From the IMG/VR virus record IMGVR_UViG_2541047905_000019: a stretch of DNA of 5,093 nt; one strand, given 5' to 3'. The notes below the pieces were generated by a model. That model ran no database searches. It saw nothing but the letters and a program-made list of their open reading frames with translations, and was not told the origin of the DNA. The DNA comes from a virus (lineage: Duplodnaviria > Heunggongvirae > Uroviricota > Caudoviricetes). Below are positions 1 through 5,093 of the stretch, piece after piece. The position numbers were made by a program, and so were the translations under genes. Numbering within the stretch: the first letter of the stretch is position 1; each line of letters starts with the position of its first letter.

Positions 1-177
1 GCGGAGGTAATACACCGTAAGAGCTGGAAAAACCGTGCAGAAGTGGAACTGGCCACACTCACGTGGGTGGACTGGTATAACAATCGACGATTGCTGGAAA
101 GGCTGGGCCATACTCCTCCGGCAGAAGCAGAAAAAGCTTATTATGCTTCCATCGGAAACGATGATCTGGCAGCCTGA
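1..177 (+). CDS. IS3-family (IS629-like) transposase OrfB, C-terminal 58 codons; 5' partial, runs off the window start
   Basis: Frame +1 is open from position 1 to TGA at 175-177. Translation AEVIHRKSWKNRAEVELATLTWVDWYNNRRLLERLGHTPPAEAEKAYYASIGNDDLAA matches the conserved C-terminal tail of IS3-family DDE transposases (WxxWYNxxRxHxxLG-like motif). Confidence 0.85.
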   Translation, partial: AEVIHRKSWKNRAEVELATLTWVDWYNNRRLLERLGHTPPAEAEKAYYASIGNDDLAA

Positions 178-219
178 GTTCACAGATAAAATACTCTCCA
201 GGAAACCCGGGGCGGTTCA
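1..219 (+). mobile_element. Right-hand end of an IS629-type insertion sequence (IS3 family); the element continues upstream of the window
   Basis: Transposase OrfB C-terminus in frame +1 (1..177) is followed by the terminus ...GGAAACCCGGGGCGGTTCA ending at 219. This is the reverse complement of the TGAACCGCCCCGGG... end I recognise as the IS629/IS1203 terminal inverted repeat, and ends in the CA typical of IS3-family termini. From 220 the sequence is in-frame HD-domain coding sequence with no start codon. Exact IR length not verified. Confidence 0.8.
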
Positions 220-680
220 ATATCGCGGTTTCCCTTTCAAATATCTGTCGCTTTGCAGGACATCTTTCACACTTCTACAGTGTCGCCCAGCATGCGGTGC
301 TTTGCAGCCAGCTGGTGCCGCAGGAATTTGCTTTTGAAGCGTTAATGCATGATGCAACAGAAGCGTATTGCCAGGATATTCCCGCTCCACTGAAACGCCT
401 TCTTCCTGACTATAAACGGATGGAAGAAAAAATAGACGCCGTAATCCGTGAGAAATACGGGTTACCCCCGGTTATGAGCACGCCTGTGAAATATGCCGAT
501 CTCATCATGCTGGCAACCGAACGCCGCGATCTCGGGCTTGATGATGGCTCTTTCTGGCCAGTACTGGAAGGTATCCCGGCAACAGAAATGTTCAAAGTTA
601 TTCCACTGGCTCCGAGCCATGCCTACGGGATGTTTATGGAACGTTTTAACGAGTTATCGGAGTTACGCAAATGCGCATGA
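220..680 (+). pseudogene. yfdR: HD-domain metal-dependent phosphohydrolase (YfdR-like 5'-nucleotidase family), 5'-truncated by the IS insertion
   Basis: Frame +3 is open from 165 through TGA at 678-680 with no ATG/GTG/TTG before the GTG at 297. Translation from 222 reads IAVSLSNICRFAGHLSHFYSVAQHAVLCSQLVPQEFAFEALMHDATEAYCQD..., carrying the H...HD metal-binding signature. The reading frame crosses the IS terminus, so the native N-terminus and start are missing. The yfdR name is from memory of the E. coli K-12 CPS-53 homologue and is unverified. Confidence 0.6.
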
Positions 681-1033
681 ATGTTTTCGAAATGGAAGGG
701 TTTCTTCGCGGGAAATGTGTACCACGAGATCTGAAAGTGAATGAAACAAATGCTGAGTACCTGGTACGTAAATTCGATGCGCTTGAAGCTAAATGTGCGG
801 CACTGGAAAACAAAATAATACCAGTGTCAGCTGAACTGCCGCCAGCAAATGAAAGTGTTCTGTTATTTGATGCTAACGGAGAAGGCTGGCTAATTGGCTG
901 GCGTTCTCTCTGGTACACCTGGGGACAAAAAGAAACCGGAGAATGGCTGTGGACATTTCAGGTCGGGGACCTTGAAAACGTCAATATCACTCACTGGGCA
1001 GTAATGCCGAAAGCACCGAAGAATAAAAAATGA
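671..1033 (+). CDS. DUF551-domain prophage protein (YfdS-like), 120 aa
   Basis: ORF 671..1033 with GGAG at 659-662, 8 nt upstream of ATG 671; a second ATG at 677 overlaps the upstream stop as ATGA. C-terminal region ELPPANESVLLFDANGEGWLIGW...NVNITHWAVMPKAP matches my recollection of the DUF551 pattern (LPxxxxxVLv...G...W....THWmPlP). Family name and YfdS resemblance are from memory. Confidence 0.7.
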   Translation: MRMNVFEMEGFLRGKCVPRDLKVNETNAEYLVRKFDALEAKCAALENKIIPVSAELPPANESVLLFDANGEGWLIGWRSLWYTWGQKETGEWLWTFQVGDLENVNITHWAVMPKAPKNKK

Positions 1034-1233
1034 GCGTGATAAAAACTCATACAGGAATTGTTATCACCCGAGACGGTCCGCAGGTAAAAAAACTGCACCA
1101 GACAAAGCGGATGTGGGTCGTCGGAAAAAACGAGTTTTACCACAAAGAAACCGGACGCCGCCACTTTGCAGAAAATACTCGCCGCCGACTGCTGATCGAT
1201 ACCATCAAGCCTATCGAGGTGAAGCATGTTTAA
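1030..1233 (+). CDS. Hypothetical small basic protein, 67 aa
   Basis: ATG at 1030 overlaps the upstream stop (ATGA at 1030-1033). The protein has 15 K/R against 6 D/E plus 5 His, which would suit nucleic-acid binding. Weak SD (GAAGA at 1018-1022). No family recognised. Confidence 0.5.
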   Translation: MSVIKTHTGIVITRDGPQVKKLHQTKRMWVVGKNEFYHKETGRRHFAENTRRRLLIDTIKPIEVKHV

Positions 1234-1465
1234 ACAGAACGAAAAATCTATCGCTCAAATTGCTGAGTATATCCCGCGTGCGTGCCGGGGTATGCAGTTG
1301 CAGGAAGCCAAAGCACGCCTGGAGAAAAAAATTGCGCTCTATATCGATGACGGCTGTGATACTGCCGTTCTTAACGCGGCGTTCGCGCCAGCTCTTAACA
1401 GTCATACGCGAAAGTCTTTTTTTTCGTGCATCGCAGCGCAGATCCGTAAAGGAGGCAACCAGTGA
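1226..1465 (+). CDS. Hypothetical protein, 79 aa
   Basis: ATG at 1226 preceded by GAGG at 1216-1219 (6-nt spacer). Overlaps the upstream gene by 8 nt out of frame (ATGTTTAA). No family recognised. Confidence 0.55.
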   Translation: MFKQNEKSIAQIAEYIPRACRGMQLQEAKARLEKKIALYIDDGCDTAVLNAAFAPALNSHTRKSFFSCIAAQIRKGGNQ

Positions 1466-1998
1466 GCAACATTAACTATCAGGTACTGCGTGAGGCGGCA
1501 GAACGTGCAATTCCAGCAATGGAACGCCTGTTAATGTTGCCAGCTGATGATGATTTGTTAAGTGAACAGGAACTTAAAGATTACGGTGTGGATATTGATG
1601 CGCTCAATGCCTTCAAATTTCTGACCGGACCAGAAACCGTGCTGGCACTACTGGATGAACGGGAAAGAAACCAGCAATACATCAAACGCCGCGACCAGGA
1701 GAACGAGGATATTGCGCTTACGGTTGGGAAGCTGCGCGTTGAGCTTGAAGCAGCAAAATCAAAACTCAACGAGCAGCGCGAGTATTACGAGGGAGTTATC
1801 TCTGATGGGTGCAAGCGTATTGCTGAACTGGAAGCGCGGGAAGTTCAATTACCGACTCGCTACGACCTTCGATATGGACACCCGATAAATGCAGATGAGC
1901 GACAAGTCATGATACCTAAAGAAAATGGCAGTTGGCTTTACCTGATTGACCTAGAACACGCATTACGCGTCGCTGACATTCGCATCAAAGGAGAGTGA
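1462..1998 (+). CDS. Ead/Ea22-like prophage protein with central coiled-coil, 178 aa
   Basis: GTG start at 1462 overlaps the upstream stop (GTGA), with a strong SD AGGAGG at 1450-1455. N-terminus MSNINYQVLREAAERA... and the motif PETVLALLDERE resemble the Ead/Ea22-like family common in E. coli lambdoid prophages (from memory). The heptad-like, charged segment RDQENEDIALTVGKLRVELEAAKSKLNEQREYYE suggests a coiled coil. Confidence 0.6.
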   Translation: MSNINYQVLREAAERAIPAMERLLMLPADDDLLSEQELKDYGVDIDALNAFKFLTGPETVLALLDERERNQQYIKRRDQENEDIALTVGKLRVELEAAKSKLNEQREYYEGVISDGCKRIAELEAREVQLPTRYDLRYGHPINADERQVMIPKENGSWLYLIDLEHALRVADIRIKGE

Positions 1999-1999
1999 T

Positions 2000-2263
2000 A
2001 TGGCAACTTTGACAAAAAAAGAACAAGCATGGTTGAGCGAATTACAGGACGTTCTTGATCGCTGCCCATCACCGAAAAAAATTGGTTTTTACACCATTGG
2101 CGATAAAAGCATTTACCTGTATGACCTGCGCCGCATGGATGAAATCATGGAGGCTCTTGATAATCGTTCGTCAATGGATTGGTGTGTTGCTGTTCATGAT
2201 ATGAATGCCGGATTTGATGAAAAGATTTTATTCCCCTCATCAGTTGAAAGTACAGCAGGATAA
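2000..2263 (+). CDS. Hypothetical protein, 87 aa
   Basis: ATG at 2000 lies 1 nt after the upstream stop (TGA 1996-1998); SD AGGAGA at 1989-1994. No family recognised. Confidence 0.6.
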   Translation: MATLTKKEQAWLSELQDVLDRCPSPKKIGFYTIGDKSIYLYDLRRMDEIMEALDNRSSMDWCVAVHDMNAGFDEKILFPSSVESTAG

Positions 2264-2273
2264 GGACTAACAC

Positions 2274-3035
2274 ATGACCACTATTACCAAAGAGCGACTG
2301 CTGACAATCAGGCAGTGGCGCGAAACATACGGACCTGGTAGCAACGTTGTACTGCCAGCAGAAGAAGCGGAAGAACTGGCACGAATTGCTCTGGCATCGC
2401 TGGAAGCAGAGCCGATAGGTTTCCGTTGCAGGCGCAATGATAACCTTGGTGATTGGAGTTACGTATATCATCGAGAGCCAGATGATTTTGAGCGCAAACA
2501 TTTAGTGATAGAGGGCATTTACGCCGCCCCTCCAGCACCGGTAGTGCCTGAAGAAGCAACTCCGGAAAACGTAGAAATGCTCTCTGGCTATGTTTCAACG
2601 TACAAATTAACCGATAGCGAGCGCGATATTGCTGCCGAAATATGGAACGCCTGCCGCGCCGCCATGCTTCAGTCCGGAAACTTTCGGGAAAACAAGAATT
2701 CGTCAACCAATAATTTTCGGGAAATCGCGGAAACGTCAACCAACTATCCGGCAATTCCTAGTGAGGTGTTGTCCGCAATCCTGAAGGTTGCCAGGATTCG
2801 TGCCGATTTCGATGATTTTGACGGTGACAGGCGAGGTATCGGTGATTGTCTGGATGAGGCTGAGCAAGAGCTTATCGTTACCATTAACAAATATGCCAGT
2901 CAGTTGGCAGCAGAACCTATAGCGCCTAATGACGTTCGAGAGCAGACAGCCATTCCACAAGTTCCGGTAACTCCGGATGGTTGGATAAGCTGTAGTGAGC
3001 GAATGCCGGACGACAGGCAGGAGGTGAATCAATGA
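2274..3035 (+). CDS. Modular acidic prophage protein, 253 aa, with a Pro-rich linker, an internal duplicated segment and a C-terminal fragment resembling the start of a DUF551 domain
   Basis: ATG at 2274 with AAGGA at 2263-2267. Contains the linker AAPPAPVVPEEATPE, the in-frame repeat NFRENKNSSTN/NFREIAETSTN, and ends ...PDGWISCSERMPDDRQEVNQ*. That ending resembles the start of the DUF551 region in the 671..1033 protein (VSAELPPANESVLL) but stops before the W...THW..P part. Confidence 0.65.
   Translation: MTTITKERLLTIRQWRETYGPGSNVVLPAEEAEELARIALASLEAEPIGFRCRRNDNLGDWSYVYHREPDDFERKHLVIEGIYAAPPAPVVPEEATPENVEMLSGYVSTYKLTDSERDIAAEIWNACRAAMLQSGNFRENKNSSTNNFREIAETSTNYPAIPSEVLSAILKVARIRADFDDFDGDRRGIGDCLDEAEQELIVTINKYASQLAAEPIAPNDVREQTAIPQVPVTPDGWISCSERMPDDRQEVNQ
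2679..2744 (+). repeat. Imperfect 33-bp direct tandem duplication (2 units) inside the 253-aa CDS
   Basis: Unit 1 (2679..2711) aactttcgggaaaacaagaattcgtcaaccaat versus unit 2 (2712..2744) aattttcgggaaatcgcggaaacgtcaaccaac: 25 of 33 positions identical, with TTTCGGGAAA and CGTCAACCAA blocks conserved at fixed 33-bp spacing. In frame, so it encodes an 11-aa repeat. Confidence 0.8.
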
Positions 3036-3115
3036 GCTGGCCTGATGCAATCGTAACTCTGGGGGTGGTCTTCGCAGCAGCGTTTGTTGTGTTCTCGATT
3101 TGTCGATGGGGATAA
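3032..3115 (+). CDS. Micro-protein, 27 aa, predicted single transmembrane helix (MSWPDAIVTLGVVFAAAFVVFSICRWG); not in the supplied ORF track
   Basis: ATG at 3032 overlaps the stop of the 253-aa gene (ATGA). Strong SD GGAGG at 3020-3024 with a 7-nt spacer. An 18-residue hydrophobic core is flanked by W/D at the N-side and R/W at the C-side. Stop TAA at 3113-3115. Confidence 0.5.
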   Translation: MSWPDAIVTLGVVFAAAFVVFSICRWG

Positions 3116-3119
3116 CCAC

Positions 3120-3362
3120 ATGTTCGCTTTGATTCAACGCGGTCAGATATACACGGACAGAGCTGGATACCCCGTGGTGATTACTCGCATCACTGAGCAC
3201 TCAGTGTTCTTTCGACGGATGGACGGACGATCCGGGCGGGTACGCATTGGTGAGTTAAACTGCCTGTTCGAACATATTGACCACCAGGAGTACCGCAAAA
3301 TTCTCGCGGACACTGAGCAGGAAAAGCACCTGAAAAAATTACGAGCCATGAAAAGGAAGTAA
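3120..3362 (+). CDS. Hypothetical small prophage protein, 80 aa (possibly DUF4222-like)
   Basis: ATG at 3120 preceded by GGGGA at 3108-3112. The track's 3084 start is TTG with no SD and overlaps the micro-ORF, so ATG 3120 is preferred. Sequence MFALIQRGQIYTDRAGYPVVITRITEHSVFFRRMDG... The DUF4222 label is a tentative recollection. Confidence 0.65.
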   Translation: MFALIQRGQIYTDRAGYPVVITRITEHSVFFRRMDGRSGRVRIGELNCLFEHIDHQEYRKILADTEQEKHLKKLRAMKRK

Positions 3363-3365
3363 ACA

Positions 3366-3500
3366 ATGAATAAAGCATTTGAACGATGGGTCCACCAGCG
3401 TTACGGCAATCGCTATGATCTGACGCGAGATGTTGACGGTTTCTACTGTCGTGAAGTTGTGAAGCGAATGTTTGAAGTGTGGTGCCACTGCCGTGGATGA
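3366..3500 (+). CDS. Micro-protein, 44 aa, Cys/His-containing (MNKAFERWVHQRYGNRYDLTRDVDGFYCREVVKRMFEVWCHCRG); not in the supplied ORF track
   Basis: ATG at 3366 lies 3 nt after the upstream TAA, with SD AGGAAG at 3354-3359 (6-nt spacer). Stop TGA at 3498-3500. Cys28, Cys40, His41 and Cys42 could form a small metal site. Sits immediately upstream of xis. Confidence 0.45.
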   Translation: MNKAFERWVHQRYGNRYDLTRDVDGFYCREVVKRMFEVWCHCRG

Positions 3501-3518
3501 AAGTTTTATGAGGTTGGC

Positions 3519-3773
3519 ATGCAGACAATCATCTATCAGATAACCCCCAGCAAATGGTGTACGGAGAGAGTCCTTATTGCATCAACAGGGCTAAAGCCTG
3601 GCACCATTGAGCGGGCAAGAAGAAAGTCATGGATGCAGGGAAAAGAATACCGCCATTACGCTGTAGAAGGTGATCCGGGGCACTACAGTGAATGCCTGTA
3701 CAACATCGAAGAAATTATGCGATGGATCGAAAACCAGAAACAACCAGGTGCCAAAAATGCAAGTTCCGGTTAA
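3519..3773 (+). CDS. xis: Excisionase-like protein (lambda Xis-type winged-helix recombination directionality factor), 84 aa
   Basis: ATG at 3519 with GAGG at 3510-3513. Position immediately upstream of int. The pattern ...SKW...GLKPGTIERARRK....GKEYRHY... parallels the lambda Xis pattern (...eW....sletvrrWv......G.reYlfh). Confidence 0.65.
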   Translation: MQTIIYQITPSKWCTERVLIASTGLKPGTIERARRKSWMQGKEYRHYAVEGDPGHYSECLYNIEEIMRWIENQKQPGAKNASSG

Positions 3774-3806
3774 CCTGTTAATGCTCCTGGACGTCTGGGA
3801 GGTTTA

Positions 3807-5093
3807 ATGAGTAACGCATCATACCCGACAGGCGTTGAAAACCATGGAGGATCACTCCGTATATGGTTTCACTATAATGGCAAACGTGTCAGAGAAAACC
3901 TCGGTGTTCCTGACACAGCCAAAAACCGGAAGATCGCTGGTGAACTTCGCACTTCCGTTTGTTTTGCAATCAGAATGGGGAGTTTCGACTACGCCGCGCA
4001 GTTCCCTAATTCCCCTAACCTGAAACACTTTGGTCTGGGAAAAAGAGAGATAACCGTTAAGGCACTTTCGGAAAAATGGTTGGACCTTAAGAAAATTGAG
4101 ATTTGTGCGAATGCACTTAACCGTTACCAGTCAGTAATTAAAAACATGTTACCAATGTTAGGTGAAAAAAAACTGGTTTCATCCATAACAAAAGAGGATT
4201 TACTTTTCGTAAGGAGAGATTTGTTGACCGGTTACCAAAAGCTTTCTAATGGAAAGACTTCTTCCATAAAAGGGCGCTCAGTGGTCACGGTAAACTACTA
4301 TATGACAACCATAGCTGGAATGTTTCAATTTGCAACAGATAATGGTTATACCTCAGGAAACCCATTTAACGGTCTGGCTCCCTTAAAAAAGTCCAAGGTA
4401 AAACCAGATCCTCTCACCCGTGACGAATTTATTCGTTTTATTGAGGCTTGCCGTCATCAACAAACAAAAAACCTGTGGATTCTCGCTGTATACACGGGTA
4501 TTCGTCACGGGGAGTTGGTATCGCTGGCATGGGAAGATATAGACCTTAAAGCAAGGACTATAACCATCCGTAGAAATTATACAAAACTTGGCGAATTCAC
4601 TCCACCAAAAACCGATGCAGGCACCGGAAGGACAATTCATCTGGTTCAACCAGCTATTGATGCTCTTAAAAGCCAGGCGGAAATGACCATGCTTGGAAAG
4701 CAACATTCTGTAGAGGTGAAGCAGAGGGAATATGGGAGAACTGCTGTGCATAAATGCACTTTTGTTTTTAGTCCTCAGGTAACAAAACAGCAGCAGTTGT
4801 CCGGACCTCACTACAAGGTTGACTCCATCAGGGAGTCATGGACAAGTATCTTAAAACGCGCAGGTCTGAGACACAGAAAATCGTACCAATCCAGGCATAC
4901 TTATGCATGCTGGTCACTTGCCGCAGGAGCTAATCCTAGTTTTATCGCAAGCCAGATGGGCCACACAAACGCACAAATGGTATTCAATGTTTACGGAGCA
5001 TGGATGAAAGACAACAATCACGAACAGATAGAACTCCTTAACAAAAGACTATCTGAAAGTGTCCCATGTATGCCCCATAAGAAAGTTGGGTAA
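3807..5093 (+). CDS. int: Phage integrase, tyrosine site-specific recombinase, 428 aa
   Basis: ATG at 3807 preceded by GGGAGG at 3797-3802. C-terminal catalytic motifs are present: box I LAVYTGIRHGELVSLAWEDIDL (Arg) and box II SRHTYACWSLAAGANPSFIASQMGHTNAQMVFNVYGAWM (R-H...GH...Y). The N-terminus (LRIWFHYNGKRVRENLG) resembles an arm-type DNA-binding domain. Stop TAA at 5091-5093 is the last codon of the window. Confidence 0.9.
   Translation: MSNASYPTGVENHGGSLRIWFHYNGKRVRENLGVPDTAKNRKIAGELRTSVCFAIRMGSFDYAAQFPNSPNLKHFGLGKREITVKALSEKWLDLKKIEICANALNRYQSVIKNMLPMLGEKKLVSSITKEDLLFVRRDLLTGYQKLSNGKTSSIKGRSVVTVNYYMTTIAGMFQFATDNGYTSGNPFNGLAPLKKSKVKPDPLTRDEFIRFIEACRHQQTKNLWILAVYTGIRHGELVSLAWEDIDLKARTITIRRNYTKLGEFTPPKTDAGTGRTIHLVQPAIDALKSQAEMTMLGKQHSVEVKQREYGRTAVHKCTFVFSPQVTKQQQLSGPHYKVDSIRESWTSILKRAGLRHRKSYQSRHTYACWSLAAGANPSFIASQMGHTNAQMVFNVYGAWMKDNNHEQIELLNKRLSESVPCMPHKKVG

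Follow-up and report, generated by a model that had tools for sequence, protein, structure and literature searches.

The DNA analysed here, a stretch of 5,093 nucleotides from a viral record that is referred to throughout as the window, opens with the end of a transposase gene and passes at position 220 into the coding sequence of an HD-domain protein that has no start codon. The locus raises the question of how the two came to be joined, whether the missing part of the interrupted gene was lost or merely displaced, and what the event would mean for the genes downstream. A recent insertion of an IS629 isoform (1310 bp) into the yfdR gene carried by a lambdoid prophage that lies in mlrA, with duplication of the target triplet ATA, is very probably the whole explanation.

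Identity of the insertion element

The features at the left end of the window are as follows.

1..177, + strand: 3' end of the transposase gene orfB, comprising the last 58 codons and the TGA stop at 175-177 (translation, Pfam and nucleotide identity)
178..219, + strand: right end of the IS beyond its coding sequence, with the right inverted repeat, closing with ...CCCGGGGCGGTTCA at 219 (shared ends and homology breakpoint)
220..222: right ATA copy of a 3-bp target-site duplication, yfdR nt 77-79 (only a 3-bp removal rebuilds the empty site)
220..680, + strand: 3' fragment of yfdR, nt 77-537, with codons 27-178 read from 222 (identity to the intact allele and match to PDB 2gz4)

By its sequence, the element in the window is of the IS629 type within the IS3 family, and window positions 1-219 are its right end; matching full copies are 1310 bp long. 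The motif CCGGGGCGGTTCA terminates at window position 219, and the 13-mer ...CCCGGGGCGGTTCA also closes 1310-bp elements at four other E. coli loci (L002-L005), the opposite ends of which open with the inverted TGAACCGCCCCGG. The terminal inverted repeats, which start with TG and end with CA (in IS629, TGAACCGCCCCGG...), are located at window 207-219 on the right and at position 8353 of the source scaffold (L006, described below) on the left. The C-terminal piece of OrfB, only 58 residues in length, scored 23.5 bits against Pfam rve_2 (cut-off 22) and 22.8 bits against rve_3 (cut-off 26.5). Its translation from the + strand, running to the stop at 175-177, agrees with the original prediction that the transposase reads in the same direction as the operon.

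Many copies annotated as 'IS3 family transposase' have a right end that is 100% identical to bases 1-219, and 216/219 positions are shared with the O157 element that PGAP names IS1203. The assembled left end of the IS matches IS1203 at 296/310 positions. A full copy from strain ML35 (L004 510-1819), the right end of which is 100% identical to the window, was used as a proxy for the whole element and is identical to IS1203 at 1254/1310 positions (95.7%), while plasmid copies that are 99.6% identical to this proxy carry the depositor label 'IS629 transposase OrfA/OrfB'. By the ISfinder rule, isoforms are elements that share 95% or more of their nucleotide sequence with a named one, and both the assembled ends and the 1254/1310 proxy reach this level against the named IS629/IS1203. 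Rump et al. 2011 (PMC3271280) count IS1203 and IS3411 among the isoforms of IS629 and give a divergence of 4-5% between its sub-types; an identity of 95.7% to IS1203 is of the size to be expected from this, and the label 'IS629-type' is correct.

The present element has in common with IS629/IS1203/IS3411 of E. coli and Shigella the terminal repeats TGAACCGCCCCGG..., a 3-bp target duplication and a prophage-rich distribution (PMC3271280). Copies with identical ends measure 1310 bp and, where annotated, contain orfA and orfB, linked through a -1 programmed frameshift; this length and organization hold for the related copies, the source copy being gapped in mid-element. The isoform differs from the O157 IS1203 sub-type in that it is about 95.7% identical to it over the full length of the proxy, and in that the source copy is not assembled through its middle.

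Insertion site and target duplication

The whole window was compared by megablast with 5426 complete E. coli genomes, and the matches to the flanking DNA all begin at position 220, so that the IS629-type terminus lies at 219 as had been predicted from the end motif. Positions 220-5093 (4874 bp) are 100% identical in four genomes with no interruption, those of UPEC129, NR301, M15 and AH21H025. This comparison recovered the intact HD gene, which is yfdR, 537 nt in length. As a truncated yfdR product should be unique to genomes that bear the insertion, the 127-aa protein expected from gene calling at GTG 297 served as the query for the other flank of the IS. One metagenome contig with the same 127-aa gene call (L007) was discarded, as it showed only homopolymer-type single-base differences, a coverage of 0.56 and no IS.

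The entire window was found at positions 9705-14797 of a 476-kb NCBI scaffold, GCA_000460555.1 (KE701846.1; L006). On this scaffold the left end of the IS is at 8353 and is directly preceded by codons 1-26 of yfdR; the second copy of the duplicated triplet lies on this side of the IS, outside the window:

L006 8350-8352: left ATA copy of the target-site duplication

A run of 1040 N (L006 8663-9702) fills the interior of the IS, and the first base of the window (L006 9705) lies 2 nt beyond it; the IS length of 1571 bp implied by the scaffold is a gap estimate only. When 400 nt to the left and 400 nt to the right of the IS were joined and one ATA was removed, the result was an exact substring of the UPEC129 locus, while trimming 2, 4 or 5 nt instead of 3 failed to rebuild it. 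The target-site duplication, anticipated at 3-4 bp, is thus ATA, 3 bp, the usual size for IS629, which occasionally duplicates 4 bp, and the insertion point falls between codons 26 and 27 of yfdR (Asp26 / Ile27).

As removal of a 3-bp duplicate restores the empty locus without any mismatch, the event is read as a simple transposition of an IS629 isoform into yfdR in which nothing was deleted and the gene was split. The joining of the two flanks and the length and intactness of the source IS copy rest on the scaffolding together with the perfect target duplication. That the IS-yfdR junction is an assembly artefact, a chimeric join at a repeat, is scarcely credible: the window does open 2 nt past a run of N, and the source assembly has collapsed the IS as a repeat, but both junctions are contiguous sequence running 310 and 221 bp into the IS, and a matching 3-bp duplication flanks a site that other strains have uninterrupted.

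It is also highly improbable that an IS-mediated deletion or rearrangement removed the 5' end of the gene and an upstream part of the operon. Seen in the window alone, yfdR does lack its 5' end, which had led the original prediction to describe the HD gene as having lost it, and a comparable rearrangement is known from O111:H8 strain SF26 102-1, where IS1203 stands at yfdR nt 68 and the left flank is a lysis gene. In the source scaffold, however, codons 1-26 of yfdR sit immediately to the left of the IS, with yfdQ and yfdP beside them, and the empty site is restored exactly with its 3-bp duplication. Unless the scaffold join over the N gap is wrong, a deletion is already refuted and simple transposition stands.

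Probable inactivation of yfdR

The intact allele, which equals the window over nt 77-537, encodes a protein with 175 of 178 residues (98%) identical to K-12 YfdR (b2361), and it is annotated in UPEC129 as 'yfdR (5'-deoxynucleotidase)'. In the K-12 protein, the only one for which 5'-deoxynucleotidase activity or DnaA binding is known, binding to DnaA has been described; multicopy yfdQRS or yfdQRT inhibits replication initiation, and deletion of yfdQRST in K-12 gives no replication phenotype (PMC4776307). The H50 and H69-D70 residues of the H..HD motif are visible in YfdR and are retained in the 3' fragment. YfdR scored 24.4 bits against the Pfam YfbR-like family (cut-off 25.9), also fell below the cut-off for HD_3, and was far below that of NCBIfam NF003009, while the structure PDB 2gz4 aligns with residues 18-175 (E=8e-14); the profiles support the HD fold less firmly than the gene's name would lead one to expect.

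The frame that continues yfdR is open from 165 to 680. In frame 3 of positions 1-680, no in-frame ATG, GTG or TTG occurs before GTG 297 (Val52), which upholds the earlier observation that the HD gene has no start on the window side, and no Shine-Dalgarno-like sequence was seen by eye upstream of this GTG. The 5' fragment now encodes 26 native residues followed by 9 derived from the IS. Since a product begun at GTG 297, the sole remaining in-frame start, would drop His50, the first catalytic histidine, the split allele is almost certainly null.

Age and distribution of the junction

The 33-nt junction sequence was absent, in an exact-match scan, from GTDB representative genomes and JGI metagenomes, and no junction-spanning match of at least 95% identity was found by megablast among the 5426 complete E. 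coli genomes. That search gave only non-identical junctions, at 91-92% identity, and the case of H26, where yfdR is intact and the IS stands about 445 bp upstream of it. As the flank is 100% identical over 4874 bp to its uninterrupted relatives, the insertion is, judged from these alignments, a recent and strain-specific event.

Prophage and operon context

The genes around the insertion, on the source scaffold and in the window, are listed below.

L006 4637-4837, - strand: P22_Cro-like gene (profile match)
L006 4935-5561, + strand: CI-type repressor, HTH_3 and Peptidase_S24 (profile match)
L006, between the repressor and yfdP: 167-aa gene on the other strand than the repressor
L006, upstream of the window: yfdP, then yfdQ (DUF2303), then the split yfdR
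671..1033, + strand: yfdS homologue, 120 aa, 115/117 (98%) identical to K-12 YfdS
1030..3500, + strand: seven early-left genes, of 67 aa, 79 aa, 178 aa (Ead/Ea22-like), 87 aa, 253 aa, 80 aa (DUF4222) and 44 aa
3519..3773, + strand: excisionase xisR (DUF1233), PF06806 at E=2e-29; L006 13223-13477
3807..5093, + strand: tyrosine integrase, 428 aa, the stop codon ending on the last base of the window; L006 13511-14797

The order in the scaffold runs from the CI-like repressor and Cro-like gene through yfdP-yfdQ-yfdR-yfdS to xis-int and is the same in UPEC129. The interrupted gene had been taken for the first of the operon; it is the third, after yfdP and yfdQ. Ten co-oriented genes lie downstream of yfdR with spacings of -10 to +84 nt, in keeping with the tight packing noted originally; the end of yfdR and the start of yfdS share 10 nt, and a GGAG belonging to yfdS stands 8 nt ahead of its ATG. 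With a CI-type repressor, a divergent Cro-like gene and an xis-int end beside the attachment site, the layout may fairly be called an early-left operon by synteny with lambda. A search for the upstream promoter of the operon returned weak consensus matches only, and no N-like gene was identified. In NCBIfam no family was above threshold for YfdR, YfdS, YfdP, YfdQ or the excisionase, and Rfam at gathering thresholds gave no match.

The cryptic prophage CPS-53 (KplE1) of K-12 has the same yfdP-yfdQ-yfdR-yfdS order, with YfdR and YfdS each 98% identical. The two differ in that CPS-53 is located at argW, whereas the present prophage has a 428-aa integrase and lies in mlrA, and in that yfdS is followed here by Ea22-like, DUF4222 and xisR genes rather than by yfdT-torI.

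In the source, a 5'-truncated mlrA adjoins the integrase. The prophage occupies the 5' end of mlrA (yehV), at L006 14798-15519 and L001 8875-9596 (in K-12, L015 2867-3598); the lysogen mlrA is 687 nt against 732 nt in K-12, and homology starts near mlrA nt 45. Stx phages in O157 use this site. Integration should separate mlrA from its promoter.

Three further features of the operon were observed. The 253-aa open reading frame (2274-3035) matches, at its extreme C-terminus, only the first 16 of the 68 DUF551 positions, and the 84-nt space behind it (3036-3119) is the largest in the operon; this end and gap look like a recombination or deletion scar. The Ead/Ea22-like open reading frame (1462-1998) is intact at 178 aa with a full Pfam match (E=2.5e-36), while the identical stretch of UPEC129 (L001 5300-5614) is given in RefSeq as a pseudogene with a shorter piece, a difference of annotation and not of sequence. 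Just past yfdQ, about 100 nt before the yfdR start, a GC-rich hairpin AAAUGCCCCUGCGGGGGCAUUU is present at L006 8158-8180; it is terminator-like with a poor U tract, and in NZRM3614 an IS1203 is inserted right at it.

Promoters at the IS end and transcription downstream

A scan for sigma-70-like consensus sites returned none in window 1-1100 and none in a whole 1310-bp IS copy. The whole window contains one weak promoter-like site on the + strand, fewer than in shuffled sequence, and this scarcity fits a dependence on upstream transcription, although it is no proof of it. The hexamers TTCACA (179-184) and TAAAAT (187-192) are present where they had been reported, but this pair, put forward as a weak and poorly spaced candidate promoter, has a spacer of only 2 nt. 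Read directly, no -35-like hexamer stands at a distance of 16-18 nt upstream of TAAAAT (best 1/6 matches), and there is no TG extension. Positions 187-192 read TAAAAT in this isoform and TAAAAC in IS1203, the T at 192 being isoform-specific; TAAAAT would be a better outward -10-like hexamer than its IS1203 counterpart, but one with no usable -35, and it is the one slight indication of an outward -10. A junction RNA fold, in which GGAAACC of the IS pairs with GGUUUCC of the target, was considered as a terminator and rejected (z = -1.1, not significant; no U tract).

We therefore regard it as very unlikely that the IS activates the cassette, with an outward or junction-hybrid promoter driving yfdS through int, as had been suggested. 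The transposase is co-oriented with the operon, TAAAAT replaces TAAAAC at 187-192, and with no strong + strand terminator at the IS end low-level read-out from the transposase is possible. Set against this are the absence of promoter-like sites from window 1-1100 and from the full IS copy, the failure to find a -35 at 16-18 nt or a TG extension, and the 2-nt distance between the two hexamers. The one review consulted mentions IS629 solely under IEE-mediated excision and deletion and not as a promoter donor (PMC9330008).

The simple insertion would instead be expected to lower transcription of the genes behind it. As first proposed, it would separate the cassette from its native promoter, since the IS lies between the cassette and whatever promoter drives yfdR; some 1.3 kb would now stand between that promoter and the ten downstream genes. 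Transcripts from upstream would have to pass through the IS and, after it, through some 450 nt of yfdR remnant that is not translated, which is the classical setting for Rho-dependent polarity, and expression from yfdS to xis is thus probably reduced. As xis is at the far end of the operon, reduced transcription would, by analogy with lambda, be expected to weaken excision on induction. Any residual downstream expression would come from read-through rather than from a new promoter.

Polarity of this kind is a reasoned expectation only, and read-through is possible. A search of the + strand for intrinsic terminators gave no strong one within the IS or at the junction, and the yfdR remnant is not markedly richer in C than in G and has no clear rut-like region. 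The ribosome-binding site of yfdS counts against polarity, and if the prophage has antitermination like that of lambda, this would suppress it. Classical polar insertions are those of IS1 and IS2 in gal and lac. The present arrangement resembles these in that an IS interrupts a long operon of co-directional genes in a gene near its promoter and leaves, ahead of the distal genes, a remnant that is not translated; it differs in that the polarity is deduced here and that phage antitermination could cancel it.

Recurrent insertions around yfdQ and yfdR

Seven distinct IS629/IS1203 events, the present one at nt 77 included, were found near the yfdQ-yfdR boundary in different prophages, at sites in yfdQ, at -116 and -82, and at yfdR nt 33, 68, 77 and 88. 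The three at nt 68, 77 and 88 share one orientation and lie inside 21 bp; those upstream have the opposite orientation. The other events are as follows.

yfdR nt 68, same orientation: O111:H8 SF26 102-1, left flank rearranged
yfdR nt 88, same orientation: four O157:H7 genomes (e.g. ECP19-598), simple insertion with target-site duplication TCC
yfdR nt 33, opposite orientation: O111:H8 8E
-82 and -116 in the yfdQ-yfdR spacer, opposite orientation: NZRM4169, NZRM3614, and O157:H7 AC-3 and AC-5 (the last two assigned by match span only)
inside yfdQ: Z1323CEC0019
L003 2791-4100, L005 2791-4100 and L010-L013 1289-2598: coordinates of IS629/IS1203 copies near yfdQ-yfdR

The O157:H7 (ECP19-598) and O111:H8 (SF26 102-1) insertions resemble the present one in gene and orientation and lie within 11 bp on either side of it; they differ in belonging to other prophages and to another IS sub-type, in their position (nt 88 and 68 as against 77) and, for SF26, in the rearranged left flank. 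An apparent bias towards one orientation (3/3) vanished once insertions in the opposite orientation were searched for.

In O111:H8 8E, the opposite-orientation IS1203 ends at L010 2598 (yfdR nt 33), and the 173-aa yfdR of the RefSeq annotation (L010 2582-3103) starts at 2582, inside the IS; a start codon supplied by the IS is possible. Strain M15 has an IS903B at the start of the 79-aa gene (L009 4010-5066, corresponding to window 1220-1228) with the 9-bp duplication TGAAGCATG, and at positions 1-52 of a metagenome contig (L008) an IS903-type end abuts yfdR at about window position 272, so that other IS families also strike this operon.

In the target of the present insertion, GGTTTCC (228-234) is complementary to GGAAACC of the IS right end (201-207). 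It starts 9 nt past the IS end, 4 nt from the duplicated ATA, and the TCC duplicated by the O157 insertion lies inside it. A relation to the target choice of IS3-family elements, which may favour sites resembling their inverted repeats, is possible.

The number of events raises the alternative that the insertion was not neutral, either because the yfdQ-yfdR boundary is a preferred target of IS629 or because insertions are selected there, whether for silencing a DnaA-binding inhibitor of replication or for locking the prophage in place. We consider this, with its selection variant included, unlikely. In its favour are the seven events near the boundary, with three in one orientation within 21 bp, the hits by IS903-type elements, and the DnaA binding of YfdR with the inhibition of initiation by multicopy yfdQRS or yfdQRT (PMC4776307). 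On the other side, prophages are the usual home of IS629, with 62% of its sites in O157 lying in them (PMC3271280), and lineages rich in IS629 carry many lambdoid prophages with yfdR, which inflates the number of targets. Both orientations occur overall, each event is restricted to one or a few genomes, and the K-12 yfdQRST deletion had no effect on replication (PMC4776307). A true IS629 hot spot covering the yfdQ-yfdR spacer and the beginning of yfdR, directed by sequence (GGTTTCC) or maintained by selection through the silencing of a DnaA-binding inhibitor or through a block of xis that fixes the prophage, seems to us unlikely. The recurrent events may reflect a regional hot spot, or damage tolerated in the multi-copy prophage DNA of IS629-rich lineages; a selective explanation is possible but unsupported.

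Significance of the insertion

A recent transposition of an IS629 isoform into yfdR is an already known kind of event, made of known parts, and is ordinary overall. The insertion, a strain-specific IS629 polymorphism, is of a sort that already serves for the subtyping of pathogenic E. coli, and it has little meaning beyond strain typing. The repeated IS629 events around yfdQ-yfdR are a mild curiosity. If the region were a true hot spot, the window would exemplify a path to prophage domestication that has been taken repeatedly. Repeated loss of yfdR would hint at a fitness cost of this gene, YfdR being a documented DnaA-binding protein. If the insertion is polar, the lysogen would express less of the products from YfdS to Xis on induction and might excise poorly, which would make the event a small step in the decay of the prophage.

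Follow-up and report, generated by a model that had tools for sequence, protein, structure and literature searches.

The stretch of DNA analysed here (the window; 5,093 nucleotides) comes from a lambdoid prophage that lies beside mlrA and has a yfdP-yfdQ-yfdR-yfdS block in common with the K-12 element CPS-53. Between yfdS and the excisionase gene (xis) is a cassette of eight small genes, at positions 1030-3500. The features of the window are as follows.

1..219, + strand: IS3-family insertion sequence, right end; 1-177 encode the transposase C-terminus and are followed by the terminal repeat
220..680, + strand: yfdR (HD-domain 5'-deoxynucleotidase), 5'-truncated; flanking context, outside the cassette
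671..1033, + strand: yfdS (DUF551 protein, 120 aa); left flank of the cassette
1030..1233, + strand: orf67, 67 aa; start overlaps the yfdS stop (ATGA)
1226..1465, + strand: orf79, 79 aa; phrog_1344 at 1.2e-52
1462..1998, + strand: Ea22-like gene, 178 aa, GTG start after AAGGAGG; PF13935
2000..2263, + strand: orf87, 87 aa; phrog_1714 at 1e-50
2274..3035, + strand: orf253, 253 aa; separate PHROGs for separate segments
2679..2743, no strand: imperfect 33-bp tandem direct repeat in orf253 (repeat search, family D1)
2963..3035, + strand: DUF551 stub, the C-terminus of orf253; PF04448 partial match
3032..3115, + strand: orf27, 27 aa; ATG overlaps the upstream stop (ATGA), GGAGGTG Shine-Dalgarno
3120..3362, + strand: DUF4222 protein gene, 80 aa; PF13973
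3366..3500, + strand: orf44, 44 aa; phrog_3871 at 1.9e-32
3519..3773, + strand: excisionase (DUF1233, xisR type), right flank; PF06806 at 2e-29, PGAP name xisR
3807..5093, + strand: tyrosine integrase (PGAP annotation and gene neighbourhood in locus L001, below)

We found that all eight open reading frames (ORFs) of the cassette are intact and together cover 99.3% of the interval. The spacing between neighbours, in order, is -8, -4, +1, +10, -4, +4 and +3 nt; each pair either overlaps at its stop and start or is separated by no more than 10 nt. Shine-Dalgarno sequences, read by eye in the upstream sequences, are clear for six of the eight ORFs and weak for orf67 and the DUF4222 gene. These results bear out the initial annotation, which described co-directional ORFs of 27 to 253 aa with scarcely any intergenic space and, for the most part, credible Shine-Dalgarno sequences. 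However, ORF tiling is a poor discriminator because Markov-shuffled copies still reach a mean ORF coverage of 73%. The sole ORF statistic that stood out was the longest ORF (253 aa, where 500 shuffles gave at most 204).

The genuine evidence for genes is homology rather than tiling. Seven of the eight ORFs match PHROG families (E = 1e-32 to 1e-82), the exception being orf27, and the exact sequences of these seven proteins are found on 429 to >1000 contigs each in public collections. RefSeq/PGAP annotates seven of the eight genes in a prophage that is 100% identical (L001); the Ea22-like gene is labelled a pseudogene there and orf27 is missing. Every PHROG match for the cassette carries the annotation 'unknown function'. 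Consistent with the earlier statement that no enzyme could be assigned, searches of Pfam and NCBIfam placed none of the ORFs in an enzyme family, and by sequence none matched a solved structure in the PDB.

An IS3-family element is inserted into yfdR, with the cassette on one side of it and the presumed early-left promoter on the other. Copies annotated as 'IS3 family transposase' that match bases 1-225 occur in 4123 genomes, the best of them with 99.6% identity. Bases 220-5093 (4874) are 100% identical in four other complete genomes, and in the IS-free prophage identity to the window begins only at base 220. The first ~25 codons of yfdR are missing because of the insertion; the remainder aligns with residues 26-178 of K-12 YfdR at 97% identity (phrog_318 at 1.9e-71; PGAP name yfdR). 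The yfdS product is 98% identical to K-12 YfdS over 117 aa (phrog_583 at 1.9e-81), with a weak match to PF04448.

In L001 the gene order is cI-like repressor, yfdP/Q/R/S, cassette, xis, int, mlrA. The same order is found in L003, L004 and L005, with different integrases and attachment sites. A rho-independent terminator-like site follows the repressor gene (L001 9812-9831), and directly after it is a near-consensus promoter-like site, TTGACA-16-CATAAT (L001 9840-9867). The window itself has no excess of promoter-like sites (4 found, 6.5 expected) or of terminator-like sites (9 found, 5.5 expected).

The cassette was initially described as mosaic, and a comparison of related prophages was proposed to see which genes vary as a unit. 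Across 5426 complete E. coli genomes the mosaicism was upheld, and the cassette as a whole did not behave as a unit. Some part of it is present in 3527 genomes, while just 13 carry 80% of the set or more. The pair orf67 and orf79, which travel together with orf79 always adjoining orf67, is in 837 genomes; orf87, which moves as an independent unit and is almost always full length, is in 979 and also on ~97-kb plasmids; orf27-DUF4222-orf44 is in 590. The cassette is not one system; its sub-modules recur separately. The initial annotation had named a missing phenotype combined with a gene set not conserved among related prophages as counting against its reading, and the set as a whole is not conserved. 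Recombination breakpoints lie inside the Ea22-like gene and orf253. We suggest that the small early genes of the cassette fall into three or more modules, each of which can be exchanged independently: orf67-orf79, after the yfd block; an Ea22-type coiled-coil protein with the variable acidic proteins of orf87 and the chimeric orf253; and DUF551 (only a stub here)-orf27-DUF4222-orf44, directly upstream of xis.

In the left-hand part, the orf67 product is very basic (pI 10.8), and its predicted fold is a small all-beta domain. The orf79 product is also basic, and neither it nor the acidic orf87 product has a Pfam or PDB match. The Ea22-like protein, reported at the outset as Ead/Ea22-like, matches PF13935 (Ead/Ea22) at 2.5e-36 over residues 2-124. 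Its alignment with lambda Ea22 (141 aa, E = 1e-46) shows 60% identity and covers the N-terminal and coiled-coil part. Its C-terminal domain differs from that of lambda; the same type is present in protein P0296, and 429 contigs carry an identical 178-aa protein. The ORF is intact despite the PGAP pseudogene flag. Pro-lysogenic phenotypes of Ea22 (PMC7093339) and its tetrameric state (PMC10834534) have been published.

We found that orf253 is chimeric, with an N-terminal module of ~100 aa, a central module at ~101-230 and a DUF551 stub at the end. Its homologue in L004 matches only residues ~100-253, and O26 has the central module as a pseudogene fragment. The two copies of the repeat at 2679..2743 are 78% identical, both contain TTTCGGGAAA, and they encode NFRENKNSSTN and NFREIAETSTN, with conservation at the protein level in L004 and L005. 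The DUF551 fragment recognised initially is confirmed: PF04448 matches only residues 236-251 (16 residues; profile positions 1-16 of 68). Alignment with the intact DUF551 genes of L003 and L005 reveals a deletion. The first ~16 residues of DUF551 are fused to the last residues (RQEVNQ*) of the canonical C-terminus, and therefore the body of the domain has been deleted. The tail DDRQEVNQ is present in 42 of 91 sampled viral loci.

orf27 (MSWPDAIVTLGVVFAAAFVVFSICRWG) is predicted to encode a single-pass membrane micro-protein, with hydropathy up to 2.8. No coding sequence is annotated at its position in four E. coli prophage loci (PGAP), where an 84-nt 'gap' stands in its place, or in a fifth copy on a phage-plasmid. 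It had no Pfam or PHROG family match, and its exact sequence was not found in a 15-billion-protein collection. There are 14 distinct alleles, all of 27 codons, with pN/pS of 0.36 and 11, 8 and 17 variable sites at the three codon positions. The ORF is coding-conserved and coupled to the upstream gene in 91 of 91 sampled loci. These patterns indicate that orf27 is a conserved coding gene under purifying selection, overlooked in the annotation examined.

A 143-aa Ea22-like protein (P0070), named 'enterohemolysin 2' by one source, ends in 27 residues, MSWPDAFAIVGVAMSIALIVFAIYRWG, that are homologous to orf27. This protein stems from an early region of the same type and may be the published product of the Ehly2 determinant of the E. 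coli O26 phage C3208. In P0070 the Ea22-like part and the peptide are fused, whereas in the window they are separate genes ~1 kb apart. According to Oscarsson et al. 2002, as cited in PMC7093339, ehly determinants release the host cytolysin ClyA and are not haemolysins themselves. The phenotype need not stem from the peptide, because Ehly1, which is RecT and has no membrane segment, also causes ClyA release (PMC8767327).

The DUF4222 protein (80 aa; 92 aa if translated from an in-frame TTG at 3084) belongs to the family of RgdR (PMC3378721, PMC10877973). RgdR (ECs1581; cryptic prophage CP-933C/Sp7 of E. coli O157:H7) is a pleiotropic prophage regulator with weak and non-specific DNA binding (PMC3378721). 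Both are small, very basic, prophage-encoded PF13973 proteins with a pI of 10.09 (PMC3378721 for RgdR), and an R-G-x-I-Y-x-D motif aligns between them. However, identity is only 41% over 27 residues, RgdR is longer (99 aa), and the window protein has RGQ in place of the RGD motif behind RgdR's name. The settings also differ: RgdR adjoins a primase gene in a P4-like element, whereas the window gene is near xis in a lambdoid operon, in UPEC-type hosts without the LEE. In the structural model a Tudor/SH3-like barrel leads into a long, basic helix at the C-terminus; the model is nearest to RNA-polymerase-binding Tudor domains, which is a weak lead. Direct binding of RNA polymerase by an exo-xis protein, lambda Orf73/TraR, provides a precedent (PMC9239242). 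YfdR, encoded in the flank, binds DnaA (PMC4776307). The Cys/His-containing orf44 product has no Pfam or PDB match; in every occurrence of the module its gene is flanked by the DUF4222 gene and xis, and in L001, L003, L004 and L005 it follows DUF4222 directly.

The slot is a familiar one. The exo-xis region of lambda and Stx phages (ea22, ea8.5, orf60a, orf61, orf63, orf73) likewise occupies the distal leftward early operon directly upstream of xis-int, and it too is highly mosaic, with small ORFs of mostly unknown function and an Ea22 homologue. The phenotypes published for it bear on the balance between lysis and lysogeny (PMC3824215, PMC7093339). Unlike lambda, the window prophage has the yfdP-Q-R-S block instead of exo/bet. 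Ea22 alone is common to both; lambda Orf55, Ea8.5, Orf61, Orf63 and Orf60a have no homologue in the cassette, and the DUF551-orf27-DUF4222-orf44 module is not in lambda. CPS-53 (yfdP-yfdQ-yfdR-yfdS-yfdT-ypdJ-torI) has the same order and orientation toward a recombination directionality factor. However, just yfdT and ypdJ stand in place of the eight genes, and TorI in place of the window's XisR-type excisionase; direct comparison with YfdT and YpdJ showed no likeness in any cassette protein. The ea genes of P22 (eaA-eaI, ead) form a series of small, mosaic and non-essential genes in the early-left region, with the recombination functions on one side and xis-int on the other, and P22 Ead is in the same Pfam family as Ea22. 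The likeness of P22-type ea genes to the cassette is organisational only. GenBank applies the label 'EaA' to a DUF551 protein of related Shigella phages.

The position of the cassette is that of the variable, integrase-proximal accessory slot proposed initially, in a lambdoid early-left operon. The further proposal, that the cassette is anti-defence or host-takeover cargo, was not borne out, and we regard it as unlikely that its small, especially acidic, proteins inhibit restriction, abortive infection or other immunity early, like Ral, Gam and Abc of lambda/P22. The slot is presumably transcribed early and is hypervariable, as is typical of counter-defence loci, and the orf253 (net charge -19), Ea22-like (-11) and orf87 (-5) products are acidic, like DNA mimics. 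The left-hand genes, as well as DUF551-orf27, are also carried by a P1-like phage-plasmid in which neither xis nor int is close by, and the role is therefore not bound to integration. However, PADLOC gave no match to a defence system, the cassette proteins have no similarity to named anti-restriction or anti-defence entries in PHROG, Pfam or PDB, and direct protein comparison found no homologues of lambda Ral, Gam, Kil, CIII or Ea10. Relatives studied experimentally point only to regulation and lysogeny (PMC7093339, PMC3378721). The initial term 'dark matter' is overstated for three genes whose relatives have published phenotypes: Ea22, DUF4222 (RgdR) and orf27 (the 'enterohemolysin 2' tail).

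It is equally doubtful that the xis-proximal genes, above all DUF4222, reprogram host expression from the resident prophage, changing virulence, motility or surface properties in favour of the lysogen. RgdR does act from a cryptic prophage in uninduced O157:H7 cells, altering T3S, motility and Congo-red binding, and UPEC and commensal strains have variants of it (PMC3378721). The genomes that match the window best are from human ExPEC/UPEC isolates, and yfdS and yfdQ of CPS-53 influence stress tolerance (PMC4776307). However, the window protein is only a distant relative of RgdR, there is no convincing internal promoter or terminator around its gene, and tight translational coupling to upstream early genes favours expression with the early operon. 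Least probable is that the cassette is mostly non-functional recombination debris in a defective prophage. The IS insertion, the deleted DUF551 domain, the pseudogene flag and several pseudogene fragments in related loci could be taken as decay. But no ORF is broken, the identity to four other complete genomes and the unchanged proteins on hundreds of contigs each argue for maintenance, as does the selection on orf27. The stub form of DUF551 is itself common, and the 178-aa form of Ea22, including its C-terminal domain, recurs.

The cassette is an ordinary mosaic early accessory region of lambda-like E. coli prophages and not a new system. We favour, with a probability of roughly 0.6, the view that the interval is the integrase-proximal end of a lambdoid leftward early operon, built of exchangeable modules with small regulatory products. 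All the cassette genes would be read as one translationally coupled message, starting at the promoter that directly follows the terminator of the repressor gene and running into xis and int. Cassette expression may be altered in the window genome, because the insertion in yfdR separates the cassette from this promoter. The Ea22-like protein may be an oligomeric pro-lysogenic factor, the orf27 product a single-pass inner-membrane peptide, and the DUF4222 protein a basic Tudor-like regulator acting on DNA or the transcription machinery, as RgdR appears to be. Together, we infer, the products would be small proteins without enzymatic activity that bind to components of the host and adjust the lysis/lysogeny decision and host physiology after induction or infection.

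We found that the interval at 1030-3500 on the plus strand holds eight ORFs, of 67, 79, 178, 87, 253, 27, 80 and 44 amino acids (orf67, orf79, an Ea22-like protein, orf87, orf253, orf27, a DUF4222 protein and orf44). Adjacent ORFs share 4-8 nt or leave gaps of 1-10 nt, and together they span 99.3% of the interval. Tiling of this kind alone is weak evidence, as ORF coverage of shuffled sequence was still 73% on average. We consider the ORFs to be genes because of homology: seven of the eight matched PHROG families (1e-32 to 1e-82), exact sequences of the same seven proteins are present on hundreds of public contigs, and seven of the eight are listed in the RefSeq annotation of a 100%-identical reference prophage (L001). 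Clear Shine-Dalgarno sequences precede 6/8 ORFs (upstream sequences read by eye). The coordinates, the coverage and the homology of seven proteins bear out the initial annotation, which described eight co-directional ORFs with almost no intergenic space, most with a credible Shine-Dalgarno sequence.

Minus-strand ORFs of 112-154 aa also run across the cassette. We rejected these as genes; a single weak PHROG match (5e-5) was found, and the others had none. The ORF with the match is:
2736-3200, minus strand: antisense 154-aa ORF overlapping orf253, orf27 and the DUF4222 gene, with a match to phrog_23547
This family was probably assembled from mis-called antisense ORFs of the same region.

Comparison of complete genomes indicates that the cassette is a mosaic and no single unit. 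Of 5426 complete E. coli genomes, 3527 had a match to at least a portion of the 2471-bp interval, and only 13 had 80% or more of it. Sub-modules were found in 590-979 genomes: orf67-orf79 in 837, orf87 in 979, and orf27-DUF4222-orf44 in 590 (a count of matches to module sequence, not of the peptide gene orf27). The ends of the matches are concentrated both at gene boundaries and inside the Ea22 gene and orf253. The sub-module frequencies and the breakpoints inside these two genes uphold the mosaic proposed initially, and the figure of 13 genomes argues against the genes varying as one unit.

Related arrangements were seen in three other prophages, which have different integrases and in which the outer order is kept and the middle differs, and on a plasmid:
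Common outer order: yfd block, orf67, orf79, Ea22 variant ... DUF551 gene, gap, DUF4222 gene, orf44 or orf48, xis, int
Plasmid NZ_CP090325.1 (locus L127), 5991-9194: left half of the cassette, a DUF551 gene and an unannotated orf27 homologue
On this 97-kb plasmid the order is orf67-orf79-Ea22-DUF7739-Ea22-orf87-...-DUF551; the DUF7739 gene and one of the two Ea22 copies are insertions relative to the cassette. Neither xis nor int is nearby, which means that the link of the cassette genes to integration is not obligatory. We take the plasmid to be a P1-like phage-plasmid because phd/doc, humD and a pol III theta gene are present. On this assignment, the locus shows that cassette genes are exchanged between integrating lambdoid prophages and phage-plasmids.

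Bases 220-5093 of the window are 100% identical to the reference prophage in E. coli UPEC129 and to prophages in three more complete genomes. The gene order in UPEC129 is cI-like repressor, yfdP, yfdQ, yfdR, yfdS, the eight ORFs, an xisR-type excisionase, integrase and the host gene mlrA (yehV), a known attachment locus of lambdoid and Stx phages. The yfdR and yfdS genes of the window are 97-98% identical to those of CPS-53, a cryptic prophage of K-12. In CPS-53, however, yfdS is separated from the directionality factor TorI by yfdT and ypdJ only, whereas the window has the cassette in the same slot. K-12 YfdT, YpdJ and TorI had no match among the window proteins.

In the reference prophage, a strong terminator-like hairpin (L001 9812-9831) directly follows the cI-like repressor gene. 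Immediately beyond it lies a near-consensus sigma-70 promoter-like site (TTGACA-16-CATAAT, 9840-9867) that points into the yfd-cassette gene string and is separated from yfdP by ~500-700 bp without an annotated gene. This site could serve as the early-left promoter, and its leader would then be long. Promoter-like and terminator-like sites in the window showed no excess relative to shuffled sequence and formed no moron-like bracket, and an Rfam scan of the whole window (E <= 1) gave no match. Because the hairpin and promoter-like site follow the repressor and there is no such excess inside the window, we liken the layout to lambda cI-terminator-pL, which it mirrors. The yfd genes and the cassette would lie on one leftward early transcript.

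The yfdR gene of the window is interrupted:
1-219: IS3-family element ending at base 219 within yfdR, between the candidate promoter and the cassette; the insertion (junction 219/220) removes ~25 codons of yfdR
The terminal repeat of the element is similar to that of the IS629/IS1203 group, and its transposase reads towards the cassette. The insertion allele was in no complete E. coli genome of the collection. The element could block transcription or supply it by read-through.

In position and organization the cassette appears to be a counterpart of the exo-xis (ea) region of lambda, but its gene content differs except for ea22. Its immediate downstream neighbors are xis-int, and the cI-like repressor gene lies upstream, in a prophage that has the yfdPQRS block instead of exo/bet. 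Of the lambda set orf60a-orf63-orf61-orf73-ea22, the comparison covered the four members annotated in the lambda record used (all but orf73), and only ea22 has a homologue in the cassette. No match was found to lambda Xis, Orf55, Ea8.5, Orf61, Orf63, Orf60a, Kil, CIII, Ea10, Ral or Orf28. No cassette ORF matched an enzyme family in Pfam, the NCBIfam scan of all proteins was negative, PADLOC defence models (ten proteins scanned, E <= 0.1) gave no match, and PDB searches by sequence for seven proteins and by profile for two returned nothing below E = 0.01. After these searches, the initial statement that no motif can be assigned to a known enzyme stands. The slot is thus of a familiar kind, and what is new in the cassette is how phage families that are already catalogued, though for the most part uncharacterised, have been combined.

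The 178-aa protein is, on its sequence, a true Ea22 relative. It matched PF13935 (Ead/Ea22-like; E = 2.5e-36, 125.8 bits against a cutoff of 27, residues 2-124) and is 60% identical to lambda Ea22 over 141 aa (N-terminal and coiled-coil parts). The lambda-type C-terminal domain (dimeric alpha/beta, NMR) was not found, the alignment to lambda Ea22 stopping at residue 141, and PDB sequences gave only weak matches to unrelated proteins (best E = 0.011). Members of the Ea22 family are known to vary in their C-terminal domain (PMC10834534), and N-terminal and coiled-coil identity combined with a different C-terminal domain fits the mosaic pattern already published for them. Ea22 forms tetramers, and it is pro-lysogenic in phage lambda and in Stx phages (PMC7093339, PMC10834534). 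PGAP/RefSeq lists the gene as an incomplete pseudogene (L001 13300-13614; window 1519-1833). This label looks unwarranted because the 178-aa ORF (GTG start) is intact, is present on 429 contigs, and has a type of C-terminal domain that recurs elsewhere.

orf253 is a chimera. Its first ~100 residues are unlike those of the homologue in a related E. coli prophage (L004), the remainder is otherwise identical, and its central part is a pseudogene fragment in O26. The match to DUF551 (PF04448, ~68 residues) covers profile positions 1-16 only, and the complete domain is absent; in the alignment, the C-terminal end consists of the first 16 DUF551 residues fused to the last residues of that domain, with the domain body deleted. 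A full DUF551 domain is found in the upstream yfdS. The DDRQEVNQ tail of the stub occurs in 42 of 91 sampled viral loci. Repeated sequence was observed at two places:
2679-2743: imperfect 33-bp tandem repeat within orf253, with the near-palindrome TTTCGGGAAA in each copy
4064-4076: third, similar 13-mer inside int
The repeat in orf253 could be a protein-binding site or merely a duplicated peptide segment.

Structures were predicted for two of the eight cassette proteins. The model of orf67 is confident and all-beta (pLDDT 90.3), and it had no informative structural neighbor. For orf79, orf87, orf253 and orf44 the sequence searches gave no hint of function. In the protein collection, the 90%-identity cluster of orf44 holds unrelated DUF4222 proteins and that of the DUF4222 protein holds an unrelated Ea22-peptide fusion, both from neighboring genes; cluster membership in that collection is therefore an unreliable sign of homology here.

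The remaining ORF, orf27, falls in an 84-nt gap in the PGAP annotation of 4/4 E. coli prophages examined, and the phage-plasmid copy is also unannotated. The 27-aa product has a hydrophobic core of ~19 residues (15-residue hydropathy up to 2.8) and charged ends, with D5 and R25 close to the N- and C-terminus, respectively. Core and charged ends are kept in the 14 enterobacterial-type alleles, every one of 27 codons; variable sites number 11/8/17 by codon position and pN/pS is 0.36. The O26 copy, at ~70% DNA identity, keeps the ATG, length, core and ends (MSWPEAFAIVGVAISIALIIFSICRWG). By these features the short ORF is predicted to encode a small hydrophobic membrane peptide, with one transmembrane-length core and charged ends. 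Neither Pfam nor PHROG gave a family match, and the exact sequence was not in a collection of 15 billion proteins.

The orf27 ATG overlaps the upstream stop (ATGA) in 91/91 sampled loci, and the upstream ORF is usually a DUF551 gene or stub. DUF4222 follows in 80/91. On the phage-plasmid, the homologue comes after DUF551 and before a different gene, and the constant partner of orf27 is therefore the upstream gene. orf27 lies in the early operon and not in a lysis cassette, is invariably coupled upstream, and has neither an Rfam match nor an adjoining promoter-like site; we therefore class it neither as a holin nor as a type I toxin.

Scanning viral contigs with a pattern in which only the first ~7 codons were fixed gave 37 distinct peptides, ~30 of them of 22-33 residues with a hydrophobic core. 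More distant short ORFs that start with MSWP(D/E)A and continue into a hydrophobic stretch occur on viral contigs whose G+C ranges from 36 to 64%, and many of them are ATGA-coupled to a small ORF upstream:
Viral loci with distant MSWP(D/E)A ORFs: L015, L028, L037, L040, L041, L056, L061, L064, L092, L098, L102, L115
These may represent a much wider micro-protein family or be partly chance matches. Metagenome-derived frameshift fusions of orf27 and DUF4222 with 109-aa products (proteins P0113 and P0120, locus L113) may be artefacts of sequencing or may exist in nature as frameshift variants.

A 143-aa protein named 'enterohemolysin 2' (the name is from one source) is an Ea22-like protein with an orf27-type peptide fused in frame. 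In its closest relatives the Ea22-type ORF ends just before the point where fused forms run into the peptide. The ehly determinants were reported to bring about release of host ClyA and not to be haemolysins themselves (Oscarsson 2002, cited in PMC7093339). Ehly1, a RecT, gives the same phenotype (PMC8767327), and we therefore downgraded ClyA release from direct evidence to a lead that the peptide may be membrane-active.

The 80-aa protein matched the DUF4222 family (PF13973) with 51.3 bits (gathering 27; E = 8.2e-14; residues 4-54, profile positions 2-53/53). A longer 92-aa product from a TTG start was rejected: that exact sequence was not in the protein collection, and homologues that start upstream have unrelated or frameshifted N-terminal extensions, none conserved. 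The remaining homologues begin at MFALIQ. Whereas RgdR, a characterised member, has a functionally important RGD, the window protein has RGQ at the aligned position, and G and Q occupy these positions in 19/19 aligned DUF4222 homologues. The predicted model is a Tudor-like barrel whose nearest neighbors are RNAP-binding Tudor domains. This fold-level clue hints that the protein may control host transcription (LEE1, motility).

Our results are most consistent, at a probability of about 60%, with a polycistronic message from which small, non-enzymatic early proteins are made by coupled translation and act as host-directed modulators. Any single biochemical role for one of the proteins is less certain than this overall framing. 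Once the prophage is induced or a cell is infected, each protein, exchangeable independently of the others, would act on the balance of lysis and lysogeny and on the physiology of the host. The exo-xis region of Stx phages and lambda follows the same logic (PMC3824215, PMC10789677), as does the neighboring YfdR, a DnaA-binding protein (PMC4776307). Anti-defence cargo, for which the acidic cassette proteins would be the candidates, is unsupported and seems unlikely. Comparisons with lambda Ral, Kil, CIII and Ea10 and with annotated PHROG, Pfam and PDB entries showed no similarity to a characterised anti-defence inhibitor, fold comparison covering two of the eight proteins. We would also be surprised if the proteins were lysogenic-conversion regulators expressed from the resident prophage, and there is little chance that the cassette is decaying debris.

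We tentatively suggest, as a doubtful joint reading, that the xis-proximal module hides two undescribed host-targeting functions, an unannotated micro-protein family and RNAP-docking DUF4222 proteins. Micro-proteins of this family would consist of MSWP(D/E)A and a hydrophobic stretch of ~20 residues, and their translation would always be coupled to that of a DUF551 or Ea22-type gene. Early in infection they would enter the inner membrane, and this could explain the old 'Ehly2' ClyA release. DUF4222 proteins, including RgdR, would be CarD/UvrD-like Tudor domains that bind RNA polymerase at its beta lobe and touch DNA through a basic C-terminal helix.

Taken together, the eight genes form a routine shuffled lambdoid early accessory region that would not surprise a specialist and leaves the understanding of these phages unchanged; the micro-protein and the DUF4222/RgdR hypothesis are modest testable extras. 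Short genes like orf27 are easily overlooked in annotation, and a predicted, unannotated 27-codon membrane-peptide gene with a link to a supposed haemolysin determinant of earlier reports is a useful by-product. As a second by-product, RNA polymerase binding is a testable idea, based on the fold prediction, for the action of the EHEC virulence regulator RgdR and many prophage relatives and, if true, docking would provide a mechanism for the unexplained pleiotropic regulation by RgdR.

Follow-up and report, generated by a model that had tools for sequence, protein, structure and literature searches.

The locus and its annotation

The window analysed here is the whole of a 5,093-nucleotide stretch from a caudoviral genome (IMG/VR record IMGVR_UViG_2541047905_000019). 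On its plus strand, between a 253-aa gene and a DUF4222 gene, lies a micro-ORF of 27 codons (Table 1). The Pfam DUF551 match of the 253-aa gene covers only profile positions 1-16 of 68, and alignment to full-length relatives reveals an internal deletion of about 165 nt in this domain, ending just 5' of the Shine-Dalgarno sequence (SD) of the micro-ORF. The ribosome-binding site sits within the final five codons (QEVNQ) of the upstream gene. On the other side, the DUF4222 start codon follows the micro-ORF stop by 4 nt, so that the micro-ORF exactly fills the 84-nt gap that RefSeq leaves as 'intergenic'. Beyond DUF4222 come a 44-aa ORF, the excisionase (DUF1233) and the integrase.

Table 1. Features at and around the micro-ORF (positions in the window)
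Feature	Position	Strand	Remarks
Proposed micro-protein gene	3032..3115	+	27 codons + TAA (ATG 3032-3034, TAA 3113-3115, read from the sequence), encodes MSWPDAIVTLGVVFAAAFVVFSICRWG; conserved homologues, coding-type substitutions, hydrophobicity, AlphaFold2 helix
Ribosome-binding region of the micro-ORF	3017..3031	+	GGAGG 3020-3024, 7-nt spacer 3025-3031
ATGA start/stop overlap with the upstream gene	3032..3035	+	Upstream TGA 3033-3035; junction of the termination-reinitiation type
Upstream 253-aa mosaic Ea22/EaA-type gene	2274..3035	+	C-terminal DUF551 with internal deletion; RefSeq: 'hypothetical protein'
Downstream DUF4222 gene	3120..3362	+	ATG at 3120; Pfam DUF4222, E = 8e-14; RefSeq annotation

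A sequence-only reading of this DNA, made by a model without database searches, had described a GGAGG with a 7-nt spacer and a start codon overlapping the upstream stop; both are present as described. It had also proposed that translation is coupled to the 253-aa gene, for which the combination of ATGA and SD argues. A -1 frameshift at the stop of the 253-aa frame, leading directly into the micro-ORF, was considered and dropped, because inspection revealed no slippery heptamer (AAUCAAU) and the micro-ORF has a strong, independent SD. The further claim of an unannotated single-transmembrane micro-protein gene, missed because it is short, agrees with the conserved 27-codon frame and the one predicted helix described below, and with the RefSeq gap, which holds no CDS.

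The RefSeq record that is 100% identical to the window (NZ_CP032204) has no CDS annotated over the micro-ORF, none of the RefSeq rows in our scan of complete E. coli genomes annotates it, and it is likewise unannotated in phages PhiR5_1, 933W, Stx2 II, ArgO145, Av-05 and TH18. Among the about 15 billion predicted proteins of one collection, the exact peptide of the window does not appear, and in GenBank a few submitters label sister subtypes 'bacteriophage protein'. Searches of Pfam-A, NCBIfam, PHROGs v4, PADLOC and the PDB sequences gave no significant match to the micro-protein. Two sub-threshold candidates, both of them hydrophobic matches that longer in-frame translations did not improve, were set aside: one to phrog_4612 (E of about 0.01; extended upstream in frame), and one to KdpF (TIGR02115; 14.7 bits against a cutoff of 26.85), obtained with one sister peptide only and not with the peptide of the window. 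A literature search found the peptide strings in no paper, nor did the peptide turn up in the supplements to the Ribo-seq paper on small genes of Sakai. The exo-xis papers searched mention no membrane micro-protein.

Family distribution, coding signature and mosaic context

Of 5,426 complete E. coli genomes, at least 989 carry indel-free homologues of exactly 27 codons; the family copies in these complete genomes number 1,318, 149 of them on plasmids, and further members were found in more than 120 IMG/VR viral contigs. The searches combined tblastn, blastn and degenerate DNA patterns. That residues 1, 3-6 and 24-26 look invariant across the large sample is partly an effect of the search pattern, which left codons 7-23 free. 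Independently of any pattern, tblastn and blastn recovered 27-codon homologues with 52-63% amino acid and about 72-77% nucleotide identity in the Shiga-toxin reference phages 933W and VT2-Sakai as well as in ArgO145, Av-05, TH18 and WGPS2. Relatives found by BLAST at about 70-75% nucleotide identity retain the reading frame with its ATG and stop, as well as the ATGA overlap. Loss of the reading frame in homologous loci had been named beforehand as evidence against a gene; instead, of the 135 pattern matches, 133 code for 27 aa exactly and stop at codon 28. A single match, in a Planctomyces MAG, is clearly due to chance and has a stop at codon 7, and the 54-55 distinct nucleotide versions contain zero indels. 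GGAGG precedes 124 of 134 family copies (133 of 134 have a 4-mer SD core), and in 119 of 134 an upstream frame that is open for at least 40 codons terminates at the TGA of the ATGA.

Family members are hosted by lambdoid phages of E. coli and Shigella, by P1-like phage-plasmids and by at least one lytic Vequintavirinae phage; at the search sensitivity used, the family is limited to Escherichia/Shigella phages. Among the viral contigs, no member has a second codon that does not start with A, and none has NCN at codon 24 or the replacement R25K. In K-12, neither Rac nor CPS-53 (yfdR-yfdS(DUF551)-yfdT) carries the gene, and published K-12 Ribo-seq data are therefore unusable for the micro-ORF.

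Several tests bear on coding. The dN/dS of the micro-ORF is 0.36 in frame, versus 0.79 and 1.48 in the other two frames. Between subtypes, synonymous sites are near saturation (pS of about 0.65-0.75, versus a pN of about 0.3). Over codons 7-23, variability at codon positions 1, 2 and 3 is 0.087, 0.058 and 0.182, and the minimum numbers of changes are 20, 16 and 32 (p = 0.047). Replacements in the core of the peptide stay hydrophobic (V/I/L/M/A/F-type), and in 5 of 7 deep lineages the Kyte-Doolittle mean of the core stays at 1.8 or above, an outcome reached by random substitution in 2-17% of trials. We did not rely on the stop-free frame, since it would arise by chance with P of about 0.6-0.74 per lineage and is a weak test alone. 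Taken singly, each of these tests is modest. The synonymous-site pattern, an earlier proposed check, is of the coding type with third positions favoured, and the substitutions indicate that the micro-protein sequence is under purifying selection.

The DNA common to other phages spans 3017-3115 by blastn, from the SD through the stop codon; with 933W-type and other phages, homology starts at position 8 of the query 3010-3130, which corresponds to position 3017 of the window. The C-terminal modules upstream of family members are of at least four unrelated kinds: a full DUF551, a truncated DUF551, a ...RNGLISVEDILR module and a coiled coil. Downstream, the DNA consists of DUF4222 at +4 nt, hok/mok at +153 nt, other genes, or a terminator-like hairpin. 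The adjacency of the hok/mok/sok module is not constant; it lies about 153 nt downstream of the micro-ORF in approximately 40% of loci; at some other loci the micro-ORF adjoins toxin-antitoxin pairs. Recombination has brought the gene behind several unrelated genes, as a unit of about 99 nt that is complete in itself (SD, ATG, 27 codons and stop).

Two leads from these neighbourhoods were dropped. A fusion of the 'Rosetta stone' kind was not found, as the 121- and 185-aa DUF551 proteins that sit with the 90%-cluster peptides do not contain the peptide. At hok-type loci, a recurrent minus-strand similarity near sok ('LGLFSICRW') is preceded by stops, with no ORF and no nucleotide inverted repeat, and was treated as chance.

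A predicted membrane peptide and its possible roles

The uncharged core of the micro-protein runs from A6 to C24 and is flanked by W3/P4/D5 and R25/W26. The flanked hydrophobic core had been recognised in the sequence-only reading, with a length of 18 residues; we count 19. This 19-residue segment has a Kyte-Doolittle mean of 2.63 and an insertion energy of -1.85 kcal/mol on the Hessa 2005 scale (values summed without position dependence). Of the window's 84 ORFs with 20 aa or more, the micro-ORF alone contains a stretch of 19 residues for which this sum is below 0. Some family members are marginal in predicted insertion energy (+1 to +1.6 kcal/mol), and one stands at +5.6. In the AlphaFold2 model, a single helix extends from W3 to W26 (mean pLDDT 87); the micro-protein is thus predicted to form one hydrophobic helix between the two tryptophans. 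The charges at D/E5 and R25 suggest that the N-terminus is out and the C-terminus in. Conservation along the helix does not follow a helical period (moment 0.12, permutation p = 0.55) and therefore provides no evidence for a single binding face; a conserved GxxxA-type face was dropped on this ground. A lipoprotein or a secreted signal peptide was also rejected by inspection, as the N-terminus (MSWPD) has no positive charge and Cys24 is preceded by Ile, where a lipobox ([LVI][ASTVI][GAS]C) has Gly, Ala or Ser. At fewer than 50 aa and with a single predicted transmembrane helix, the micro-protein has the dimensions of a small membrane-protein regulator, a class defined by function and not by homology.

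We consider 3032-3115 to be probably a genuine protein-coding gene of the exo-xis (ea) accessory region, belonging to a family of inner-membrane peptides, 27 residues long and crossing the membrane once, that has not been described before, and put the probability of this reading at roughly 0.72. The exo-xis region is expressed early from pL (PMC10834534). The micro-ORF would be transcribed together with the neighbouring early-left genes at infection or induction. Ribosomes ending the upstream gene could then reinitiate at the overlapping ATGA, aided by the strong GGAGG, and the peptide would insert N-out/C-in, with the acidic residue 5 outside and Arg25 inside. As for its mode of action, analogy with the bacterial small membrane proteins AcrZ, MgrB, MgtS and KdpF points to binding of a larger host or phage inner-membrane protein, whose activity might be altered in early phage development; we hold this at slightly less than even odds. 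Among the classes named in the sequence-only reading, a phage membrane peptide that modulates a host membrane protein would accordingly be the best guess. Pore formation is less likely.

It is tempting to go further and to see here the founding member of a family of phage transmembrane micro-proteins that target a specific host inner-membrane complex, with consequences for the choice between lysis and lysogeny, for the induction of Shiga-toxin prophages or for superinfection. We consider this rather unlikely; if true, some phenotypes of exo-xis or ea22 constructs in Stx phages would be due to an unannotated micro-ORF. The target could, for example, be the FtsH/HflKC protease system, or a transporter or receptor on which competing phages depend.

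Alternatively, the peptide might damage membranes in the manner of a type I toxin or a holin, depolarising or permeabilising the inner membrane once the early operon is on, perhaps as an agent of host arrest or as an abortive or exclusion device. Its size and hydrophobicity match those of the Ibs, ShoB, DinQ and TisB-class peptides, toxicity would be tolerated because the operon is repressed in the lysogen, and the loci with hok/mok/sok downstream or with adjoining toxin-antitoxin pairs fit such a role. However, the hok adjacency is inconstant, the gene lies outside the lysis cassette, and the helix is neither charged nor amphipathic and lacks a polar, charged C-terminal tail. Type I toxins had been named in the sequence-only reading, but the signature of such a system did not emerge either. 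Near 3032-3200 the minus strand has no promoter-like site, the closest ones lying at 2739 and farther upstream, site counts do not exceed those of shuffles, and no plus-strand promoter-like site adjoins the micro-ORF, the ribosome-binding site of which is inside the upstream gene. Furthermore, no Rfam family, antitoxin RNAs included, was detected anywhere in the window (E <= 1), and the fold of the region is less stable than that of shuffled sequences (z = +1.49), with no structured leader. A toxic peptide is therefore improbable in our judgement. A holin or antiholin was rejected separately: the gene is in the exo-xis/ea region by xis-int and not beside an endolysin in the late lysis cassette, only three residues follow the helix, too few for a charged cytoplasmic tail, and there is no PHROG holin match.

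The tight ATGA coupling upstream, the 4-nt gap to DUF4222 in the window, the location at mosaic joints and the moderate significance of each coding test raise the question of whether the peptide has any function, or whether the ORF, or its DNA or RNA, is kept only to serve neighbouring genes, by relaying translation, by providing spacing, or as an element at the RNA or recombination level. Yet the downstream partners vary, so that there is no constant gene that the micro-ORF would serve, and the amino acids, the fixed length and the hydrophobicity are conserved despite near-saturated synonymous sites. An RNA element was rejected on the fold result and for want of inverted repeats and of an Rfam match. 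A regulatory leader peptide or uORF was also rejected, since the genes downstream and their spacing vary widely and the peptide sequence is conserved. A functionless peptide consequently seems to us very unlikely. Finally, the micro-ORF could be an untranslated chance ORF in a conserved intergenic spacer: short hydrophobic ORFs easily arise, and the literature searched contained no expression data. Against this, the strong SD, the ATG and the stop persist in many genomic settings and among copies that have diverged by about 30% in nucleotide sequence, dN/dS is clearly low in the micro-ORF frame relative to the other two, the stretch of homology is bounded precisely by the SD on one side and the stop codon on the other, and some GenBank submitters independently called sister subtypes as proteins. 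We find a chance ORF hardly credible.

Significance and comparison with known systems

About one in five complete E. coli genomes carries the gene, yet it is absent from RefSeq annotation, Pfam, NCBIfam and PHROGs. It is a concrete case of a conserved cassette systematically hidden by length cutoffs. The exo-xis region modulates lysogeny and Stx-prophage induction, and deletion or over-expression constructs across the 3' end of ea22/DUF551-type genes could unknowingly include or destroy the micro-ORF. Changing its ATG to ATA would kill the start and turn the upstream TGA into TAA, leaving the upstream protein unchanged. In practice, annotation pipelines would gain a family model, and studies of phage-host membrane interaction a candidate.

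A computational precedent is 'Entero67K', a catalogue of intergenic micro-ORF clusters of Enterobacteriaceae, in which about 13% of the micro-ORFs co-directed with their upstream gene are reported to begin no more than 10 nt from the stop of that gene (PMC11188072). The micro-protein was not found in the supplementary text of that paper; like the catalogued ORFs, the micro-ORF is a hydrophobic ORF of 15-70 codons with a substitution pattern that points to purifying selection. Like the genes of the type I toxins Hok/Gef, TisB, Ibs, ShoB and DinQ, it encodes a small hydrophobic membrane peptide and is common in prophages, and it sometimes lies beside hok/sok. It differs from them in that it appears to be coupled within an operon, with no antisense RNA, promoter of its own or structured leader recognisable at the locus, and in that the micro-protein has no charged residues in or after the predicted helix.

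HK97 gp15, T4 Imm and P22 SieA are phage accessory membrane proteins that act on host membrane functions, and the micro-ORF also lies in a mosaic accessory region. In contrast to these superinfection-exclusion proteins, the micro-protein is much shorter (27 aa, one helix) and has no PHROG or PADLOC match, and no promoter was found for its expression in the lysogen. Small inner-membrane proteins of the AcrZ and MgrB class are often overlooked by annotation, and some are encoded within operons. AcrZ, MgrB, MgtS, PmrR, KdpF and CydX are all shorter than 50 aa and have one uncharged transmembrane helix, with aromatic or charged residues at the ends only. The micro-protein has no sequence relationship to them, and its gene is phage-borne with varying neighbours, whereas theirs are chromosomal. 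The likeness is one of form: fewer than 50 aa, a single predicted uncharged helix, and tryptophan and charged residues at its ends.

The reading frame and its setting

An E. coli lambdoid prophage contributes its left arm as the window, in which every gene is on the plus strand. Its stretch 2900-3250 is matched at 100% in one RefSeq genome, E. coli AR_0013, where mlrA adjoins the integrase. At the left end, the yfdR-like prophage gene appears to have been truncated by the IS insertion. The 44-aa ORF near the right end has a C-terminus rich in Cys and His and found no match in Pfam or PADLOC. Directly upstream of the micro-ORF, the 253-aa gene has lost ~165 nt of its DUF551 domain in frame; the joint lies at ~3012-3017, the right edge of the deletion being immediately before the micro-ORF Shine-Dalgarno (SD) sequence. 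Among complete E. coli genomes, 122 share this truncated junction, as do 16 of the collected loci. Given that the ATGA of the YfdS-like gene leads into a soluble-looking protein and no membrane micro-ORF, a DUF551 gene need not have the cassette attached to it.

Features of the window and their coordinates
Feature	Position	Strand	Remarks
IS3-family transposase end (IS1203-like)	1-177	+	3' end of gene
yfdR-like 5'-deoxynucleotidase gene	297-680	+	N-terminal part missing; Pfam YfbR-like match only to profile positions 53-99
Complete DUF551 gene, YfdS-like, 120 aa	671-1033	+	Ends in ATGA overlap
67-aa ORF after YfdS-like gene	1030-1233	+	Soluble-looking
Several Ea22/EaA/DUF551-type accessory genes		+	
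253-aa Ea22/EaA-type gene	2274-3035	+	DUF551 retained: first 16 of 68 positions
Micro-ORF, 27 codons	ATG 3032, TAA 3113-3115	+	MSWPDAIVTLGVVFAAAFVVFSICRWG
DUF4222 gene	Starts 4 nt past micro-ORF stop	+	
44-aa ORF between DUF4222 and excisionase	3366-3500	+	MNKAFERWVHQRYGNRYDLTRDVDGFYCREVVKRMFEVWCHCRG; RefSeq: hypothetical
Excisionase gene		+	DUF1233
Integrase gene		+	IntR-type

The sequence-only reading had proposed an unannotated 27-aa membrane protein at 3032-3115, with a GGAGG at a 7-nt spacer and a start codon overlapping the upstream stop. The frame is as described: the GGAGG lies at 3020-3024, the ATGA is shared with the TGA of the 253-aa gene, and the 84-nt stretch is empty in both RefSeq and the phage PhiR5_1 record. 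Among the 84 window ORFs of at least 20 aa, only the micro-ORF holds a 19-residue predicted membrane-inserting segment (Hessa energy -1.85 kcal/mol, summed without position dependence; Kyte-Doolittle mean 2.63). AlphaFold2, given one sequence only and with the peptide lengthened at its N-terminus by four in-frame residues from upstream, predicted one unbroken helix over peptide residues 3-26 (mean pLDDT 87), its ends marked by Trp3 and Trp26. Since Asp/Glu5 and Arg25 are the sole charges, the positive-inside rule would place the N-terminus in the periplasm and the C-terminus in the cytoplasm. The best-conserved positions are G11 and the C-terminal half (A15, A17, L18, Y/F21, S22, I23, C24, R25, W26). 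Helical periodicity of this conservation is not significant (p = 0.55), and we therefore do not claim a single binding face.

Homologues, coding evidence and annotation

We searched 50,697 phage records by tblastn with the peptide, the conservation check called for by the sequence-only reading, and by sensitive blastn with 3010-3130. Full-length relatives (52-63% amino-acid, ~72-77% nucleotide identity) were found in 933W, VT2-Sakai, Stx2 I/II, Min27, ArgO145, WGPS2, Av-05 (lytic Vequintavirinae) and others. In each locus examined, the relative had exactly 27 codons, began with an ATGA overlapping the stop of whichever gene preceded it, and was unannotated. A degenerate scan, fixing codons 1-6 and 24-26 and leaving codons 7-23 free, matched at least 120 IMG/VR viral contigs and eight stretches in GTDB species representatives, the latter in E. 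coli, Shigella flexneri, Escherichia sp. and three small contigs (369-2,875 nt) of unrelated assemblies, two of which bear E. coli phage-like DNA. A match in a Planctomyces MAG, with a stop at codon 7, is plain chance. The peptide is exactly 27 residues long, with a stop at codon 28, in 133 of 135 matches; in one stop-loss variant (locus L121, match at 1815) the frame runs on to 40 aa (…ICRWGKVNQPERAGNLKR). Contigs assigned to Xanthomonas pisi (L009, 431 nt) and Acinetobacter idrijaensis (L013, 369 nt) carry Stx-phage-like E. coli sequence including the micro-ORF, and are most likely contamination of these non-enteric assemblies.

By sensitive blastn with 3017-3118, 989 of the 5,426 complete E. 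coli genomes carry the SD-to-stop unit, in 1,318 copies overall (at most four per genome; 149 plasmid-borne); among the matches listed, RefSeq gives it no separate CDS. The gene is absent from the K-12 prophages Rac and CPS-53. The one plasmid examined (pCTX_B2_4, locus L143, unit at ~3516-3600) resembles a P1-type phage-plasmid. The cassette is not confined to lambdoid prophages, being present also in the lytic rV5-like phage Av-05 (locus L137, 2501-2584) and on ~100-kb phage-plasmids that encode a homologue of DNA polymerase III theta. Additionally, 'Actinobacillus phage vB_Apl-pPE4' (PP818812.1; locus L138, 2501-2951), whose recorded host is Actinobacillus pleuropneumoniae, carries an E. 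coli-type exo-xis segment with micro-ORF and hok, ~91% identical to 933W; its host attribution or record origin may be questionable.

Across 54-55 distinct nucleotide versions there are no indels, and the substitution pattern of codons 7-23 is that of coding sequence. Variability there is 0.087, 0.058 and 0.182 at codon positions 1, 2 and 3, two to three times higher at the third; minimum changes number 20, 16 and 32 (p = 0.047), and Nei-Gojobori dN/dS is 0.36 in the ORF frame vs 0.79 and 1.48 in the others. Between subtypes synonymous change is near saturation (pS ~0.65-0.75) at a pN of ~0.3, and nearly all replacements stay within V, I, L, M, A and F. A comparably hydrophobic core was kept in five of seven deep lineages, an outcome reached by random substitution at the observed divergence in 2-17% of trials per lineage. 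The absence of stops (probability ~0.6-0.74 per lineage) is a weak test and was given no weight. Degenerate scans of the viral collection returned no family member with a second codon not starting with A (hence no ATGA), with Ser, Thr, Ala or Pro at position 24, or with Lys at position 25; these three empty scans suggest that the overlap, Cys24 and Arg25 are truly constrained, beyond what the pattern itself demands. The existence of the gene is well supported. A chance ORF is hard to square with the conservation results taken together and can hardly be credited.

The exact window peptide is absent from ~15 billion predicted proteins, among which three sister subtypes are present; a few GenBank submitters named these 'bacteriophage protein', 'prophage protein' or 'hypothetical protein' (e.g. 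AOM45384.1, EIL24003.1, CAL6704654.1). In vB_EcoS-689R5 (ON470583.1; locus L140, 1496-1606) a 1-nt deletion directly after the ATGA shifts the frame, and the resulting out-of-frame 36-aa ORF is annotated as hypothetical; as the genome is partial, the deletion may reflect a sequencing error. Pfam, NCBIfam, PHROGs, PADLOC and PDB sequences gave no above-threshold match. The peptide strings occur neither in the literature searched nor in the supplementary material searched for the Ribo-seq study of small genes in Sakai and for the preprint on the Enterobacteriaceae microproteome, the exo-xis literature searched does not mention a membrane micro-protein, and we found no publication on it.

A unit amid varied neighbours

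Nucleotide homology with the related phages is limited, by blastn, to 3017-3115, from SD to stop codon. The upstream genes form an extremely mosaic Ea22/EaA-like set, with at least four unrelated C-terminal module types before the micro-ORF: a complete DUF551 (ending ...THWMPLPEPPQEVNQ), the internally deleted DUF551 of the present window (...ERMPDDRQEVNQ), a ...RNGLISVEDILR module, and a coiled coil as in 933W L0139 (...NDLKNIEQEVNR). Of 134 copies, 124 have GGAGG 7-9 nt before the start and 133 have a 4-mer SD core; in 119 the ATGA closes an upstream frame that stays open for 40 codons or more. Downstream DNA is just as varied: DUF4222 at +4 nt, a mok/hok/sok module (933W type), other small genes, or, in the ArgO145 type, a terminator-like hairpin with a convergent toxin-antitoxin pair behind it. 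The mokW/hokW/sokW type I module lies ~153 nt 3' of the micro-ORF in 933W (locus L004, 1501-1950) and in ~40% of collected loci. Given this variety on both sides, the peptide serves no single neighbour, and the SD-to-stop unit is what recombination preserves.

Expression and possible mode of action

The gene lies in the exo-xis (ea) region. In lambda and Stx phages, transcripts from pL cover this region minutes after infection or induction (PMC10834534). Promoter- or terminator-like sites adjoining the micro-ORF do not exceed shuffle level, no inverted repeats were found, and Rfam has no family anywhere in the window. RNA near the start codon shows less structure than shuffles do (z = +1.49). 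On the most economical reading, ribosomes that finish the upstream gene would reinitiate at the overlapping AUG, assisted by the strong SD. The 27-mer would then be inserted into the inner membrane and be active there in early phage development. Our tentative reading, to which we give roughly 40-45%, is that by analogy with known proteins it binds and modulates a larger inner-membrane protein.

The main rival is a membrane-damaging toxin; the sequence-only reading had named type I toxins among peptides of this size and shape. Small size and hydrophobicity would fit, and hok/sok or other toxin-antitoxin modules are often adjacent. Yet the locus shows none of the regulatory hallmarks of a type I system and the helix lacks charged or amphipathic character; we consider a toxin unlikely. 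Tests of membership also failed for type I toxin, holin, leader peptide, lipoprotein and KdpF. A purely 'relay' or non-coding role sits poorly with varying downstream partners and a conserved peptide, and seems quite improbable.

The interest of the gene is practical and moderate: it is widespread and testable, hidden within the best-studied Stx phages, in a region already tied to the lysis-lysogeny decision. A knockout is easy: when ATG is changed to ATA, the overlapping stop becomes TAA in place of TGA and the upstream protein is left untouched. In sequence, the micro-protein belongs to no described family; in kind, it falls into the known category of small single-pass membrane proteins encoded by phages. 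The analogy behind a modulatory role is with bacterial small membrane proteins, on the basis of an uncharged helix with short ends.

Follow-up and report, generated by a model that had tools for sequence, protein, structure and literature searches.

A conserved micro-gene upstream of xis in lambdoid prophages of Enterobacterales: coding status, predicted fold, and its joint with unrelated excisionase genes

Small open reading frames (ORFs) packed between the early genes of lambdoid prophages raise the question of whether they encode proteins at all and, if so, of what kind. One such frame, of 44 codons, lies directly upstream of xis in an Escherichia coli prophage. A preliminary description of this DNA proposed that its cysteine and histidine residues could coordinate a metal, and drew a positional analogy with the zinc-binding protein Ea8.5 of phage lambda. 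Here, the coding status of this frame, the family to which it belongs, its relation to the downstream excisionase genes and the proposed analogy are examined by computational analysis.

Locus and coding evidence

The window, that is, the whole stretch of DNA analyzed (5,093 nucleotides), is the left (early, pL-side) end of a lambdoid E. coli prophage. Positions 3000-3900 are 100% identical to the prophage adjoining mlrA in strain UPEC129, where mlrA borders the end of the prophage, and 99.1% identical to Escherichia phage PhiR5_1. The genes are all on the plus strand, and the micro-gene is placed at the distal end of the leftward early block, which comprises Ea22-like genes, the DUF4222 gene, the micro-gene, xis and int. 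The features follow in this order:

1 to ~219, plus strand: end of an IS3-family element, inserted in yfdR
Between the IS3-family end and the Ead/Ea22-like gene, plus strand: several small phage genes
1462-1998, plus strand: Ead/Ea22-like gene
Between the Ead/Ea22-like and DUF4222 genes, plus strand: genes of 87 aa and 253 aa
3120-3362, plus strand: DUF4222 gene, upstream neighbor of the micro-gene and distant relative of the RgdR family
3354-3359, plus strand: SD sequence AGGAAG of the micro-gene, from the sequence, 6 nt before the ATG
3366-3500, plus strand: micro-gene, 44 codons plus TGA; PHROG 3871; identical to RefSeq WP_001030157.1
3510-3513, plus strand: GAGG, SD sequence of xis, from the sequence, 5 nt before the xis ATG
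3519-3773, plus strand: xis (DUF1233 excisionase, xisR-like); Pfam PF06806, E = 2e-29; phrog_539; RefSeq annotation
3807-5093, plus strand: tyrosine integrase (Arm-DNA-bind_2 and Phage_integrase), from domain matches and RefSeq annotation

The elements of the micro-gene given in the preliminary description were recovered. The frame runs for 44 codons from the ATG at 3366 to the TGA at 3498-3500, and is preceded by the SD sequence and a 6-nt spacer (3360-3365), which holds the TAA stop codon (3360-3362) of the DUF4222 gene. The packing is tight also on the downstream side, with 18 nt between the TGA and the xis ATG at 3519. The product, MNKAFERWVHQRYGNRYDLTRDVDGFYCREVVKRMFEVWCHCRG, has a mass of 5.6 kDa and a pI of 9.0, and it contains the C-x11-CHC arrangement formed by Cys28, Cys40, His41 and Cys42.

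Three other features of the window were observed. Its first ~219 positions encode the C terminus of an IS1203/IS629-like transposase (IS3 family), with the stop codon at 175-177; this 3' end of the element interrupts the prophage gene yfdR (5'-deoxynucleotidase), and identity to the uninterrupted UPEC129 locus begins at ~220. At 3032-3115 (plus strand), a hydrophobic micro-ORF of 27 aa, MSWPDAIVTLGVVFAAAFVVFSICRWG, starts with an ATG that overlaps the stop codon of the 253-aa gene (ATGA) and carries no annotation in the identical UPEC129 record. Related peptides (MSWPDA...WG) are found at the equivalent place in the loci L022 and L003/L004, and in locus L103 a peptide of this type lies directly upstream of a micro-gene/xis fusion. 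The 27-aa frame probably encodes a conserved single-pass membrane micro-protein. The DUF4222 ORF (coordinates 3084/3120-3362, plus strand) encodes a protein distantly related to RgdR (ECs1581), which is encoded by a prophage and activates LEE/type III secretion in enterohemorrhagic E. coli O157:H7 (PMC3378721, PMC10877973). The two proteins share 41% identity over 27 aa (BLASTP), and the window protein has RGQ at the site of the functionally important RGD of RgdR. RgdR was considered as a functional neighbor of the micro-gene and rejected, since no micro-gene adjoins it in its own prophage, Sp7.

With 53 ORFs of 30 aa or more in the window, a frame of 44 aa means little by itself, and for this reason a comparative test was used. 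When one genome per species was scanned, 17 loci were obtained from approximately 14 genera, including Shigella, Scandinavium, Pantoea, Citrobacter, Trabulsiella, Superficieibacter, Intestinirhabdus, Kosakonia, Serratia and Raoultella (one record, titled Chryseobacterium, is an outlier), and 16 distinct loci were used. No gaps are needed to align the 44 codons, and in all 16 of these diverged loci the frame is open, which bears out the expectation that it would be maintained in related prophages; the other five frames are open in 0 to 12 of the 16. Mean pairwise differences at the three codon positions are 0.18, 0.14 and 0.45. The dN/dS ratio (Nei-Gojobori) is 0.10 in the micro-gene frame and 1.3 to 1.9 in four of the other five; the fifth, which is antisense, gives 0.25, and its wobble position coincides with that of the micro-gene. 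In most loci the homologous ATG follows an SD-like purine run, despite differing upstream genes. Judged from these sequence comparisons, 3366-3500 is a genuine protein-coding gene under strong purifying selection as a protein, in agreement with the preliminary description, which had pointed to its good SD sequence and its tight packing between neighbors. It is extremely improbable that the frame arose by chance, or that the minus-strand ORFs of 49 and 112 aa that overlap it (3339-3488 and 3190-3528) are the real genes: one antisense frame is open in 12 of the 16 loci, but the plus frame of the micro-gene is the sole frame open in all of them, two of the three antisense frames have dN/dS values above 1 while the third shares its wobble position with the micro-gene, and between 2900 and 4000 neither strand showed a promoter-like site.

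At the nucleotide level, synonymous change across the thirds of the micro-gene amounts to 0.53, 0.45 and 0.41. An embedded RNA element was rejected as an explanation, since this change is spread along the whole ORF and is only slightly lower in its 3' part. Rfam gave no match within the window, a CII-type promoter motif (TTGC-N6-TTGC) was not found around the micro-gene, and predictions of sigma-70 promoters and terminators around it gave nothing above chance. The micro-gene would be expressed as a delayed-early gene from a pL-type transcript.

Family, distribution and predicted fold

The frame had been described as unannotated, which proved to be incorrect. The identical ORF is already present in RefSeq as WP_001030157.1, a hypothetical protein, and is annotated in phage PhiR5_1 as XSB41269.1; phages BP-4795 and YYZ-2008 carry hypothetical proteins over the same stretch. 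The protein matches the profile of PHROG 3871 (phrog_3871, function unknown) over its full length (E = 1.9e-32, residues 1-44 against profile positions 1-44 of 48), and all its PHROG matches are of unknown function. PHROG 3871/WP_001030157.1 has the same size, context and taxonomic range as the window protein, the latter being a 44-aa variant without the LxVV tail that is present in the commoner 48-aa form. The micro-gene is thus an already catalogued accessory gene of lambdoid Enterobacterales prophages, PHROG 3871. It occurs in 899 of 5,426 complete E. coli genomes (approximately one sixth), including O157:H7 prophages and Stx1a- and Stx2a-converting phages, and the E. coli matches listed all carry a "hypothetical protein" under the match.

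Homologue searches returned 95 clusters and then 207, the second number coming from a profile search of a set of 5.8 billion sequences. The genera represented include Escherichia, Salmonella, Klebsiella, Enterobacter, Citrobacter, Cronobacter, Pantoea, Serratia and Providencia. Among the 120 clusters listed of the 207, none has a functional name or a Pfam domain, the names being "hypothetical" or "bacteriophage protein." Among 1.8 billion representative proteins, a profile search identified 28 matches, which with one exception are small family members or fragments; a repeat protein (P0119) was discarded as a spurious match, its "TDSDGKY" repeats mimicking the hairpin motif. Scans of the micro-protein against Pfam and NCBIfam found no family at E values up to 1, and a scan with PADLOC (anti-phage defense) found none at E values up to 0.1. 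The micro-protein was also considered as an excisionase or recombination directionality factor in its own right, and this was rejected, as it matches none of the DUF1233, HTH_17/AlpA, Exc and PrtN families in Pfam, NCBIfam and PHROG and was not found to have a winged-helix fold. No paralogous modules were found inside the neighboring proteins, and searches of the literature on the accession number, the exo-xis region and DUF4222 found no paper that names the micro-gene.

Two kinds of natural rearrangement were observed within the family. An E. coli member of 58 aa (P0002) contains an internal tandem duplication of 14 residues, with REVVKRMFDVWCHC present twice; the duplicated segment is 42 nt long and lies inside the second helix. 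In locus L021 (2407-2560) and in H99/H100, the sequence between the 5' part of the DUF4222 gene and the final ~48 nt of the micro-gene is missing, and the two remnants are fused out of frame; this deletion is carried by prophage PPompW_14040 (record LC567818) and by some E. coli chromosomes. Such derivatives in resident prophages indicate that the micro-gene and the DUF4222 gene are dispensable for prophage maintenance, and the function of the micro-gene could be marginal.

Conservation within the family was assessed with 50 cluster representatives and with 128 distinct full-length members. Residues F5, Y17, L19, Y27, V32 and M35 are conserved in at least 98% of the 128 members, and E6, G14, R16, D22, G25, R29, E30, R34 and W39 in at least 92%. 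AlphaFold2, run with the family alignment, predicts a helix (residues 3-13), a β-hairpin (approximately 17-27) and a second helix (30-43) with a mean pLDDT of 87, although the alignment consists of closely related sequences and two of the five models have a pLDDT below 70. The product is therefore predicted to be a compact, basic domain of 44 to 50 residues with the order helix, β-hairpin, helix, in which an aromatic and aliphatic core (F5, Y17, L19, Y27, V32, M35 and W39), rather than a metal, would hold the fold.

A sequence profile search of the PDB gave chance matches to Pop2 only, and a fold search of the PDB gave no meaningful match. In BFVD, the top match is a member of the family (TM score of 0.94), and the other matches are uncharacterized proteins of Erwinia, Burkholderia, Acinetobacter and Ralstonia phages (TM scores of ~0.7 to 0.78, with 23 to 29% identity). 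These matches between models suggest a recurrent small phage module.

The joint with xis and possible roles

In the window and 13 further loci, the gene that follows the micro-gene encodes an excisionase, which starts between a 4-nt overlap with the micro-gene stop and 19 nt past it. These directly adjoining excisionases belong to at least six unrelated families:

DUF1233 / phrog_539: window, L003, L007, L009, L010, L014, and Salmonella loci L108-L111
phrog_1553 (HTH_17-like): L006, L008
phrog_66-like (AlpA-like): L012, L015
phrog_2917: PhiR12_1 (L022)
phrog_629 (lambda Exc-like): L016
PrtN-like: L019

The joint has the form TGAGGT (TGAGGC in one pair of loci), 4 to 5 nt, and the xis ATG in 11 loci, across five unrelated xis families. 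In the 48-aa form, the TGA overlaps the SD sequence of xis and lies 8 to 10 nt from the xis ATG (11 loci). This overlap of stop codon and SD sequence is an arrangement that would favor translational coupling of xis to the micro-gene. The tail of the window copy is shorter by 1 nt than that of the 48-aa form; this copy stops four codons earlier, 9 nt upstream of the xis SD sequence, and keeps the GAGG at 3510-3513.

The junction between micro-gene and xis (window 3495-3521; L003-L019 and L022) is a clear boundary between mosaic modules, placed exactly at the start codon. In two metagenome-derived contigs, the micro-protein domain was also observed fused in frame, by natural read-through, to a DUF1233 excisionase (P0115, L103 2963-3336).

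The gene upstream of the micro-gene varies as well: it is a DUF4222 gene in the E. coli lineages and other genes in other genera. In Klebsiella and in one Serratia locus, one gene separates the micro-gene from a gene of the AlpA or PrtN type, and in two Pantoea loci the micro-gene precedes the gene for a protein like the LexA DNA-binding domain. In Providencia (L104-L106), the micro-gene is found in the nin region, between NinB and DUF7740/RusA/NinH, and in another Serratia locus (L018) and in Intestinirhabdus (L013) it sits immediately before a Q-like antiterminator. The presence of divergent members in the nin region indicates that the micro-gene has moved between two accessory-gene regions of lambdoid genomes.

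On balance, we lean to the reading that the micro-gene encodes an early accessory micro-protein, a compact domain that would be held without a metal, which would bind a conserved macromolecule and whose translation may be coupled to that of xis. Its size, its predicted fold and its conserved charged surface suggest that the micro-protein may act as a small stoichiometric binder. The strictly conserved charged surface (R16, D18/D22, R29, E30 and K33/R34) would recognize the macromolecule, which would itself be conserved among Enterobacterales or among lambdoid phages. That this target is a particular Xis or Int is unlikely, because the same micro-protein is found with unrelated xis/int modules and, in some genera, lies within the nin region. 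In the lineage of E. coli, Salmonella and Citrobacter, the 3' end of the micro-gene would serve as a conserved joint for different xis-int modules, and translation of xis is probably coupled there to that of the micro-gene through the overlap of stop codon and SD sequence. Coupling is less certain for the window copy, given the distance of its stop codon from the SD sequence.

The micro-protein might instead be an accessory factor of excision that works with Xis or Int, for example as a co-factor or as a regulator of the dosage or stability of Xis. Its place immediately upstream of xis genes of six unrelated families, the in-frame fusion to a DUF1233 Xis and the overlap of its stop codon with the SD sequence of xis are consistent with such a role. 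We nevertheless consider it unlikely. Between L006 and L007, 4 of the 48 residues of the micro-protein differ and the upstream gene is the same, but L006 carries a phrog_1553 xis and L007 a DUF1233 xis, which makes specific recognition of Xis or Int unlikely. Furthermore, divergent members are found near NinB, RusA or Q, far from xis, and others are separated from it by one gene. The single fusion could also be a tolerated loss of the stop codon, with xis still translated from its own ATG.

It is likewise unlikely that the micro-protein, or the act of translating it, is a generic controller of excision that is independent of the module and sets the output of Xis for any downstream xis-int cassette. 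Such control would run through termination and reinitiation at the TGAGGT-ATG joint or through binding of a shared partner, for instance a host factor on which all these recombination modules rely, and the fusion to Xis would be a relic of that partnership.

The overlap of the TGA of the 48-aa form with the xis SD sequence, so near the xis ATG in 11 loci, could also be read to mean that the frame is a leader ORF, which only delivers ribosomes to the xis start and yields a peptide without function. This is very unlikely, considering the dN/dS of 0.10 and the core residues that are invariant across genera. The protein is conserved also where the downstream gene is Q, DUF7740 or LexA-like, and in the window the stop codon has moved four codons upstream of the usual joint.

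If the accessory micro-protein reading that we favor is true, PHROG 3871 adds one more conserved, uncharacterized early accessory micro-protein to those of lambdoid prophages. The joint for unrelated xis-int cassettes bears on phage mosaicism and possibly on the amount of Xis, and this conserved overlap of stop codon and SD sequence, with its interchangeable xis cassettes, is the angle with some potential. The importance of the micro-gene would rise only with a demonstrated effect on excision or host physiology.

Cys/His positions and comparison with lambda

The preliminary description regarded the C-x11-CHC cluster as a possible metal site and proposed its conservation in homologues as a test. 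The four positions are kept as follows:

Cys28: 43 of 50 representatives; 75% of 128 members
Cys40: 40 of 50 representatives; 80% of 128 members
His41: 33 of 50 representatives; 65% of 128 members
Cys42: 46 of 50 representatives; 83% of 128 members
All four: 23 of 50 representatives; 51 of 128 members (40%)
The three cysteines: 31 of 50 representatives; 67 of 128 members (52%)

With all four present in 40% of the 128 members, the Cys/His positions are not conserved as a set. Their replacements include Ala, Ser, Tyr, Arg, Glu and Leu; distant members keep none to two of the positions, P0099 and P0110-P0113 having one or two of the cysteines, and the member fused to xis retains only His41, with no cysteine at 28, 40 or 42. 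Since the invariant residues are hydrophobic or aromatic while the Cys/His residues vary, the pattern points to a small hydrophobic core with a conserved polar surface and not to a metal site, and coordination of a metal by C-x11-CHC is not supported. In the model, C40, H41 and C42 are consecutive on one predicted helix, which would be a poor geometry for a shared metal site.

The comparison with lambda leads in the same direction. The slot analogy is one gene off: in the lambda genome (NC_001416), xis is directly preceded by lambdap35 (orf55), and ea8.5 lies one gene further away (NC_001416; PMC8614690). The zinc-binding fold that the preliminary description gave for Ea8.5 is correct; a passage of PMC8614690 that cites Kwan et al. 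2013 describes a hybrid homeodomain/zinc-finger fold (PDB 2M7A). The statement that the micro-protein has no sequence similarity to Ea8.5 also holds (hhalign probability of 0.1, E = 0.56). Structure prediction and profile searches, which the preliminary description had put forward as checks, returned a helix-hairpin-helix model with no PDB match and no likeness to Ea8.5.

That the micro-protein binds zinc and is the positional analogue of Ea8.5 is hence hardly probable. In its favor, the window copy has C28, C40, H41 and C42, each of which is kept in 65 to 83% of homologues, and the fold reported for Ea8.5 in that passage includes a zinc finger. The incomplete set of ligands in most members, the nature of the invariant residues, the placement of three ligands on one helix, the hhalign result, the lack of a meaningful match to a solved structure by sequence or by fold and the position of orf55 all count against it, and at the level of sequence this reading is largely refuted. 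The practical value of this outcome is modest, in that a tempting zinc-finger/Ea8.5 analogy is corrected.

The exo-xis region is known to contain non-essential early accessory genes that modulate development (PMC8614690), and several products of accessory genes can be set beside the micro-protein. Ea8.5 is likewise a small protein, whose gene belongs to the exo-xis accessory region of a lambdoid phage and is transcribed towards xis. It has, however, 93 aa against 44 aa, and a hybrid homeodomain/zinc-finger fold against a predicted helix, hairpin and helix without a PDB match. Ea8.5 is termed exclusive to lambda (PMC8614690) and its gene is not adjacent to xis. The Cys/His residues of the micro-protein are not conserved. 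The orf55 gene of lambda is the closer counterpart in position: like the micro-gene, it is the last small ORF before xis, of similar size (55 aa) and of unknown function. Its product has been modeled as three β-strands and one helix, Gp2-like (PMC8614690), and it differs from the micro-protein in the order of secondary structure and shows no sequence similarity to it (hhalign probability of 0.3). Orf60a, Orf61, Orf63 and NinE/F/H are small, non-essential, transcribed early and shuffled among phages, as the micro-gene family would be; its window member has no Pfam or NCBIfam match to any of them. The micro-gene family itself is found in both the exo-xis and the nin regions.
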